Source: Actinomycetota bacterium (GTDB lineage Bacteria > Actinomycetota > Acidimicrobiia > Acidimicrobiales > Ilumatobacteraceae). Taken from it: a stretch of DNA of 64,000 bases. Both the position numbers and the translations under genes were made by a program. The stretch lies in NCBI GenBank assembly GCA_039177505.1, contig JBCDFR010000011.1, forward strand, positions 4,536-68,535, written 5' to 3'. A model generated the notes under the pieces. It worked only from the letters and a program-made list of their open reading frames with translations. It did not search any database and was not told the DNA's origin. Shown here in pieces: positions 1 to 64,000 of this stretch (within the stretch, counting starts at the first letter, position 1; each line of letters begins with the position of its first letter).

Positions 1-308
1 GATGGCCCGAGCTCTACCAGCTGGTGTTCGAGCGGCCGATCACCGACTACGAGATCGGACCCGCAGCCGTGGCCGAAGGCGTGCACTCGTTCGAGATGAT
101 CATCGACATCGCCGCCCAGTGGCTGCACATCACCGCCGGTGTCGCCGATCCGTCGCGGCGCGCCGCAGTTGATCTAGCGCGGGCGATGTGGTCGTCGCTC
201 CACGGATTCGTCGTGCTCGAACGCGTCGGGTTCGCCACACCTGTCGACACCGACCGCCTCTCCGAGCAGTCGGTCGTGGCGCTTCTCGACGGCTGGTCGG
301 CGTCTTAG
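1..308 (+). CDS. TetR/AcrR-family regulator, C-terminal part (5' end upstream of window)
   Basis: The frame is open from the window edge (WPELYQLVFERPITDYE...) into track ORF 24..308. The helical C-terminal region (...AMWSSLHGFVVLERVGF...) resembles TetR_C ligand-binding domains. The HTH would lie outside the window. Call is by eye only. Confidence 0.55.
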   Translation, partial: WPELYQLVFERPITDYEIGPAAVAEGVHSFEMIIDIAAQWLHITAGVADPSRRAAVDLARAMWSSLHGFVVLERVGFATPVDTDRLSEQSVVALLDGWSAS

Positions 309-317
309 GGCTACCAG

Positions 318-3300
318 TCAACACCCGGCGGGCACGCGGATTCTGCGATCGACCGGCATGTCGCTGATCACGATCGCCTCGCCCTGCGGCGGAGTGATCA
401 CGACGTCGACGACCGTTGCAGCACCCAGTCCTAGATGGGCGACGGGCTCCACACCACCACCGAACCCCTGGGCGCCGCCGATCTCGTCGAAGGCGATCAG
501 TGCGTCGGGCTCACCGACACTGCCGGCCCGATAGGCGGCGACGGTCGTCCCCGGCCCGCCGCCGAGCGAGGCAGCGACCGCAACATCGAGAAAGTGACCG
601 CTCGGCGTGCGGTTGAGCAGCAGCCGCGAGGGCAGCCCCGGGTCCCACTCCACGAGCAGCACGTCGAGCCGCCCGTCGCGATCGACGTCCGCCGTTGGTG
701 CACTCACCCAGTATTGGCCGTCTCCGAGCCCGCTCGGTGGCGCAAACCGTGGCGAGTCGGCATCGGCCTGGTTCATGAACACCGCCGGCTCGACCTCGTT
801 GTCGAGTCCGCCGCTGGTCAGCACGTCGACGCGTCCGTCGTTGTCGAGGTCAACAAGCGCCACGTGCGGTGCCTTCGACGACAGCCCGGCCAACCCCGCC
901 TCGGTCGTGATGTCGACGAGCTCAAGATCACCGGGTTCGGAGCGGTTCTCGTACAGCCTGACCGGGACCGGCTCTCCGCCCTCCGCGGCGGAGTTGAAGT
1001 GTTGGCCGATCAGCACATCGAGGTCTCCGTCGCCGTCAACGTCACCGAGCGCCACGCCTGCCGGATCATCCTCATCACCGAACAGCTCCCACGGTTCGAT
1101 CGCGCCGACCACCTCCTCGAGCCCCGAGCCCGTCCCCAGGAACACGCGGTTCGACCCACCGACGACCAGGTCCGTGAGGCCATCACCGTCGAGGTCGCCG
1201 GTTGCGAGCCCGAGACCCCACACGTCGTCGGGCCACCAAGCGCCGCGGAACGGTTCGAACCGCATGTCGCCGAGGTTGCGATAGAGCCGGCTCGAACGGC
1301 CGCGGAACCGATCTTCGAGGATGACCAGGTCGTGGAGCCCGTCGCGGTCGACGTCGATCACCCCGACCGATCTCCCAGGTGACTCGTCGTCGAGCCCGCT
1401 GTTGCGCACGGGAACGAACTGTCCGTCGTCGTTGCGCCACACCTGTGACGGCGTCGGACTCGAACCACTGACGTTGCGGGCGAGCACCAGGTCGAGATCA
1501 CCGTCCAGATCGAGGTCGGTGAACAACGCCCCGCTCGTCCGTCCGATCGGGGCGTCGAGGGCGAGATCGCTCCAACTCCCATCAGCCGTGCCGCCGAGGA
1601 GGCGATCCGGATTCGGGACGGAGGCGCCGCGTTGTCGGTAGTCCTCGGCCGGGCGGTCACCGAACGTGCCGACCACGAGGTCGACGAGCTGATCACCGTC
1701 GACATCGCCCCATGCCGCGGCGTGACCCATCATCCCGACCAGCGCGTCGTCGAGCCCACTCGCGGCGGTGACGTCCTCCCAGCGGATCTCGCCGGTGGAC
1801 TCCGCCGACGACACCGGTGCTGCCCAGCAGGTGAGCCCCGCGACCTCCGTCGACGCAGTGGACTCGACCGACACACCGGTGGTGCGCCCGTCGCCGGGGA
1901 GGTCGATCTGTAGGAGCACGACCTCGCCGAACGTCGAGTCGTCGCGTGTGGACACCGGGGCGCTGTTGAGGCCGACGAAGAGCCGCCGCCGCTCGGCATC
2001 GAGCACAAGGTTGTACGTGCCGCCTGCGGTGAGCCCGAGCGCGTCCTCGGTCAGCGGATTGAGTTCGACGATCTTGTCGATCGAGCCGGTCGCAGTGTCC
2101 AACGCCATCAGCGGGGTACCGGACGTCCATGCAGAGCCGTGAGCACCCGGGATGAAGTACACCGTCGAGCCGTCGGGCTCCATGGCGATCGAGGCGACGT
2201 AGCCGGGGGCTTCACCGAGTTCGTCGATGCTGCCGTCGGGTCGCAATGCGAAGAACTTGTTGTCCGGCCGGTTCGTGATCCCGTAGATCGTGCCGTCGGG
2301 TGCCGGCGGGGTCGCCGCCCGCAGAAACCGGCCGGGTATCGGGTCGGGCAACTCCGTCATCTCGCCGGTCGATGGGCTCCACCGCGTGAGGTGGCCTTCC
2401 GGCGACGAGAACAGCACGGCGCCATCGGATTCGATGGCCATCGCACGAAACCCGACGTGGGCCGGGGAGTCGTCGAGGATGGTGGACTCGCCCGTCGCCG
2501 TGTCGTAGCTGAACAGCACGCCGGCGTCGGGCGACGACTCCGGATCGACCGCCTCACCGAACAGGACGGTCGAGGCGGCTGAGCCGGCCATCGACGGTGT
2601 GCCGTGATCCTCGACCGGCACACCGAGCGCGCTGGTAGTTCGGGCGGTCGGGTCGAGGCGGAACAGGACGTCGCCGTCGTAGCCGTTCTGGTATTCGAGT
2701 CCACGGCGCGATCCCCAGTAGGTCGACGTGTAGATGTGGTCGCACGGCCCGACGATCATCTGCGCGTGCACCTTGCCAAAACCCCATGCCCCGCGCTGGT
2801 GGTCGACGAGCGACAGTGCGTCGCCGATCATCCGCAGTTCGCCGCTCTCGGGGTCGTACTCGTAGAGGTAGCTGTTGCCGTCAGCACCGAGGTGATCGCC
2901 GACCGCTGAGAAGAACCGCCCGTCGCTGATCACCGCCCCCTGGCCCCACTGCGACCACGGCGCCCCGGTGTCGCTCGGACCGGGATACACCGCCCCGGTC
3001 ACTCGTAGCCCGTCGTCGCGCGCGAGCAACTCCTCCATCGTGGTCTCGTCGAGGGTCGACCATTCCGTGGCATCAGGGTCGGGCGGTAGGCACGCTGCGT
3101 CGGCAGGAGCTGAGGTCGATGGTGCCTGGGCCGATGGTGCCTGGGCCGATGGTGCCTGGGCCGATGTCGGCGGCACGGCCGAGGTTGCCGTGGGCGCCGG
3201 CCCGCCGCTGGTCGGCGATGACGACACCGGTTCGGCCGCCGACGTCGTCGAGGGCGAGGCGTCGACAGCGGAAGACACCGCTGTGTTGTCCTCGCCGGCC

Positions 3301-3440
3301 GTGCACGCCGCGAGCAAGGCCCCCACTGCGAACGCAAGCACGACGCGACGCACACCACAAGTCTTGCCGATCGCGCCCGGGTCGTGGGAGCGGGACGCAT
3401 CACAATCCGACACGGTGCTCGAGAACGGGCCACCCAGCAT
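318..3440 (-). CDS. Large secreted lipoprotein: beta-propeller-like N-terminal half plus FG-GAP/VCBS repeat, ASPIC/UnbV-type (CRTAC1-like) C-terminal half
   Basis: Lower part of track ORF 318..4256. ATG 3440 (or GTG 3353) precedes the lipobox VRRVVLAFAVGALLAAC, followed by a Ser/Pro/Ala linker. There are at least 7 FG-GAP-type repeats: GDVDGDQLVDLVVG, DLDLDGDLDLVLA, DVDRDGLHDLVIL, GDLDGDGLTDLVVGG, GDVDGDGDLDVLIG, DLDNDGRVDVLTSG, DVDRDGRLDVLLVEW. The ORF portion above 3440 is antisense to gene 3511..4797 and was discarded. Confidence 0.8.
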   Translation of the reverse strand: MLGGPFSSTVSDCDASRSHDPGAIGKTCGVRRVVLAFAVGALLAACTAGEDNTAVSSAVDASPSTTSAAEPVSSSPTSGGPAPTATSAVPPTSAQAPSAQAPSAQAPSTSAPADAACLPPDPDATEWSTLDETTMEELLARDDGLRVTGAVYPGPSDTGAPWSQWGQGAVISDGRFFSAVGDHLGADGNSYLYEYDPESGELRMIGDALSLVDHQRGAWGFGKVHAQMIVGPCDHIYTSTYWGSRRGLEYQNGYDGDVLFRLDPTARTTSALGVPVEDHGTPSMAGSAASTVLFGEAVDPESSPDAGVLFSYDTATGESTILDDSPAHVGFRAMAIESDGAVLFSSPEGHLTRWSPSTGEMTELPDPIPGRFLRAATPPAPDGTIYGITNRPDNKFFALRPDGSIDELGEAPGYVASIAMEPDGSTVYFIPGAHGSAWTSGTPLMALDTATGSIDKIVELNPLTEDALGLTAGGTYNLVLDAERRRLFVGLNSAPVSTRDDSTFGEVVLLQIDLPGDGRTTGVSVESTASTEVAGLTCWAAPVSSAESTGEIRWEDVTAASGLDDALVGMMGHAAAWGDVDGDQLVDLVVGTFGDRPAEDYRQRGASVPNPDRLLGGTADGSWSDLALDAPIGRTSGALFTDLDLDGDLDLVLARNVSGSSPTPSQVWRNDDGQFVPVRNSGLDDESPGRSVGVIDVDRDGLHDLVILEDRFRGRSSRLYRNLGDMRFEPFRGAWWPDDVWGLGLATGDLDGDGLTDLVVGGSNRVFLGTGSGLEEVVGAIEPWELFGDEDDPAGVALGDVDGDGDLDVLIGQHFNSAAEGGEPVPVRLYENRSEPGDLELVDITTEAGLAGLSSKAPHVALVDLDNDGRVDVLTSGGLDNEVEPAVFMNQADADSPRFAPPSGLGDGQYWVSAPTADVDRDGRLDVLLVEWDPGLPSRLLLNRTPSGHFLDVAVAASLGGGPGTTVAAYRAGSVGEPDALIAFDEIGGAQGFGGGVEPVAHLGLGAATVVDVVITPPQGEAIVISDMPVDRRIRVPAGC
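3118..3166. repeat. 15-bp tandem repeat, about 3.2 copies (gatggtgcctgggcc on + strand), encoding (AQAPS)n in the lipoprotein linker
   Basis: Perfect units at 3118-3132, 3133-3147 and 3148-3162, plus a partial unit. On the minus strand it translates as SAQAPSAQAPSAQAPS. Confidence 0.9.
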
Positions 3441-3510
3441 GGGACGTGACCTACTTCGCCGACGATGGAATGATGTGCTGGTAATCAGGAGTGCACGGCC
3501 ACACCACATC

Positions 3511-4797
3511 ATGGTCACCGCGGCCATCGCCCTCGCTGTCGCCGCTTGCAGCACCGAGGAGAGCACACAGACCGCCCAAACCAGCGTGGCGCCGACGAGC
3601 GCCGGTGTCGTCACCACGATCCCACGGCCGACCACCACCGCTGTATCGACGACCTCGTCGACGGTGGCCGAGACAGCACCGTCGACGGCCCCGAGTTCGA
3701 CGTCGCCACCAGCGACGACCCCGGCGCCGACCACCACGGTGCCGCCCGCCGCGCCACCGCCGAACGACAACTTCGCGGCCGTACAGATCGGGTTCGAACA
3801 GGTCGCCGACGTCAACTCACCCACCGCGATCGCGTGGCGCGACGGAGATCCATCGATGTACGTGACCACCCAGGAAGGCTTCATCTCGCGCACCACACCC
3901 GACGGGTTGGTCCCCGTCGGCGACCTGTCGGGAGAAACGATCGAACTGCTGTCAGGATCCGAACGAGGTCTGCTCGGCGCGGCGTTCGACCCCCGAGACG
4001 GCCGGCTGTACGTCAACTTCACCGATCTCGACAACAACACACGTGTCTGGTCGTACGAGATGGCCGAGGCGTCGATCGTGCCCGACTCGCGCCGGGAGAT
4101 CCTGATGATCGAACAGCCGGGCGTCGGCCACAACGGTGGTGGGCTGCTGTTCGACGCCGACGGCAACCTTTTCATCGGCTCCGGTGACGGTGGTGGCAGC
4201 AACGGTCGCGACGCAGCCGATACGTCGAAGCTGCTCGGCGTGATCATGCGCATCACCCCGAATCTCGACGGCGATGGCTACACCATCCCGACCGACAACC
4301 CCTTCGCCGATGGTGTCGCCGACCGGCCCGAGGTGTGGGCGCGCGGCTTCCGCAATCCGTGGAGCTTCTCCATCGACTGGCCGACCGGCGACATGTGGAT
4401 CGGCGACGTCGGCAACGACGAACGCGAAGAGGTCAGTGTGATGCGGGGCGGCGAACGCGGCCTCAACTTCGGGTGGCCGTGGTTCGAGGGCACGAATCCG
4501 CGGCGTTCAGGCGCCCCCGAGGGCGTGATCCCACCGGTGTTCGACTACCCCCGCAGCGACGGTGTCGCGGTGATGGGCGGCCACGTGTACCGCGGTGCCG
4601 CATTCCCCGAGCTGGAGGGGGCATATCTGTTCGCCGACCTCGGCGGTGCGATGTGGGCGATCGGTGCCGACGGTGTGTCGCGACTCGACGTCGACCCGCC
4701 GACCGGCATCGTCGGTTGGGGCGAAGACCCCGACGGCGAGCTGTATCTGTTGTCGCTGTACGACGGTGTGTTCAAGCTCGTGCCGGAGAACAGCTAG
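3511..4797 (+). CDS. PQQ-dependent sugar dehydrogenase (soluble glucose/sorbosone dehydrogenase family) lipoprotein
   Basis: ATG 3511 gives MVTAAIALAVAAC (lipobox). Family blocks present: GLLGAAFDP, HNGGGLLFDADGNLFIGSGDGG, RGFRNPWSFSID..TGDMWIGDVGNDEREEV, GWPWFEG. ATG 3439 is an alternative start. Confidence 0.85.
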   Translation: MVTAAIALAVAACSTEESTQTAQTSVAPTSAGVVTTIPRPTTTAVSTTSSTVAETAPSTAPSSTSPPATTPAPTTTVPPAAPPPNDNFAAVQIGFEQVADVNSPTAIAWRDGDPSMYVTTQEGFISRTTPDGLVPVGDLSGETIELLSGSERGLLGAAFDPRDGRLYVNFTDLDNNTRVWSYEMAEASIVPDSRREILMIEQPGVGHNGGGLLFDADGNLFIGSGDGGGSNGRDAADTSKLLGVIMRITPNLDGDGYTIPTDNPFADGVADRPEVWARGFRNPWSFSIDWPTGDMWIGDVGNDEREEVSVMRGGERGLNFGWPWFEGTNPRRSGAPEGVIPPVFDYPRSDGVAVMGGHVYRGAAFPELEGAYLFADLGGAMWAIGADGVSRLDVDPPTGIVGWGEDPDGELYLLSLYDGVFKLVPENS

Positions 4798-5744
4798 TGC
4801 GCGAACGATCGACCATCCGCGTACGCGCGGTCGCGGCCGCCGCCATTGCGGCGATCGCCGTCACCGCATGCAACACGACCGACGCCCCAGAGAGCGGCCG
4901 CACCGGAGCGTCGACGACCACACAACCACAGGTTCCACCCGGTGTCGTTGCTCCCTTTCCGAACGACGATCCGGCACCGGTCGGCGAGATCGGCGACTAT
5001 CAACTGAGCAACACCATCACCGCGATCGAGCAGTACGGCGAGCCGCTCATCGATCTCGACCTGGCCAACGGACTGCAGGTCCAGACCTACGGACAGGCGT
5101 CGAACCCGAGCCCGTATTACCAGGATCAGGTCGCCGTGGTGAGAGACGCCCGTGCGTGCGTCGATGCGGTGCTCGAACGCGACCAGCCCGCTCGCCCAGC
5201 GGTGATCTTCGACGTCGACGAAACTGCGCTGTCAGCGTTCTGGATGATGGCGCAGCAAGACCTCGGATTCGACGTGTGGCTCCAAAATTCGCTCTACCTC
5301 CTCGCTGCGAATCCGGCGATCGAACCAACGCGAGAGTGGTTCAACGATCTGTTCGACCAGAACGTCCAGCCGATTCTGGTCACCGGTCGCTCCGAAACGC
5401 TGACGGTCACATCGCCACTCGATGGCCGCGAATCGGAGCTCGCGATCGGCGAAGCGACCACCTCCAACTTGGTCGACGCGGGCTTCCAGACCGGCGGTCC
5501 GCACAACCCCGACCTCGAGGGCTTCTTGCTCTTCTTCCAACCGATCGACCACTCAGGTGGTGTTGGCAAGTTCAAAGCGGACACTCGGGCCGAACTCGCC
5601 GACGACTTCGACCTCGTCGGCAACATCGGCGATCAATTCAGCGATCTGACGATCGGTGACAGTCCGCCGGACCCACCGATCGAGTGCAGCTACAAGATGC
5701 CGAATCCGTTCTACTTCATCCCGAGCGGCGGATCGCCCGACTGA
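4797..5744 (+). CDS. HAD-superfamily class B (subfamily IIIB) acid phosphatase lipoprotein
   Basis: GTG 4797 overlaps the upstream stop by 1 nt (TAGTG). Lipobox IAAIAVTAC. HAD motifs: IFDVDETALS (DxDxT), VTGRSE, GDQFSD. Confidence 0.75.
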   Translation: MRERSTIRVRAVAAAAIAAIAVTACNTTDAPESGRTGASTTTQPQVPPGVVAPFPNDDPAPVGEIGDYQLSNTITAIEQYGEPLIDLDLANGLQVQTYGQASNPSPYYQDQVAVVRDARACVDAVLERDQPARPAVIFDVDETALSAFWMMAQQDLGFDVWLQNSLYLLAANPAIEPTREWFNDLFDQNVQPILVTGRSETLTVTSPLDGRESELAIGEATTSNLVDAGFQTGGPHNPDLEGFLLFFQPIDHSGGVGKFKADTRAELADDFDLVGNIGDQFSDLTIGDSPPDPPIECSYKMPNPFYFIPSGGSPD

Positions 5745-5754
5745 CCTCAAAGGT

Positions 5755-6747
5755 TCAAGACAACTTCAGTCCCGCTCCGCAGAGCGGCACCACGGTCGCG
5801 CCACCGTGGTCGCGACGCTGTCGAGCAGTGGCGACAGCGACGGCGCCGGTCGGCTCGACGTACCAACCCGCCTCGGCGAGCACCCTCTGAGCAGCAAGGA
5901 TTTCCCCGTCCCCGACGGTGACGAATTCGCCGCCGGTTGAGGCCACAACGTCGACGATCTCGGCGAGTCGCGGCGGAGCGGCGATGGCGATGCCTTCGGC
6001 GACGGTCGGGGCTGGGTCGAAGTGGCGCCCGGTTGCGTGGGCGACGATCGGCGCGCAACCAGCAGCCTGTACGGCGGTGATCGGCGGCACCTCGTCGACC
6101 AGGCCGGCGAGCCGGAGCTCCTCGAAGCCGAGCCATGCACCGAGCACGAGCGTGCCGTTCCCCACCGGCAACACGAGCCGCTCGGGCGCACGGCGACCAA
6201 GCTGTTCCCACACCTCGAAGGCGAACGTCTTGGTGCCGGCGAGAAAGCTCGGCTCCCACACGTGGCTGGCGTAGAACCCGTCGCCTCGCGACACCGCTTC
6301 CACGGCTGCCTGGGCTGCGGCCGTACGGTCACCATCGACCCGCACGACGCGGGCGCCGTGCGCTTCGGCTTGACGTGTCTTGCCCTCACTGGTCGTCGCC
6401 GGCACGTAGACCGCGCACGGCAGGCCGGCACGGGCGCTGTAGGCGGCAACCGCGGTACCGGCGTTGCCGCTCGAGTCACACACGAGTCGCTCAGCGCCGC
6501 ACTCCACGGCATGGGCGACGACCACGGCCGCGCCGCGGTCCTTGAACGAGAGTGTCGGATTGGCGAACTCGATCTTGAGCAGCAGTTCACCCATTCCCGG
6601 CATCAACGGCGTCCCGCCTGCTCCCAGATCGAGACGCGCTTGTGCCACGTCGGGATCGGCGAGTCCGAAGGTCTCGCGGTATCGCCAGATGGTGTCACCA
6701 ACCGACGGCGCCACGTCGACGATGTGACGCGGAAACGGTCGCGGCAT
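5755..6747 (-). CDS. PLP-dependent threonine-synthase-like enzyme (Trp-synthase beta superfamily)
   Basis: ATG 6747 lies within track ORF 5755..6846. PLP-lysine block LSFKDRGAAV; SSGNAGTAVAAY; glycine loop PVGNGTL. The exact reaction is not assignable. Confidence 0.75.
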   Translation of the reverse strand: MPRPFPRHIVDVAPSVGDTIWRYRETFGLADPDVAQARLDLGAGGTPLMPGMGELLLKIEFANPTLSFKDRGAAVVVAHAVECGAERLVCDSSGNAGTAVAAYSARAGLPCAVYVPATTSEGKTRQAEAHGARVVRVDGDRTAAAQAAVEAVSRGDGFYASHVWEPSFLAGTKTFAFEVWEQLGRRAPERLVLPVGNGTLVLGAWLGFEELRLAGLVDEVPPITAVQAAGCAPIVAHATGRHFDPAPTVAEGIAIAAPPRLAEIVDVVASTGGEFVTVGDGEILAAQRVLAEAGWYVEPTGAVAVATARQRRDHGGATVVPLCGAGLKLS

Positions 6748-6770
6748 GACCCGCTGTGGCGACCGGGCCG

Positions 6771-7436
6771 TCACAGTGTCCAGCCGCCGTCGGTGGGGAT
6801 CACCGCGCCGAACACGTACGACGCCGCCGGTGACGCCAACCACCACACCACCTCCGCGGCTTCTCCGCCGCGACCGAGTCGTCGCGCCGGGACCTCGCGC
6901 CGCAGCGACGCTTGGAACTCAGGGTCGGCGACGGTCGCCGGAGGGAAGTAGGAGGGGTTCTCGATGAAGTTGGGAGCGATCCCGTTCACGCGCACGCCCT
7001 GCTTGGCGACCTCGTGCCCGACGCTGCGCACCAACGTCAACTGCGCCGAACGAGCCGACTCGTACGCTGCGATCGGATGCGTTGACGATCGAATGGCCGT
7101 CGCCGATGTGGGCACCACGATCGCTCCCTCGCCGGCCGCGACCATCGACGGGAGGCACTCGCCGAATAGCCAGAACAGCGGTTGCACGAGCCGTCCAAAC
7201 GCACCATCGACGACTGCGTCGTCGTGCTCGGTGATCGGCGCAACCGTGATCGGCGCATCGAGGTTGGCGACGACCACGTCGAACGGACCCCGGTCGGCGA
7301 CGAGTTTGCGGGTATCGACCGCACTCCGCAGCGGTTCGCGGTGAGCAACGACGTCGTCGCCACCGGCTCGAAACCGCTCGACGGCAGCCGGCCCCACGAA
7401 GTCATCGGCGTCGGTGACGAGGACGCGCCGCAACAT
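6771..7436 (-). CDS. SDR-family oxidoreductase (atypical)
   Basis: N-terminal Rossmann segment VLVTDADDFVG; Y-x3-R/K region YESARSAQ; IAPNFI; C-terminal GAVIPTDGGWTL. Its ATG overlaps the pcp stop (ATGA at 7434-7438). Confidence 0.75.
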   Translation of the reverse strand: MLRRVLVTDADDFVGPAAVERFRAGGDDVVAHREPLRSAVDTRKLVADRGPFDVVVANLDAPITVAPITEHDDAVVDGAFGRLVQPLFWLFGECLPSMVAAGEGAIVVPTSATAIRSSTHPIAAYESARSAQLTLVRSVGHEVAKQGVRVNGIAPNFIENPSYFPPATVADPEFQASLRREVPARRLGRGGEAAEVVWWLASPAASYVFGAVIPTDGGWTL

Positions 7437-8110
7437 CAGATCTGCAACAGCGAGTGCACGTGCTCGTCGACATCGACGGGATGGACGAGCGCCGCACCGA
7501 TCGCTGCGCGGAGACCGCGCACCGAGGTGTCGAGCGACATGCTCGGATGGCCCAGGTTCTCATCGACGGCGGCCACCTCGGGAAGCTGTGGCAGGTGCAC
7601 CCAGCCGGCCTTGATGCCGAGAGCCTCCGACGCGATGTGCTGCAGCACCCCGTACATCAGGTGGTTACACATCAGCGTGCCACCGGTATCGGAGATGTCG
7701 GCGGGTACGCCAGCTCGACGCATCGCCAGCACCATGGCGCGAATCGGCAGGGTGGCGTAGATGCCGACCGGACCGCCAGGAACGGTCTCGTCGTCTTCGA
7801 GGATCACTCCGTCGTTGTCGGCAATGCCGTATCGCGCTGAGTCGTTCAGGTTCTGCGCGATCCGCTCGGCGGTGATCATCGACCGTCCCGGATACTCACC
7901 GAGCATCACGACGTGAGACGGCGACGTCTCAGCGATGGCAGCTGCGACCACGTCGATACAACGAAACCACCTGCTGGGAGCGATGAGCCCCGTCACCGGA
8001 ACCCCGTCGATCGTCTCGCCGTCGAGCGCCTCGGCGGTCAGCTGTGCAGGATTGGTCGGGGTGGTGCCGTACGGCTCGAACCCGGTCACCAGCACTTGCG
8101 AGGCCGTCAT
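7436..8110 (-). CDS. pcp: Pyroglutamyl-peptidase I (pyrrolidone-carboxylate peptidase, C15)
   Basis: ATG 8110 gives MTASQVLVTGFEPYG. Also present: ERIAQN, a catalytic Cys context GGTLMCNHLMY, and VHLP. Confidence 0.85.
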   Translation of the reverse strand: MTASQVLVTGFEPYGTTPTNPAQLTAEALDGETIDGVPVTGLIAPSRWFRCIDVVAAAIAETSPSHVVMLGEYPGRSMITAERIAQNLNDSARYGIADNDGVILEDDETVPGGPVGIYATLPIRAMVLAMRRAGVPADISDTGGTLMCNHLMYGVLQHIASEALGIKAGWVHLPQLPEVAAVDENLGHPSMSLDTSVRGLRAAIGAALVHPVDVDEHVHSLLQI

Positions 8111-8203
8111 CTCACTCCGCTCTGTCGTCGATCGAATGGGCAGCGAGAGCGCTGCACTCGGTAGCACGCGCAGGTTAATCAAGTACACGTCGCTCTGACC
8201 CGA

Positions 8204-9376
8204 GTGCTCGGCTCAAGCGGGACCGGACCGACGTGCAAGTGTTGGTGTGTGATCCTCGACACGCTCGACATCGACACTGATGCCTTCTTGGCGGGCACCG
8301 GCTGGCAGATCAAACCCGAAGGCGCCTGCAAGGGCGAGGTCTGTGTGCCGCTCCCTGACGGGTTCTCGCTCGAGCACGCCGCGCAACGACTGGGCATGGC
8401 GTTGGTCGCCGATGAGTCCACCGGCCGCTGGGCGCTCGGTCCGGAATCGCTGAACGGCCAAGCGCTCGTCACTGCCGAGGCCCCCGATTTGGTGCTCGAC
8501 GACATCGATGGCAACGAGTTCCGCCTGTCGTCGTTGCGCGGCAAGAAGGTGGTGCTCGTCGCCTGGGCGCCGTATTGAGGCTGTCGTTATGACCTGCCCG
8601 GGTGGCAGGCACTGCACGAGGAACTGAGCCCGCACGGTGTCGAGATCGTCACGGTGTCGTTGGAACTGAGTGGGCCTGAGGTGTCGCGGCCGTTCATCGA
8701 TGCGGCATCGCCCAGTCATCCGTCACTGTTGGATCCGACACACCAGATGGACGCGTTGTTTGGAGTGGTCAACATCCCCAACGTCATCTGGATCGACGAA
8801 CAGGGCATCATCGTCCGGTCTGCAGAGCCCGGGTTCCCGGGGGGCGACCACTACCCCGATTGGCTGCGCTCGTTCCTCGACGAACGCGACGCGGCGGCCG
8901 AAGCCAAGGCGGCCGAGATCGAAGCAACCGATCCAGAGCTTGCGGCCAAGATGCGCGGCGGTCAGGATCAGCAGTCGTACGCCGACGCGCTTCGAGACTG
9001 GGCAACCAACGGCGCCGAGAGCCGATTCGCGATGTCCCCAGACGAGGTCATCGCCGCGTCACAGCCGCGTCCCGCTGCTGTGTCGGAAGCCGCGGCGCAC
9101 TTCGAACTGGCCAACGACTTGTGGCGCCGCGACGATCGTGACGCGGCGATTCCGCACTTCAACGCCGCCCACCGCCTGCAGCCCGACAACTGGACCTACA
9201 AGCGTCAGGCCTGGTCGCTGGTCGGCAACGAGCGCGCCGGTGGCGGAGAACTCGGTCGCTTCAATCAAGGTCCCCTGCCCGGCGAAGAAAACGACTGGCC
9301 CTTCGACGGCAACTTCACCGAAGAAGCTGGCAGCACTCCGGCCGGCGACTATTACCCCAAGACCCTTGACCTCTGA
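8204..9376 (+). CDS. Candidate selenoprotein: ResA/TlpA-like thioredoxin-fold protein with in-frame TGA (8576-8578) at the active site, plus C-terminal helical/TPR-like extension
   Basis: Track ORFs 8204..8578 and 8654..9376 share a frame (450 nt apart), and 8579-8653 has no stop. The joined product reads ...GKKVVLVAWAPY-[TGA]-GCRYDLPGWQALHEELSPHGVEIVTVSLE...LFGVVNIPNVIWIDEQGIIVR. The start is uncertain (GTG 8204 or GTG 8249). The alternative reading is a pseudogene. Confidence 0.6.
8590..8611 (+). promoter_or_regulatory. Putative bacterial SECIS-like hairpin downstream of TGA 8576
   Basis: Pairs are t8590-a8611 and g8591-c8610, then a bulged a8592, then c8593-c8598 paired with g8604-g8609 (CCTGCC/GGCAGG). 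The loop at 8599-8603 is CGGGT. An 11-nt spacer (8579-8589) separates it from the TGA. Folded by eye only. Confidence 0.45.
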
Positions 9377-9451
9377 GCGGCGACAACCTCCCCGGGTACA
9401 CCGAACCCACAGATCGTGTTGGTCGGTCCGCTCGGCGCGGCCTCCCGTAGG

Positions 9452-9874
9452 TCAGGCACGGCGAAGTGCTCTTCGGGCTACCGGGCCCCAGCGCGCCGTG
9501 TGCGAACTCCGGAGTCGGCGGGACACGACATGGCCGGCTCGACGCAACGCCTTGCTTCGTCGCTTTGCTGCGTCGACCGCCGGAGCCGCATCGGCAGCGC
9601 CCGCCAAGCAACCTTCTGCGACGGCGGCGACGAAACGCTTCTGACGCTTCTTCGAGCGGACCTTGTTGACAACAACGGCTCGACCGCGGGAATCAATGAC
9701 GACGGCTACCGGTCCATGGCAGACACCGAGACACGGTGATTGAGCGATCTTCACCGAGGCGTTCTCGAGGCGCCGCACCAGCGTGCGGTAGGCATCACAC
9801 TGGTCCTTGGCACAGTCGCTCCCGCGACACACCACAACCGACAGCGGTGCATCAGATCGACCGCCGTCACCCAT
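9452..9874 (-). CDS. Thioredoxin-like [2Fe-2S] ferredoxin-domain protein with strongly basic C-terminal tail
   Basis: ATG 9874 gives MGDGGRS. The Cys pattern is C-x4-C (CRGSDC), then 26 residues, then C-x3-C (CLGVC), as in NuoE/thioredoxin-like ferredoxins. The tail is rich in K/R (KVRSKKRQKR...RRALRRA). Confidence 0.55.
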   Translation of the reverse strand: MGDGGRSDAPLSVVVCRGSDCAKDQCDAYRTLVRRLENASVKIAQSPCLGVCHGPVAVVIDSRGRAVVVNKVRSKKRQKRFVAAVAEGCLAGAADAAPAVDAAKRRSKALRRAGHVVSRRLRSSHTARWGPVARRALRRA

Positions 9875-9957
9875 GACGAGTACCCCGTCGGTGCCAGTGC
9901 ACACAAGGAACCAGACGTTGGAATGCCGCCACCACGTGATCAGTCAACACCGTGGCA

Positions 9958-10377
9958 CTACCGCGTGAACAATCGAACGACGAGATAAACGACCACGAAC
10001 GGCAGCCCGACGCGGAAGACCAAGACGACCAGCGTCAGCACCCAGTCCTGTGCCGACCCAATCACCTCAGCGACTGGCACCTCGCGCCCATCAGCGAACC
10101 GACAAGACGCGGGTTGACCGCCGTTCGCAACGTCGGCATCACCCTGTTGGATCGCCACCACATCGCCCTCGCGACGACACAACGGCTCGTACACAACGCG
10201 GTTCACCAACCACGTCGCACCCAGCACGATCGGCACGTAGGTGACCACGAAGAACCCAAGGATCCACACCGCACGCCGACCGCTCGGACGGCTAACCCCA
10301 GAGCCGGAGTGTGCTGCACTGCCGGCCGCTACGGCTGCGGCGCGTTCGTCGGCGTCGAGGCCCTCGAACGAATCCAT
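9958..10377 (-). CDS. Hypothetical membrane protein (2 predicted TM segments)
   Basis: ATG 10377 lies 2 nt after the stop of the upstream gene. Hydrophobic segments are AVWILGFFVVTYVPIVLGATWLV and WVLTLVVLVFRVGLPFVVVYLVV. No family recognised. Confidence 0.5.
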   Translation of the reverse strand: MDSFEGLDADERAAAVAAGSAAHSGSGVSRPSGRRAVWILGFFVVTYVPIVLGATWLVNRVVYEPLCRREGDVVAIQQGDADVANGGQPASCRFADGREVPVAEVIGSAQDWVLTLVVLVFRVGLPFVVVYLVVRLFTR

Positions 10378-10379
10378 GC

Positions 10380-11834
10380 TCACAACGGCCCTCCGAGCCC
10401 CTCGCCGCACACCCTGGCGGCGTTTGCAACCGAGCAGTTGACCCCGTCGCCCCCGGCGATCGACTCATTCTCACCGACCGCCTGGTTCATGAACCCACCA
10501 GCCACCGAGGTGCGCTCGCCGGCGGCGGGGTTGTTTGCACCGCCCGACACCGACGAGGCGACGCTGACCGCGTCATTGTTCGATCCGCCCGACACCGACG
10601 ATCCGCTGTTTGTTGCCTGGTTGTTGAGGCCGCCGGACACCGAGGAATGCTCGCCCGACGCAACGTTGCCGGAACCCCCCGACACAGATGCATTGCTCCC
10701 TGACGCAGTGTTCTCTTCACCACCGCTCACCGACGAACGGAAACCCTCTGCCTCATTGCGTCGTCCCCCGCTGACCAAGGAGTGCTCGCCCGAAGCGCTG
10801 TTTTGGTAGCCGCCCGAGACGGTGGCGTAGTTCGACGTGCTGTCGTTCTCGTCGCCGCCGAACACACTCGCATACGGCGAATTGGACGTGTTCCGTGCTC
10901 CGCCCGTCACGACGGACCACTGGCCGGACGCCGTGTTGCTGAGACCGCCGACGACACTTGCATAACCGCTGCCAATCGAGTTGCTGGCACCGGCGACGAC
11001 CCCGGAGTGCGATGTCCAATCGTTGTCGGTGCCGACGATGAAGTTGTGACTCCCGACCCGTGACTCCGGGGTCAGCAGATCCTCGTTGTAGCCGATGATC
11101 AGATTGCCTTCGCCGTTGCAGACCGGGACGCTGTTGATCGAACACTCCGTCGTCCCGTTGCCGTTCACCACCTGGACGTTCATTCCGGTGAACCGCAACG
11201 TGTCACGACCGTCGACCTCGAGTCGGTTGACGCCCTCGAGTCGACCGAGCAACGTGTCTAGCTCGGCCTCGACGGCGCTGAGGCGGGTGTGGAGTTCGCT
11301 CAGACTGGCCGTCGAGTAATACCCGACCACATCACCAACCACCGACACCTCACCGTTCTGATTGAACAACTTGACCGCCCCCGACGGCGACAACGACACA
11401 TCCACCTTGTTCGGAAAGGGCGCCTGACCCGCTGAAAAATTCAGATTCGAAATCAACGGCACGTCCACCAGATCCGCCGGAAACAACCGCACATTCGACT
11501 GCGCGGTCGGATTCACCGCCGTCACATTCATCGCCACCCCCGCAGCGTCGCTGGGAATCGCCAGTTCACCCACACACTCACCAACACCGCCGGTGATCTG
11601 CTGCGTAAACACCTCACCAGCACCCAGCGGTGTCGACCGCGGACCGACCTGATTCGGCGCTGACCGATAGTCAAACGCCCGACACCCAGCCGTCGGCACA
11701 AACGTCGCATCCGACTCACCCGGCGCCGCATCCACACGCCACGCCGCCAACACGATCGCCGCAACGACCGCTCCGACCAGCGCCGCAGTGACCAACCAGA
11801 CCACCGAACGCACACGAACCACTGCTACGGACAT
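10380..11834 (-). CDS. N-terminally anchored surface protein: conserved actinobacterial beta-rich domain, coiled coil, and YadA-head/Hep_Hag-like repeat array
   Basis: ATG 11834 gives MSVAVVRVRSVVWLVTAALVGAVVAAIVLAAW (signal anchor). Domain ending ...VSVVGDVVGYY; coiled coil LSELHTRLSAVEAELDTLLGRLEG; about 13 repeats of S-x-V-S-G-G-x-x-N-x-A-S-G-x. Three Cys pairs are present. Confidence 0.75.
   Translation of the reverse strand: MSVAVVRVRSVVWLVTAALVGAVVAAIVLAAWRVDAAPGESDATFVPTAGCRAFDYRSAPNQVGPRSTPLGAGEVFTQQITGGVGECVGELAIPSDAAGVAMNVTAVNPTAQSNVRLFPADLVDVPLISNLNFSAGQAPFPNKVDVSLSPSGAVKLFNQNGEVSVVGDVVGYYSTASLSELHTRLSAVEAELDTLLGRLEGVNRLEVDGRDTLRFTGMNVQVVNGNGTTECSINSVPVCNGEGNLIIGYNEDLLTPESRVGSHNFIVGTDNDWTSHSGVVAGASNSIGSGYASVVGGLSNTASGQWSVVTGGARNTSNSPYASVFGGDENDSTSNYATVSGGYQNSASGEHSLVSGGRRNEAEGFRSSVSGGEENTASGSNASVSGGSGNVASGEHSSVSGGLNNQATNSGSSVSGGSNNDAVSVASSVSGGANNPAAGERTSVAGGFMNQAVGENESIAGGDGVNCSVANAARVCGEGLGGPL
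10437..11006 (-). repeat. Coding tandem array of about 13 units of 14-16 residues (42-48 nt), consensus SSVSGGxxNxASGxx
   Basis: Residues 277-466 of the 10380..11834 product. The repeated DNA words ccgcccgacaccgac / ccgccggacaccgag are visible on the + strand. Confidence 0.85.
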
Positions 11835-11971
11835 CGCCGTTCCCCTCCATCTCCGAACGCCGACGATCGGCGCCGATGCCACAGAACCCGAGGAGCGGCT
11901 CACCCGCCTGAGCAACCGTTACTCAAGTTGCGATATCGGGGCAACGCACGGTGCCGTAACATCGACCGGCG

Positions 11972-14602
11972 GTGGGTTTGGTGATCGGTCGAGACGATGA
12001 ACTAGCGCTGGCGCTGACGACCGTGGCCGAGCGGCCGGGGTGCGTCGTCATCACCGGCGCGGCGGGCGTCGGCAAGACACACCTCGCCGGCGCCATCGGC
12101 GACGCGCTCCGTTCCGACGGGATTGACGTCGCCCGGATCACGGGAACACTGTCCTCGTCGTCCGTTCCGCTCGGCGCCTTGGCCCCGCTGCTCCCGACGA
12201 TGCCTGCGAACCCCGACATGGAGAACGCGGCTGCCGGTGCCGGCACGCTGCTGCTGCTGCAACATGCGACCGACAACCTCATCCGTGCCCAGGACGATTC
12301 GCAGCGCCGCGCACTCATCATCGACGACGCGCAACATCTCGACCTGACATCGGCGATCGTCATCGCCCAACTCGCTGCCGATCAGACGATCACGACCATC
12401 TTGACCGTGCGCACAGGAGATCCGACGCCCGACCCGATCACCGCGCTCGGTACCAATGGCGCAGCAGCACGGATCCATCTCGACCCACTCGACGAAGCCG
12501 ACAGCGCACGATTCGCAGCCGGTGTCCTCGGCGCCCCGCTCGACGGAGCGTCATCGCACCGCCTGTTCGCGCTCGGTGCCGGCAACCCGCTGTTCGTGGA
12601 GGAGTTGCTGGCGAGTGCGCTGCGAGACTCGGCACTCACCGAATCAGACGGCCGGTGGCGGTTGCACGAACGCTGGCGACCGTCGATTCGAGGTGGCCGC
12701 GTCTCCGATCTCGTCCGCGCCCGCCTCGACCAGCTCGACGACAAACATCGCGAGTGCGTCGAGCTGATCGCATTGTCCGAGCCGGTCGCTCTGAGCGAGG
12801 CCGAACGCCTCGTCGATACCGAAGCGCTCGAAGCGCTCGAAGTCGCCGAGCTCGTCGCGGTCCGCCACGACAACGTGGAGATCCGGCACCCCCTCGTCGG
12901 CGAGGTCGTACGCGCCGGGCTCGCCGTGACACGCCGACGGCGGCTGTACGGCCTGCTCGCGGAACGATCGAACCCCGTCGTCGAAGACGACATCGACATG
13001 ATGCGTCATGCGCTGTGGGTACTCGAGTCCGGCACCGTCGATCGGCCCTTGTTTGCGGCAGCCACCAAGTTCGCCCGGTTCGCCGACGACTATCCGGTCG
13101 GACTGCGGTTCGCGGAGGCGATCGTCGCAGAAAGCGAGCACTTCGAGGCTGCCGTCCTCGCCGGCGAGATGGCCTATCAGCTCGGCGACCACAAGGCCAG
13201 CGAGGCCTGGCTCCAACGCGCCGCACGAGTCGCACACGGCCCCGACGAGGAAGCGCTGGTGGTCATCAATCAGCTCTCGACCGTGTACTGGGGGCTCGCC
13301 GATTGGGAGCTGTGCACGTCATTGGTCGACGAGTTTCGAGATCGACATCCCGACAGTGACTGGGCAGGCGACCTGGAAGGACTGCTCGGCACGCTGTGCA
13401 TGTTCAACGGCGAGCCCGACGAGGCACTCCGACGCATCGTGCCGCTCCGTCGGCGCAACGATCAGCGCGCCAGAGTCGAAGTGGCGTTCGTAAGTGCGCC
13501 AGCCCTCGGCCAGAAGGGACGCACCGACGAGGCGGTGGCGGTCGCGGAGCGGGGATTCTCCGAACACGTCGAACTCGGTGAGCAAGTCGGGCTCGGCGCA
13601 TCGGGGAACCACATGATGACCATGCTCAGCGCGCAGTCGAACGGCGGCCGTCTAGCAACGGCAGAGCAGCTCGGCCAGACCATCTACGACGTGGTGCGTC
13701 GCTCGTGGCAGCCGATGTCGATCGCCATCGTGGCCTACACGAACGGCCGCACCGACCTCGCCCGCGGACGTCCGGCGGCCGCCGCACAGTGGTTTCGAGA
13801 GGGCGCCGCGACCGCCCGCGGACCACAGAACCGCGACTCGTTGCGGTGGTGTCTCGGAGGGTTGGCCCTGGCCTTGGCACGCGTCGGCGCAACCGAGCTC
13901 GGACAGGAAGCGTTGGAGGAGGCATTGGCGCTCGACGGTCTGGCACGGTTGAGCGACATCGACATCGAACGCGCTACGGCGCAGCTGCGTGTTAACGCAG
14001 GCGACCTTGCTGCTGCGTCGGCGGGTCTGATCGAAGCCGCAGCGCGCTGGCGCGAGAACGGCCACGCGATCAACGAGGCCGAAGCGCTCCACGCGCTGGT
14101 CTCGATCGGCGAGCCCGATCTCGCGGCAGCGCGGCTCGCCGAGCTCGCCGCGGAGTCCGACGCCGAGGCGATCACGGTGCCAGCTCGGCATGCCGCAGCG
14201 GCGCTCGCCGCCGACATCGACGCGCTCGAGCAGGTCGCCCACGACTATCTCGCGCACGGAGCCGAGTTCTCCGCTGCTGAGGCGTTGGCCGGTGCCGCGC
14301 ACCACGCACGTGCCGGCGGAGATGTGCGCCGAGCGACCGGGCTGACCACCCGGTCGCGCTCGATCGCGCAGCGCTGCGAAGGATCGATCAACCCGGTACT
14401 GATGACCGGCGAAGAACCGACACCACTGACCAAGCGCGAGCGTGAGATCGCACTTCTCGCCGCGAACGGCATGCGCAGCAAACAGATCGCCGAAACACTG
14501 ACGCTGTCGGTGCGTACCGTCGACAATCACCTCCAGAACGTCTACACCAAACTCGGCATCAGCGATCGCGCCGACCTCCCCGACGCGCTCACGCCCTCCT
14601 GA
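11972..14602 (+). CDS. LAL-type (large ATP-binding LuxR-family) transcriptional regulator
   Basis: N-terminal Walker A VVITGAAGVGKTHLA, Walker B-like ALIIDDAQHLD, a long helical middle region, and a C-terminal LuxR HTH LTKREREIALLAANGMRSKQIAETLTLSVRTVDNHLQNVYTKLGI. Confidence 0.9.
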   Translation: MGLVIGRDDELALALTTVAERPGCVVITGAAGVGKTHLAGAIGDALRSDGIDVARITGTLSSSSVPLGALAPLLPTMPANPDMENAAAGAGTLLLLQHATDNLIRAQDDSQRRALIIDDAQHLDLTSAIVIAQLAADQTITTILTVRTGDPTPDPITALGTNGAAARIHLDPLDEADSARFAAGVLGAPLDGASSHRLFALGAGNPLFVEELLASALRDSALTESDGRWRLHERWRPSIRGGRVSDLVRARLDQLDDKHRECVELIALSEPVALSEAERLVDTEALEALEVAELVAVRHDNVEIRHPLVGEVVRAGLAVTRRRRLYGLLAERSNPVVEDDIDMMRHALWVLESGTVDRPLFAAATKFARFADDYPVGLRFAEAIVAESEHFEAAVLAGEMAYQLGDHKASEAWLQRAARVAHGPDEEALVVINQLSTVYWGLADWELCTSLVDEFRDRHPDSDWAGDLEGLLGTLCMFNGEPDEALRRIVPLRRRNDQRARVEVAFVSAPALGQKGRTDEAVAVAERGFSEHVELGEQVGLGASGNHMMTMLSAQSNGGRLATAEQLGQTIYDVVRRSWQPMSIAIVAYTNGRTDLARGRPAAAAQWFREGAATARGPQNRDSLRWCLGGLALALARVGATELGQEALEEALALDGLARLSDIDIERATAQLRVNAGDLAAASAGLIEAAARWRENGHAINEAEALHALVSIGEPDLAAARLAELAAESDAEAITVPARHAAAALAADIDALEQVAHDYLAHGAEFSAAEALAGAAHHARAGGDVRRATGLTTRSRSIAQRCEGSINPVLMTGEEPTPLTKREREIALLAANGMRSKQIAETLTLSVRTVDNHLQNVYTKLGISDRADLPDALTPS

Positions 14603-14700
14603 AATACCGGGGATTCCGTGCGAATTTCTCACGTTCTCGCGAACAGAACGCGCTCTCGCGCTCGCGGTGCTGCACGTGCCACACCGGGCGAGCGCACCCC

Positions 14701-14841
14701 CGACGAGACATCCCGGCTGTACTGACCGCGATCGAGAGCGGCTTCGACCCCGACGTCGTGACCACCGACGTCGTGCCCTGGGACGACGCCGCAGAGGCGC
14801 TCGCCGACCCGTCGATGAAGATGGTCATCGAGCGGAACTGA
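14701..14841 (+). pseudogene. Remnant of the C-terminus of a Zn-dependent alcohol dehydrogenase-like gene
   Basis: The frame ending at TGA 14839-14841 reads RRDIPAVLTAIESGFDPDVVTTDVVPWDDAAEALADPSMKMVIERN. This resembles the last ~45 residues of MDR/Zn-ADH enzymes. No catalytic or Rossmann part lies upstream, and there is no plausible start. Confidence 0.4.
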
Positions 14842-14935
14842 TCGGACGATCCCGATCAGCTGATGTGCGGCAGTCACTCGCCCGGCGTGCACGGGTAGCC
14901 GCTCGGATGGTCGAGCAATGCCACGATGACACCCG

Positions 14936-15580
14936 GTGAGCAACCACGAGCAGACCGCACGCACCGTCTATAGCCGATCGGCCGTCGACTACGCCTCGGC
15001 GGTCGGCACGGTTGTCTCGGCAGCCTTCGAGACAGCGACCGACGTCGCGCAGCTCGACGCGTTCGCCGCCGAGTGCCCCGAGGGCGGGCTCGTCGTCGAC
15101 GCAGGGTGCGGCTCCGGCCGCGTCGCACGGCTGCTCGCCGATCGAACCCTCGAGGTGCTCGGGACGGACATCGCGCCCGGCATGATCGATGTCGCCCGTC
15201 ATGCCCACCCCGATCTGCGGTTCGAGGTGGCACCGCTCACACAGCTCCCGATTCGTGCCCAGCACGCGGCTGGTGTCGTGTTCTGGTACTCGATCATTGC
15301 CACGCCACCCGCCGCCCTCGATGTCGTGTGGGTCGAACTCCGACGCGTGCTCGTCGACGGTGGCCGTGCGCTGGTCGGATTTCAATCCGGCGATGGCGAA
15401 GCGGTCTATCGACCCGACGCCTACGGGACCGACACGACCCTCACGCTGTATCGCCACTCGATCGATGTCATCACCGCTGGATTGGACGGCGCCGGTCTCG
15501 AAGTCACAACGGTGGCCTCTCGGGCGCCGCGCTTCGAGCACGAGACGACGCGCCAAGCCTTCGTGCACGCCAGGGCCTGA
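14936..15580 (+). CDS. Class I SAM-dependent methyltransferase
   Basis: GTG 14936. Motif I is [15 protein letters not shown]; the post-I acidic residue is in GTDIAPGMI. Confidence 0.8.
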
Positions 15581-15651
15581 CCACTCGGCACCACCCGGCC
15601 CCGTGCGAGTCCCACCTCGGATTCGCCACACAGCGCCGTAGGGTGCCCCGA

Positions 15652-16968
15652 ATGCAGGCGGGGCGTTGGCCGTTCGATCCCCGCCGGGTGGGCTTCTACT
15701 ACGGATGGGTCATCCTCGTCGCCGCCACGATCGGCGCGGTGGCCTCGATCCCCGGCCAGACCGCCGGGGTCAGCGTGTTCACCGACGATCTGACCGATAC
15801 GACCGGACTGACCCGTCTCCAACTGTCGATCGCCTACTTGATCGGTACGGGCTCGAGCGGCGTGCTGCTCGGCTACGGAGGAACGGCGATCGATCGATAC
15901 GGCTCGAGAGTGGTCGCCTTCGTCGCCACGATCGGACTAGCCGCCACGACACTGGCGTTGAGCTTCGTCGGGCCGATGGGGACCGTCACGGGACTGATCG
16001 TGATGAGTCTCGGGTTCGGCGCGCTGCGCTTCACCGGCCAAGGTCTCCTCACATTGTCGTCGCGCACGATGCTCGCCCAATGGTTCGACCGGCGACGCGG
16101 CCTGGTCAGTTCGATCTCGACGTCGATCGTCAGCTTCTCGTTCGCCGCATCACCGGCGCTGTTGTTCGCGTTGATCGACATCGACGGGTTCCGAACCGCA
16201 TGGCGACTCATCGCCGTCGGACTCGTCGCGATCGTCGGAACGGTGATCGTCGTGCTGTTCAGGGTGAGTCCGGAAGCGTCGGGGTTGACCATCGATGGGG
16301 GCGGCACGCCGACCGATGCGGACGTCGAGATCCCGTCGCCGATGATCGGTACCGACGAGGATGCGACCCGCGACGAAGCGGTCCGTGACATCCGATTCTG
16401 GGCGCTCACGCTTCCGGTCGTCGCGCTCGCGTCGACGGCGACAGCCCTCACGTTCCACATCGTCGACATCGGCGCCCAACAGGGACTTGGCGAGGAACAG
16501 ATCGTGCGTATCTTCGTGCCGATCGCCTTCGTCAGCGTGCCGATCACCCTGCTCACCGGCTGGCTGATCGACCGTGTCTCGCCTCTGATGATCGCTGCTG
16601 CAATGGCCGTCGCGCAGCTCGTGATGTACCTCACATTCGACCACCTGAACGCGCCGGTGACGTTCGTGCTGGCGGTGGCTGGGTGGGGGGTCTCCCAAGG
16701 GTGCTTCTCGTCGCTGACCACGGCGGCGATTCCGCGTGTGTTCGGCAGACGACACCTCGGATCGATCGCCGGCGTGCAGATGAGCACCATGGTCATCGGG
16801 AGCGCGATCGGCCCAGCGTTCTTCGCACTCTCGCAGTCGGTCAGCGGCAGCTATCGGCCTGCGTTGTGGGCGTCGACATCGATCCCGATCGCCGCGCTGG
16901 TGCTGATCGTCAAGTCACGATCTGGGTCGACGGTGGATCGACGAGATCCGAGCGCTGCTTCACACTAA
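15652..16968 (+). CDS. MFS transporter
   Basis: ATG 15652 lies within track ORF 15073..16968. About 12 hydrophobic segments with a central hydrophilic loop. The part upstream of 15652 overlaps the methyltransferase out of frame. Confidence 0.8.
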
Positions 16969-16994
16969 CCGTTCAGCACACCTACGATCCCCGA

Positions 16995-18161
16995 GTGCTC
17001 GCCTCCCCCTCGGTCAATCGTCATCGCTTGCGGACAGCGTTCGCCGTCGCCGTCGCGGCTGCGTTGGTGGCCCAATGCGGGGGCGGTCCCTCGTCCGACG
17101 ATGCATCCTCGACCGCGTCCACCGCCGGAACGACGAGTCCAACGACCGAGCCGGCGCCGACCACCATCTCGACGGGTACGACGAGTAACGCGACGGGCGC
17201 GACCGGCGCCGACGAGTCGGCGGCGAGCACCGCCTCATCCACCACCGATGCGCCGGTGTCGACAGCGTCACCTGCGCCGATCGTTGTCGACACCGAATTC
17301 GGCTCCTTCGAGGTACCCGGCGCCCCGGAACGCATCGTCGTCGTCGACCCGATCATCGCCCTCCCGACAGCACTCGACCTCGGCGTTCCGATCGTTGGCA
17401 CATCGTTCGCCGCCGACGGCACATCGGCGAACGAGCTCGTCGGACCCGACGAGCTCACCGACATGGTCGAGGTCGCGGTGTTCGGCTCGACATCCGGACT
17501 CGAGTCGATCGCTGCAGCCGATCCAGATCTGATCATCGCCTCGCCTGGCTCCGTCGAGGAGTTCGAGTTGACGCAGCAGATCGCACCGAGCGTCCCGTTC
17601 GTCGTCAGCGGCGAGTGGCGTGACGATGCACGCCTCGTCGCCGAGGCACTGGGCGCACCCGACGAACTCGACGCACAGATCGCCGCGTACGACGATCGTG
17701 CGACCGAATTGGCGGCGCGGATCGACGACGAGTTGGGCGATCCCAGCGTGGCGGTCGTCCGCGTGCGGCCAGATGCCATCCGTGTCCACACCAACTTGCA
17801 CTTCGCCGGCAATGTGATCGAAGACGCAGGCCTGCGGATCCCCGATCGCTGGACGTTCGAACGGTCGGACGATCCGTTGGAGAACGTCAACAACCGATTC
17901 GTCACCATCAGTCCGGAACTCCTCGGTGACTTGACCGACGCCGACTACATCATCGTGATGCCACACGGGCGAGCGACCGACACCGCCGACGCAGTACAAG
18001 AAGCGTTCGACCAAGTGGCGACCAACCCGCTGTGGCAGACCCTCCCCGCCGTGCAGGACAACAATGTGTTCGTCGCTGACCGCTATTGGTTGGCGGGCTC
18101 ACGCCGTGCCGCTGAGGCCGCTCTCGACGACCTCGACGAGTTCTTGTTCGGCGGTTCCTGA
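16995..18161 (+). CDS. Periplasmic-binding-protein (type 8, iron-siderophore/cobalamin class) lipoprotein
   Basis: GTG 16995. Lipobox AAALVAQCGGG, then a Ser/Thr/Ala-rich linker. Family-like blocks: ERIVVVDPIIALPTALDLGVPIVG and IAAADPDLIIASPG. Confidence 0.7.
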   Translation: MLASPSVNRHRLRTAFAVAVAAALVAQCGGGPSSDDASSTASTAGTTSPTTEPAPTTISTGTTSNATGATGADESAASTASSTTDAPVSTASPAPIVVDTEFGSFEVPGAPERIVVVDPIIALPTALDLGVPIVGTSFAADGTSANELVGPDELTDMVEVAVFGSTSGLESIAAADPDLIIASPGSVEEFELTQQIAPSVPFVVSGEWRDDARLVAEALGAPDELDAQIAAYDDRATELAARIDDELGDPSVAVVRVRPDAIRVHTNLHFAGNVIEDAGLRIPDRWTFERSDDPLENVNNRFVTISPELLGDLTDADYIIVMPHGRATDTADAVQEAFDQVATNPLWQTLPAVQDNNVFVADRYWLAGSRRAAEAALDDLDEFLFGGS

Positions 18162-18164
18162 GGC

Positions 18165-18902
18165 TCAGAGTCGACCGATGCGACCAAGCACCGGGAACCG
18201 CACATCGATCGCCGCGTCGCCGACGAGCGACCGCAGGTCGTCGGCAAACGATTCGAACTCGACGCGCCTGCCACGCCGCGTCAGTTCTTTGACTCCCGAC
18301 CAGGTCATCGCGTAGCCGAGGAAGTCAGCCGCGGTCCACGATCGCTCGATCCACATTCCAGGCATTTCGATCTCGGCGAACGGAAAGTCGATCTGGCGGT
18401 AGCCCTGCTCCACATGGGCGCGCTCGGGCGGCCAACAACCCTTGAGCACGCGCCAATAGAGATCGTCGATCAACTCGCCGGGAGCGCCGGAGGCCTCGAT
18501 GACGCCGTAGGTCACGAGAGCGACAACACCGCTCGACACGGCCACGCGTCGCGCCGCATCGAAGAACACCGGAAGGTCGAACCAATGGGCGGCCTGGCCA
18601 GCTGCGACCAACGCGAACGACGATTCGGCTTCAAGTGGTTCTTCAGCCGGTTCGACGCGATAGGTCACCCGGGGGTGATCCGTGGCATTGCCGATCTGGT
18701 CTGCGCTCGCATCGGTGGCCACGACCTCGCCGAACTGCCCGGCAAGCAAGACCGACAGCTGTCCGGTGCCACAACCCACATCGAGCGCTCGATCGGTGTT
18801 GGGCACGATCGAGGCCAGCCAGTCGACAAGCGCAGGCGGGTAGGTCGGGCGATACCGCGCGTAGTCGTCGCCTCCCGCCTCGAAGTGCCGTCGCTGCGTC
18901 AT
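18165..18902 (-). CDS. Class I SAM-dependent methyltransferase
   Basis: ATG 18902 gives MTQRRHFEAGGDDYARYRPTYP. Motif I is ALDVGCGTGQLSVLLA, followed by VVATDASADQI. Confidence 0.8.
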   Translation of the reverse strand: MTQRRHFEAGGDDYARYRPTYPPALVDWLASIVPNTDRALDVGCGTGQLSVLLAGQFGEVVATDASADQIGNATDHPRVTYRVEPAEEPLEAESSFALVAAGQAAHWFDLPVFFDAARRVAVSSGVVALVTYGVIEASGAPGELIDDLYWRVLKGCWPPERAHVEQGYRQIDFPFAEIEMPGMWIERSWTAADFLGYAMTWSGVKELTRRGRRVEFESFADDLRSLVGDAAIDVRFPVLGRIGRL

Positions 18903-18945
18903 TGCTGACTCTGCACGTTGCTGGCCATCGTGCGATCGTACGGGC

Positions 18946-20397
18946 GTGGCCGACTCACGTCCGAACGTCCTGATGTTCATGACCGACCAGCTGCGCTACG
19001 ACGCGCTCGCGTGCAGCGGCTCGCCGGTGGCGCACACTCCACACTTCGACGCGGTCGCCTCGCGCGGCGTTCGATTCACCGGCGCGTTCAGCCAGCACTC
19101 GGTGTGCGGCCCGAGTCGGGTCTCGATGCTCACGGGTTGGTATCCGCACGTAGCAGGTCATCGCACGCTCACCAATCTGGTGAAACCGCACGAGCCGAAC
19201 CTGCTGGCCCTGCTGCGCGACGCCGGGTACCACGTGGCATGGGCCGGCGAACGCGGCGACATGTTCGCCCCCGGCGTGGCCGATGCCTCGACCGACCGGC
19301 GCGGCTTCGAGGTCAGGCCCACGGTGATGATGGAGCCGAGCCCCTTCGGACCGGACGATCCTTGGTTCAACGCGCACTATCACGGTCGGCGCGCCGGTGG
19401 ACCCGACGGCCCGACCCTTGACTTCGACGAAGCGACCGTCCGGACGGCGATCGAGTGGATCACCGACGGCTTGCCCGAACCGTGGTGTCTGTTGATCGCG
19501 TTGGTCTTTCCCCACCCGCCGTTCGTCGCCGAAGAGCCGTGGTTCTCGATGCACGACCGCACGGCGGTGCCGGCTCCCGCGCCGTGGGTTGCCGACAGCA
19601 AGCCGCGGTTCATGCAGGCGTTGCGCGAGCGTTACGGAACCGGCGAGTTCGATCAACAACGCTGGGCCGAAATTGCGGCGACGTACCACGGCATGGTCAG
19701 TCGAGCCGACGATCAACTCGGCCGCGTGCTGGCAGCGATCGACCAGGCGGGACAGAGCGAACGCACGATGACCTGGTGCTTCACCGATCACGGCGAGTAT
19801 CTCGGCGACCACGGCCTGGTCGAGAAGTGGCCATCGGGGCAACACGACGTGCTGCTGCGCAACCCACTGCTCGTCGCGGGGCCCGGAGTCGTCGAAGGTG
19901 GCAGGTGCAATGCACTCGTCGAGATGGTCGATCTGCTCCCGACGCTGCTCGACGTCGCCGGTGGCGAGGCCGGCCACACCCACTTCGGACGGTCGCTCGT
20001 CGGCGTGCTGGCAGATCCGTCGAGCGATCACCGAACGCATGCCTTCGCGGAAGGCGGATTCGTTCTCGCTGAACGACACCTGCTCGAGCAGGCGCGAGGC
20101 GCGTACGCACCCAAGGCAATCCAGCAGCACGACGACCCGGCGTCGGTCGGCAAGGCGATGTCTGTGCGCACGCACACACACAGCTACGTGCATCGACTGT
20201 ACGAAGGCCCCGAGTTGTACGACCTCGTCGACGACCCCTACGAGACGGTCAACCTCGCCGGGCGAGTAGCGGTCGCCGACGTCGAAGCGGCACTGCGCGC
20301 CGAGCTGATGGAATGGATGTTGGCGACCACCGACGTGATCCCGTGGGAGAAGGACCCGCGCTTCGAGCCGACCATGCTCGAACTGTTCGCCCGCTGA
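18946..20397 (+). CDS. Sulfatase (Cys-type, formylglycine-dependent arylsulfatase family)
   Basis: NVLMFMTDQLRYD; the C-x-P-x-R signature is in SVCGPSRVSMLTG; also FTDHGEYLGDHG. GTG start at 18946. Confidence 0.85.
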   Translation: MADSRPNVLMFMTDQLRYDALACSGSPVAHTPHFDAVASRGVRFTGAFSQHSVCGPSRVSMLTGWYPHVAGHRTLTNLVKPHEPNLLALLRDAGYHVAWAGERGDMFAPGVADASTDRRGFEVRPTVMMEPSPFGPDDPWFNAHYHGRRAGGPDGPTLDFDEATVRTAIEWITDGLPEPWCLLIALVFPHPPFVAEEPWFSMHDRTAVPAPAPWVADSKPRFMQALRERYGTGEFDQQRWAEIAATYHGMVSRADDQLGRVLAAIDQAGQSERTMTWCFTDHGEYLGDHGLVEKWPSGQHDVLLRNPLLVAGPGVVEGGRCNALVEMVDLLPTLLDVAGGEAGHTHFGRSLVGVLADPSSDHRTHAFAEGGFVLAERHLLEQARGAYAPKAIQQHDDPASVGKAMSVRTHTHSYVHRLYEGPELYDLVDDPYETVNLAGRVAVADVEAALRAELMEWMLATTDVIPWEKDPRFEPTMLELFAR

Positions 20398-20398
20398 C

Positions 20399-20516
20399 CC
20401 ACCGGTGAGCGAGACGGCCGCCTGTGGGCCACTTCACTCATCGCAACCGTGACGCTCAAGCCACCGGTGAGCGAGACGGCCCCCTGTGGGCCACTTCGCT
20501 CACCGCACGGTCACGT
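20399..20516. repeat. Tandem pair of ~56-nt imperfect repeats (period 62 nt), each a long compound hairpin; possible factor-independent terminator or REP-like element
   Basis: Copy 1 is 20399-20454 and copy 2 is 20461-20516. In copy 2, GGTGAGCGA (20466-74) pairs with TCGCTCACC (20496-504), with an inner stem GGCCC/GGGCC (20478-82 / 20488-92). It starts 2 nt after the sulfatase stop and has no U-tract. Confidence 0.7.
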
Positions 20517-20532
20517 CGGTACGGTGCGCGGC

Positions 20533-21510
20533 ATGCAGGTGGTGGTGTGTCGTGAATTCGGACCGCTCGATGATCTGGTCATCGACGACCAGGTGGTCCC
20601 GGAGTGTGGCGACGGACAGGTACGGATCGCCGTGGGCGCGGCCGGGGTGAACTTCGTCGACGGGCTGCTCGCCCAGGGCCAGTACCAACTGAAACCACCC
20701 GTGCCCTACACGCCCGGCAGCGAAATCGCAGGCACGGTCAGCGCCGTCGGCGCGGGCGTCGAGGGATTCGCGATCGGCCAGCGGGTGTTCGCCAGCACCG
20801 GTCTCACCGGGGGGTTCGCGGCTGAGGTCGTCGTGTCTGCCCTGGCCGTCCACCACACGCCGAACGCGATGACCGATGGCCAGGCGGCGTCGTTCACCCA
20901 GAGCTACATGACGGCGCGTTTCGCGCTCGACCGCCGAGCAGGTGCGCACGCTGGCCAGCAACTGCTCGTGCTCGGCGCGGGCGGTGGGATCGGACTGGCC
21001 GCAGTCGACGTTGGTAGGTCGATGGGGTTGCGGGTGATCGCCGCTGCCTCCACCGACGAAAAGCGCCAGCGCGCCACCGACCTCGGTGCCGCAGCGGTGG
21101 TCGACAGTCGCGACGCCGATCTGAAGAACGCGGTTCGCGCCGCCTCCGACGGCGGTGTCGACCTGGCGTACGACCCCGTCGGTGGCGCCGCGAGCGAGCA
21201 GGCGCTGCGCGCCCTGACCGACGACGGACAGCTCCTGATCCTCGGATTTGCCGCCGGCGAGATCCCGCGCCTCCCGGCGAACCAGATCCTGCTGCGCAAC
21301 CGTCGCGTCACCGGCGTCGACTGGGGCGGCTGGACCGTGACCAACCCACTCGACAACCGGGCGCTGCTCGAGGACGTCATCAGCCAGATCGCCAATGGTG
21401 AGCTGCACCCCACCGAGCCGACCGCCCGGCCGCTCACCGAGGCTGCCGCGGCGCTGCGCGATCAGGTCGACGGCCGAGTCGCCGGTAAGACCGTGCTCGT
21501 GCCCGGCTGA
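20533..21510 (+). CDS. NADPH:quinone oxidoreductase / zeta-crystallin-like MDR-family oxidoreductase
   Basis: ATG 20533 gives MQVVVCREFG. Also AAGVNFVDGLLAQGQYQ, PYTPGSEIAGTV, and the NAD(P) loop LVLGAGGGIGLAAV. Confidence 0.85.
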   Translation: MQVVVCREFGPLDDLVIDDQVVPECGDGQVRIAVGAAGVNFVDGLLAQGQYQLKPPVPYTPGSEIAGTVSAVGAGVEGFAIGQRVFASTGLTGGFAAEVVVSALAVHHTPNAMTDGQAASFTQSYMTARFALDRRAGAHAGQQLLVLGAGGGIGLAAVDVGRSMGLRVIAAASTDEKRQRATDLGAAAVVDSRDADLKNAVRAASDGGVDLAYDPVGGAASEQALRALTDDGQLLILGFAAGEIPRLPANQILLRNRRVTGVDWGGWTVTNPLDNRALLEDVISQIANGELHPTEPTARPLTEAAAALRDQVDGRVAGKTVLVPG

Positions 21511-21535
21511 CGCCGCGATCGGGTGAGCCGCTCGT

Positions 21536-22237
21536 TCAGCGCAGCGAGAACGGCGGGTACTCGTCGGTGATCAGCAAGAACCCGTACGCGTGGACGCGCA
21601 GTGCCCAGCGGCCGTAGCCGACGAGGAAGTCGAACGCACCGCGCGACATCCGGCCGGTGAAAACGATCGCGAACCAACTGAAGATCACCACGAAGAACCC
21701 AGCGATCGTCAGGAAGAGCAACACGATGTAGTGCGGAATCAGGAAGAGCCACTTGACCAGTGGCATCCACCGGCTGATGTCGCGTTCGGCGTCCGGATAG
21801 TCGAGTTCGAGGTGGACATCTTGAGCATCGACCGTCGATGGGTACTTGTCGGTGAGCAACACCAGATACGCGCCGACGCGGAAGGCGAAGCGGCTCAGCT
21901 CGAGCAGGAAGTCGAACCACCATCTGGGATAGCGCTGGCGAAACAGCAGCATCAACAACGTGGCGGCGAACAGGGCAACGCCGACTCCCGCCGACGAGGT
22001 GTACACCCAGTTGCCACTATTGGTCTGCACCCACTGTCCGGTACTGCCGGCCAACAGATTCAAAATGATAGCGATCGGGATGATCAAGATGATGCGGAAC
22101 GCAACGGTGACCCGATCTCGTTCGTCGGTGTAGTCGACCTCGACGCGGGCGGCGTACGGCGCTCCGCCGGCGATCGGTGCGGACGGAGGCGGTGAACCTC
22201 CCGGCGGTGGCAGGTCGGTCCCAGACGTTTCACTCAT
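21536..22237 (-). CDS. DUF4389-type membrane protein (two tandem copies of the domain)
   Basis: Pro-rich N-terminus. Repeated blocks are R.TVAFRIILIIPIAIIL ... RYPRWWFDFLLELSRFAFRVGAYLVLLTDKYPS and RWMPLVKWLFLIPHYIVL ... RWALRVHAYGFLLITDEYPPF. Confidence 0.7.
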   Translation of the reverse strand: MSETSGTDLPPPGGSPPPSAPIAGGAPYAARVEVDYTDERDRVTVAFRIILIIPIAIILNLLAGSTGQWVQTNSGNWVYTSSAGVGVALFAATLLMLLFRQRYPRWWFDFLLELSRFAFRVGAYLVLLTDKYPSTVDAQDVHLELDYPDAERDISRWMPLVKWLFLIPHYIVLLFLTIAGFFVVIFSWFAIVFTGRMSRGAFDFLVGYGRWALRVHAYGFLLITDEYPPFSLR

Positions 22238-22316
22238 GATCCCCTCCCGAGTGTCAATCCGACGCTACGTCAACCGCGCGCCGATGGCGCGGAGGCTTCG
22301 CAGACGGTGCGCCGTG

Positions 22317-23126
22317 TCACCCCGGTGCGAGCAACGCCGGGAGCGCGCCGAGTCCGTCGATGACGATCTCGGGCATACTCCCGGCAGCACGGGCCGCCGC
22401 TTCGACCTCGGCGCGGTACTTGCCCGTCCTCACGAGCACGCCATGCAGTCCGGCGCGCTGCGCACCGAGGACGTCATTGTCGATGTCGTCGCCGACCATC
22501 GCGACTCGCCCGGCCGGACATCCCAGCTCGGTGACCCCCGATCCGAAGAACTCCGGCGATGGTTTGCCGAGCACCACCGGCGAGATACCCGAAGCGTCTT
22601 CGAGCGCACGCACATAGGCCCCAGTGTCGAGTTCGAGTCCGCCACCGGTGCGCCAATACAGGTTGCGGTGCATCGCCACGAATGCTGCACCATCGAGGAG
22701 CAATCCGAACGCCCGGTTGAGTTGGGCGTGGGTGAAGTTGAGTCCCGCACCACCGATCACGACCACATCGGCCGGGCCATCGGTGATCCACTCGATACCG
22801 GTCAAATCGGCCGACAAGTCGCCGCTGTTGAGTAGAAAGCAGCGCGCACCGGGATACTCCCGACGGAGGTAGGTCGCCGTCGCCGCAGGCGCCGTCAGAA
22901 TCTCGGGGGCGGCGACTTCGAACCCTGCCTGTCGCAGGAGCACAGCGACATCGGCGCGGGTGCGTGTGGTCGTGTTGGTCGCGAACCGCAGCGGCATATC
23001 GCGACGGCGCAGTTCAGCCAGCGCATCGACAGCTCCCTCGATCGGTTGCCACGACACGGTGAGCACGCCGTCGATGTCGAGGAGGAGACCATCGATGTCC
23101 AGCGTTGCTCCGTCTTCGACGGTCAT
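22317..23126 (-). CDS. HAD-superfamily subfamily IIA hydrolase (NagD-like phosphatase)
   Basis: LLLDIDGVL (DxDG motif I), FATNTTTRTR, VLGKPSPEFF, MVGDDIDNDV. Confidence 0.8.
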   Translation of the reverse strand: MTVEDGATLDIDGLLLDIDGVLTVSWQPIEGAVDALAELRRRDMPLRFATNTTTRTRADVAVLLRQAGFEVAAPEILTAPAATATYLRREYPGARCFLLNSGDLSADLTGIEWITDGPADVVVIGGAGLNFTHAQLNRAFGLLLDGAAFVAMHRNLYWRTGGGLELDTGAYVRALEDASGISPVVLGKPSPEFFGSGVTELGCPAGRVAMVGDDIDNDVLGAQRAGLHGVLVRTGKYRAEVEAAARAAGSMPEIVIDGLGALPALLAPG

Positions 23127-23185
23127 GGCCAGATCGTCGCGCTACCGATCGCGTCGCGCCAGTAGTTGTTGCGCTGACGCTCGAA

Positions 23186-23509
23186 TCAGCTGTCGCGATC
23201 TTCGGCCGGCGCGAGGTCGTCGCGTGAGAGGTGTACCGATTCGGTCGTCCGGTGGGTGGCCCGGAACAACAGGTGCGTGCCGGCCGGCAACGTGAGCACG
23301 AGTGCAACCGCGGCAACCGCAAGCAGTGCGGCGCCGGCCCAGCCCAGTTCGATTCCCGCCCCGATAGCCACCAACAAGAAAGCGATCGGGCTGGCTTTCC
23401 CAGCCGAGTGGAATCGGGCGTACGGCGACTCGAATCGCAGCAGCCCGATGCCCGCCAAGAGCAGGAGCGACGCTCCGAGCAAGATGAGGACGGCCGAAAC
23501 GACGTTCAC
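23186..23509 (-). CDS. mrpG: Na+/H+ antiporter subunit G
   Basis: GTG 23509 gives VNVVSAVLILLGASLLLLAGIGLLRF...HSAGKAS. Last gene of the overlapping operon; it overlaps mrpF by 4 nt. Confidence 0.8.
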   Translation of the reverse strand: MNVVSAVLILLGASLLLLAGIGLLRFESPYARFHSAGKASPIAFLLVAIGAGIELGWAGAALLAVAAVALVLTLPAGTHLLFRATHRTTESVHLSRDDLAPAEDRDS

Positions 23510-23772
23510 GAGCGGCCCCCCGCTTCGTTGCGTTCGACGAACCGGCTCAGCACGACCGTGGCGGTGAACGCGACGATCGCAATCACGGCAAGGATGCCGA
23601 GATACGTCTGATCGCCCGTCGCAGCGGCCCGCGTAGCCACCGCACACATCAGCGCGACGAGCAGCACGTCGAGCGAGATCACCCGATCGACAAGGGCAGG
23701 TCCGCGGACGAGCCGCACGAGAGCAAACACCGCCGCCAGCATGAACACCGCAATGGCAATCGACCCGATCAC
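23506..23772 (-). CDS. mrpF: Na+/H+ antiporter subunit F
   Basis: GTG 23772 gives VIGSIAIAVFMLAAVFALVRLVRGPALVDRVISLDVL. Three TM segments; 4-nt overlaps on both sides. Confidence 0.8.
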   Translation of the reverse strand: MIGSIAIAVFMLAAVFALVRLVRGPALVDRVISLDVLLVALMCAVATRAAATGDQTYLGILAVIAIVAFTATVVLSRFVERNEAGGRS

Positions 23773-24293
23773 TTCGCTCCCTCGCTGGTCGAGATCGCAC
23801 CTGGCCCATCGATCGGCAGCGCACGGCATGCCAACTCGGCGAGCTGACCGACGTGTTCGGTGATCGACGGAATCTGCTCTGCGTGCAACACGTGCAGATA
23901 CAGCGTCCCGGTGTCGGGCTCGGCATCGACCACCGCCGTACCCGGCGTGACGGTGATGGCCACCACGAGCATCAGCAGGTGTGACTTGGCATCGACCGGC
24001 GCATCGACTGCGATGATCGCCTCGTCGGTGTAGTCGGTCGGAGTGAGGATCTCACGGGCCACACTTACCGTCGAGCGCACGAGGTCGACAGCGACGAGCC
24101 AGAGGAACGTCAGCAACGGCCACAACCGAATCCCCCCGGAACCCGGCGGCGGCGGTGAGAACGAGACTGCGACGAGAGCCACGATCAATCCGGACGCGAT
24201 GTTGGCGACGCTGATCGTGCGCCACAACGCACACCACACGGCGACGAGTGCGATCACGGTGACTGCCCGTCGAGGGGTAACGACAAAGTTCAC
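23769..24293 (-). CDS. mrpE: Na+/H+ antiporter subunit E
   Basis: The size, two N-terminal TM segments and operon position fit MnhE. GTG start at 24293 overlaps the mrpD stop. Confidence 0.75.
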   Translation of the reverse strand: MNFVVTPRRAVTVIALVAVWCALWRTISVANIASGLIVALVAVSFSPPPPGSGGIRLWPLLTFLWLVAVDLVRSTVSVAREILTPTDYTDEAIIAVDAPVDAKSHLLMLVVAITVTPGTAVVDAEPDTGTLYLHVLHAEQIPSITEHVGQLAELACRALPIDGPGAISTSEGAK

Positions 24294-25771
24294 TCGGCGA
24301 GCACCTCCTCGATATAGGGAGTGCGGTCGAGCAACTCGTTGGCCACCCGCTCACTCATGTCCCACAGCGGGCCGGCGACGACCGCGATGGTCAATGTGCC
24401 GAGCACGGCGATCGAGGTCGCCGATGTCATGAACCGCTTTGAGGTGCGACTCGACGCAGGCAATGCCGGAGCGGTGGGAGCGCCCCAGAACACACCGAGC
24501 CAGATCTTGGTCATCGACATGAGCGTGAGCACGCTGCCGACGAGGGACACCACCACGATGGCGATCGCTCCCTTGTCGATTCCGGCGTCGACCAACGCCA
24601 ACTTGGCGACGAAGCCGGAGAATGGCGGCAGACCGGCGAGGCTGAGCGCGGGGAGCGCGAACAACGCAGCGATCACGGGTTTCGACGTGGCCAGGCCGCC
24701 CACCTTGCTGAGCGTCGAGGTGCCTTGGTCGTCTTCGATCAGTCCACCCGAGAGGAACATCACTGTCTTGACCGGGATCTGATGGATCAGGAACAACACC
24801 GCACCCGCGACACCGGCGACCGTGAACAAACCGAGCCCCATGATCATGTATCCGATCTGGCTCACGACGTGGAACGACAAGATGCGCTTGACGTCGTCTT
24901 GGGCCAGCGCGCCGAGCACCCCGACGATCATCGTCAGACCGGCGACGACGAGGAGCAGCGGCCCGAGGTCGTTCATCTCGGTGATCGTGAAGAATCTGAT
25001 GATCACGTACACACCGATCTTGGTGAGTAGACCGGCGAACACCGCTGTGATCGATGTGGGTGCGGTGGGATAACTGTCGGGGAGCCACGAGAACAGCGGG
25101 AAGATCGCCGCCTTCGTGCCGAACACGACGAGGAACCACAGTCCGATACCGAGTTGCACTCCACTCGACAGTTGCGGGATGCGCTCGGCGAGCAACGCCA
25201 TGTTGACCGTCCCCGTGGCCGAGTACACGATGGCTACGCCGAACAGGAACAATGCCGACGCAAACAGGTTGATCACCACGTAGGTCATGCCCGACCGGAT
25301 CTGGGCTGCTCTGCCCTGGTGGGTCAACAAGACGTAGCTCGACACGAGGATCAGCTCGAACGCGACGAACAGCGTGAACAGATCGCCAGTGAGAACCGCC
25401 AGGCACACGCCACCGGTCAATACGAGGAGAATCGGACTGACCACCGCGGGATTGGCGCCGGCGGGGGTGCGGCGCTGGCCGATCGCGAACAACTCGACCA
25501 CGGTGATCGTGGCGACGGCGATGAATAAGATCAAGGCGGCGAAGAGGTCGGCCACCAGCACAATGCCCAGTTCGGGCGACCACCCCCCGACGCGCAAGAC
25601 CACCGTGCCGTCGCGTTCCACGGCGACGAGGAGCACAAACGAGAGCGCGGTGACGGCGAGCAGCGTGGCGATCGTGATCCCGTCGCGGAGCCGAGGAATC
25701 GTTCCGGTGGCCAACGCCAGCGCGGCCGCCAGCAATGGCAGTACGACGACGAGGGCAATAATCGCCGTCAT
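24290..25771 (-). CDS. mrpD: Na+/H+ antiporter subunit D (NuoN/NuoM-like proton-pumping subunit)
   Basis: ATG 25771 gives MTAIIALVVVLPLL. About 14 TM segments with NADH-quinone oxidoreductase chain-like blocks (FSWLPDSYPTAPTSITAVFAGLLTKIGVY). Confidence 0.9.
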   Translation of the reverse strand: MTAIIALVVVLPLLAAALALATGTIPRLRDGITIATLLAVTALSFVLLVAVERDGTVVLRVGGWSPELGIVLVADLFAALILFIAVATITVVELFAIGQRRTPAGANPAVVSPILLVLTGGVCLAVLTGDLFTLFVAFELILVSSYVLLTHQGRAAQIRSGMTYVVINLFASALFLFGVAIVYSATGTVNMALLAERIPQLSSGVQLGIGLWFLVVFGTKAAIFPLFSWLPDSYPTAPTSITAVFAGLLTKIGVYVIIRFFTITEMNDLGPLLLVVAGLTMIVGVLGALAQDDVKRILSFHVVSQIGYMIMGLGLFTVAGVAGAVLFLIHQIPVKTVMFLSGGLIEDDQGTSTLSKVGGLATSKPVIAALFALPALSLAGLPPFSGFVAKLALVDAGIDKGAIAIVVVSLVGSVLTLMSMTKIWLGVFWGAPTAPALPASSRTSKRFMTSATSIAVLGTLTIAVVAGPLWDMSERVANELLDRTPYIEEVLAE

Positions 25772-26271
25772 CGTGCCGACCCGTCCGATGGTGGCGTGTC
25801 CGACGGTGCGGCATCGCCTGACCGTGCCGCATCGGACGGCGGCGTGGTCGCTTCGGGGATGGTCCACTCGCGCTCATCGACGTACTCGCCATGGTCGTGC
25901 TCGATGCCGTCATCGTGGAGTCCACCGTGGATGGCGGCAATTCGCCGATCTTCGATGTCGTCTTCGACGAGGTCATTGCCGGTGAGCTGTTGCTGGCGCC
26001 GGGCGAGCGCAAGGACGAACAATGTCAGACCGAACGAGATCACGATGGCCGTCAGTGCCAGCGCCTGAGGCAATGGGTTGGCAAGGCTGCCGTCGGAGCC
26101 ATCGGCGATCGGGGCGTCTCCCGAGGGTCCCCCGGCGGCGATGAGCGCGAGCACCGTGGCGTGACCGATCAACGCGAAGCCGATCACGATTCGGCTGAGC
26201 GAACGTGCGGTGATGAGAAACGTCCCGGCCGCGGCAAGACCAGCGACCCCGAGGATCAGCGCGGCGCTCAC
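25768..26271 (-). CDS. mrpC: Na+/H+ antiporter subunit C (NuoK-like) with ~55-residue acidic/His-rich C-terminal extension
   Basis: The N-terminal ~110 aa form three TM segments (...NPLPQALALTAIVISFGLTLFVLALA). The tail is DDIEDRRIAAIHGGLHDDGIEHDHGEYVDEREW... Confidence 0.85.
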   Translation of the reverse strand: MSAALILGVAGLAAAGTFLITARSLSRIVIGFALIGHATVLALIAAGGPSGDAPIADGSDGSLANPLPQALALTAIVISFGLTLFVLALARRQQQLTGNDLVEDDIEDRRIAAIHGGLHDDGIEHDHGEYVDEREWTIPEATTPPSDAARSGDAAPSDTPPSDGSAR

Positions 26272-26768
26272 GCCTTGTCCTCCGAAGCTCCACTCGACTC
26301 ACCGGTTCGCACATCGATCTCGGCCCGACGGACGCGTGAGGTGCGCCGCGCATCCTGGGACAGATCGGTGGCCCCGAGTCCATCGAGCAACGACAGGATC
26401 AGGCCGACGACGATCAGCGTGACGCCGATGTCGAAGGGCAAGGCACTGCCGGACTTGACCTTGCCGAGGACCGGAACCGTCCCTTCGATCACCACCTGGT
26501 TGAGCAGCGGCTCGCCCCACAACAGCGGTGCCAGCGCACACACACAGACGATCACTCCGCCCCACGCGAGGTAGCCGACGGCGTGCTCGGGTCGCTGCAG
26601 GCCGGCGACGGTGCGCAACACGACCACTGCGCCGAACAGCAGCCCGGCGGCGAAGCCGCCTCCCGGTTGGTTGTGACCGGCGAAGAGTGCGAACGCGCCG
26701 ATCATGATCGCCAGCGGACTGGCGGCCTGAATAGCCAGCCGCACGATCGGCGAACGACTGGCGATCAT
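26268..26768 (-). CDS. mrpB: Na+/H+ antiporter subunit B
   Basis: MnhB block FAGHNQPGGGFAAGLLFGAVVVL. 4-nt overlaps with mrpA and mrpC. Confidence 0.85.
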   Translation of the reverse strand: MIASRSPIVRLAIQAASPLAIMIGAFALFAGHNQPGGGFAAGLLFGAVVVLRTVAGLQRPEHAVGYLAWGGVIVCVCALAPLLWGEPLLNQVVIEGTVPVLGKVKSGSALPFDIGVTLIVVGLILSLLDGLGATDLSQDARRTSRVRRAEIDVRTGESSGASEDKA

Positions 26769-29098
26769 GACGACACGTCCTCGGTCAGTCGTTCGTCGTC
26801 GTCGGACTCGTCGATCGGGTGTGCGTCGAGACCACTTGCTTCCTCGTCGCGCCGGACCTTGGCGAGCGTGAGAATGCCGAGGGCCACCACGATCAATACG
26901 ACTACCTCGCCGAGCGTGTCGAGGGCACGAATGTCGGTGAGGATCACGTTGACGACGTTGTTGCCGCCACCTTCGTTAACCGCACCTTCGGTCAGTTCGT
27001 CGATGGGCGGTGTGCCGGTCCGGTCCGAGGCGCTGGCCGCGAGGGCCACTGCGACGACGATACCGACGCACACCGATGCGATGATGCGCCACACGAGCCA
27101 CGGGCGCGACACCGCCGGGAAGCGCCGTCGCAGCGCGCCGAGGCCGACGACGAAGCCGACGACGACGACGGTCTCCACCAACAGCTGCGTGAGTACCAGG
27201 TCGGGCGCGCCTTGGCCGAAGAACAAACCGGCAACACCGAAGCCGACCGCTCCGAGCACCATCGCAGCAGCGAGCCGGGTGCGAATGATGGTGGCTGCGA
27301 TCGATGCGGCGACGACCAGCACGACGAGTGCCGCTTGGGTGGCGTTGTCCCACCGATACAGCACCCCGATGTCGACCTCGGCGTAGAAGGGACTGATGGC
27401 TGCGAGCAAGACGAGCACAGTGGTGGCCAGATACGCCGGCAGCGAGCCGTGCTGGACGATGGCCGCCACGCGTCTGGCGAGCACAACGATCGAGTCGATC
27501 CCCCAGTCGACGCCATAGGCACCGCGCGGCAGCGGCCCGTCGACCACCCGTCGACGATGCAGCACCCAACCGATCACCGCTCCGAGGCCGATGATGATGC
27601 ACGAGATGACAAACGCGTCCTTCAGGCCAGGCCAGCGGATCAGCGAGTAGACCTCCGACGACTGCTGCACGAGCACGCTCACCGGGCGGACGACAACGTC
27701 GGTCACCCAGGTGAGGAACACGAAGCCGAGCAATGACGCGGCGCCCAGCACGATCTCTGGCCCCGACATCGCCCACCGCCGGGGCGCGACCGCGGTGGGC
27801 TCATCTCCCCTTCGGGCCGGACTGAACACGCCGAGCAACAGCCGAGCGGTGTAGGCCACGGTGAGCACCGAACCACCGAGCACACCAACGCCGACGATGA
27901 ACTGGTCGAACCCCGAGAGTCCGAGCACGGCTTCCACTGCTGCTTCCTTGGCCGGGAAGCCGAGCATGGGTGGTACACCGGCCATCGAAGCACCCGCCAG
28001 GACGGCGACGACAAAGGCGACCGGCATCGATCGGGCCAGACCGTGGAGTTGGTTGATATCGCGGGTGCCTGTGCGCACGTCGATATCGCCGACCACCATG
28101 AACAGCGCCGCCTTGAATACGGCGTGAGCGACGAGGATCGACATTGCAGCGAAGGTCGCCTTGCCCGTGCCAACCGCCAGCAGCGTCACCAGGAGACCCA
28201 ACTGCGACACCGTCCCCCAAGCGAGGATGAGCTTGGCGTCGACGTGACGCAGCGCACCGATTGCGCCCCAGACGATGGTGATGATGCCGAAGGTCAGCCC
28301 CAGCGGCTTCCAGGCGTCGGTATCGCGCAGGGCGGGCGCGAGCAGTGCGATCAGGATCACGCCAGCTTTGACCATCGTGGCCGAGTGCAGGTAGGCGCTG
28401 ACCGGGGTTGGCGCAGCCATTGCGCCCGGCAACCACACGTGGAACGGCACCTGCGCCGACTTGGTGGCAGCGGCGACGATGACGAGCACGCCCGCCGCGG
28501 TGGCTTGGCCGCCCGAGAGCGCCGACAGCTCTGTGAGGCGCGCCGATCCAGCAGCGTCGACGAAAAGAACGAACCCGGCGAGCAACACCAGCCCGCCGCT
28601 CGCGGTGATCACCAGTGCTCGGCGGGCGGCAGTGCGCGCCACCGGGTCGGTGTTCTTGAATCCGACCAAGAGGAACGACGTCACCGACGTGAGCTCCCAG
28701 AACACGAACAAGGTCCACACCGTTTCGGCCCAGACGAGCCCGAGCATCGCCGTGGAGAACGCGAGCAGCGTGGCGGCGAACCGCCCGACACCCGCAGCAG
28801 ACGCCGAGAAGTACCCGCTGGCATACACGCAGACGAGCGCCCCGATGCCCGACACCAACACGGCGAGCAGGGCACCCATCGCGTCGACGCGGAAGGCGAA
28901 CTCGAGATCGAGTCCGGTGACCCACTCGACGCCAACGCTGGTGGTGGTCGTCGTGCCCAGTTGCGTCCATGCCCAGATCGCCGTGGCGGCCATTGGTGCG
29001 CCGGCCAGCCACAACGAGGCACGCCCACCTACTCGCGCAGCAAAGGCCGGAATGGCGGCGGCCACGACGACGTGGGCCGCAAGGAGGGCCCAGATCAC
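26765..29098 (-). CDS. mrpA: Na+/H+ antiporter subunit A (NuoL-like, with C-terminal MnhB-type domain)
   Basis: GTG 29098 gives VIWALLAAHVVVAA. NuoL-like blocks present: SAYLHSATMVKAGVILIA, WGTVSQLGLLV. The C-terminal part contains additional TM helices. The start is uncertain; the track ORF extends to 29260. Confidence 0.9.
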   Translation of the reverse strand: MIWALLAAHVVVAAAIPAFAARVGGRASLWLAGAPMAATAIWAWTQLGTTTTTSVGVEWVTGLDLEFAFRVDAMGALLAVLVSGIGALVCVYASGYFSASAAGVGRFAATLLAFSTAMLGLVWAETVWTLFVFWELTSVTSFLLVGFKNTDPVARTAARRALVITASGGLVLLAGFVLFVDAAGSARLTELSALSGGQATAAGVLVIVAAATKSAQVPFHVWLPGAMAAPTPVSAYLHSATMVKAGVILIALLAPALRDTDAWKPLGLTFGIITIVWGAIGALRHVDAKLILAWGTVSQLGLLVTLLAVGTGKATFAAMSILVAHAVFKAALFMVVGDIDVRTGTRDINQLHGLARSMPVAFVVAVLAGASMAGVPPMLGFPAKEAAVEAVLGLSGFDQFIVGVGVLGGSVLTVAYTARLLLGVFSPARRGDEPTAVAPRRWAMSGPEIVLGAASLLGFVFLTWVTDVVVRPVSVLVQQSSEVYSLIRWPGLKDAFVISCIIIGLGAVIGWVLHRRRVVDGPLPRGAYGVDWGIDSIVVLARRVAAIVQHGSLPAYLATTVLVLLAAISPFYAEVDIGVLYRWDNATQAALVVLVVAASIAATIIRTRLAAAMVLGAVGFGVAGLFFGQGAPDLVLTQLLVETVVVVGFVVGLGALRRRFPAVSRPWLVWRIIASVCVGIVVAVALAASASDRTGTPPIDELTEGAVNEGGGNNVVNVILTDIRALDTLGEVVVLIVVALGILTLAKVRRDEEASGLDAHPIDESDDDERLTEDVSS

Positions 29099-29194
29099 AA
29101 CGGCAGGTGGCGGGGGTGGTGCGGCATCGACGGGAGCGGGATGGGGGTTCCCGAACGATGACAGTATAGGGGGCTCACAACATGCGCTCTCCAA

Positions 29195-29223
29195 TTGACG
29201 ATTTGCATCGTACGAATTAGTGT
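29195..29223 (+). promoter_or_regulatory. Candidate sigma-70-type promoter (-35 TTGACG, 17-nt spacer, -10 TAGTGT) for the sigma-factor gene; spacing predicts a leaderless mRNA
   Basis: TTGACG at 29195-29200 and TAGTGT at 29218-29223. ATG 29230 begins 7 nt after the -10. The region is locally AT-richer. Confidence 0.45.
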
Positions 29224-29229
29224 GCGTAT

Positions 29230-30078
29230 ATGCCGACCGATCAAGCCGTACGCCAACCACGAACGATCCCTCAACCGGGGTGGCGACAGAGTCATCGACT
29301 GCTCACGGCGGTCGAAGAGCGCGAGTTAGCACAACGAATCGAAGCGGGCCGCGATGCGCAAGCGCGCGTCGACGACGGATGCGGCCGACCCGGCGACGAC
29401 GACGTGATCGGGGGTGCACACCGAGCCCGCCACGAATTCATGGAGTGCAACGTCCGACTCGTGCAGAGCGTGGCCAACGGTTTTCATCTGCCAGGGCACG
29501 TGGATCGTGAAGACGCCGTACAGGACGGCATGCTCGGGCTCGAACGTGCTGTCGATCGGTTCGACTGGCGTCGTGGCTACAAGTTTTCGACGTACGCCAC
29601 GTGGTGGATCCGCCAAGCGATCCAGCGCGGGCTGGAGACCACCTCATCGACCATTCGCATCCCCGCCCAGCGGGCGCGCGAACTGCGCTCGGCGCACGCC
29701 TCGGCGATCGCCACGCCCGAACAGGGTCGCCGCCCACTCAGCGCCGCCCTCGCGACGATCGACCAGCTCACTACCACCGATTCGATCGATCGCCTCGTCG
29801 GTGACGCTCCCCTCGGGTCAATGCTCTCAGGCGACATCGAGCCACCCGAAGAACGGGCGATGCGGACGGTCACCGATCAAGCGGTCCGCCGACTGGTCGA
29901 CGATCTCGATCCGCCGACGCGCTACGCCGTTCGGGCGCGCTTCGGCCTCGACGACGACGTCCCGGCGACCTATGGCCAGATCGGACTCGAGCTCGGCGTC
30001 ACCGCCCAAGCGGCGCGTCGACGCGTCGAACGAGCACTGGGGCGGATGCGCGAGGACGCAGCGCGGTTCGTCGCCTGA
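29230..30078 (+). CDS. RNA polymerase sigma-70 family factor (regions 2, 3 and 4 present; no region 1.1)
   Basis: Region 2: DAVQDGMLGLERAVDRFDWRRGYKFSTYATWWIRQAIQRGL. Region 3: IRIPAQRAREL. Region 4.2: YGQIGLELGVTAQAARRRVERALGRMR. Confidence 0.9.
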   Translation: MPTDQAVRQPRTIPQPGWRQSHRLLTAVEERELAQRIEAGRDAQARVDDGCGRPGDDDVIGGAHRARHEFMECNVRLVQSVANGFHLPGHVDREDAVQDGMLGLERAVDRFDWRRGYKFSTYATWWIRQAIQRGLETTSSTIRIPAQRARELRSAHASAIATPEQGRRPLSAALATIDQLTTTDSIDRLVGDAPLGSMLSGDIEPPEERAMRTVTDQAVRRLVDDLDPPTRYAVRARFGLDDDVPATYGQIGLELGVTAQAARRRVERALGRMREDAARFVA

Positions 30079-30115
30079 CGCTGGTCCCTCACACGTCAAT
30101 CGGTACGCGCCGGTC

Positions 30116-31078
30116 TCACCGAGCGACTTCGTTGCGGAGCGCGGCGCCGCGTAACAGACGCTCGAGATTGTCGAAGAACAGCTCGTCGACGGTCGCAGCG
30201 GTGCGGTCGGTGGTACCCGAGTTATGCGGCGTGATGATCGTGTTCGGCGCGTCCCACAATGGATCGTCGGCCGGCAACGGCTCGGGATCGAACACGTCGA
30301 GACCCGCCCCCGCAATCGATCCGGACTGCAGCGCATCGAGCAGAGCGGCCTGGTCGACCAGCTCGCCTCGCCCCACGTTGACGAACAAAGCGTCGGCCGC
30401 CATCGCCTCGAACACCACTGCGTCGACCACGCCACGCGTGTTGTCGGTGAGCGGAACGGCGAGGACGACAGCGCCTGCAGTACGCACCGCATCTGCGAGT
30501 TGACCGATCGGCCGAACTGGGTGCGGCTCGTCACCACGCGCCGCGCGGCGGACGATCACCGGGTGCATGCCCAACGCGCCGCCGAGTCGGGCGACCGCCT
30601 GTCCGATCGGCCCCCAGCCCACGATGACCAGCTCGCGACCGGCCAGATCCTGGTACCGCTGAGGGGCCCACTCGTGACGCGCCTGCGCTGCCGCGAGTCG
30701 TGGGAGCTGGCGGGACAACGCGAGGAGGTACATCATTGCGGTGCCGGCGATCGGTTCCGCGCTCGCGCCGGACGAGGTCGTCAGCCGTACGCCGCGATCG
30801 ACAAAAGTCTGAAACACCGGATGGTCGACGCCGGCAGACATCGTGTGCAACCACTGCAACCGCGGAGCGTCGAGCGCAACCGCCATGAAGTTGGGGGTCA
30901 GCTCGGGCCATGCGTCGTTGGAGAAGAACGCCATCGTCAAGGCTGAGACATCCGACGGGAGGACGGTCACGCCTGCGTCGATCTCGACCACTCGAACCCG
31001 GTCAAGCGCCTCGATGCGGTCGCGATGACGGGCGTGGGTCGCGGCGGTGAGCAGCAACACGTCGGTGCGGTCGGGCAT
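30116..31078 (-). CDS. D-isomer-specific 2-hydroxyacid dehydrogenase family protein
   Basis: ATG 31078 gives MPDRTDVLLL. NAD loop VIVGWGPIGQAVARL; also VNVGRGELVD, GLDVFDPEPLP, ITPHNSG. The upstream 284 codons of the track ORF are antisense to the next gene. Confidence 0.85.
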   Translation of the reverse strand: MPDRTDVLLLTAATHARHRDRIEALDRVRVVEIDAGVTVLPSDVSALTMAFFSNDAWPELTPNFMAVALDAPRLQWLHTMSAGVDHPVFQTFVDRGVRLTTSSGASAEPIAGTAMMYLLALSRQLPRLAAAQARHEWAPQRYQDLAGRELVIVGWGPIGQAVARLGGALGMHPVIVRRAARGDEPHPVRPIGQLADAVRTAGAVVLAVPLTDNTRGVVDAVVFEAMAADALFVNVGRGELVDQAALLDALQSGSIAGAGLDVFDPEPLPADDPLWDAPNTIITPHNSGTTDRTAATVDELFFDNLERLLRGAALRNEVAR

Positions 31079-31141
31079 CGCCAGATCGAAGCACGCGCCG
31101 TCACTTCGTGTCGAGATCGGCGGGCGGGTCACACTGACAGC

Positions 31142-32287
31142 ATGAGAACCGCAGCCACGGAGATGCTCGACATCGAGTTCCCGATCTTTGCGTTCAGCCA
31201 CTGCCGCGACGTCGTGGCGGCAGTGTCGAGAGCTGGGGGCCTCGGCGTGCTCGGGGCCGTCGCCCACTCGCCCGAGCAACTCGAGATCGACCTCCAGTGG
31301 ATCGAGGACGAAATCGGCGACCTGCCGTACGGCGTCGACCTGATCATCCCGGCGAAGTACGCCGGCGAGGAAGACGGGGGATACACGCTCGACGACATCG
31401 CTGCGCTGATCCCCGACACACACCGCGAGTTCGTCAACGACATCCTCGCCCGATACGACGTGCCCGACCTGCCGGCAAACGACGACACCAGGGCGAGCAC
31501 CGCAGTGTCCGGTAGCGGCGGCGACGCACCCTTCAGCGCGAACACCGCGGGACCACAGCTCGAGATCGCCTTGGCCCACCGGACCGCGTTCGTGGCCAAC
31601 GCCCTCGGCCCGCCACCGCAGTTCTTGATTGATCGGGTCAAGCAGGAAGGACGGCTCATCGGCGCTCTCGCGGGCCGGCCACAACACGCCGAGCGGCACC
31701 AAGCGGCCGGCGTCGACCTGATCATCGCCCAAGGTTCCGAGGCCGGCGGACACACGGGTGAAATCGGGTCGATGGTGCTGATCCCCGAAATCGTCGACGC
31801 TGTCGACATCCCGGTACTCGGCGCGGGCGGTATCGGCCGGGGTCGGCAGATGGCAGCCGCGATGGCCCTCGGTGCACAGGGTGTGTGGTGTGGTTCGGTG
31901 TGGTTGACCACCGACGAGGCCGAGACACATCCGGTGGTGAAGGAGAAGTTCCTCGCCGCATCGTCGGCCGACACGATCCGCTCACGCAGCCTCACCGGCA
32001 AGCACGCCCGCATGCTGAAGTCGGCGTGGACCGAAGAATGGGCTCGCGAAGACACACCTGACCCGCTCGGTATGCCGCTCCAGCCGATCCTGACCAACGA
32101 GGCGCAGCGGCGGATCTCGCGTGCCGCCCACACGAACGGATCTGGCGCCGAGAAACTCGCCAACTACTTCGTCGGTCAGATCGTGGGCACGATGAACCGC
32201 CCCAGGTCGGCCGGGCAAGTCGTGATGGACATGGTCGAGGAGTTCATCGAGGCGACCGAGTCGTTGAGCAAGCAGCTCGAGGTCTGA
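31142..32287 (+). CDS. Nitronate monooxygenase / NMO-family FMN oxidoreductase (FabK-like)
   Basis: ATG 31142. Blocks: IEFPIFAFSHCRDVVAAVSRAGGLGVLG, DLIIAQGSEAGGHTG, PVLGAGGIGRGRQMAAAMALGAQGVW. Confidence 0.85.
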   Translation: MRTAATEMLDIEFPIFAFSHCRDVVAAVSRAGGLGVLGAVAHSPEQLEIDLQWIEDEIGDLPYGVDLIIPAKYAGEEDGGYTLDDIAALIPDTHREFVNDILARYDVPDLPANDDTRASTAVSGSGGDAPFSANTAGPQLEIALAHRTAFVANALGPPPQFLIDRVKQEGRLIGALAGRPQHAERHQAAGVDLIIAQGSEAGGHTGEIGSMVLIPEIVDAVDIPVLGAGGIGRGRQMAAAMALGAQGVWCGSVWLTTDEAETHPVVKEKFLAASSADTIRSRSLTGKHARMLKSAWTEEWAREDTPDPLGMPLQPILTNEAQRRISRAAHTNGSGAEKLANYFVGQIVGTMNRPRSAGQVVMDMVEEFIEATESLSKQLEV

Positions 32288-32288
32288 C

Positions 32289-33257
32289 ATGGACGAGATC
32301 GCGGTCGACAACGACGGCATCACGATCGGCGCAACGGTCGCCAACCTCGAGCAGACCGATCGACCACCGCTGGTGTTCGTTCACGGCTGGCCGGAATTGA
32401 GCCACTCGTGGCGCCATCAAATGGAGCACTTCGTTGCCGCTGGCTGGCCATGCGTCGCCATCGACGTTCGCGGATACGGCCGCAGCAGCGCGCCGCCGGA
32501 GATCGCGCGGTACACACTGAAAGAGCTGGCGGGTGACGTGGCCGCAGTGATCGAGGACGTCGGCGATCGTCCGGCGATCGTGATCGGACACGACTGGGGT
32601 GCGCCCATCGTGTACCACACGGCGATTCGCCATGCGGATCTCGTAGCGGCCGTCGCCGGCATGAGCGTGCCGCACACGCCACCGCTCCCGATCTCACTGC
32701 TCGACGTGTTCGACCAGATGTACGCCGATCGGTTCTTCTACATGCTGTATTTCCAGGAACCCGGAATCGTCGAGGCGGCGTTCGATCGCGATCTGCGCGA
32801 CGCGCTCAAGCGCGTGTACTTCGCGCTCTCGGGAGACGGTCCGGATAGTCCCCTCTCGTCCGACGCCGGTCGCGACGCCGGGCTGCTCGACCTGTTGCCC
32901 CCAGCGCCCGACGGGCCACTGTCGTTCATGAGCGAAAGCGACCTCGATGAATACGTCGAGGCCTTCGGTCGCGTCGGCATGGTCGGCGCCTTCAACCGCT
33001 ACCGCGCACTGGCGGTCGATCCCGACGACAACGCCGATGTGGTCGGCGCACCCATCGCCCAACCATCGATCTTCATTGGCGGAGCGAAAGACTCGGTCCG
33101 CAGCATGGTGCCGGGATCGGACGCGTTCGCCGATCCCGGGAGCGGGTGCGCCGACTTCCGAGGCGCCACCATCGTCGAGGGTGCGGGGCATTGGGTCCAA
33201 CAAGAGTCACCCGCCGTGGTCAACGCCGCACTCGCAGCCTTTTTCGACGACCTCTGA
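32289..33257 (+). CDS. Alpha/beta hydrolase, epoxide-hydrolase-like
   Basis: HGWPELSHSWRHQ; nucleophile elbow GHDWGAPIV; C-terminal GAGHWVQQE. Starts 2 nt after the upstream stop. Confidence 0.85.
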   Translation: MDEIAVDNDGITIGATVANLEQTDRPPLVFVHGWPELSHSWRHQMEHFVAAGWPCVAIDVRGYGRSSAPPEIARYTLKELAGDVAAVIEDVGDRPAIVIGHDWGAPIVYHTAIRHADLVAAVAGMSVPHTPPLPISLLDVFDQMYADRFFYMLYFQEPGIVEAAFDRDLRDALKRVYFALSGDGPDSPLSSDAGRDAGLLDLLPPAPDGPLSFMSESDLDEYVEAFGRVGMVGAFNRYRALAVDPDDNADVVGAPIAQPSIFIGGAKDSVRSMVPGSDAFADPGSGCADFRGATIVEGAGHWVQQESPAVVNAALAAFFDDL

Positions 33258-33285
33258 TCGATCGCTCGCGTCGACCCACCAGCGG

Positions 33286-34638
33286 CTATCGAATCGATCC
33301 CGATGGCAACAGGGTCACCTTGGGGTGGCCGCCTCGGAACACGGTGATGTCGCCGTCCTCGGACACCTTCAACGCGACGAGCGCGAGTTGTGACAGCGAC
33401 TTCGCCGCTGCGGTGCGCGCCCCTTCGTGCTGACTGTCGGAACTGGTGAGAATGGCGCCGTAGCTAATCAACCTGCCGTTGCGATCGACGATCGTCGCAC
33501 CGTCGAGTTGTCCGAGTCGAGCCAAGGTTTGGGCGTCGACGTCTCCGCCGTCGATCAGATGGTGCAGACGCGTCTCGGGGCGCATTGCGTCGACGTCGTA
33601 CTCATCGCGCAAGTCGAAACGATCTTTGGCGGGAACGACGTCGCCGAGATCGGCAGGTTCGTCGACGATTCCGAAAATCGCCCCTCCCTCGCGGATCGAC
33701 ACGAGCAGTGATGCCTGGACGACCAGATCAACTGCCGGGCTCTCGATGATCGACGAACCGAGCGTGCGCGCCAACCACAGCGGGAACGCACTCCAGTGCT
33801 CACTCCGTCGGATCACGAGCGGCTGACCATCGAGGAAGGTCCAGATACTGCGGTCTTCGCGCAAGAAGAAGCCGATGCCGCCGAGCTGTCGGGTGACCTG
33901 GCCGACGAGCGAACCGCTGTCGACGAACTCGCGATCGATCGGGCCCATCGGGACGGTGCTCGGGTGCAGCCGGTCTGGGCGATGCGCCTGGAGCTCGGTG
34001 CGGGCCCGCCCGTGTTGATCGACGAGCAACACCGCGCGCTGGCCGTCGAACAACAGCGGACTGCGCTTGGCGTCGCGCAGACCGGCGGGGTACGGCACCG
34101 ACAAGCGGGGTTCATCGGCGATGGCGTCGGTGATCACGACACCATGGGTCAAACGGCGCGACTCCACCCGAGCGCCGCCCAGCTCGATGAGGTACTCCAA
34201 CGTGTCGGCGAGCAGCTCCGTCGGCGCGCACGCTGGGTCGAACCAGCCCTGATGCTGACCGAGCAGCTCGACGACCACGGTGTCGCGCAACGCTCGCTCC
34301 ACCGACGGGCTCAGACGATCGTCGCCGGTGAGGTGACGAAAACCTTTCGCCGCCCGCAACGCGGCATTCGGGAGGGCGAGCAGCGCGTCGGGCACCGACT
34401 CGATCGTGGCGATACCGCGGTCGCGTAATCCCACGCTGATCGTGGTGCGCCATCCGGGAACGACTTCGGCAGACGCCGACGTGATCGCCGGACTCGGCGG
34501 TGCGGGCATGCTGGGTGGCTCGTCGAGCGACTCGTAGCGCAGGTCGACGGTGGCGTTGGGAATCAACTCGCCGATAAAACGGACGACCGCCTCGCCGACC
34601 GGATCGGTCGGCGTGCTCACCGCAGCATCGAGCGCCAT
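33286..34638 (-). CDS. Soluble protein with C-terminal DisA_N/DAC (diadenylate cyclase)-like domain and uncharacterised N-terminal region
   Basis: ATG 34638 gives MALDAAVSTP. C-terminal blocks are GAIFGIVDE, LDGATIVDRNGRLISYGAIL, HEGARTAAAKSLSQ and LKVSEDGDITVF. These match the DAC block order with DGA retained and RHR replaced by RTA. No TM segment. Confidence 0.6.
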   Translation of the reverse strand: MALDAAVSTPTDPVGEAVVRFIGELIPNATVDLRYESLDEPPSMPAPPSPAITSASAEVVPGWRTTISVGLRDRGIATIESVPDALLALPNAALRAAKGFRHLTGDDRLSPSVERALRDTVVVELLGQHQGWFDPACAPTELLADTLEYLIELGGARVESRRLTHGVVITDAIADEPRLSVPYPAGLRDAKRSPLLFDGQRAVLLVDQHGRARTELQAHRPDRLHPSTVPMGPIDREFVDSGSLVGQVTRQLGGIGFFLREDRSIWTFLDGQPLVIRRSEHWSAFPLWLARTLGSSIIESPAVDLVVQASLLVSIREGGAIFGIVDEPADLGDVVPAKDRFDLRDEYDVDAMRPETRLHHLIDGGDVDAQTLARLGQLDGATIVDRNGRLISYGAILTSSDSQHEGARTAAAKSLSQLALVALKVSEDGDITVFRGGHPKVTLLPSGSIR

Positions 34639-34722
34639 AGAGCGCCGAGTCTCGCAGCCGATGTTGCGGATGGCACCGCGCTCGACGGTGCAATTCGCCG
34701 CGTTCTCCGGCACCGTGGTGTT

Positions 34723-35943
34723 GTGGAACACGCCGACATTGCGATCATCGGCGCCGGGCCCGCCGGCGCAGCTGCAGCGATCACAGCGGCCGCTGCCGGT
34801 GCTTCGGTCGTCGTGTTCGACAAGGCAGGCTACGGGCGCGACAAGGTGTGCGGTGACGGCCTGACCCCTCGAGCGGTCGGTGCGCTCAACGCCCTCGACA
34901 TCGATACGGAGGGTGCCCATCGAATTCGCGGGCTTCGGATGATCGCCGGGAAGGTCTCACGCGAGCTCGATTGGCCGACGACCGACCGGTTTCCGAATCA
35001 CGGCGCGGTATGGCCGCGTCGCCGCCTTGACGCTGCGCTGATCGATGCGGCGACCAAAGCCGGCGCCGATGTCCGCTGGAATGCCGAAGCTCATCCGGTA
35101 TTCGACGACGATGGTCGCGTGGTCGGCGTGACCTCCGGCGCCGCCGAAGTGCGCGCTGCACTCACCATCGTCGCGGCCGGTGCGCCGGGGGCGGTCGCCC
35201 GCCAGCTCGGCGCCGATCGCGTCCCCGACGAACCATTCGGATTGGCGATCCGGACCTACGCCGAGACGTCGCGCCACACCGACGAACACCTCGAAGCATG
35301 TCTGACCCTGCGCGACGAGCACGGGACACCGGTCCCGGGGTACGGCTGGATGTTCCCAGCCGGTGACGGCACGGTGAACATCGGTGTCGGTGCACTATCG
35401 ACGATGAAGGGCTTCAAGAAGCTCAATCTGAACACGCTGCTTGAGAGCTACCGACAACTCGTGAACGACGAGTGGGAGCTCGGCCCCAACCTCGAACGAC
35501 CACGGGCGTGGCGACTGCCGATGTCGACACTGCGTCGGCACGGTCCCGGTTGGGTGGCGATCGGTGACGCAGCCGGGCTGGTCAACCCGATGAACGGTGA
35601 AGGGATCGACTACGGCCTCGAGTCCGGGATGCTCGCCGTCGATTGCTTCCTCGACGACCCGGCGAGCGCGCCGGCCCGCTACGACGAACTGGTGGGAGAG
35701 CGTTTCGACGCGTTCTTGCGCACGGGCCGGCGGTTCTCCTTCTTGATCGGTCACCCGTGGATCCTGCGTTCGGGTCTGCGGCTCTCGGTGAGCACCGACG
35801 CAATCGCCAACATCACCTTGGCGGTGATGGGCAATCTTGTCGACAACACCACCCCTGGATCAGCTGGCAAGGTCATGTGGGCTGCGGATCGCACACTCGC
35901 CGCCGCCGATCCGATTCTGCGCCGCACTCGCGCCGCGGCCTAG
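34723..35943 (+). CDS. Geranylgeranyl reductase family FAD-dependent oxidoreductase
   Basis: GTG 34723. ADIAIIGAGPAGAAAA; KVCGDGLTPRAV; GDAAGLVNPMNGEGIDYG. Confidence 0.85.
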   Translation: MEHADIAIIGAGPAGAAAAITAAAAGASVVVFDKAGYGRDKVCGDGLTPRAVGALNALDIDTEGAHRIRGLRMIAGKVSRELDWPTTDRFPNHGAVWPRRRLDAALIDAATKAGADVRWNAEAHPVFDDDGRVVGVTSGAAEVRAALTIVAAGAPGAVARQLGADRVPDEPFGLAIRTYAETSRHTDEHLEACLTLRDEHGTPVPGYGWMFPAGDGTVNIGVGALSTMKGFKKLNLNTLLESYRQLVNDEWELGPNLERPRAWRLPMSTLRRHGPGWVAIGDAAGLVNPMNGEGIDYGLESGMLAVDCFLDDPASAPARYDELVGERFDAFLRTGRRFSFLIGHPWILRSGLRLSVSTDAIANITLAVMGNLVDNTTPGSAGKVMWAADRTLAAADPILRRTRAAA

Positions 35944-35973
35944 AACATCTCGTCGCCGTCGCCAGCACCGAGG

Positions 35974-36726
35974 TCAGTCGATGTCCATCGACCGCAGCCG
36001 CCACGCCGCCACGACAACGGCGACCACGGCAACGACCAGTGGCGTGATCACTCCGACGACAAGGGAGAAGTCGGCGAGATCGAGGTCGGCCCCGGTGATG
36101 TCGACCAGGATCGACCGCGTGTACTTGCGCAACGCGAACCGCGCCACGCCGGGACCGGCCTGGGCCACGAATCCCTCCATGATCAAGATGTAGGCCAGTC
36201 CCCACACGATGAACCGTTTGAGCACCACGCCGAACAGCGTGAACACGGCGGTATACGCGGTCACGCCGACCACACCGGCCACGAGAGTGGCCGGCACGAT
36301 CGCGTTACCAACACCGGTGCCGGCGGCGGCCAACGTCAGCGGGATCAGCGTGATCGGTGCGGCCAGCGTGGCCGCAGCAGCAGCTGCGCCGACGACGACC
36401 GGCCAACGGTCGATGGGGCGCAGCCACACGTACACCAACGTCTTGTCGTCACGCAGGTCGCCGATGGCCGCACCGCCGAACACAAGGCATACGACGGGAA
36501 CGACAACACCGAAGCCCAACCCGGCGAGCAGGCCGACGCCGTCGTCGAGCGACGCGTCGGCCACACCCAGCGCGAAGGCCGACACCGTGGCCACCAACGA
36601 CAGCAACGTCAACACCACGATGCGTCCTGGTGTCAGCAGCTGGCGGAGGACGAGCCGATAACACAACGCGATCGCCGTCGTCGGCGGCACTCGGCGCGGC
36701 GCGCTCATCGCTTCGATCTGGGCCAT
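35974..36726 (-). CDS. ABC-2-type transporter permease
   Basis: ATG 36726 gives MAQIEAMSAP. Six hydrophobic segments. It is 1 nt from the upstream ATPase stop. Confidence 0.7.
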   Translation of the reverse strand: MAQIEAMSAPRRVPPTTAIALCYRLVLRQLLTPGRIVVLTLLSLVATVSAFALGVADASLDDGVGLLAGLGFGVVVPVVCLVFGGAAIGDLRDDKTLVYVWLRPIDRWPVVVGAAAAAATLAAPITLIPLTLAAAGTGVGNAIVPATLVAGVVGVTAYTAVFTLFGVVLKRFIVWGLAYILIMEGFVAQAGPGVARFALRKYTRSILVDITGADLDLADFSLVVGVITPLVVAVVAVVVAAWRLRSMDID

Positions 36727-36727
36727 C

Positions 36728-37720
36728 TCAGCGTCCCTCCACCAGGTAGCGGAACACCGATTCCAGATCATCGTCGAGCGGACGCATCTCGCTGAGGCGA
36801 GCATTGGCGCCAACGACCAGCGGCAGGAGCTGTCGGCCGAAGGCGTCGACGTCGAGTGTCTCGATCTCGATCACCGACCCGTCGAGCGTGAGGCCCGACA
36901 CCAGGCCCCGTTCGACCATTGCAGCGGCCACCCTCCGAGCTTCAGAGACCTCGAGCCGGAAACGATGGGGACGATCGTCCATCAGCTCACGCAGATCGCG
37001 ATAGTCACCGGTCGCCACTAGCCGGCCCTGCGCAATGACCAGCACCCGTGAACCGAGGCGAGCCACCTCGTCGAGCACATGGCTCGACACGAGTACGCAC
37101 CGACCGTCGTCGCCGAGGCGGTGGAACAACTCGATCATTCGCCGCCGCTGCACCGGGTCGAGGCCGGTCAACGGCTCGTCGAGAATCATCACCTCGGGGT
37201 CGTTCACCAGTGCGGTCGCCACCTTCACCCGCTGACGCATGCCCTTGGAGAACTGGCCAACCGGTTTGCTCCCGACGTCGAGAAGATCCACCTCGCCCAG
37301 TGCGGCCGCTGCGGCCTGCGTCGGGTCGTCGACCCCATGGCTGCGAGCGGCGAACTCGACGAAGTCGGATGCCGACAGGTGGTCGAACAGCGCGTCCTGC
37401 TGCGGGACGAGACCGATGCGGCCGCGTACGTCACGATCGTCGCGCGGGTCGCATCCGAGGACGCGCACTTGACCCCGCGACGGCGGGGTCAAACCACAGA
37501 GCATGCGGAACAACGTCGACTTACCCGCACCGTTCGGACCGAGGAGCGCGGTGACACCCGGGCCGACATCGAAGGCAACATCGCTCACGGCGACGACCGA
37601 ACCGTAGAACTTGGACACCGCGTCGACCGACAACATCCCGTCACCCGGCGCGACAGCGAACGTTGCGCGCGATCTCGGGGCGGGCGGTGTGAGCGGGTTC
37701 GGTGGCGGCAGCGTCGTCAT
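36728..37720 (-). CDS. ABC transporter ATP-binding protein
   Basis: ATG 37720 gives MTTLPPPNPL. Walker A GPNGAGKST; signature FSKGMRQRV; Walker B ILDEPLTGLD; H-loop SSHVL. It overlaps the upstream permease by 4 nt. Confidence 0.9.
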   Translation of the reverse strand: MTTLPPPNPLTPPAPRSRATFAVAPGDGMLSVDAVSKFYGSVVAVSDVAFDVGPGVTALLGPNGAGKSTLFRMLCGLTPPSRGQVRVLGCDPRDDRDVRGRIGLVPQQDALFDHLSASDFVEFAARSHGVDDPTQAAAAALGEVDLLDVGSKPVGQFSKGMRQRVKVATALVNDPEVMILDEPLTGLDPVQRRRMIELFHRLGDDGRCVLVSSHVLDEVARLGSRVLVIAQGRLVATGDYRDLRELMDDRPHRFRLEVSEARRVAAAMVERGLVSGLTLDGSVIEIETLDVDAFGRQLLPLVVGANARLSEMRPLDDDLESVFRYLVEGR

Positions 37721-38583
37721 CTGGCGATCACCAACCGGAGGTACCGCCACGAGACGACAGCGAGACCTGCTGCGGTCCACGCAAGGTTGGCCGCGATCAC
37801 CGACCACGTAGCCAGATCGGGGAAGTTGCCCGCCTGACCGAAGATGCGGAATACCAACTCGAACGGCATCGTCGAGAGGTCGAGCATCCGCCAATACACC
37901 GGCGCGTCGGCGCCATCGACCAACGCACCGGCGAACGCGCTCGATGCGAAGACCAGCAAGATGATGCCGATCGCCGCGAACGCCTTGCGGTCGGTGACAC
38001 TCGACGCCGCCATCGACACCGCCATCAGAGCGGCCGAGATGGCCACGCCCGACAACAGGATGCGCGCAAACACGAGCAACCACGCGTCGAGGCCGTCGGG
38101 CCCTGATCCATCGAAGGTGTACCCAGCGAGCACGAGGAGCGGCGGTCCGATCGTGACGAGGGCCAACGTGCCGGCGACTGCGACGGCCTTGGCGGCCAGG
38201 TACGTGCCCCGGTGCAACGGCGTCGACAGATACAAAGCGAGCATTCCGTTGCGCCGGTCGGTGACCAACATCTCGGGTGCGACCAGCGCGGCGAAGAGGA
38301 AGATCGCCAGTGTGATGAAGCCGTAGTACGAGGCGTAGTCGGCAACATCTTCGGGGTCGACGACGTCGCCCGGGATCAGGACCGAGATCCCAACGAACAC
38401 GATCGCCGGGACATAGGCGATGACCACGGCGATCACCGGGAAGATCTTCGAGCGTGCCGGTCGACCCAGCCCGAGCGTGGCCCGCGCCGACTGCCACGCG
38501 ACGCTGCGAATCGCGCCCGCAACACCTGACCGCGCGCCGTCGTAGCGCTGGAACCCCCTCTCGACGATGCGGGCGTCGCTCAC
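37717..38583 (-). CDS. ABC-2-type transporter permease
   Basis: Six hydrophobic segments. 4-nt overlaps on both sides. Confidence 0.7.
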   Translation of the reverse strand: MSDARIVERGFQRYDGARSGVAGAIRSVAWQSARATLGLGRPARSKIFPVIAVVIAYVPAIVFVGISVLIPGDVVDPEDVADYASYYGFITLAIFLFAALVAPEMLVTDRRNGMLALYLSTPLHRGTYLAAKAVAVAGTLALVTIGPPLLVLAGYTFDGSGPDGLDAWLLVFARILLSGVAISAALMAVSMAASSVTDRKAFAAIGIILLVFASSAFAGALVDGADAPVYWRMLDLSTMPFELVFRIFGQAGNFPDLATWSVIAANLAWTAAGLAVVSWRYLRLVIAR

Positions 38584-39512
38584 GACGTCACCCGCGGATC
38601 GTCGAACAGATCGTCGAGCGAGCGCCGTCGGCGTTCGAGGCGACGCAGTCGTGCACCGTGCCGAGCGATTGCCGCCCCGGCGAGATCGAACAAGACATCG
38701 TCGTCGGCGCCGTCGAGCGCGACGATCGATCCAGTCCGGTCGGCACCCAAGCCCGCCGCCATGAGATCGGCGACGATCTCGTCGATCGCCTGCGGTCGAT
38801 CTCGCACCTCGACGAACTCGATCTCCAGACCACCGGTCGTCCCGGCGAGTTCATGCAGCGGTCCCTGGGCGATGAGCCGACCTTCATCGAGCGCAACGAC
38901 TCGATCGCACACCCGCTCGACCTCCTCCAACACGTGCGACGACAGAATCACGTCGATCCCGAAGTTGCGGTTGACCTGGCGGATGATCGCCAACATCTCG
39001 TCACGCTGCACCGGGTCGAGGCCATCGGTCGGTTCGTCGAGGACGATCAATCGCGGATCGGCCGCGATCGCCTGCGCCAACTTGACGCGCTGGCGTTGGC
39101 CCGTCGACATGGTGCCGAGCGCACGGAAGCGCTCCTCGCCGAGCCCGACGAGATAGAGCGAATCGCTGGCCCGACTGCGCGCCTCGTCGCGCGGCAGGCC
39201 TTTGACCTCCGCGAGATGATGTACGAAGTCGTAGGCCCGCATGTCGTCGGGTAACACGTTGCGTTCCGGGCCATAGCCGATGAGGGCGCGCAACTCTGGG
39301 CCGTCGGGGCCCGGGTCGCGGCCGAGGACCCGTATCGATCCTGCGGTCGGCCGAAGCAGCCCCAACATGAGCGAGATCAACGTCGTCTTGCCGGCCCCAT
39401 TGGCACCGACGAGGCCAGTCACGCCGGCGTCGATCGAGATGTCGAGCCGATCGAGGGCGAGCGTCGCGGGGAATTGCATCACGAGTTGCTGCGATTCGAC
39501 GATCATCGTCAC
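38580..39512 (-). CDS. ABC transporter ATP-binding protein
   Basis: Walker A GANGAGKTT; signature MSTGQRQRV; Walker B VLDEPTDGLD; SSHVLEEV. Start is GTG 39512 or ATG 39506. Confidence 0.9.
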   Translation of the reverse strand: MTMIVESQQLVMQFPATLALDRLDISIDAGVTGLVGANGAGKTTLISLMLGLLRPTAGSIRVLGRDPGPDGPELRALIGYGPERNVLPDDMRAYDFVHHLAEVKGLPRDEARSRASDSLYLVGLGEERFRALGTMSTGQRQRVKLAQAIAADPRLIVLDEPTDGLDPVQRDEMLAIIRQVNRNFGIDVILSSHVLEEVERVCDRVVALDEGRLIAQGPLHELAGTTGGLEIEFVEVRDRPQAIDEIVADLMAAGLGADRTGSIVALDGADDDVLFDLAGAAIARHGARLRRLERRRRSLDDLFDDPRVTS

Positions 39513-39578
39513 CGCCGACGAGTTTGTCAGCTCGTCGCCGAGTCATCCCGACGGACCACGCCTGAGTACGGTCGACCC

Positions 39579-40418
39579 ATGGGGATCGTGCACTGCCCGC
39601 CCGACACCGACGCCGAGGAGCTCGAAGCGATCATCCGTCGCGACGGCGCGCTCGTGGTCGACGATCTGGCGTCGGCCGATCTCATCGATCGCATCGACGC
39701 TGAGATGACCCCGTTCGTCGACGCCACGCCGATGGGCAGCGATGACTTCTCAGGCCGCACGACTGCGCGTACCGGAGCGCTGATCGCTCGTTCGCCGTCG
39801 AGTCATGCACTCATCCAACATCCGCTGGTCCTCGATGTCGCCGGCCGACTCCTCGATCGGGCCAAGAGCTTCCAGCTGCACCTCACCCAGATGATCTCGA
39901 TCGGGCCGAACTCCCCGGGTCAGGCGATCCACCGCGATCAATGGGCGTTCGACTTCTACGACTTCCCGACCGACTATCACGTGCAGTGCAACACCATCTG
40001 GGCGATGACCGACTTCACCGAGGCCAACGGTGCAACCCGCGTGATGCCCAACAGCCAGGACCTCCCGAACAGTTTCGAGTACACGGTCGACGACACCGTG
40101 CCCGCCGAGATGACCCGCGGGTCGTGCCTCCTGTACACCGGCAAGGTCTACCACGGCGGCGGCGCCAACCAGACCGCCGACACGCGCCGCGGCCTGAACA
40201 TCACCTACAACGTGTCATGGCTCCGCCAGGAGGAGAACCAGTACCTCTCGGTCGCGCCAGAAGTCGCCGCCGAACTCCCCGACGACCTGCTGCGACTGAT
40301 GGGGTATCAACTCGGCGCGTACGCGCTGGGTTACATCGACGACGTGCGTGACCCACTCGCCGCAGTGCGCGGCGAGCAGGTCGATGGCGGACCAAGCTTT
40401 GCGCCCACGCCGCGTTAG
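39579..40418 (+). CDS. Phytanoyl-CoA dioxygenase (PhyH) family Fe(II)/2-oxoglutarate oxygenase
   Basis: ATG 39579. H-x-D in QAIHRDQ; GATRVMPNS; distal His in VYHGGGAN; RRGLNITY. Confidence 0.8.
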   Translation: MGIVHCPPDTDAEELEAIIRRDGALVVDDLASADLIDRIDAEMTPFVDATPMGSDDFSGRTTARTGALIARSPSSHALIQHPLVLDVAGRLLDRAKSFQLHLTQMISIGPNSPGQAIHRDQWAFDFYDFPTDYHVQCNTIWAMTDFTEANGATRVMPNSQDLPNSFEYTVDDTVPAEMTRGSCLLYTGKVYHGGGANQTADTRRGLNITYNVSWLRQEENQYLSVAPEVAAELPDDLLRLMGYQLGAYALGYIDDVRDPLAAVRGEQVDGGPSFAPTPR

Positions 40419-40436
40419 CGGCGGGGGCCACATCGA

Positions 40437-41336
40437 TCAGGCGCCGATCAGCCGCTTCTGATCGAAGCGCTCGAGCGCCTCGATGCGATCCGCGGTGGGC
40501 GGGTGTGTCGAGAACAGGCGGGCGAGGTTCGGCCCGCTGTTGCGGCGTCGACGACCACCCTCGAACTCGGCGAGCGGGTTGTGGATGTAAGCGTAGGCCT
40601 GCGCTGGTGCGACCTCCATCGGGGTGCGGCTGGCCAGCGACTCGATCCGGCGAAGTGCGTTGGCCATCGAACGGCCGCTGCCGAGCAGCTCGGCCGCGCC
40701 GCGGTCGGCTTCGAACTCACGCGATCGGCTGACCGCCATCTGCATCAACGATGCGGCGATCGGCGCGAGGAGCGCCACTGCCAGTAGTGCGATCGGGTTG
40801 CGATTCTCGTCGCTACGTCCACCACCGAACAGCGACGCCCACATCGCGATGTTGGCGATGAAGGAGATCGCCGTCGCGATCGCCGCCGCAATTGATCCGA
40901 TCAGGATGTCGCGATGGCGGACGTGCATCAGCTCGTGGGCCATCACCGCTTCCACCTCATCGCGCGGCAGCGACTGGAGCAAACCCTGCGTGGCGCACAC
41001 GACAGCATAGTTGGGGTTGCGGCCGGTGGCGAACGCGTTGGGCTGGGCGTCGGGCGAGATCGCGACCGTGGGCATGGGCATATCAGCTCGCTGCGCAAGT
41101 GAACGAACGATCCCGTAGAACTCGGGTGCGTCGGCCTCGGTCACCACGCGCGCACGCGCCGACTTGAGCGCGAGGCGGTCGCTGAACCAGTAGCTGCCGC
41201 CGACCATCACGAGGGCGAACAACAGACCGATGAGCAGGGCGGTCGAGCTGCCGCCGCCGAGGACGCCGGCGACGACCACGATCAGGCCGCCGAGCCCACC
41301 GAGGAGGGCAGTGGTCTTGAGAGTGTTCTTGAACAT
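40437..41336 (-). CDS. htpX: Zinc metalloprotease HtpX (M48)
   Basis: Two N-terminal TM segments; PNAFATGRNP; zinc motif HELMHVRHRD; C-terminal STHPPTADRIEAL. Confidence 0.95.
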   Translation of the reverse strand: MFKNTLKTTALLGGLGGLIVVVAGVLGGGSSTALLIGLLFALVMVGGSYWFSDRLALKSARARVVTEADAPEFYGIVRSLAQRADMPMPTVAISPDAQPNAFATGRNPNYAVVCATQGLLQSLPRDEVEAVMAHELMHVRHRDILIGSIAAAIATAISFIANIAMWASLFGGGRSDENRNPIALLAVALLAPIAASLMQMAVSRSREFEADRGAAELLGSGRSMANALRRIESLASRTPMEVAPAQAYAYIHNPLAEFEGGRRRRNSGPNLARLFSTHPPTADRIEALERFDQKRLIGA

Positions 41337-41440
41337 CGTGTCTGATACAACGACGCGGGGTCACCGCTGATTCCGCACGAGTACCCGCTCTCACCTGCTT
41401 CTCACCAAGGGCTCGCGAGGCAGGCGAGCTGAGCGGGCGA

Positions 41441-42214
41441 TCAGACCGGCAGTAGGTCGGCGGCGGTGAACGCCGAGCCGAAGCGCACACACCAGACAAC
41501 GACGGTGTCGTACACCGCGAGATCGACCTCGGCCGGGATCTCGTAGTTCTGGTTGCCGATGTTGCCCTGAAGGTCACCAAGGTCGATGAAGTCGTCGTCG
41601 AAGGTGCCCTCGTCCGCGTTGGCCTCGGAGTTGACGAGATACACGTTGAGGTCTGGCCCGTTGTCGGTGGCGAAGTCCTCGAAGCGCAGGAACCGTTGTT
41701 CGCTGCCGTCGTTGAGGACGAAGGCACGACCCTCGCCCGAGTACCGGCCGCGGGGGATGAAGCTGCCTTCCACGAGGGTCGCGATCTGCGCCTCGGCCGA
41801 TGCCGTCGCGACGGGTGTCTCGGTGGTTGGGGACACATCGTCGTTCGCGGTCTCATCCGCTGCCTCGCTCGTTGCTTCGGCGACGGCATCGAGCGAGGCC
41901 TGCACCTCACCGCCCGGGCCGGACTTGTCGATCTTGTTCTCATCGGTGCCGATCACTGCTTCGTCGCCGCCGGTCGTGGCAGCGTCGGCCGCTGGCGTCT
42001 CCTCGACGACGACCACCTCGTCGGGGCTGACCGATGCCGCGCCTTGCGCCGACGCGTCGGCTCCGGAGTCGAACACCGGGCCGGCCTCGTCGACCTCGTC
42101 GTCGATGAACATCAGGTGGAAAGCGAAGACGAAGAAGAACAGGTAGATGCCGATTCCAGCCAGCACGACGCCCGCCGGGATCAGGAACTTCAGATTGCGG
42201 CGAACCCACTGCAT
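41441..42214 (-). CDS. Membrane-anchored DM13-domain protein
   Basis: ATG 42214 gives MQWVRRNLKFLIPAGVVLAGIGIYLFFFVFAF (anchor), then an acidic linker. The C-terminal DM13-like block is GSFIPRGRYSGEGRAFVL...FLRFEDFATDNGPDLNVYL. Confidence 0.7.
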   Translation of the reverse strand: MQWVRRNLKFLIPAGVVLAGIGIYLFFFVFAFHLMFIDDEVDEAGPVFDSGADASAQGAASVSPDEVVVVEETPAADAATTGGDEAVIGTDENKIDKSGPGGEVQASLDAVAEATSEAADETANDDVSPTTETPVATASAEAQIATLVEGSFIPRGRYSGEGRAFVLNDGSEQRFLRFEDFATDNGPDLNVYLVNSEANADEGTFDDDFIDLGDLQGNIGNQNYEIPAEVDLAVYDTVVVWCVRFGSAFTAADLLPV

Positions 42215-42321
42215 GGACCGACACGCTACGGGTGAGCGGTGCGGGCCGTCTGGCGCTCGGCGCGACGTCTCGATTCGTTCGGCGCCTGTTCCCAGATCGG
42301 CAAGGTCTTCTGGAACGGGCG

Positions 42322-44754
42322 CTATACCGGCACCGGGTCGCGATCGTCGGCCGCTTCGTCTGACTCGTCGGCCTGCTCGATCACCGACGTGTGGGCGCCG
42401 CCCTCCACGTTCAGGGTGGGCAACAATCGGTCGAGCCAGCCGGGCAACCACCAGTTGCGGGCACCGAGCAGTTGCATCGTCGCCGGCACGAGCAGCATTC
42501 GTACGAGTGTCGCATCGAGGAACACCGCCGTCGCCAGGCCGAGACCGAACATCTTGATGATGCGGTTGTCTTCGAGCACGAACGAGCCGAAGACCACGAC
42601 CATGATCGCTGCCGCAGCAGTGATCACTCGTGCTGTTGCGGCCAGGCCGTCGGCGACCGAGTTGATCGCATCCCCGGTGCGGTCGAACTCCTCTTTCACC
42701 CGCGACAGGAGGAACACCTCGTAGTCCATCGACAGACCGAACACGATGGCGAACATCATCATCGGCAAGAACGGCTCGATCGGGCCGGCGGAGGTTCCGA
42801 ACAGCTGCACGCCCCACCCCCACTGGAACACCGCCACCACGATGCCGTAGGCACCGCCGATCGACAGCATGTTCATGATCACGGCCTTGAGCGGCACGAG
42901 CAGCGAGCGGAACACCATCATCAGCAATATGAACGACAGACTCAGGACGGCGGCGAAGAAGATCGGAATACGGTCGGCGAGGTAGTCGCTGAAGTCGATG
43001 TTGGCGGCCACCGTCCCGGTCACATTGACGACCACCGGTGTGCCGTCGGCGGACTCGAAGAGCACCTCTCCCCGGAGCTGTTCGACCAGCTCGGACGTGG
43101 CTTCGTCTTGCGGCCCGGTCACTGGAGTGACCTGAATAATCGCCGCTTCAGGGTTCGCCGGGTCGTTGGGGATCGGGCCGACGACGCTGGCCACACCCTC
43201 GGTCGCCTCGACAGCGGCAGCCACCCCGACGAGGGTCTGGAGATCGTCGGGCGAGCCCAACTCGGCGGTGAGCAATAGCGGGCCGTTCGTGCCCGCACCG
43301 AACGCCTCGGTGGTGAGGTCGTAGGCGGCACGGGTCGTGGTGTCTTCGGCGAAGTTGCTCTCGTCGCTGAATCCGAGCCGCAATCCGAACAACGGGATGG
43401 TCAGGACGAGGAGGAACGCCGTGGTGGCGAGCGCGATCCACCACGGGCGGGCCTGCACAAAGCGGCTCCAGCGATACGACAACGTCTCTCGGAGGGGCTT
43501 CTCTCGACGCGGCGGCAACTCGCGCCGCAGCGGCGCGACGGCCAGCGAGGCGAGAAGTACGACCGCTGCGATCGGTGCTCCGACGAGCAACGGCTCGATA
43601 CCGAGACCCAGCCCGAGCAGCGACAACGACACGAACCCGGCCGCGATCAGCCCACGCACTCGTGTGACCTCGACGCGCCGCTGTGCGAACCCGAGCAGCG
43701 CAGGCAACAGCGTGACCGAAGCGGTCATGGTGACGAGCACGGTGACTGCCGCTCCGGTAGCCAACCCGTTGATGAACGACAGACCCATGATGAACATCCC
43801 GAGCAGCGAGATCACCACGGTGAAGCCGGCGAACACGACGGCGCGCCCGGCGGTGTCGATCGCCGCGATCGTGGCCTGCTCCGGTTCGAGTCCGGCACGC
43901 AGCCCCTCTCGATATCGGGTGACGATGAACAACGCGTAGTCGATACCGACGCCGATACCAATCATCGCTCCCAACGTGATGGCGAAGTCGGGGACTGTCA
44001 TCACGTTGGCCACCAACGTGATGAGCGCGGCGCCGATGCCAACACCGAATAGGGCCACGCCGATCGGCAGCCCCATAGCAAGCACCGAGCCGAACGACAC
44101 GATCAAGATGACGATGGCGAAGGCGAGGCCGATCAGCTCCGACTCGGGCGGCTCGAACTCTCCGAGCGCTTGACCGCCCACCTCGACCGTGAGTCCGTCG
44201 ATGTCGGTCGGCCGAAGGTCGAGGATCTCCGCGCCGATTTCGGTCGCTTCCACCTCGTCGACGGTCTCAGCGAGGTCGACCTGGGCATAGGCCACCTGAC
44301 CGGCGAGTGGACCATCAGTCGCCGTCAGCCCGAGCGCTGCGCCCTGCGGTGAGTACGGGCTCACGACATCGACGCCGTCGATGGCGTCGACCTCCTCGAA
44401 CAACTCGGTCATTGCCGCTGACACCTCGGCGTCGTCGATGCCCTGGTCGGCTTGGAACACAATCGTGCCCGACATGCCGCTGCCGAAGCCGTCGAAGTAG
44501 GTGTCGAGGGTGTCGAAGCCGCTCTTCGACTCCGAGTCGGGAATGGAGAACGAGTTGTCACTCGAACCGCCGAACGCTCCAGACAGCCCCAGAACGGCAA
44601 CCAGAATCGCTACCCAGGCAGCTGCCACACGACGACGGCGACGGAACGCGAACCCACCCAGGCGGGCCCACATCGACGGTGACGCCGGTGGGGCGGAGGG
44701 GACCGAGTCGTCGACGCGCGGCTCGTCTCGGACATAAGTGGACGTTGTGTTCAT
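42322..44754 (-). CDS. MMPL-family (RND superfamily) transporter
   Basis: ATG 44754 gives MNTTSTY. The architecture is duplicated: TM1, extracytoplasmic domain, 5 TM, repeated. MMPL blocks: GIGVGIDYALFIVTRYRE and FGLSMDYEVFLLSRVKEE. Confidence 0.9.
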   Translation of the reverse strand: MNTTSTYVRDEPRVDDSVPSAPPASPSMWARLGGFAFRRRRRVAAAWVAILVAVLGLSGAFGGSSDNSFSIPDSESKSGFDTLDTYFDGFGSGMSGTIVFQADQGIDDAEVSAAMTELFEEVDAIDGVDVVSPYSPQGAALGLTATDGPLAGQVAYAQVDLAETVDEVEATEIGAEILDLRPTDIDGLTVEVGGQALGEFEPPESELIGLAFAIVILIVSFGSVLAMGLPIGVALFGVGIGAALITLVANVMTVPDFAITLGAMIGIGVGIDYALFIVTRYREGLRAGLEPEQATIAAIDTAGRAVVFAGFTVVISLLGMFIMGLSFINGLATGAAVTVLVTMTASVTLLPALLGFAQRRVEVTRVRGLIAAGFVSLSLLGLGLGIEPLLVGAPIAAVVLLASLAVAPLRRELPPRREKPLRETLSYRWSRFVQARPWWIALATTAFLLVLTIPLFGLRLGFSDESNFAEDTTTRAAYDLTTEAFGAGTNGPLLLTAELGSPDDLQTLVGVAAAVEATEGVASVVGPIPNDPANPEAAIIQVTPVTGPQDEATSELVEQLRGEVLFESADGTPVVVNVTGTVAANIDFSDYLADRIPIFFAAVLSLSFILLMMVFRSLLVPLKAVIMNMLSIGGAYGIVVAVFQWGWGVQLFGTSAGPIEPFLPMMMFAIVFGLSMDYEVFLLSRVKEEFDRTGDAINSVADGLAATARVITAAAAIMVVVFGSFVLEDNRIIKMFGLGLATAVFLDATLVRMLLVPATMQLLGARNWWLPGWLDRLLPTLNVEGGAHTSVIEQADESDEAADDRDPVPV

Positions 44755-44808
44755 TAGTGGACAAGTTGACCAGTACAGTGGAGACGGTGCAAGTGATAAT
44801 CGGCAGTT

Positions 44809-45447
44809 GTGGCCGATGACACAGCGACCAGATCGATCCGACTCATCATGAATTGCCCTGCCAACCACTGCCCGCCCTGCGACGCCGACCCGCGCGTCGA
44901 GCGGACCCGGGCCGCCGTCACCGATGCGGCCGCTGCGCTGTTGCGCGCCGATGGTCCAGATGCTGTGACCCACGCCAACGTCGCCGCTGCGGCCAACGTC
45001 AGCCGCACGACGGCGTACAAGCACTACCCGACCCGTGCGGCGCTGCTACGCGCCGCGATCGAGTCGATGGAAAATCACGACTTCAGCGACTTCGAGTTCG
45101 GCGATGACCTGGCGACCGACCTGCGCAACATCTTCTCCGGATTCGTCATCGACCTCGCCGATGTCGAACAGTCGAAGCTGATGGCGACGATGATGCTGCG
45201 TGCGCTCCACGACACTGCCTTGGCCGAGGTGCGTGACGGCTTCATGGCCGAGTTGCGTCCCGTGATCAACGAGGCGTTCGGTCGGGCGATCACCCGCGGC
45301 GAGCTGCGCGACGACCTCGATCTCGAACTCGCGTGGCGGACGGTCGCGGGGTCGCTCGTATTCACTCGGTTCCTCACGAGCGACCCGGTCGACGACGAGT
45401 TCCTCGAACGCGTCATCGACTACTTCATCGCGGCCAACGCTCCCTGA
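44809..45447 (+). CDS. TetR/AcrR-family transcriptional regulator (divergent from MMPL gene)
   Basis: HTH region RTRAAVTDAAAALLRADGPDAVTHANVAAAANVSRTTAYKHYPTRAALL. Start is ATG 44809 or ATG 44848. Confidence 0.85.
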   Translation: MADDTATRSIRLIMNCPANHCPPCDADPRVERTRAAVTDAAAALLRADGPDAVTHANVAAAANVSRTTAYKHYPTRAALLRAAIESMENHDFSDFEFGDDLATDLRNIFSGFVIDLADVEQSKLMATMMLRALHDTALAEVRDGFMAELRPVINEAFGRAITRGELRDDLDLELAWRTVAGSLVFTRFLTSDPVDDEFLERVIDYFIAANAP

Positions 45448-45467
45448 CATCCGCGGCAGCACGGTAC

Positions 45468-45491
45468 AGCGAGACTTCTAGTCTCGTTATT
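45468..45491 (+). terminator. Candidate intrinsic terminator after the TetR gene
   Basis: Stem CGAGACT (45470-76) / AGTCTCG (45480-86), extendable by A-U and G-U pairs. Loop TCT, followed by TTATT. It lies in a locally AT-rich patch 20 nt after the stop. Confidence 0.5.
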
Positions 45492-45600
45492 AGCTCAGAC
45501 CATTTCGGTGCCGTCGGGGCGGTGGGAGTGCCACTGGCCGTGGGCCGCCCACTCGCACTCGCGACGACCCCGATGCAGGCATGGCGTCGATCAAATCGAG

Positions 45601-45771
45601 CTACACCGATCGGCGATTGATCCACCACCGGGTGCCACCCGCCGCAACGGCAGCGACGACGCCGACCGCGATCGCGGTGCCCGAGAATCCCCCGTCGATC
45701 AGCACGTACACGATGAGCGCGGCCAGTCCCGCGAGCACGGCGGACAACACGGCGTTGGTCGTGTTCGACAC
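45601..45771 (-). CDS. Hypothetical small membrane protein (2 TM)
   Basis: C-terminal part of track ORF 45601..45906: VSNTTNAVLSAVLAGLAALIVYVLIDGGFSGTAIAVGVVAAVAAGGTRWWINRRSV. Start undefined (GTG 45771 proposed; ATG 45906 would overlap the neighbouring start). No family recognised. Confidence 0.35.
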   Translation of the reverse strand: MSNTTNAVLSAVLAGLAALIVYVLIDGGFSGTAIAVGVVAAVAAGGTRWWINRRSV

Positions 45772-45893
45772 GCCCTCCGAACGTAGTCGCGCCGTGAGTT
45801 CTCCGTTCGCGAACCGATCGCGGGCTTCGCTCCGTACCGGTCGGCGTACAGAACGACATCGATCACCGATCACACCCGATTCAGGAGACCCCC

Positions 45894-46436
45894 ATGCGCA
45901 CACCACTGCTCGCCTCGCTCGCCGCCGCCACGATCGTCATCGCCGCCTGCGGTTCAGACGACGACAGCGACACGACCGCGGCGACCGACGCAGCCGCGAC
46001 CGCGACAACCGACACGACACCCGCCAACGATCAGGCGACCACCGATCAAGGCACCACCGATCAAGGCACCACCGATGCGGCCGACGCCGAAGTGTTTGTG
46101 ACGATCGTCGACTCGGAATTCGGCGAGATCCTCGCCGACGCCAACGGCTTCACGCTCTACGGATTCACCGATGACGTCGACGGCGTGCCCACGTGCGAAG
46201 GCGGCTGCGCCGGCGCGTGGCCGCCGCTGACCGTCGACACTGCCGAAGTTCCCGCGGGCCTGGATACCGCGGTCTTCACGGTCGTCGAACACCCCGACGG
46301 CTCGTCGCAGCTGAAGGCCGGCGACTGGCCGCTGTATCGCTTCGCCAGCGACTTCGGGCCGGGCGACGTCACAGGTCAGGGCTCCGGCGGCGTGTGGTTC
46401 GTCGTCGCTCCCAACGGCACGCTGATCGGCGCCTAA
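45894..46436 (+). CDS. Lipoprotein with two 'Lipoprotein_15'-type secreted repeats (COG4315-like)
   Basis: AGGAG lies 7 nt upstream of the ATG. Lipobox VIAACGSDD, then a Thr/Asp/Gln-rich linker. Repeats are GFTLYGFTDD...PTCEGGCAGAWPPL and GDWPLYRFASD. Confidence 0.8.
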   Translation: MRTPLLASLAAATIVIAACGSDDDSDTTAATDAAATATTDTTPANDQATTDQGTTDQGTTDAADAEVFVTIVDSEFGEILADANGFTLYGFTDDVDGVPTCEGGCAGAWPPLTVDTAEVPAGLDTAVFTVVEHPDGSSQLKAGDWPLYRFASDFGPGDVTGQGSGGVWFVVAPNGTLIGA

Positions 46437-46464
46437 CGATGACTCGCGGCGCTACCGTCGCCCC

Positions 46465-46989
46465 GTGAGCGACGAGCCGGTGGTGATCGCCACATACGAC
46501 CCGCTGTGGCCGTCGCAGTTCGACGCTGCGGCCACGGAACTCCACCAGGCACTCGGGGAGTGGGCCGTCGACATCGAACACATCGGCAGCACCGCCGTGC
46601 CAGGGCTGGCGGCCAAACCGATCATCGACATCCAGATCGGCGTCAGCGAGCTGGCGTCGTTCCGGGCGCATCTTCCAGCGATCGAGGCGCTCGGATACAC
46701 ATATGTCCCGGACTACGAGGCACAGTTTCCCAACCGTCGCTACCTGCGCCGCCGTGCGGCGTCAGGGGTGACCACGCACCAGCTGCATCTCGTCGAGCGG
46801 ACCGATCCTGATTGGTGGGACCGTCACATCGCGTTTCGCGACTGGCTGCGGCGCCACCCCGACGATCGACAACGATACGAGCAGCTAAAGCAGACATTCG
46901 CTGCGACGTACCGCACCGACCGTGAGCGCTACACCGATGAGAAGAGCGAGTTCATCGACACGATCGTGCATCGTGCGTTGGCGAGTTGA
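46465..46989 (+). CDS. GrpB-family protein (UPF0157)
   Basis: YDPLWPSQF; IEHIGSTAVPGLAAKPIIDIQIGV; HQLHLVE; RDWLRRHPDDRQRYEQLK. Confidence 0.85.
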   Translation: MSDEPVVIATYDPLWPSQFDAAATELHQALGEWAVDIEHIGSTAVPGLAAKPIIDIQIGVSELASFRAHLPAIEALGYTYVPDYEAQFPNRRYLRRRAASGVTTHQLHLVERTDPDWWDRHIAFRDWLRRHPDDRQRYEQLKQTFAATYRTDRERYTDEKSEFIDTIVHRALAS

Positions 46990-47001
46990 TCGTCGTGACC
47001 A

Positions 47002-48510
47002 CTACGCATCGGTGGTCGCGCCCACCGTGGTGGTCACGTTGCCATCGACCGGACAACGGCTCGACACCACGGTGACATCGGTGCGCTCGTCGGCGATCGA
47101 CTCGGCACGCGGGAGCAACACGAACGCGAGCAGACCCGACAGGGTCACCACGATGGCCGACACGATCACCGCCCGACCGAACCCGTCGTCGAGCTGCAGC
47201 GGATCGCTCAACGCCGTTCCGGTGAGCCCCACCAGGCTCGGCACGGCGGCCACGAACAGCAGTCCGCCCGTTCGCGACACCGCGTTGTTCACCCCGGACG
47301 CTGCTCCAGCGCGTTGAGTCGGCGCAGCGCCGAGCGCGGTGGACGTGAGCGGTGCGACCATCAGCGCAAGACCGCAGCCGTAGGCGAGCACGGCTGGCAA
47401 CACGTCGCCGACGTACGACGCCGTCGAGTCGATGCGCAACATCAGGAGCATTCCGACAGCGACGGTCAGCGGCCCGAAGGTGAGCGGGAGCCGCGGTCCG
47501 ATCCGGCTTGCGAGGTCCCCCGCCCGCGCTGAGAACAGCAGCATCACGACAGTGACCGGCAAGAGCGCGGCTCCCGCGCCGACCGGCGACCAGTCGGCGG
47601 TGACCTGGAGCTGCAGGGGCAGCAGGAAGAACACCACACCCATCGCGCCGTACACCGTGAACGTCAACGAGTTGACGACGCTGAACGTGCGGTCGGCAAA
47701 CAGCTCGACCGGCAACATCGCATGATCGCGCCCGCGCTCGATGGCCAACAGCACCGGAATGGCCACGATGGCGACTGCGCCGAGCGCAACGTCGAGCGGC
47801 GACCACCCGTCGTTCGGGCCTTCGATCAGCGCATACGAAAGGCCGCCCAGCACGATCACCGTCAGCACCGCTCCGCGGACGTCGAGGCGCGAGGCGCCTG
47901 CGGAGTCGTTGCGACTCTCCGGCACTCTCGTCGACAGCACGAGCGCCGCGATGGCCACTGGAACGTTGATGAGGAAGGCCCACCTCCACGACGCGTCGAC
48001 CAGGAGTCCGCCGACCAGCGGGCCGATCGCGCTGGCGATGCCGCCGAGGCCAGACCACGCTCCGACGCCGCGTCCCCGGTCTTCATCGCGCAACGTTGCT
48101 TGAACGATCGCCAAGCTGCCGGGTGTGAGCAGGGCCCCGCCGATCCCCTGCAGCACACGAAACATGATCAGCGATTCGACGTTCCACGCCGTCGCGCACA
48201 ACAACGACGCCAACGCAAACCAAACGATGCCGATGCGATACATGCGCAAGCGACCACTGCGATCACCCAGAGACCCACCGATCAGGATCAGCGCGGCCAG
48301 CGGCAGTGAGTATGCGTTGATCACCCAGGTCTGCTGCGCCGAGGTGGCCTCGAAATCGACGGCGATCGTCGGCAGTGCCACACCGACAACGGTGCTGGTG
48401 AGCATGGCCACGGCAGAGCCGAGGATGGCCATGGCCAACACCGCCCGCCCGCGGGTCGAATCGAGGGCGACCGCCCCCGCTTCGTGATCGATCTCTCGGC
48501 CGTGATTCAC
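47002..48510 (-). CDS. MFS transporter, DHA2 (EmrB/QacA-like, 14-TM) family
   Basis: GTG 48510 overlaps the engB stop (GTGA). Blocks: LPTIAVDFEATSAQQTWVINAYSL, GGSLGDRSGRLRMY, VLQGIGGALLTPGSLAIV. About 14 hydrophobic segments. Confidence 0.85.
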   Translation of the reverse strand: MNHGREIDHEAGAVALDSTRGRAVLAMAILGSAVAMLTSTVVGVALPTIAVDFEATSAQQTWVINAYSLPLAALILIGGSLGDRSGRLRMYRIGIVWFALASLLCATAWNVESLIMFRVLQGIGGALLTPGSLAIVQATLRDEDRGRGVGAWSGLGGIASAIGPLVGGLLVDASWRWAFLINVPVAIAALVLSTRVPESRNDSAGASRLDVRGAVLTVIVLGGLSYALIEGPNDGWSPLDVALGAVAIVAIPVLLAIERGRDHAMLPVELFADRTFSVVNSLTFTVYGAMGVVFFLLPLQLQVTADWSPVGAGAALLPVTVVMLLFSARAGDLASRIGPRLPLTFGPLTVAVGMLLMLRIDSTASYVGDVLPAVLAYGCGLALMVAPLTSTALGAAPTQRAGAASGVNNAVSRTGGLLFVAAVPSLVGLTGTALSDPLQLDDGFGRAVIVSAIVVTLSGLLAFVLLPRAESIADERTDVTVVSSRCPVDGNVTTTVGATTDA

Positions 48511-49091
48511 GGCCTCAACCAGAGGTCGATCATGGAACGCAGCTGGTCGATGCCCGCGCCGGTGGTCGAGCTGACCCACAACACGTCACCGGGGTCGAGG
48601 TCGCATCCTTCCGCAAGGTCGCGGCGCCGACGCTGTCGCTTCGACGACTTCACCTTGTCGGCCTTGGTGGCGATGACGCTGTGCGGAGTGTCGTGATGGC
48701 GCAGCCACTCGAGCATCTGTTGGTCGAGCGGAGTCGGCCCGATCGCGCCGTCGACCAGCACCAGCACCCGATCGAGTTCTTCGCGATCGAGCAGATACCC
48801 CTCGATCATGCGCGGCCACGTCGCACGCGTCGCCTTCGACGCCTTGGCGTAGCCGTACCCCGGGAGGTCGACGAAGGTTGCGCCACTCGGGGTGGTGAAC
48901 ACGTTGATCAATTGCGTACGCCCAGGGGTGTTCGACACTCGAGCGAGCTGTTTGCGGTTGGCCAAGGCATTGATCAACGAGGACTTACCGACATTTGACC
49001 GGCCGACCACTGCAAGCTCGACCGGAGATGAGGCAAGCTGTTCGACGTTGCTCGCGGAACTCACGAACTCGAGCTCCAATCGTGTCGACAC
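48507..49091 (-). CDS. engB: Ribosome-biogenesis GTPase YsxC/EngB
   Basis: G1 GRSNVGKSSLINAL; NTPGRTQ; G3 DLPGYGYA; G4 TKADK. Confidence 0.9.
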   Translation of the reverse strand: MSTRLELEFVSSASNVEQLASSPVELAVVGRSNVGKSSLINALANRKQLARVSNTPGRTQLINVFTTPSGATFVDLPGYGYAKASKATRATWPRMIEGYLLDREELDRVLVLVDGAIGPTPLDQQMLEWLRHHDTPHSVIATKADKVKSSKRQRRRRDLAEGCDLDPGDVLWVSSTTGAGIDQLRSMIDLWLRP

Positions 49092-49120
49092 GACCTACAG
49101 TCAACCCCTAGGAGGTTCCC

Positions 49121-49807
49121 ATGACCACAGCTCGCTCGCACACCTCAGTCCGCCGGGCACTCGCCCTCGGCGTGGGGCTCGCCGGCCTCACCGCCGCATG
49201 CAGCTCGGCCACCGAGGAGGGAATCGAGCAGTTGATCGAGTCCCAGAGCGGCGGGGACGTCGAGATCGACCTCGACGACGGTGGGTTCTCGTTCGAATCC
49301 GACGAGGGCAGCATGTCGGTCGACGAAGACGGGAACTTCATCATCGAAGGCGCTGACGGGGAAGTCGTCACCGGTCAGGCGGGCGACGGCAGCTTCACGC
49401 TCGAGGACGAAGACGGCGTCGCCGAATTCGGAGTCGACGAAGAGGACGGCGACGTCAGCGTCCAGACCGAGGACGGCTCGTTCGAGTTCAACGAGGGCAG
49501 CGAGATCCCGGACGAATGGCCGTCCGAGGTACCCGTTCCCGAGGGCCTCACCATCACCTCGTCGGCGTTCATCGGCGACGGCACCACCGGCCAGAGCACC
49601 GTTACCGGTGACGTTGCCGGTTCGCCCGTCGAATACGCCGAGGCCTACGGCGCGCTGCTGGTCGCTGAAGGCTTCGAGGAGACCGGCGTGTTCCGATCGG
49701 GTGACGACATCACGTCGACCTATATGAGCGATGCCTACACGGTGTCGATCAACGGCCTCGGGAGCACCGGGGAGTCGATCGTGACGATCGGCGTGTTCAA
49801 CAACTGA
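49121..49807 (+). CDS. Acidic lipoprotein, function unknown
   Basis: AGGAGG lies upstream of the ATG. Lipobox LAGLTAACSS, then a very Asp/Glu/Gly-rich repetitive middle region (DDGGFSFESDEG, DGSFTLEDEDG, EDGSFEFNEG). Confidence 0.65.
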   Translation: MTTARSHTSVRRALALGVGLAGLTAACSSATEEGIEQLIESQSGGDVEIDLDDGGFSFESDEGSMSVDEDGNFIIEGADGEVVTGQAGDGSFTLEDEDGVAEFGVDEEDGDVSVQTEDGSFEFNEGSEIPDEWPSEVPVPEGLTITSSAFIGDGTTGQSTVTGDVAGSPVEYAEAYGALLVAEGFEETGVFRSGDDITSTYMSDAYTVSINGLGSTGESIVTIGVFNN

Positions 49808-49811
49808 CTCG

Positions 49812-50021
49812 TCAGCCCGATATCAGCGACGCCAGCGCCCAGATCGTCGCCACGAGCCCGATCGCCGAGAACGCCAGACTGCGGCCGACCGGCGCGCGCT
49901 CGAGGTTGTCGTCGTCGAGTTGGCGCTCGGGCGGACGGATCACTGCCACGAGGTTGCCGACGAACAACGCGCCGCCGAAGGCCAACACGAGATACGCGAG
50001 GAGATCCTCACCGAGGAACAT
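49812..50021 (-). CDS. Hypothetical small membrane protein (2 TM)
   Basis: ATG 50021 gives MFLGEDLLAYLVLAFGGALFVGNLVAVIRPP...SLAFSAIGLVATIWALASLISG. No family recognised. Confidence 0.4.
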   Translation of the reverse strand: MFLGEDLLAYLVLAFGGALFVGNLVAVIRPPERQLDDDNLERAPVGRSLAFSAIGLVATIWALASLISG

Positions 50022-50083
50022 GCCCACAGCATGCCTGCCGCTCTGACCCGTCACCCACACGCGCCAGGCGCGATCATGGGGCG

Positions 50084-50632
50084 ATGGGTTTCCACCATGT
50101 CGCGTTGGCCACCAACGACACGCAGGCAACGCACCGCTTCTACACCGAAGTGATGGGCTTCGAGCTCGTCAAGGTCATCGCTGCGCCAACACCCAACGAT
50201 GGTGACGGCTTCAGCAAGCACTTCTTCTACTCCACTGGAGCAGCCGATGAGTCAGGCGATCCGGGGATGATCGCGTTCTGGGAGATCCACGACGACGAGA
50301 TCGGCACCGATTTCGGCGTCGACCTCAACAAGTCGGCCGGCTTACCGTGGTGGGTCAACCATCTCGCCTTCGACGCACCGACTCGCGAGGCGCTCGACGA
50401 GCACCGACGCCGCTGGCAAGAACACGGCCACACCGTGCTCGAGGTCGACCACGAGTTCTGCGTCAGCATCTACATCCGCGACCCGATGCACAACATGGTC
50501 GAGTTCTGCCACACCGTGCGACCCTTCACCGGCGACGAACGGGCCCAAGCGGCGGCACTGCTGTCCGACCCGCAGCCGCCATTGGAGCAGGACGCCAACG
50601 CCACGGTCCACCAGCCGACGGTGCCGGCGTAG
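50084..50632 (+). CDS. VOC (glyoxalase/bleomycin-resistance/dioxygenase) family protein
   Basis: MGFHHVALATNDTQATHRFYTEVMGFELV; HLAFD; a second half-domain with EFCVSIYIRDP. Confidence 0.75.
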   Translation: MGFHHVALATNDTQATHRFYTEVMGFELVKVIAAPTPNDGDGFSKHFFYSTGAADESGDPGMIAFWEIHDDEIGTDFGVDLNKSAGLPWWVNHLAFDAPTREALDEHRRRWQEHGHTVLEVDHEFCVSIYIRDPMHNMVEFCHTVRPFTGDERAQAAALLSDPQPPLEQDANATVHQPTVPA

Positions 50633-50636
50633 TCAG

Positions 50637-53072
50637 CTACGCCGCCAGCGCGACCAGCACCGAGTTGGCGATCTGCTCGGGGAGCAGGTCGAAATGTTCG
50701 TACAGCTCGGCGATCGTCCCCGACTGGCCGAACTCGTCGACCCCGACCGGCACCGTCGGGGCGCCGAACACCGATCCCAGCCAGGCGAGGTGATGCGACG
50801 CCGCGTCGTGCACGGTCACGATCGGCAATCGCCGCTCCTCCGGACGAAGCAGATCGGCGACGTGATGCGCAGGCTGCGCGTGCCGGGCGTCACGACCCGC
50901 TCGACGCAACTCGGCGCGCCACCCGCTATACAGCCGGTCGGCGCTGGTGACGTCGAGCACGACGACCGGCACTTCCTCGTCGGCCAGTAGCTGCGCCGCA
51001 CTGACCGCCTCGGCAACGAGGGGGCCGGCGGCCGCGATCACGGCGAGCGGGGACGAGTGAGGCTCGATGAGCCGGTAGCCGCCCGCCAACACGTCGGAAC
51101 GCAAGCGTTCGGTACCGAGCCGTTCGTCGGCGGCGGCGAACGGTGCCTGCTCGATCGGTCGCGTCGACAGCCGGGCATACAGAGAGTCACCGTCGGGGAA
51201 GCCGAGGCCCTGTAGCCCGTCACACAGCAGCCAGTCGAGCGCTCGAGCGTATGCCGGCTCGACCGTGGTGATCCCCGGTAGTTCGAGTCCGATCGACGGC
51301 GTGATCGATGACTGGTGGGCGCCACCTTCCGGAGCGAGCGTGACTCCAGCAGGCGTGCCGACGACCACGAATCGGGCACCGTTGTACAGGGCATAGATGA
51401 GGCCGTCCAGGCCGCGACACACGAACGGGTCGTACACGGTGCCGATCGGCAACAGATGATGGTCGTGCAGCTCATGAGCCAACCCGAAGGCGTGCAGCGC
51501 GAGAAAGAGGTTCATCTCGCTGATGCCCAGTTCGACGTGGTGGCCGTCGGGAGTCTGCTGCCAACGCAACAGGCGGTCCTCGCCGAGCTCGTCGGGCAGT
51601 TCAGTTGGTGCGAACACGCCCATCTTGTTGATCCACCCACCGAGGTTGGTGGAAACGCTCACGTCGGGCGACAGTGTCACCATTCGTGCCGCCACTGCGT
51701 CGACCCCGGCGAGCGAGGTGAGCACCCGTCCGAACGTCTCCTGCGTGCTCAGCATGGAGGTGGCAACGACCCCGGTGGCATCGGGGATCGGGACGTTCGG
51801 ACGCGGCCGGAGTGGCTGGTTGTTCAGTTCGCCGCCGGTTCCTGCACACAGCCGACCGGCTGGCGACTCGGGGTCGAATCGGTCCCACTCGGTCACCGCG
51901 TCGAGGCCCACCTCGTCGCGTAGCCCGTCGACCTGCGCAGCGGTCAGCAGCGCGGCATGGTTGAGCGGATCGCCGGCAATGGGCAAACCCCAGCCTTTGA
52001 TCGTGTACGCGAAGACGACACTTGGTCGGTCGCTGACGGCGTCGCACTGCCGATAGCAATCGAGCAGCAGATCGAGGTCGTGGCCGCCGAGGTTGGTCAC
52101 CAGCGGATACAGATCGTCATCGGAGATGTCGTCGACCATTGCGCGCAGTCGTTTCTTCCCGCCGTCGACGAAGCGCTGACGCAAAGCCGGGCCGCGCAGC
52201 CCGAACAGCGACTGATAACGCTCGTTCTCCATGGCATCGATATGCGCTCGAAGGGCGGCACCACCAGGTCGCTCGAACGCGTCGGTGAGGCGGCGACCGT
52301 ACTTGGCCTCGACCACGTGCCAACCGGCGCCGTCGAAGAAGTCCATCAGCTTCTTGATCTTCTGATCGGGAATGACCCGGTCGAGGCTCTGCCGATTGGC
52401 GTCGACGACGAGCATCACATTGCCGAGACCGTGTAAGGCCGGTTCGGCGATCGCCTCCCACACGTTTCCTTCATCCAGCTCGGCATCACCGACGAGCGAA
52501 ATGAACCGCGCCGATCGAGCGCTCGAGTCGTCGACGAATGGTGCTGAGTCACGAGCCGCGATGTACCGACGCACCATCGCGGCAAACAACGGAGCAACCG
52601 CCCCGAGTCCGACCGAGCCGGTCGAGAAGTCGGCGACGTCGGGATCCTTGGTGCGACTCGGGTAGGCCTGCAGGCCGCCGAACGATCGCAACTCCGTGAG
52701 GTATCGCCGATCGAGTTCGCCGGTGAGGTACTTGATGGCGTGGTACACCGGGCTGGCGTGCGGTTTGACGGCGACCTTGTCCGCCCCGGTGAGGTGGCCG
52801 AACCACAACGACGTCATGATCGAGACCATCGAGGCCGACGATGCTTGGTGGCCGCCGACCTTGATCGCCATGTCCGAACGCAGTGGTGTCGGACGCTCGC
52901 GGTTGGCGTGATCGACGATCCGTGTCGCCAGCCAGAGCACGCGCTGCTCCACCGCACGCAACACGTCCATCGAGACACCGTCCATCGCGAGACGGTCGGT
53001 CGCGAGGCCATCCATGGCGGCCACGCCCTTCGAGTGGTGGCGGTCGCCGACAGGCTGCTCGATGCTCACCAA
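50637..53072 (-). CDS. AceE-like thiamine-diphosphate-dependent E1 component (homodimeric pyruvate dehydrogenase E1 family)
   Basis: VGGHQASSASMVSI; FSTGSVGLGAVAP; ThDP motif GDAELDEGNVWEA...N. The C-terminal transketolase-like domains end in VPVGVDEFGQSG. The start is uncertain (TTG 53072, GTG 53069 or internal ATGs). Confidence 0.75.
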   Translation of the reverse strand: MVSIEQPVGDRHHSKGVAAMDGLATDRLAMDGVSMDVLRAVEQRVLWLATRIVDHANRERPTPLRSDMAIKVGGHQASSASMVSIMTSLWFGHLTGADKVAVKPHASPVYHAIKYLTGELDRRYLTELRSFGGLQAYPSRTKDPDVADFSTGSVGLGAVAPLFAAMVRRYIAARDSAPFVDDSSARSARFISLVGDAELDEGNVWEAIAEPALHGLGNVMLVVDANRQSLDRVIPDQKIKKLMDFFDGAGWHVVEAKYGRRLTDAFERPGGAALRAHIDAMENERYQSLFGLRGPALRQRFVDGGKKRLRAMVDDISDDDLYPLVTNLGGHDLDLLLDCYRQCDAVSDRPSVVFAYTIKGWGLPIAGDPLNHAALLTAAQVDGLRDEVGLDAVTEWDRFDPESPAGRLCAGTGGELNNQPLRPRPNVPIPDATGVVATSMLSTQETFGRVLTSLAGVDAVAARMVTLSPDVSVSTNLGGWINKMGVFAPTELPDELGEDRLLRWQQTPDGHHVELGISEMNLFLALHAFGLAHELHDHHLLPIGTVYDPFVCRGLDGLIYALYNGARFVVVGTPAGVTLAPEGGAHQSSITPSIGLELPGITTVEPAYARALDWLLCDGLQGLGFPDGDSLYARLSTRPIEQAPFAAADERLGTERLRSDVLAGGYRLIEPHSSPLAVIAAAGPLVAEAVSAAQLLADEEVPVVVLDVTSADRLYSGWRAELRRAGRDARHAQPAHHVADLLRPEERRLPIVTVHDAASHHLAWLGSVFGAPTVPVGVDEFGQSGTIAELYEHFDLLPEQIANSVLVALAA

Positions 53073-53114
53073 CCCATTGTGGGTCGCGCAGCGTCATCGC
53101 GCTAGAACGGACCG

Positions 53115-53810
53115 ATGACAGACGCGCGATCGGTCGCTCGCACGTCGTCGACGTACAAACTCCGACGCCGGGCGATGGCGCCCGCCCGCCAGGACCGCTT
53201 CGTGGCGTGGCTCGAACGGTGGGGGCTCGACGAGTCGGGGCCGCCACTCGACTGGACCGGTGTATTCGGCCGCCGCCACGACGTGGTGCTCGACATCGGC
53301 TTCGGCCACGGCGAAAGCGTGCTCGATCTCGCCCGACGGGTGCCGGCGACCGATGTGGTGGGAATCGAAGTGCACACACCCGGAGCGGCAACCGTGCTCG
53401 ATGCCATCGAGCGCGACGCGCTGGAGAACGTGCGCGTTGTATTCGGAGACGGCCTGCGGTTTCTCGACCGGGTACCAGCCGAGTCGCTCGCAGCTGTGCG
53501 CGTCCTCTTCCCCGACCCGTGGCCCAAGCCACGGCAACACCATCGTCGAATGGTCGCTGCGGACACCATCGCTGCATTCACCGACCGCCTGCGCGTCGGC
53601 GGCACGCTGCATCTCGCCACCGACATCGCCGACTACGCCGCAGCGATGCGCACCGCAGCTGATGGCGAGCCGCGCCTGGCCGGTGGTCCCATCGATCGCT
53701 CCACCGCAGATCGACCCCTCACCCGGTTCGAACAGCGCGGCATCGACGACGGCCGGACAGCCACCGACCTGCTGTACGAACGAAGGCTCAACAGCGGCAA
53801 CGCCATTTAG
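53115..53810 (+). CDS. trmB: tRNA (guanine-N7)-methyltransferase
   Basis: VLDIGFGHGES; VGIEVH; LFPDPWPKPRQHHRR; TRFEQRG. Confidence 0.9.
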   Translation: MTDARSVARTSSTYKLRRRAMAPARQDRFVAWLERWGLDESGPPLDWTGVFGRRHDVVLDIGFGHGESVLDLARRVPATDVVGIEVHTPGAATVLDAIERDALENVRVVFGDGLRFLDRVPAESLAAVRVLFPDPWPKPRQHHRRMVAADTIAAFTDRLRVGGTLHLATDIADYAAAMRTAADGEPRLAGGPIDRSTADRPLTRFEQRGIDDGRTATDLLYERRLNSGNAI

Positions 53811-53839
53811 TTGCGATCTCAACCAAATTGGGATACGAT
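53811..53839 (+). promoter_or_regulatory. Candidate promoter (-35 TTGCGA, 17-nt spacer, -10 TACGAT) for the pirin gene; spacing predicts a leaderless mRNA
   Basis: TTGCGA at 53811-16 and TACGAT at 53834-39. ATG 53846 begins 7 nt after the -10. The region is locally AT-richer. Confidence 0.45.
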
Positions 53840-53845
53840 CGATGT

Positions 53846-54898
53846 ATGTCGAGCGCAGTGCTGCAGACCTTCCCGCTCGGCCCGCAGTGGCCGACGATCG
53901 ATCCGTTCCTGTTCGTCGCCCACCACCTCGACGACTATCCGACGGGCAACCCCGACCTCGGACCCGACGCGCCGCTCAACGGACGCAACATGGGTCAGGA
54001 CTTCGCCGGCGTCGACGGCTGGAACATGTACCACGGGTCGACCGTCCCCGGGTTTCCGCAGCATCCCCACCGCGGGTTCGAGACCATCACCTACCTGCGC
54101 AGCGGGTACTGCGATCACAGCGACTCCCTCGGAGCGACGGCCCGGTTCGGACGCGGCGATGCTCAGTGGATGACTGCTGGCAAGGGCATCGTGCACGCCG
54201 AGATGTTCCCACTCTTGTCGGCCGACGACCCCAACCCTCTCGAGTTGTTCCAGATCTGGCTCAATCTGCCGGCGAGCGACAAGATGGTCGAGCCGTACTT
54301 CACGATGTTGTGGAGCCACGACACACCAACGCTGGTCGGCGCTGGCGATGGTGGCGCCGGTCTGGTCGACATCACGGTCATCGCTGGCTCCCTCGATGGC
54401 ACGCGGGGCCAAGCACCACCACCAAACTCGTGGGCTGCTCGTGCCGAGGCCGACGTGGGGATCTGGCATCTGCGCTTCGATCCGGGCGCTCGCTGGACGA
54501 TGCCACCGACCGTCGCCGCCGATGCACATCGCGTGATCTACGCCTTCGCCGGATCGAGTCTGTCGATCGCAGGCGAGGTCGTCGACGCCGGTACCGGAGC
54601 CGCAGTCGATCCACGCCGGCCGCTCGAGCTCATCGCCGGCCCAGAGGGCGTGGAGTGCATGGTCTTGCAGGGCCGCCCGATCGGTGAGCCGGTCGCGCAG
54701 TACGGACCGTTCGTCATGAACACCCGCGCCCAGATCGAGCAGGCCTTCGCCGACTATCAACGCACCGGCTTCGGAGGGTGGCCGTGGCCCGCCGACGATC
54801 CGAATCACGGCCCTGAATCACGACGGTTCGCCCGTCACGCTGACGGCCGTATCGAACGCTTCGACGACGAGGGCGTCCTCGAACACAGCGCCTCCTGA
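53846..54898 (+). CDS. Pirin-family protein
   Basis: ATG 53846 gives MSSAVLQTFPLGP. Metal site GFPQHPHRGFETITY; WMTAGKGIVHAEMF. A second cupin half is present. Confidence 0.85.
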   Translation: MSSAVLQTFPLGPQWPTIDPFLFVAHHLDDYPTGNPDLGPDAPLNGRNMGQDFAGVDGWNMYHGSTVPGFPQHPHRGFETITYLRSGYCDHSDSLGATARFGRGDAQWMTAGKGIVHAEMFPLLSADDPNPLELFQIWLNLPASDKMVEPYFTMLWSHDTPTLVGAGDGGAGLVDITVIAGSLDGTRGQAPPPNSWAARAEADVGIWHLRFDPGARWTMPPTVAADAHRVIYAFAGSSLSIAGEVVDAGTGAAVDPRRPLELIAGPEGVECMVLQGRPIGEPVAQYGPFVMNTRAQIEQAFADYQRTGFGGWPWPADDPNHGPESRRFARHADGRIERFDDEGVLEHSAS

Positions 54899-54909
54899 CG
54901 CGGCCGGCT

Positions 54910-56067
54910 TCAGCGCGTGCGCACGTCGAGCGCATCGCGCAGCGCCAGCGCCCTGGAGGCGGCCTCACTGGCCACCGTCGAGCGCACGGTGAGATGACCC
55001 ATTTTGCGCCCCGGGCGCGGCTCGGCCTTGCCGTACAAGTGCAGCTTCGCCGTGGCATCGCCGAGCGCCGACGTCCAACCCGGTGCACTGTCGGCGTCCG
55101 GCGCGGTGCCCCAGACATCGCCGAGCAGGTTGACCATCGCGACCGCAGGCGTGGTCATCTCCGGTGATCCCAGCGCCTGGCCGCACACGGCACGGATCTG
55201 TTGTTCGAACTGCGATGTCACGCTGGCATCGATCGTCCAATGACCACTGTTGTGTGGCCTCGGAGCGAGTTCGTTCACGAGCAACTCGCCGTCGACCACG
55301 AACATCTCCACCGCCAACACACCGCAGTAGTCGAGCGCGTCGGCGATGGCCATGGCCAGGCCGGTCGCCCGGTCGGCCAGTCGGGACGACACGTTCGCCG
55401 GCACGACGCTCAGGTCGAGGATGCCGTCGGCGTGACGGTTCTCGGCAACGGCGTAGGTCTCGACGTCGCCGTCGCCGCGTCGACCGACCACCACGCTCAC
55501 TTCGGTGTCGAGTGCAAGACGCGACTCGACCACGCATGGCACGCCACCCAGCTCGGCCCATGCGGCCAGGAGTTCGGCGTCGTCGAGCACCGTTCGCTGG
55601 CCTTTGCCGTCGTAGCCGAGGCGGGCGGTCTTAATGATCGAAGGGACATCGATGTGCGCCGTGGTGGCATCGTCGGTCAGCACCTGGTGCTGACCAACCG
55701 GGAACCCGTTGTCGACGAGGAAACGCTTCTCGGCGATGCGGTCTTGGGCGATCGACACGGCGTGTGGTGACGGCGCCACACGGGTGCGTTCGGCAAGCCA
55801 TGACAGCGCTGCGGCCGGCGGGTTCTCGAACTCGGTCGTTACCACGGCGCACCGCCGAGCCATCTCGGCCAGCGCGGTACGGTCGTCGTATGCGGCGATG
55901 AGGTGCTCGTCGGCGACGACGCCGGCCGGAGCGCCAGGGTCTGGGTCGAGCACGATCGTCCGATACCCCATCTGCGTCGCCGCGATCAGCGCAAACTTGC
56001 CGAGCTGTCCACCACCGAGCATTCCGATGGTGGCCGGCGGTGAGATCGGTCCGACCGCGCCGGTCAT
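54910..56067 (-). CDS. purK: N5-carboxyaminoimidazole ribonucleotide synthase
   Basis: IGMLGGGQLGKF; ATP-grasp blocks KTARLGYDGKGQ and EMFVVDGELLVNELAPRPHNSGHWT. It overlaps the purE stop by 4 nt. Confidence 0.9.
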   Translation of the reverse strand: MTGAVGPISPPATIGMLGGGQLGKFALIAATQMGYRTIVLDPDPGAPAGVVADEHLIAAYDDRTALAEMARRCAVVTTEFENPPAAALSWLAERTRVAPSPHAVSIAQDRIAEKRFLVDNGFPVGQHQVLTDDATTAHIDVPSIIKTARLGYDGKGQRTVLDDAELLAAWAELGGVPCVVESRLALDTEVSVVVGRRGDGDVETYAVAENRHADGILDLSVVPANVSSRLADRATGLAMAIADALDYCGVLAVEMFVVDGELLVNELAPRPHNSGHWTIDASVTSQFEQQIRAVCGQALGSPEMTTPAVAMVNLLGDVWGTAPDADSAPGWTSALGDATAKLHLYGKAEPRPGRKMGHLTVRSTVASEAASRALALRDALDVRTR

Positions 56068-56579
56068 GAGGGCGGCAGCTCGGACTCAGCAGCCTGGTGG
56101 CGGCGTTCGCGGCGGTACCGATCGAGGCGGGCCGCGAGGTCGGCGTCGTCGGGGGCGAGCAATGCGATGGCGAACAACGCCGCATTGACCGCGCCAGCAC
56201 GGCCGATGGCGAAGGTGGCAACGGGAACCCCTGCGGGCATCTGAACAATCGAATACAACGAGTCCTGCCCACCGAGGTGGCGCGTCGGGGCCGGTACACC
56301 GAGCACGGGCACGGTCGTCTTCGCTGCCAACATGCCCGGCAGATGGGCGGCACCGCCGGCACAGGCGATGATCGCCCGCAGCCCCCGATCGTTCGCCGAT
56401 TCGGCATAGGCGAACATCTCATCGGGCATGCGATGAGCGCTGACCACCTCGGCCTCGTGCGCGACCGCAAAGGTCGTCAGCGTGTCGACGGCGTGTTCCA
56501 TCGTTGGCCAGTCGCTCGTCGACCCCATGACGACGCCGACGTCGACCTCGGCACGTTCGGTCGACCGATTCTCTGTCAC
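56064..56579 (-). CDS. purE: N5-carboxyaminoimidazole ribonucleotide mutase
   Basis: GTG 56579. VGVVMGSTSDWPTM; VVSAHRMPD; AGGAAHLPGMLAA.TTVPVLGVP. Confidence 0.9.
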   Translation of the reverse strand: MTENRSTERAEVDVGVVMGSTSDWPTMEHAVDTLTTFAVAHEAEVVSAHRMPDEMFAYAESANDRGLRAIIACAGGAAHLPGMLAAKTTVPVLGVPAPTRHLGGQDSLYSIVQMPAGVPVATFAIGRAGAVNAALFAIALLAPDDADLAARLDRYRRERRHQAAESELPPS

Positions 56580-56611
56580 GGTCGCAGCGTAGGAGCTGCG
56601 ACGATGACGCG

Positions 56612-57391
56612 ATGGTCTCGACCTCCCTTCACGACCGCCCACTGGCCGGACGAGCCGCGCTCGTCACCGGTGTGTCGCGTGAGATCGGCATCGCCGCGGC
56701 GATCGTGCGGCGTCTCCACGATGCGGGCGCAGCGGTCACGGCCACCGGCTGGCCACCACACGACGACGAACAACCGTGGGACGGCACACTCGCTGCGCTC
56801 CCGATCGAGGTGGCTCGCGACGACCTCGCCGATCCGACGGTGCCTGCGGCGATCGTCGACCGCGCCGTCGGCGAACACGGCCGGCTCGACATCGTGGTCG
56901 CCACGCACGCTCGGAGCTCCAGCTTCGACCTCGCAGCCACGACGGCCGCCGAGCTGGATCTGTGCTGGGCAGTCAACGTGCGCAGCGTGGTACTGCTCGC
57001 CCAGCGCTTCGCTGATGTCCACGAACCGGCACCGGCTGACCTCCCGCCGATCGGGCGAATGATCTGGTTCACCAGCGGGCAGGGTCGAGGACCGATGCCT
57101 GGCGAGTTGCCCTATGCGATCACCAAAGGTGCGCTCCACCAGATGACCGCATCGATCAACGAGGCACTTGCGCCGTCGCGAATCGTGGCCACCTGCATCA
57201 ATCCGGGTCCGGTCGACACGGGGTACGCCGACGACACGCTGCACGCCGCTGTCGCTCGCCGATTCCCCGACGAACGGTGGGGTCGGCCCGACGACACCGC
57301 CAGCATCGTCACCGCGCTGGCCGGCGATGATCTCAGCTGGATTCGCGGTCAGGTGATCGACGCCGACGGCGGGTTCCGCTACGTCGAGTAG
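56612..57391 (+). CDS. SDR-family oxidoreductase
   Basis: LAGRAALVTGVSREIGIAAAI. Catalytic Y-x3-K in LPYAITKGAL, followed by INPGPVDTG. Confidence 0.8.
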   Translation: MVSTSLHDRPLAGRAALVTGVSREIGIAAAIVRRLHDAGAAVTATGWPPHDDEQPWDGTLAALPIEVARDDLADPTVPAAIVDRAVGEHGRLDIVVATHARSSSFDLAATTAAELDLCWAVNVRSVVLLAQRFADVHEPAPADLPPIGRMIWFTSGQGRGPMPGELPYAITKGALHQMTASINEALAPSRIVATCINPGPVDTGYADDTLHAAVARRFPDERWGRPDDTASIVTALAGDDLSWIRGQVIDADGGFRYVE

Positions 57392-57407
57392 CAGCTACGT
57401 TCACAAC

Positions 57408-57968
57408 ATGGTCAGCTCAGCTCTCGTCATCGTCGATGTGCAAAACGACTACTTCACGGACGGCAAGTTTCCGTTACAGGGGATGGCAGCCGCTGCCGAG
57501 CGCGCCCAGCGAGCCCTCGAACACGCCCGTTCGAGCCAACTCGCCGTGTTCCACGTTCGCCACGAGATCCCTGTCGAGGGCGCGCCATTCTTCGAGCCGG
57601 GCACGGCGGGCGCCGAGATTCACCACCTCGTCGCACCGGACGGCGACGAACCGGTCGTGACCAAGCATTACCCGAACAGCTTTCGCGAGACGTCGCTCGA
57701 GCGGCAGCTGCGCGACGCCACAATCGACGAGGTCGTGGTGGTCGGGGCGCAGAGCAACATGTGCATCGACGCCACGGCACGCGCCGCCAACGACCTCGGA
57801 TTCAAGGTGCGCGTGCTCCACGATGCGTGCGCGGCCAAAGAGCAGCGGTTCGACGGCGTCGAGATTCCCGCCGACACCGTGCACCGTACGTTCATGGCTG
57901 CGCTCGTACCGGCGTACGCGACCGTCACGACCACCGAACAATTCATCGACGGATCCACCGGCAACTGA
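57408..57968 (+). CDS. Isochorismatase-family cysteine hydrolase
   Basis: ALVIVDVQNDYF; TKHYPNSF; the nucleophile Cys is in VVVGAQSNMCIDATARAA. Confidence 0.85.
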   Translation: MVSSALVIVDVQNDYFTDGKFPLQGMAAAAERAQRALEHARSSQLAVFHVRHEIPVEGAPFFEPGTAGAEIHHLVAPDGDEPVVTKHYPNSFRETSLERQLRDATIDEVVVVGAQSNMCIDATARAANDLGFKVRVLHDACAAKEQRFDGVEIPADTVHRTFMAALVPAYATVTTTEQFIDGSTGN

Positions 57969-57977
57969 GCGTCGAGA

Positions 57978-60377
57978 TCAGACGAGTTCGCGGCGCTCGC
58001 TCACGCGGAGCGCGACGTAGCCCGGAATCGTCGGGAACCAGAAGTTGATCAGCCGGAACAACAACACCGCTGCCCACGCAGTGGCGTCGTCGACGCCGGC
58101 GTTGCTCAGCACCAGCACCAAGGCGGCCTCGATCGCCCCCACCCCACCCGGCGTCGGCACCGCCGACGCCACCGTGTTCGCACCGAGGTACAGCGCACCC
58201 AACTCGGCGAACGCCAAGTCGATGTCGAACGCCCGGCAGGCTGCAGCGAACGCCACGATCGTGGTCAACTTGCTGAGTCCGGCCCCACCGAACAACAGCA
58301 ACAGCTTCCCCGGTCGACGGGCCAGTTCGCCGAAGTCGCGTCGAATCTTGTCGCGCGTCGAGCGCACGAATCCGATCACCCACTGGCGCAAGCGCGGCGT
58401 CAGTGCAATCAACACCGCAGCGATCACCGCTGCGACAACGAACACCGCGATCATCGTGCCCAGCGCACCACCGCTCTCGTTTCCACGATCGAGGCTCAAC
58501 CCGGCGGTCGGATCGGAACTACTCCAGAGGAAGAAGAACGCGATGAATCCCACTTGCATCACGCCGCTCGCGGCAGAGGTGAGACCGATGGCCGCGGTGG
58601 CCACCGTGGTGTCGGTGCCCCCTTTCTGGAGGTAGCGGATACGCATCGCCATCCCGCCGGCGTTCATCGGCGTGAACCGATTGAGGAACGACTGCCCGAA
58701 CATGATCACCGTGGACTCGCCGAGTGGGACGTCGCGCACGACGGAACCCGACAACGACATGGCCCCGCCAACGGTGCCGATGAGCGTGGCGATAAGCACG
58801 GGGATCGCCCACCACCACTTGGCATCGCTCATCGCATCGGTGATGTCCGACCAACTGCTGGCGAGGCCCAGGATGAAGAACGCCAGCACGGCGAAGCCGA
58901 CCCAGCTGACGATCTTGGCGACGCTGATCCGGTCGAGCTGTTCGAGCTCGACCGGCGGCACGTCCAGCCGCTCTTGGAGACCGCCGCGTAACGCCTCGAG
59001 TCGCTCCTTGTCCTTGCGCACCGCACGCCGTGTCGCCGCAGGCAATGCCGCAGGCTGAATGAACGCCAGCGCGCGTTCAAGCGTCGGCCGCGCGCTGGTC
59101 GTCGCGGCATCGAGCGCGCGGTCGACGCCGACGACCAGGGCCGTGCTCACCAGCATCTCGGCGGCGTCGACGGCGAGCTGATCGTTCGACGCCGAGAGCC
59201 GGGCGAACTCGAGATCGACCAGCGCGACCTCGTCGCCATCGATGTAGATGTGTCGACGGGTCAGCGAGCGATGAGCGATGCGCGCGGCGTGGAGGCGATC
59301 GAGCTGACGCCACGCGTCGAGCAGTGCAGCATCGCTGACCTGCGCCGGGTCGTCGACGTTGCCAATGGGCACGCCGGTCGCCGCCTCGAGCGCGATGACT
59401 GCGCCGGCGCCTCCACCGGGGGCGACGGCCACCACATCGGGGGTGCGCACCTCTGCGCGCCGGGCCATGGCGGTGACGAGCCCCTGATGCGCGACGCGTC
59501 GATCGGGCTGCACCGACAACGTGTCGACGTCGACCGACTGCACGCGCACCGCCCGCACGAGTTGTGAGAGCAACGCGGCGTCGCGATCGTCACGGTCGAC
59601 GTAGGCGACCACGATCGGACCGTCTTCTCCGCTGCCGACGTAGCTGCGCCGACCGGTCATCGACGTTTCGTCACGCAGGTCGTGCACCGTGTACCCGCTC
59701 GCGGCGAGCACATCACGCAAGGTCGATGCGCCGGGTCGCCGGATTGGCGAACCGAACGCGACCAGCACGGCGGATCCGATCACCCCGCCGAGCGCAACTG
59801 TGACCGCGATGTTGACAGGTGCCTGCACGGCCGTGACGACGCGCATCAAGATCGTCAACCAGACGACCGTCCATGCTGCGATCCGCCACATCTTCGGCAG
59901 CAGAGGTGCGATGACGATGGCGCCGGCGACCATCGCCGCGAGGTACGAGGTGGATGGAAACGACGTCGACGCGAACGAGTTCGACGGCAGGTCGTCGATC
60001 ACCTGCGGCGGCACGACTCGATCGAGCCAGCCGGTCAGCGCCCACATCACGAGCGCCGCAGCAACGCCGGCGCCGACGACGCTGCCGATCTCTGCGAGCT
60101 GTCGGCGGACGACCAACCAACCGATCACGATCGTGGGCACGACCACGATCGAGATCTGGGCCACGCCAACCAGGGCGTAGCGCGCCGGCTGCGGCAAGCC
60201 CGCGAAGAACTGCACAAGGTCGGCCGATGCGCTCCGCAACGCCGCCGGGATCAACGCGCTGAGTGCGAGCGCAAGTGCGAGTAGCGCGCCCCACCCGGCG
60301 AGCCGGGCGATGTCGCCGGGATGTCGTCGCCAGTCCCGGCGGTCCCGCTCGCGCAGCTCGGTCACGACGAACAGCAT
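57978..60377 (-). CDS. Polytopic membrane protein: N-terminal TM bundle + kinase-like (probably pseudokinase) domain + C-terminal UPF0104 / lysyl-phosphatidylglycerol-synthase-TM-like (flippase-like) domain
   Basis: About 6 N-terminal TM segments. The central soluble domain has ARIAHRSLTRRHIYIDGDEVALVDLEFA (kinase/APH-like catalytic-loop layout, with Ser in place of the catalytic Asp). The C-terminal 8-TM region has FLNRFTPMNAGGMAMRIRYL and ASAVPTPGGVGAIEAAL. Confidence 0.75.
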   Translation of the reverse strand: MLFVVTELRERDRRDWRRHPGDIARLAGWGALLALALALSALIPAALRSASADLVQFFAGLPQPARYALVGVAQISIVVVPTIVIGWLVVRRQLAEIGSVVGAGVAAALVMWALTGWLDRVVPPQVIDDLPSNSFASTSFPSTSYLAAMVAGAIVIAPLLPKMWRIAAWTVVWLTILMRVVTAVQAPVNIAVTVALGGVIGSAVLVAFGSPIRRPGASTLRDVLAASGYTVHDLRDETSMTGRRSYVGSGEDGPIVVAYVDRDDRDAALLSQLVRAVRVQSVDVDTLSVQPDRRVAHQGLVTAMARRAEVRTPDVVAVAPGGGAGAVIALEAATGVPIGNVDDPAQVSDAALLDAWRQLDRLHAARIAHRSLTRRHIYIDGDEVALVDLEFARLSASNDQLAVDAAEMLVSTALVVGVDRALDAATTSARPTLERALAFIQPAALPAATRRAVRKDKERLEALRGGLQERLDVPPVELEQLDRISVAKIVSWVGFAVLAFFILGLASSWSDITDAMSDAKWWWAIPVLIATLIGTVGGAMSLSGSVVRDVPLGESTVIMFGQSFLNRFTPMNAGGMAMRIRYLQKGGTDTTVATAAIGLTSAASGVMQVGFIAFFFLWSSSDPTAGLSLDRGNESGGALGTMIAVFVVAAVIAAVLIALTPRLRQWVIGFVRSTRDKIRRDFGELARRPGKLLLLFGGAGLSKLTTIVAFAAACRAFDIDLAFAELGALYLGANTVASAVPTPGGVGAIEAALVLVLSNAGVDDATAWAAVLLFRLINFWFPTIPGYVALRVSERRELV

Positions 60378-60504
60378 GACCGATGGGACACGCGCGATCG
60401 GCGACGTTGGCCGACCGGCGATGAGGACCTTCGACCCTCACGTTCCATCGCACAACGGGAGGAGACTCGATGCTCGTGAACCCCTCTGTACGGGAGTGTG
60501 CCCA

Positions 60505-61935
60505 ATGTCAGTGATCGAACGCCCGCCCACCGAAGAGTCGACAGCTCTGCCACCGAACGAGCCGGGCGGCAAGCTGTTGAGCGGCGCGATCTTCGCCCTC
60601 GGTGCCTCACTGGTGGTGTTGGTGGTCGCCGGGTTGCTGGTGCTCGCGCTCGTCGCCATCTTGAACGACAGCGGTGGAAGCGGCGACGGCGGCGGCACAG
60701 CGGTGTCGAGCAACCTCGACATCTCGCTGACCGAGTTCGCGATCGAGGGCGAACTGTCGGCGCCCGCCGGTGAAGTGACGTTGAACGTCGTGAACGCCGG
60801 GGCGATCGAGCACAACGTGGCGGTGCGCGAGCTCGGCGTCCGCAGCAGCGACATGATGTCGCGTGGTGTCGACACGCTCGAGTTGGGAACGCTCGTTCCC
60901 GGTACCTACGAGCTGTATTGCGACATCTCCGGACACGCCGAGTCCGGCATGGTCGCCGAACTGACGATCACCGAGGGCGACGCCTTCGAGCCGGCAGACA
61001 TCGCCGGCGATCACGCAGGATTCACCAACGAGGAGATCGACCAGTTGATGATCGATTCGATGCTCGCCTACCCAGCAGAGACCGAGGGCCTGGGTGCTCA
61101 GGTGCTCGAGCCGGAGATCCTCGCCGATGGCACGAAGCGGTTCGAGCTGGTCGCCGAGGTGATCCCTTGGGAGGTCGCACCCGGCGAGTTCGTCGAGGCC
61201 TGGGCCTACAACGGCCAGGTCCCGGGACCGTGGATCCAGCTCGACGTCGGCGATCAAGTCGAAGTCGAGCTGACGAACCTCACGCCGATGTCGACCGACA
61301 TCCACTGGCACGGGATCCACACACCGAACACCCAAGACGGTGTGTCGCCGTACACCCAGGACCCGATCCGGACCGGGGAGTCATTCACCTACGAGTTCAC
61401 CGCCGAGGATCCGGCGATCGGCATGTACCACGCGCACATGCACAGCCAGACCTCGGTGATCAACGGGATGTTCGCCCCACTCACCATTGGTGACAACCCG
61501 ATCCCGTACGGCGAGACCTTCTCGGGCGTGACCATCCCCGAAGACCTCGAGCTGGCGTTCGAGGAACCGATGGTGCTCAACGACGCCGGCACGATCGGGC
61601 TGTCGTTGAACGGCAAGAGCTTCCCGGCGACAGCTCCATTGGTGATGAACGAGGGCGAGTGGGGTGTGATCCACTACTACAACGAGGGCCTGACATCGCA
61701 CCCGATGCACCTGCACCAGTTCCCACAGCTGGTGTACGCCAAGGACGGCATTCCCCTCGACAACCCGTACTGGGCCGACACGATCAACGTGGCCCCCGGC
61801 GAGCGTTACTCGATCCTGTTCCAGGCGGACACCCCCGGTACCTGGGTGTTCCACTGCCACATCCTCACCCACGTCGAACGCACCGACGGCATGTTCGGCA
61901 TGGTCACCGCTGTCGTGGTCAACGAGAACACCTGA
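60505..61935 (+). CDS. Membrane-anchored cupredoxin domain fused to a two-domain multicopper oxidase
   Basis: ATG 60505. TM anchor AIFALGASLVVLVVAGLLVLALVAIL. T1-type site H..(YELYCDISGHAESGM). MCO ligands HWHGIH, YHAHMH, HPMHLH, HCHILTH...M. Confidence 0.85.
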   Translation: MSVIERPPTEESTALPPNEPGGKLLSGAIFALGASLVVLVVAGLLVLALVAILNDSGGSGDGGGTAVSSNLDISLTEFAIEGELSAPAGEVTLNVVNAGAIEHNVAVRELGVRSSDMMSRGVDTLELGTLVPGTYELYCDISGHAESGMVAELTITEGDAFEPADIAGDHAGFTNEEIDQLMIDSMLAYPAETEGLGAQVLEPEILADGTKRFELVAEVIPWEVAPGEFVEAWAYNGQVPGPWIQLDVGDQVEVELTNLTPMSTDIHWHGIHTPNTQDGVSPYTQDPIRTGESFTYEFTAEDPAIGMYHAHMHSQTSVINGMFAPLTIGDNPIPYGETFSGVTIPEDLELAFEEPMVLNDAGTIGLSLNGKSFPATAPLVMNEGEWGVIHYYNEGLTSHPMHLHQFPQLVYAKDGIPLDNPYWADTINVAPGERYSILFQADTPGTWVFHCHILTHVERTDGMFGMVTAVVVNENT

Positions 61936-61938
61936 GTC

Positions 61939-62355
61939 GTGAACACGCTGCCAGTACGCCCGACCCTCCCAATCGCTCGCGGGCGCCATCGCCAACTGCA
62001 CGAGCTCGTCGGTGTAGTGGTGTCGGTCGTGCTGGTTGCCGTGTTCGCCGTCTCGTGTGGTCGCGGTAGCGTCGGCTCGTCGAGCAACGAGCCGACGTTC
62101 ACCTTCGTGATCCCCGACGGGTCGGCCGAACGGGTCGAGCAGGGCGAGAAACTCGACATCCTGCCGGCCACGCTCGAAGCGGATCTGAACGACACGATCG
62201 TCATCCGCAACGAGGACCACCATCCACACTTCCTCGGTCCGTGGTTTCTCGGACCACGCGAAACCCTGCGCCAACGGTTCACCACCGTGGGGGTCTTCGA
62301 AGGGACGTGCAGCGTGCACCCCTCCGGCGAATTCGCCGTCGTCGTCGGGGCCTGA
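61939..62355 (+). CDS. Putative cupredoxin-like lipoprotein (function unknown), translationally coupled to the oxidase gene
   Basis: GTG 61939 lies 3 nt after the upstream stop. Lipobox-like VAVFAVSCG. Possible Cu ligands are in DHHPHF and GTCSVHPSG. No secure family assignment. Confidence 0.45.
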   Translation: MNTLPVRPTLPIARGRHRQLHELVGVVVSVVLVAVFAVSCGRGSVGSSSNEPTFTFVIPDGSAERVEQGEKLDILPATLEADLNDTIVIRNEDHHPHFLGPWFLGPRETLRQRFTTVGVFEGTCSVHPSGEFAVVVGA

Positions 62356-62377
62356 CGCGTCGCCGAGCGAGATCCGC

Positions 62378-62773
62378 TCAGGTCAGTTCGGAGATCTCGA
62401 ACAGATGACCCGACGGGTCGCGGAAGAACGCCCGGGTCTCGCCCTCTCGAACGTGCGGCGCCGCAAGGAACTCCGCGCCCCGTCGGCTGAGCAGCTCGTA
62501 CGTCCCGACGCAGTCCGCAACGCGGAAGATGATCTGGGCGGACACCTGATCAGGATCGGCCGGAGGTCGCAGCATCACTGCCGGCTTGCCCTCGTCGGGT
62601 CCGCCGCCGGTCACCAACAACACCCAGTTCCCGAGCAGCTCGAGCACGACCGAGGTCCCGCCGTACTCGCCGTACACGGTCGCCTCGAGCACCCCGACGT
62701 ACCAGTCGCGACTCGCTTCGACATCGTCGACGACGAGCATCGTGGTGAGCGCCGACGCCTCGAAGTGACCCAT
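62378..62773 (-). CDS. VOC (glyoxalase/bleomycin-resistance) family protein
   Basis: ATG 62773 gives MGHFEAS. VVDDVEASRDWYVGVLEA; the C-terminus FFRDPSGHLFEI is typical of the fold. Confidence 0.75.
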   Translation of the reverse strand: MGHFEASALTTMLVVDDVEASRDWYVGVLEATVYGEYGGTSVVLELLGNWVLLVTGGGPDEGKPAVMLRPPADPDQVSAQIIFRVADCVGTYELLSRRGAEFLAAPHVREGETRAFFRDPSGHLFEISELT

Positions 62774-62800
62774 CGCTCGACCGTGCTGCACCGAGGGCGA

Positions 62801-63244
62801 TCAGCCGGCGGTCCAGCGCTGCATGCCGCCCATCCCGTACTGCTTGAGTACCAGCGCTCGGTTCGGGGTGATCGCCAAGAACGCCGTGTCGGGTGAGTTA
62901 TCGGGGCCGCCCGGAGCAAACGCGTTGAGGTCGTAGTCGAACACGCCTTCCCACAAGCGACGCTTTGTCTCGATGTCGGTGAACAACTCGGCGGTGCCCC
63001 ACACCTCGACACCATCACCAACCTCGGTGACCTGCCAGTGCAGCGCCACCTTTGGATTGGCAGCGACGTTGCGGGCCTTGACCGACGTGTTGCCGACCAT
63101 CGACCAACACATCGAACCTTCCCAACACGGGTGCACCGGGACCACATCGGGCTCGCCATCGGCCCCCACCGTGGCCAAGTGGGCCCACGGGCTGAGCGCG
63201 GCGGCCGCGGCTTTCACTCCATCGAGATCGATCTGATCGCTCAT
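62801..63244 (-). CDS. Pyridoxamine 5'-phosphate oxidase (PPOX)-family flavin/deazaflavin-binding protein
   Basis: WAHLATVGADGEPDVVPVH...KARNVAANPKVALH. The size and split-barrel block order fit the family. Confidence 0.65.
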   Translation of the reverse strand: MSDQIDLDGVKAAAAALSPWAHLATVGADGEPDVVPVHPCWEGSMCWSMVGNTSVKARNVAANPKVALHWQVTEVGDGVEVWGTAELFTDIETKRRLWEGVFDYDLNAFAPGGPDNSPDTAFLAITPNRALVLKQYGMGGMQRWTAG

Positions 63245-63325
63245 GCCGCGACCGTACCGCGCACGAGCGAATCACCATCGAGGGGTGGAACATCGACGCT
63301 CGGTCGGAGGTTGTACTAGACCCAG

Positions 63326-63829
63326 ATGAACGGAGCCGAGATGACTGACACGACCGACACGCTGCCCATCGACATTGGGATCTCCGAGGCAGAACGCACC
63401 GCGATCGCTGACGAGCTGTCGAAGGTGCTCGCTGACACGTACACGCTGTACCTGAAGACGCACAACTACCACTGGAACGTCACTGGCCCGATGTTCAACA
63501 CGCTGCACCTGATGTTCGAAGAGCAGTACAACGAGCTCTGGGTGGCCGTCGACCTCCTGGCCGAGCGCATGCGCTCGCTCGGCGAGTTCGCGCCGGGGAG
63601 TTACTCCGCATTCGCCGAGTTGACCTCGATCGACGAGGCAACCTCGGTACCGTCCGCCGAAGACATGATCCGTGACCTCGTCCGCGGACACGAAGCGGTC
63701 GCCCGCACGGCGCGCGGCGCCTTCACCACCGCCGACAAGGCGAACGACCAGCCGACCGCCGATCTGCTCACCCAGCGCCTCGAGGTACACGAGAAGACCG
63801 CCTGGATGCTGCGCTCGATGGTCGCCTGA
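63326..63829 (+). CDS. dps: Dps-family DNA protection during starvation protein / ferritin-like
   Basis: [37 protein letters not shown]; [11 protein letters not shown]; [23 protein letters not shown] 63341 is an alternative start. Confidence 0.9.
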
Positions 63830-63929
63830 GCCATCCTCACGCGACCACACCTGCAGCACACCCGCACCAGACCACCAGCTCGGCACACGGCGGCCGGAAT
63901 GTGGCGATCCCGAATGCGGTTCCGCCACC

Positions 63930-64000
63930 ATGAGGTCCTTGACATCGCCGCGGCGCGAGCTGATGTTGCTCGCCGTGTCGATGGTGCTCGCGATGTCGAC
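63930..64000 (+). CDS. 5' end of a probable membrane/transport protein (continues beyond window)
   Basis: ATG 63930 gives MRSLTSPRRELMLLAVSMVLAMS... Only 23 codons are visible, with basic-then-hydrophobic character. Confidence 0.3.
   Translation, partial: MRSLTSPRRELMLLAVSMVLAMS

What the first reader, a model, noticed from the sequence alone, without database searches (positions are those of the whole stretch)
8204..9376. In-frame TGA at the active-site position of a ResA/TlpA-like thioredoxin-fold gene, with a SECIS-like hairpin 11 nt downstream: candidate selenoprotein split into two ORFs by the track
Seen in the sequence:
- ORF 8204..8578 stops at TGA 8576-8578.
- ORF 8654..9376 is in the same frame (8654-8204 = 450).
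- The 75 nt between them have no stop. They read GCRYDLPGWQALHEELSPHGVEIVT, mostly with G/C third positions, so they look coding.
- Joined, the product reads ...NEFRLSSLRGKKVVLVAWAPY-[TGA]-GCRYDLPGWQALHEELSPHGVEIVTVSLE...HQMDALFGVVNIPNVIWIDEQGIIVR. This is the beta1 / active-site / alpha1 ... cis-Pro (NIP) / beta-hairpin order of TlpA/ResA/AhpC-TSA thioredoxin-fold proteins.
- The TGA sits where the N-terminal redox nucleophile belongs, next to a Cys (motif W-A-x-x-TGA-G-C).
- Neither half alone is a complete fold, and the GTG 8654 model would start inside the domain without a clear Shine-Dalgarno.
- Exactly 11 nt after the TGA a hairpin can form: 8590-8591 pair with 8610-8611, A8592 is bulged, and CCTGCC 8593-8598 pairs with GGCAGG 8604-8609. 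The 5-nt loop is CGGGU.

Established knowledge:
- Bacterial Sec insertion needs a UGA followed closely by a SelB-binding stem-loop.
- In the E. coli fdhF paradigm the minimal upper stem-loop lies about 11 nt from the UGA. It has a bulged nucleotide and G/U in the loop.
- Many bacterial selenoproteins are thioredoxin-fold redox proteins with Sec replacing a catalytic Cys.

Inference: this is a UGA-recoded selenoprotein that standard ORF calling breaks in two. I have an unverified recollection that an actinobacterial ResA-like family is defined by a WAxx(U/C)GC motif; this needs a database check. No selA/selB/selD/selC is visible in this window.
Basis: partly seen in the sequence, partly recalled or inferred. 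Interest (0 to 1): 0.8.

Follow-up and report, generated by a model that had tools for sequence, protein, structure and literature searches.

The report
Known ResA-like selenoprotein gene (WAxxUGC)
The two ORFs are one gene for a thioredoxin-fold selenoprotein whose in-frame TGA encodes selenocysteine with the help of a conserved downstream RNA hairpin; it belongs to a family that NCBI already curates, so the call is correct but not new.

Summary
TGA 8576-8578 lies in frame inside one 375-codon gene (GTG 8249 to stop 9376). Among 79 species-level homologues the column holds TGA in 76, TAG in 2 Blastococcus (a lineage reported to decode Sec with a CUA-anticodon tRNA) and TGC in 1. A metagenome scan found at least 120 TGA forms and no TGY forms of the same pattern. 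The 6-bp stem and 5-nt loop (8593-8609) pairs in 79 of 79 homologues. It shows C-G to U-A compensatory changes at two pairs and suppressed synonymous variation. Cys-form homologues lose the LP(G/V)WQ peptide that encodes it. In three Acidimicrobiia genomes the gene sits beside selA-selB-selD-tRNA-Sec. I could not check the Sec machinery in this organism: it is absent from the window and the contig is not in the collections. Verdict: a real selenoprotein of an already known family, with low novelty. Its biochemical function and its orphan N-terminal two-Cys domain remain uncharacterised.

The parts
8249..9376 (+). Complete selenoprotein gene: 375 codons plus stop TGA 9374-9376, start GTG 8249. 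Member of NCBIfam NF041054 (WAxxUGC_long).
   Evidence: NF041054 446.7 bits against cut-off 300, covering residues 2-371. Homologues start at the equivalent M/V-I-L. tblastn of the joined protein matches 8249-9373 as one segment.
8576..8578 (+). In-frame TGA, the selenocysteine codon (residue U110) in the motif W106-A-P-Y-U-G-C112.
   Evidence: The same column is TGA in 76, TAG in 2 and TGC in 1 of 79 loci. HMMER aligns it to the N-terminal Cys of the CxxC motif of TlpA and a thioredoxin-family protein.
8582..8584 (+). Cys112 (TGT), the presumed resolving partner of Sec110 (U-G-C, one-residue spacer).
   Evidence: Invariant Cys in all 79 loci. It aligns to the second Cys of CxxC with a one-residue gap.
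8593..8609 (+). Conserved core of the bacterial SECIS hairpin. The 6-bp stem is CCUGCC/GGCAGG (8593-8598 with 8604-8609) and the 5-nt loop is CGGGU (8599-8603). It starts 14 nt after the UGA and is encoded by D-L-P-G-W-Q-A.
   Evidence: Paired in 79 of 79 genome loci, with C-G to U-A double changes at two pairs. In 117 independent metagenome sequences the inner 5 bp pair in 117 of 117 and the closing pair in 110 of 117. Synonymous entropy is at most 0.65 bits here against 1.2-1.9 bits for 4- to 6-fold degenerate codons elsewhere. Folding energy -9.3 kcal/mol.
8590..8611 (+).
   Evidence: It forms in this sequence (-10.5 kcal/mol). Pair 8590-8611 is unpaired in 57 of 79 homologues, and 8591-8610 is G-C in 72 of 79 without covariation.
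8249..8464 (+). N-terminal domain of about 70 aa with invariant G18, W19, G25, C27, C32, G64 and P65. Function unknown.
   Evidence: Alignment of 51 sequences. AlphaFold2 pLDDT 90. No significant PDB fold match, best E 1.3.
8471..8833 (+). Thioredoxin-fold (ResA/TlpA-like) domain, residues about 75-195. It spans the Sec codon and includes the cis-Pro region N175-I-P.
   Evidence: Pfam AhpC-TSA 60 bits and Redoxin 43 bits over residues 75-195. PDB sequence hits to 3kcm, TlpA and ResA. In the model of the homologue P0002 this domain superposes on ResA 1st9 with TM 0.79 and rmsd 1.5 A over 117 columns. The two Cys sit at the N-terminus of helix 113-131, after strand 102-108.
8861..9373 (+). C-terminal helical domain, TPR-like around residues 281-314 (9089-9190), with the invariant N-W-T-Y-K-R-Q-A-W motif.
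   Evidence: Weak Pfam TPR_2 hit (E 5e-4, below cut-off). Helices in the AlphaFold2 model of P0002. Invariant columns.

Best explanation
One gene (8249..9376) encodes a soluble, probably cytoplasmic, three-domain redox protein of the curated 'ResA-like WAxxUGC motif-containing protein' family.

During translation, UGA 8576-8578 is read as selenocysteine. The mRNA hairpin 14 nt downstream (8593-8609; 6 bp, loop CGGGU) acts as a bacterial SECIS. It recruits SelB.GTP.Sec-tRNA(Sec) to the ribosome so that Sec is inserted in competition with release factor 2.

Sec110 occupies the position of the N-terminal nucleophilic Cys of the thioredoxin-fold CxxC motif, at the N-terminus of helix alpha-1. With Cys112 it is expected to cycle between selenol/thiol and a selenenylsulfide (U-G-C), acting as a thiol-disulfide oxidoreductase or reductase.

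Shown here: family membership, conservation of the stop codon at the catalytic column, conservation and covariation of the hairpin, and physical linkage to sel genes in relatives.

Inferred: SelB binding, actual Sec insertion in this organism, the redox chemistry and the cellular substrate.
For: (1) NF041054 equivalog hit, 446.7 bits against cut-off 300, full length. NCBI and nr use this name for homologues P0200 and P0226.

(2) Codon at the column: 76 TGA, 2 TAG and 1 TGC among 79 loci from different species. Amino-acid conservation is strong on both sides.

(3) The same degenerate DNA pattern found at least 120 metagenome stretches with TGA and none with TGY.

(4) The two TAG cases are Blastococcus. 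Geodermatophilaceae are reported to have tRNA-Sec with a CUA anticodon and Sec-UAG selenoproteins (PMC5330540). So the codon follows the lineage's Sec codon.

(5) Hairpin:
- 100% pairing of 6 bp in 79 of 79 loci, with compensatory C-G to U-A changes at two pairs. The covariation score exceeds all 500 shuffles and every slid register.
- Replicated in 117 metagenome sequences.
- The Leu codon is only CTG or TTG, and the Pro codon only CCC or CCA. Neighbouring Leu and Pro codons vary freely.

(6) Cys forms keep DLP[GV]WQ in only 7 of 61, against 78 of 79 Sec forms. The Cys form L083 has lost the hairpin.

(7) tRNA-Sec(UCA) with SelA, SelB and SelD (all TIGRFAM equivalog hits above cut-off) lie directly beside the gene in L023, L025 and L030.

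(8) TGA is the ordinary stop of most predicted genes in the window: 39 of 52, counting the 8204..8578 fragment. So there is no genome-wide reassignment.

(9) The Pfam domain and the ResA-like fold span the TGA.
Against: No selA, selB, selD or tRNA-Sec lies in the 64-kb window. The source contig is not on record, so the Sec machinery of this organism is unverified.

No Rfam family matches. A preprint notes that bacterial SECIS elements are poorly represented in Rfam (10.64898/2026.04.03.716425).

The single-sequence folding energy is not significantly better than shuffles.

Part of the stem conservation is forced by the conserved peptide (Trp TGG, Pro CC-). The two compensatory changes may each trace to few evolutionary events: the 8594/8608 change is confined to six near-identical loci.

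There is no experimental evidence for Se incorporation or for the protein's activity.
Confidence: 0.93

Rival explanations
1. Pseudogene or sequencing/assembly error: a TGC or TGT Cys codon was mutated or misread to TGA, so the gene is broken here.
For: Cys-form homologues with TGC at this column exist (L070, L082, L083; 61 full-length Cys proteins). The window has no Sec machinery.
Against: The same TGA is present in 76 of 79 homologues from different species and in at least 120 metagenome contigs. There are no other frame disruptions. GC3 is coding-like (0.84 and 0.77) and protein conservation is high on both sides. The SECIS hairpin is under nucleotide-level selection.
Confidence: 0.02
2. 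Genuine termination at TGA: two separate products, an N-terminal protein of about 109-124 aa and a 240-aa protein restarted at GTG 8654.
For: This is what standard ORF callers output. Most database homologues are recorded as fragments of 230-260 aa.
Against: The Pfam AhpC-TSA/Redoxin domain (residues 75-195) and the ResA-like fold span the stop, and the TGA sits exactly at the catalytic position. The fragment start codons differ between homologues (lengths 214-273 aa), which is typical of gene-caller artefacts. Cys forms are single proteins of 344-366 aa. The 75-nt 'gap' is the most conserved DNA of the region.
Confidence: 0.02
3. UGA is read through, but with a standard amino acid (Cys, Trp or another near-cognate) rather than Sec. 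This could happen if the organism has lost its Sec machinery or grows under selenium limitation.
For: Sec machinery could not be verified for this genome.
Against: The intact, selectively maintained SECIS hairpin and the UGA are identical in design to those of relatives whose gene abuts selA-selB-selD-tRNA-Sec. Lineages that no longer rely on Sec show Cys codons and relaxed hairpin sequence. The closest relatives (71-76% identity, L001-L005, L012, L032) all keep TGA.
Confidence: 0.03

Closest known systems
NCBIfam NF041054.1 'WAxxUGC_long', ResA-like WAxxUGC motif-containing protein (equivalog model used by NCBI's PGAP annotation)
   Same: Full-length match at 446.7 bits against cut-off 300. 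Identical motif W-A-P-Y-U-G-C. Same length class (375 aa against a 354-position model). NCBI and nr give homologues this name (P0200 Frankia sp. QA3, P0226).
   Different: Nothing that was tested. The window's exact sequence is not in the collections searched; the closest hit is the fragment P0001 at 95% identity. No paper in the searchable library uses the family name, so the family appears to be curated but not experimentally characterised.
Bacillus subtilis ResA and Bradyrhizobium TlpA (extracytoplasmic thiol-disulfide oxidoreductases of cytochrome maturation)
   Same: Same thioredoxin-fold subtype. The AlphaFold2 model of homologue P0002 superposes on ResA 1st9 with TM 0.79 (normalised to ResA) and rmsd 1.5 A at 27% identity. 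Sequence hits to TlpA 1jfu and several ResA entries at E 1e-9 to 1e-10. The redox pair sits at the N-terminus of helix alpha-1.
   Different: The redox motif is U-G-C (one spacer residue, Sec as nucleophile) instead of C-x-x-C. No membrane anchor or signal peptide is evident (maximum Kyte-Doolittle 19-residue mean 1.12). There is an extra N-terminal two-Cys domain and a C-terminal helical domain. The protein scores below the cut-offs of the ResA, TlpA and StoA models (61, 39 and 40 bits against 170, 230 and 210). No conserved neighbouring gene was found across loci.
E. coli fdhF-type bacterial SECIS (SelB-binding stem-loop inside the coding region, just 3' of UGA)
   Same: A stem-loop lies immediately downstream of the UGA within the ORF, with the apical loop about 20 nt from the UGA. 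A G-U dinucleotide is present in every loop variant (CGGGU, CGUGU, AGGUU, AGUGU). The spacing is fixed, with no indels in 79 sequences. The fdhF features themselves are from my own knowledge of the literature and were not checked here.
   Different: The conserved stem is only 6 bp and starts 14 nt, not 11 nt, after the UGA. SelB binding is untested.
Sec-UAG 'AhpC' selenoprotein of Blastococcus saxobsidens DD2 and CUA-anticodon tRNA-Sec of Geodermatophilaceae (Santesmasses et al. 2017, PMC5330540, citing Mukai et al. 2016)
   Same: Two Blastococcus homologues of this family (L014, L016) carry TAG at the Sec column, followed by the same hairpin. The family hits Pfam AhpC-TSA.
   Different: I could not verify that the published B. 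saxobsidens 'AhpC' is the same family, because the figure is not held. The window itself uses the standard UGA.

Membership tests
NCBIfam NF041054 ResA-like WAxxUGC motif-containing protein | HMM score at or above the curated cut-off (300 bits) over the full length | tested here: met
   446.7 bits, E 6.4e-134, residues 2-371 on profile positions 2-351 of 354.
NCBIfam NF041054 ResA-like WAxxUGC motif-containing protein | Motif W-A-x-x-U-G-C with U encoded by an in-frame stop codon | tested here: met
   W106-A-P-Y-[TGA 8576-8578]-G-C112.
SelB/SECIS-dependent bacterial selenoprotein gene | In-frame UGA at a column where homologues have UGA or Cys, with conservation on both sides | tested here: met
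   76 TGA, 2 TAG and 1 TGC among 79 loci. Full-length Cys forms exist.
SelB/SECIS-dependent bacterial selenoprotein gene | Stem-loop shortly 3' of the UGA, conserved across homologues and supported by covariation | tested here: met
   6 bp paired in 79 of 79 and, in a second set, 110-117 of 117. Compensatory changes at 2 pairs. Synonymous sites suppressed.
SelB/SECIS-dependent bacterial selenoprotein gene | selA, selB, selD and tRNA-Sec present in the same genome | not testable with these tools
   None in the window and the contig is not on record. Met in relatives L023, L025 and L030, where the genes are adjacent.
SelB/SECIS-dependent bacterial selenoprotein gene | Selenium actually incorporated (75Se labelling or mass spectrometry) | not testable with these tools
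   Experimental.
ResA/TlpA thiol-disulfide oxidoreductases (cytochrome maturation) | Thioredoxin fold of the ResA/TlpA subtype | tested here: met
   Foldseek hit to 1st9 at E 7e-11, TM 0.79, rmsd 1.5 A, for the model of homologue P0002, which is 61% identical in the alignment.
ResA/TlpA thiol-disulfide oxidoreductases (cytochrome maturation) | C-x-x-C active site | tested here: not met
   U-G-C, one residue shorter. HMMER inserts a gap.
ResA/TlpA thiol-disulfide oxidoreductases (cytochrome maturation) | Score above the curated family cut-off (ResA NF002854: 170; TlpA NF047696: 230) | tested here: not met
   61.2 and 38.6 bits.
ResA/TlpA thiol-disulfide oxidoreductases (cytochrome maturation) | N-terminal membrane anchor or signal peptide (extracytoplasmic location) | tested here: not met
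   No hydrophobic segment: maximum Kyte-Doolittle 19-residue mean 1.12, with an acidic N-terminus. This is a crude test.
Peroxiredoxin (AhpC/TSA, Pfam PF00578) | Pfam domain score above the gathering threshold | tested here: met
   60 bits against 26. This is domain-level similarity shared by many thioredoxin-fold proteins.
Peroxiredoxin (AhpC/TSA, Pfam PF00578) | Peroxidatic motif P-x-x-x-T/S-x-x-C (from established knowledge of the family) | tested here: not met
   Read directly from the sequence: V-L-V-A-W-A-P-Y-U. There is no Thr or Ser at -3 and no Pro at -7 relative to the Sec.

The most novel reading that the evidence does not exclude
The family is curated by name only. It could be a functionally new cytoplasmic selenoenzyme rather than a ResA analogue. 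A ResA-like domain with an unusual one-spacer U-G-C centre is fused to an N-terminal domain that has two invariant Cys (C27, C32) and no fold match in the PDB, and to a TPR-like C-terminal domain. Together these might form an intramolecular Se/S redox relay that acts on an unknown substrate.
Probability: 0.3. Interest if true: 0.45.

Novelty: already known. Interest (0 to 1): 0.2.

Why it matters
For annotation: the two ORF models (8204..8578 and 8654..9376) should be merged into one selenoprotein gene, 8249..9376, with a translation exception at 8576-8578. Most public copies of this family are stored as truncated fragments of about 240 aa, so the error is systematic.

For biology: the gene marks this acidimicrobial organism as a probable selenocysteine user. 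The data also illustrate how a coding-region SECIS constrains the peptide it encodes: LP(G/V)WQ is fixed in Sec forms and free in Cys forms. None of this is new in kind. The unknown substrate and the orphan N-terminal domain are the only open questions.

Tried and rejected
- Rfam scan of the window: no hit. This is not informative for bacterial SECIS elements.
- Literature search for 'WAxxUGC': no paper.
- Single-sequence folding statistics: the hairpin is in the MFE structure, but the z-scores are not significant. I relied on comparative data instead.
- Looking up the window's own contig through two of its proteins: not on record. The genome-wide search for sel genes was therefore impossible.
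- tblastn of verified SelA, SelB and SelD from L030 against the window: nothing.
- Screen for other in-frame-TGA gene pairs in the window: only ordinary adjacent genes. My thresholds also missed the target itself, so this screen is weak.
- Conserved gene neighbourhood across 80 loci: none beyond antisense shadow ORFs and generic short-chain dehydrogenases.
- Metagenome scan for Cys-form DNA, intended as a hairpin control: 0 hits. I used the three Cys-form loci with DNA and 61 Cys-form proteins instead.
I used homologue P0002 and the window's own N-terminal 72 aa.
- PDB fold search with the N-terminal domain: no significant match.
- Promoter and terminator scan of 8000-9600: nothing.
- Genome-wide UGA reassignment: rejected, because TGA terminates most predicted genes in the window.
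Full report
OBSERVATION.
- ORF 8204..8578 ends at TGA 8576-8578.
- ORF 8654..9376 is in the same frame.
- The 75 nt between them have no stop and read GCRYDLPGWQALHEELSPHGVEIVT.
- RNAfold reproduces the proposed hairpin exactly. The segment 8590-8611 folds as ((.((((((.....)))))))) at -10.5 kcal/mol, and the 17-nt core 8593-8609 at -9.3 kcal/mol.

On one sequence alone this is not clearly beyond chance in GC-rich DNA. The z-scores are -1.5 and -1.75 and +0.56 for the 71-nt region. The case therefore rests on comparative evidence.

WHAT IT IS. The joined protein, with U written as C, matches NCBIfam NF041054.1 'WAxxUGC_long, ResA-like WAxxUGC motif-containing protein'. This is an equivalog model. 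The score is 446.7 bits against a cut-off of 300, over residues 2-371.
- Pfam places an AhpC-TSA/Redoxin domain on residues 75-195, which spans the TGA at residue 110, plus a weak TPR_2 hit at 281-314.
- The true start is most likely GTG 8249, not 8204, because homologues begin M/V-I-L at that point. This gives a 375-residue product.

HOMOLOGUES AND THE SEC COLUMN. A protein search returned 2068 relatives.
- The great majority are stored as fragments of 230-260 aa that begin just after the TGA. That is the signature of gene callers stopping at a Sec codon.
- A few full-length forms carry WAPYCGC.
- A scan of species-representative genomes found at least 595 relatives. The best 80 are mostly Acidimicrobiia MAGs (Ilumatobacter and relatives). 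Others come from Blastococcus, Dehalococcoidia, Pseudomonadales, Myxococcales and Burkholderiales.
- Of the 79 loci that cover the site, 76 have TGA, 2 have TAG and 1 has TGC.
- In the metagenome collection, a degenerate pattern for W-[AS]-P-Y-Cys-G-C-x-x-D-L-P found nothing. The Cys pattern was validated on two Cys-form loci.
- A second protein search found 61 full-length Cys forms, mostly WASWCGC. NCBI and nr name two of them (Frankia sp. QA3; uncultured Albidiferax sp.) 'ResA-like WAxxUGC motif-containing protein'.

A NATURAL CONTROL. The two TAG cases are both Blastococcus (L014, L016), and they keep the same downstream hairpin. Santesmasses et al. 2017 (PMC5330540) report that Geodermatophilaceae tRNA-Sec carries a CUA anticodon, citing Mukai et al. 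2016. [quoted passage not shown] The codon at this column therefore tracks the lineage's Sec codon. This is hard to explain unless the column is Sec.

THE SECIS HAIRPIN. In an ungapped alignment of 79 sequences, the 6-bp stem (window 8593-8598 with 8604-8609) forms a standard pair in every sequence (474 of 474 cells).
- Pair 8593/8609 is C-G in 69, U-A in 6 and U-G in 4. The U-A cases lie in several different loci: L017, L020, L038, L066, L071 and L080.
- Pair 8594/8608 is C-G in 73 and U-A in 6. Here a synonymous Leu CUG to UUG change is matched by a synonymous Gln CAG to CAA change, in six near-identical loci.
- The covariation score beats all 500 column shuffles and all slid registers.
- An independent set of 117 unique metagenome sequences replicates this. 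The inner 5 bp pair in 117 of 117 and the closing pair in 110 of 117.
- Nucleotide-level constraint is local to the hairpin. The hairpin Leu codon is only CTG or TTG, and the Pro codon only CCC or CCA, never the otherwise common CCG. Synonymous codon entropy is at most 0.65 bits at codons +6 to +8, against 1.2-1.9 bits for comparable codons elsewhere.
- Loop variants are CGGGU, CGUGU, AGGUU and AGUGU. All contain G-U.
Pair 8590/8611 is unpaired in 57 of 79. Pair 8591/8610 is G-C in 72 of 79 without covariation. The conserved stem starts 14 nt after the UGA, so the 11-nt spacing holds only for this window's extended helix.

CYS-FORM CONTRAST. If the hairpin were only a by-product of a functionally needed peptide, Cys forms should keep that peptide. 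They do not.
- DLP[GV]WQ is present in 78 of 79 Sec forms but in only 7 of 61 Cys forms. The Cys forms read DLSGWRK, DLSLWQA, DLRLWSA and so on.
- DNA was available for three Cys forms. L083 uses Leu CTT and has lost the hairpin; its best fold is -2.7 kcal/mol in another register. L070 uses Pro CCG, which is never seen in Sec forms. L082 keeps the hairpin.
- The sample with DNA is small, but the protein-level contrast is strong.

SEC MACHINERY. The window has no tRNA at all. It has no homologue of verified SelA, SelB or SelD. Its contig is not in the searchable collections. Relatives give indirect support.
- L025 and L030 have the gene directly upstream of selA-selB-selD-tRNA-Sec(UCA).
- L023 has tRNA-Sec, selD, selB and selA flanked by two paralogues of this family, both with the in-frame TGA.
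- These identifications rest. TIGR00474, TIGR00475 and TIGR00476 all score above their cut-offs.
- Genome-wide reassignment of UGA is excluded, because TGA terminates most predicted genes in the window: 39 of 52, counting the 8204..8578 fragment.

THE PROTEIN.
- HMMER aligns U-G-C to the C-x-x-C of TlpA and a thioredoxin-family protein with a one-residue gap. Sec falls on the N-terminal, nucleophilic Cys.
- AlphaFold2 on the Cys homologue P0002 (61% identical to the window protein in the alignment) gives a confident three-domain model, with pLDDT 91 and pTM 0.90.
- In that model the two Cys (112 and 114) sit at the N-terminus of helix 113-131, after strand 102-108.
- Its middle domain superposes on B. 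subtilis ResA with TM 0.79 and rmsd 1.5 A.
- No hydrophobic segment is present. Unlike ResA and TlpA, the protein is therefore probably cytoplasmic.
- It scores far below the ResA, TlpA and StoA cut-offs, and it lacks the peroxiredoxin P-x-x-x-T-x-x-C motif.
- The N-terminal domain of about 70 aa has invariant G18, W19, G25, C27, C32, G64 and P65. It folds confidently (pLDDT 90) but has no significant PDB match.
- No neighbouring gene is conserved across loci. In the window the neighbours are a pyroglutamyl peptidase, a short-chain dehydrogenase, a PLP enzyme and a LuxR-type regulator.

MECHANISM AND CONFIDENCE. The best-supported account has two parts.
- Recoding: SelB-dependent recoding of UGA 8576-8578 is directed by the 8593-8609 hairpin. 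I put this at 0.93.
- Chemistry: the resulting Sec110/Cys112 pair acts as a selenenylsulfide-forming redox centre in a ResA-like fold. This part is inferred from the fold and the motif and was not tested.

The rivals each get 0.02-0.03: a pseudogene or sequencing error, two separate products, and non-Sec read-through.

NOVELTY. This is already known. It is a curated NCBIfam family, and standard PGAP annotation would name it. The practical value is to correct the split ORF models. The residual open questions are the family's substrate and the role of the orphan N-terminal two-Cys domain. I found no paper addressing either.

Noticed in passing
L014:10259-10261 and L016:10334-10336: Two Blastococcus homologues carry TAG instead of TGA at the Sec column, followed by the same hairpin. 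This agrees with the reported CUA-anticodon tRNA-Sec and Sec-UAG usage in Geodermatophilaceae (PMC5330540).
   Followed up: partly
L023:1-5522; L025:10001-15571; L030:10001-15706: In three Acidimicrobiia genomes the family gene directly abuts selA-selB-selD-tRNA-Sec. In L023 two paralogues (WASW*GC and WAPY*GC) flank the sel cluster. Some MAGs hold two copies, each on a different contig of the same MAG (L015 with L053; L030 with L079).
   Followed up: partly
window 8573-8581 and the same columns in L001-L080: The codon before the Sec codon is TAT in 60 and TAC in 12 of the 72 Tyr cases, although these genomes are GC-rich. The base after the stop codon is always G. This may be a context effect on Sec insertion versus termination.
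   Followed up: no
window 8249-8464: The N-terminal domain of about 70 aa has invariant G18, W19, G25, C27, C32, G64 and P65. It is predicted confidently (pLDDT 90) but has no significant structural match in the PDB (best E 1.3).
   Followed up: partly
window 8599-8603; L041:10369-10390: Loop variants that start with A (AGGUU, AGUGU) can form a seventh A-U pair, leaving a 3-nt loop (-9.1 kcal/mol in L041). Loops that start with C cannot.
   Followed up: no
window 8179-8544 (-) and 8213-8719 (-): Long antisense ORFs overlap the selenoprotein gene, and they recur in 56 of the loci. They are shadow ORFs of a conserved GC-rich gene, not separate genes.
   Followed up: partly
L044 (CAMDVC010000160.1), L009, L059: Short contigs labelled Bifidobacterium breve MAG or Deltaproteobacteria carry copies of the gene. 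The L044 active-site peptide is identical to that of the Ilumatobacteraceae/Acidimicrobiaceae loci L041 and L045-L047, so that contig is probably mis-binned.
   Followed up: no
window 318-4256 (-), 11972-14602 (+), 18946-20397 (+): Other large genes in the window: a 1312-aa FG-GAP/ASPIC repeat protein, an 876-aa AAA-ATPase/LuxR-family regulator and a sulfatase. None relates to selenium metabolism.
   Followed up: partly
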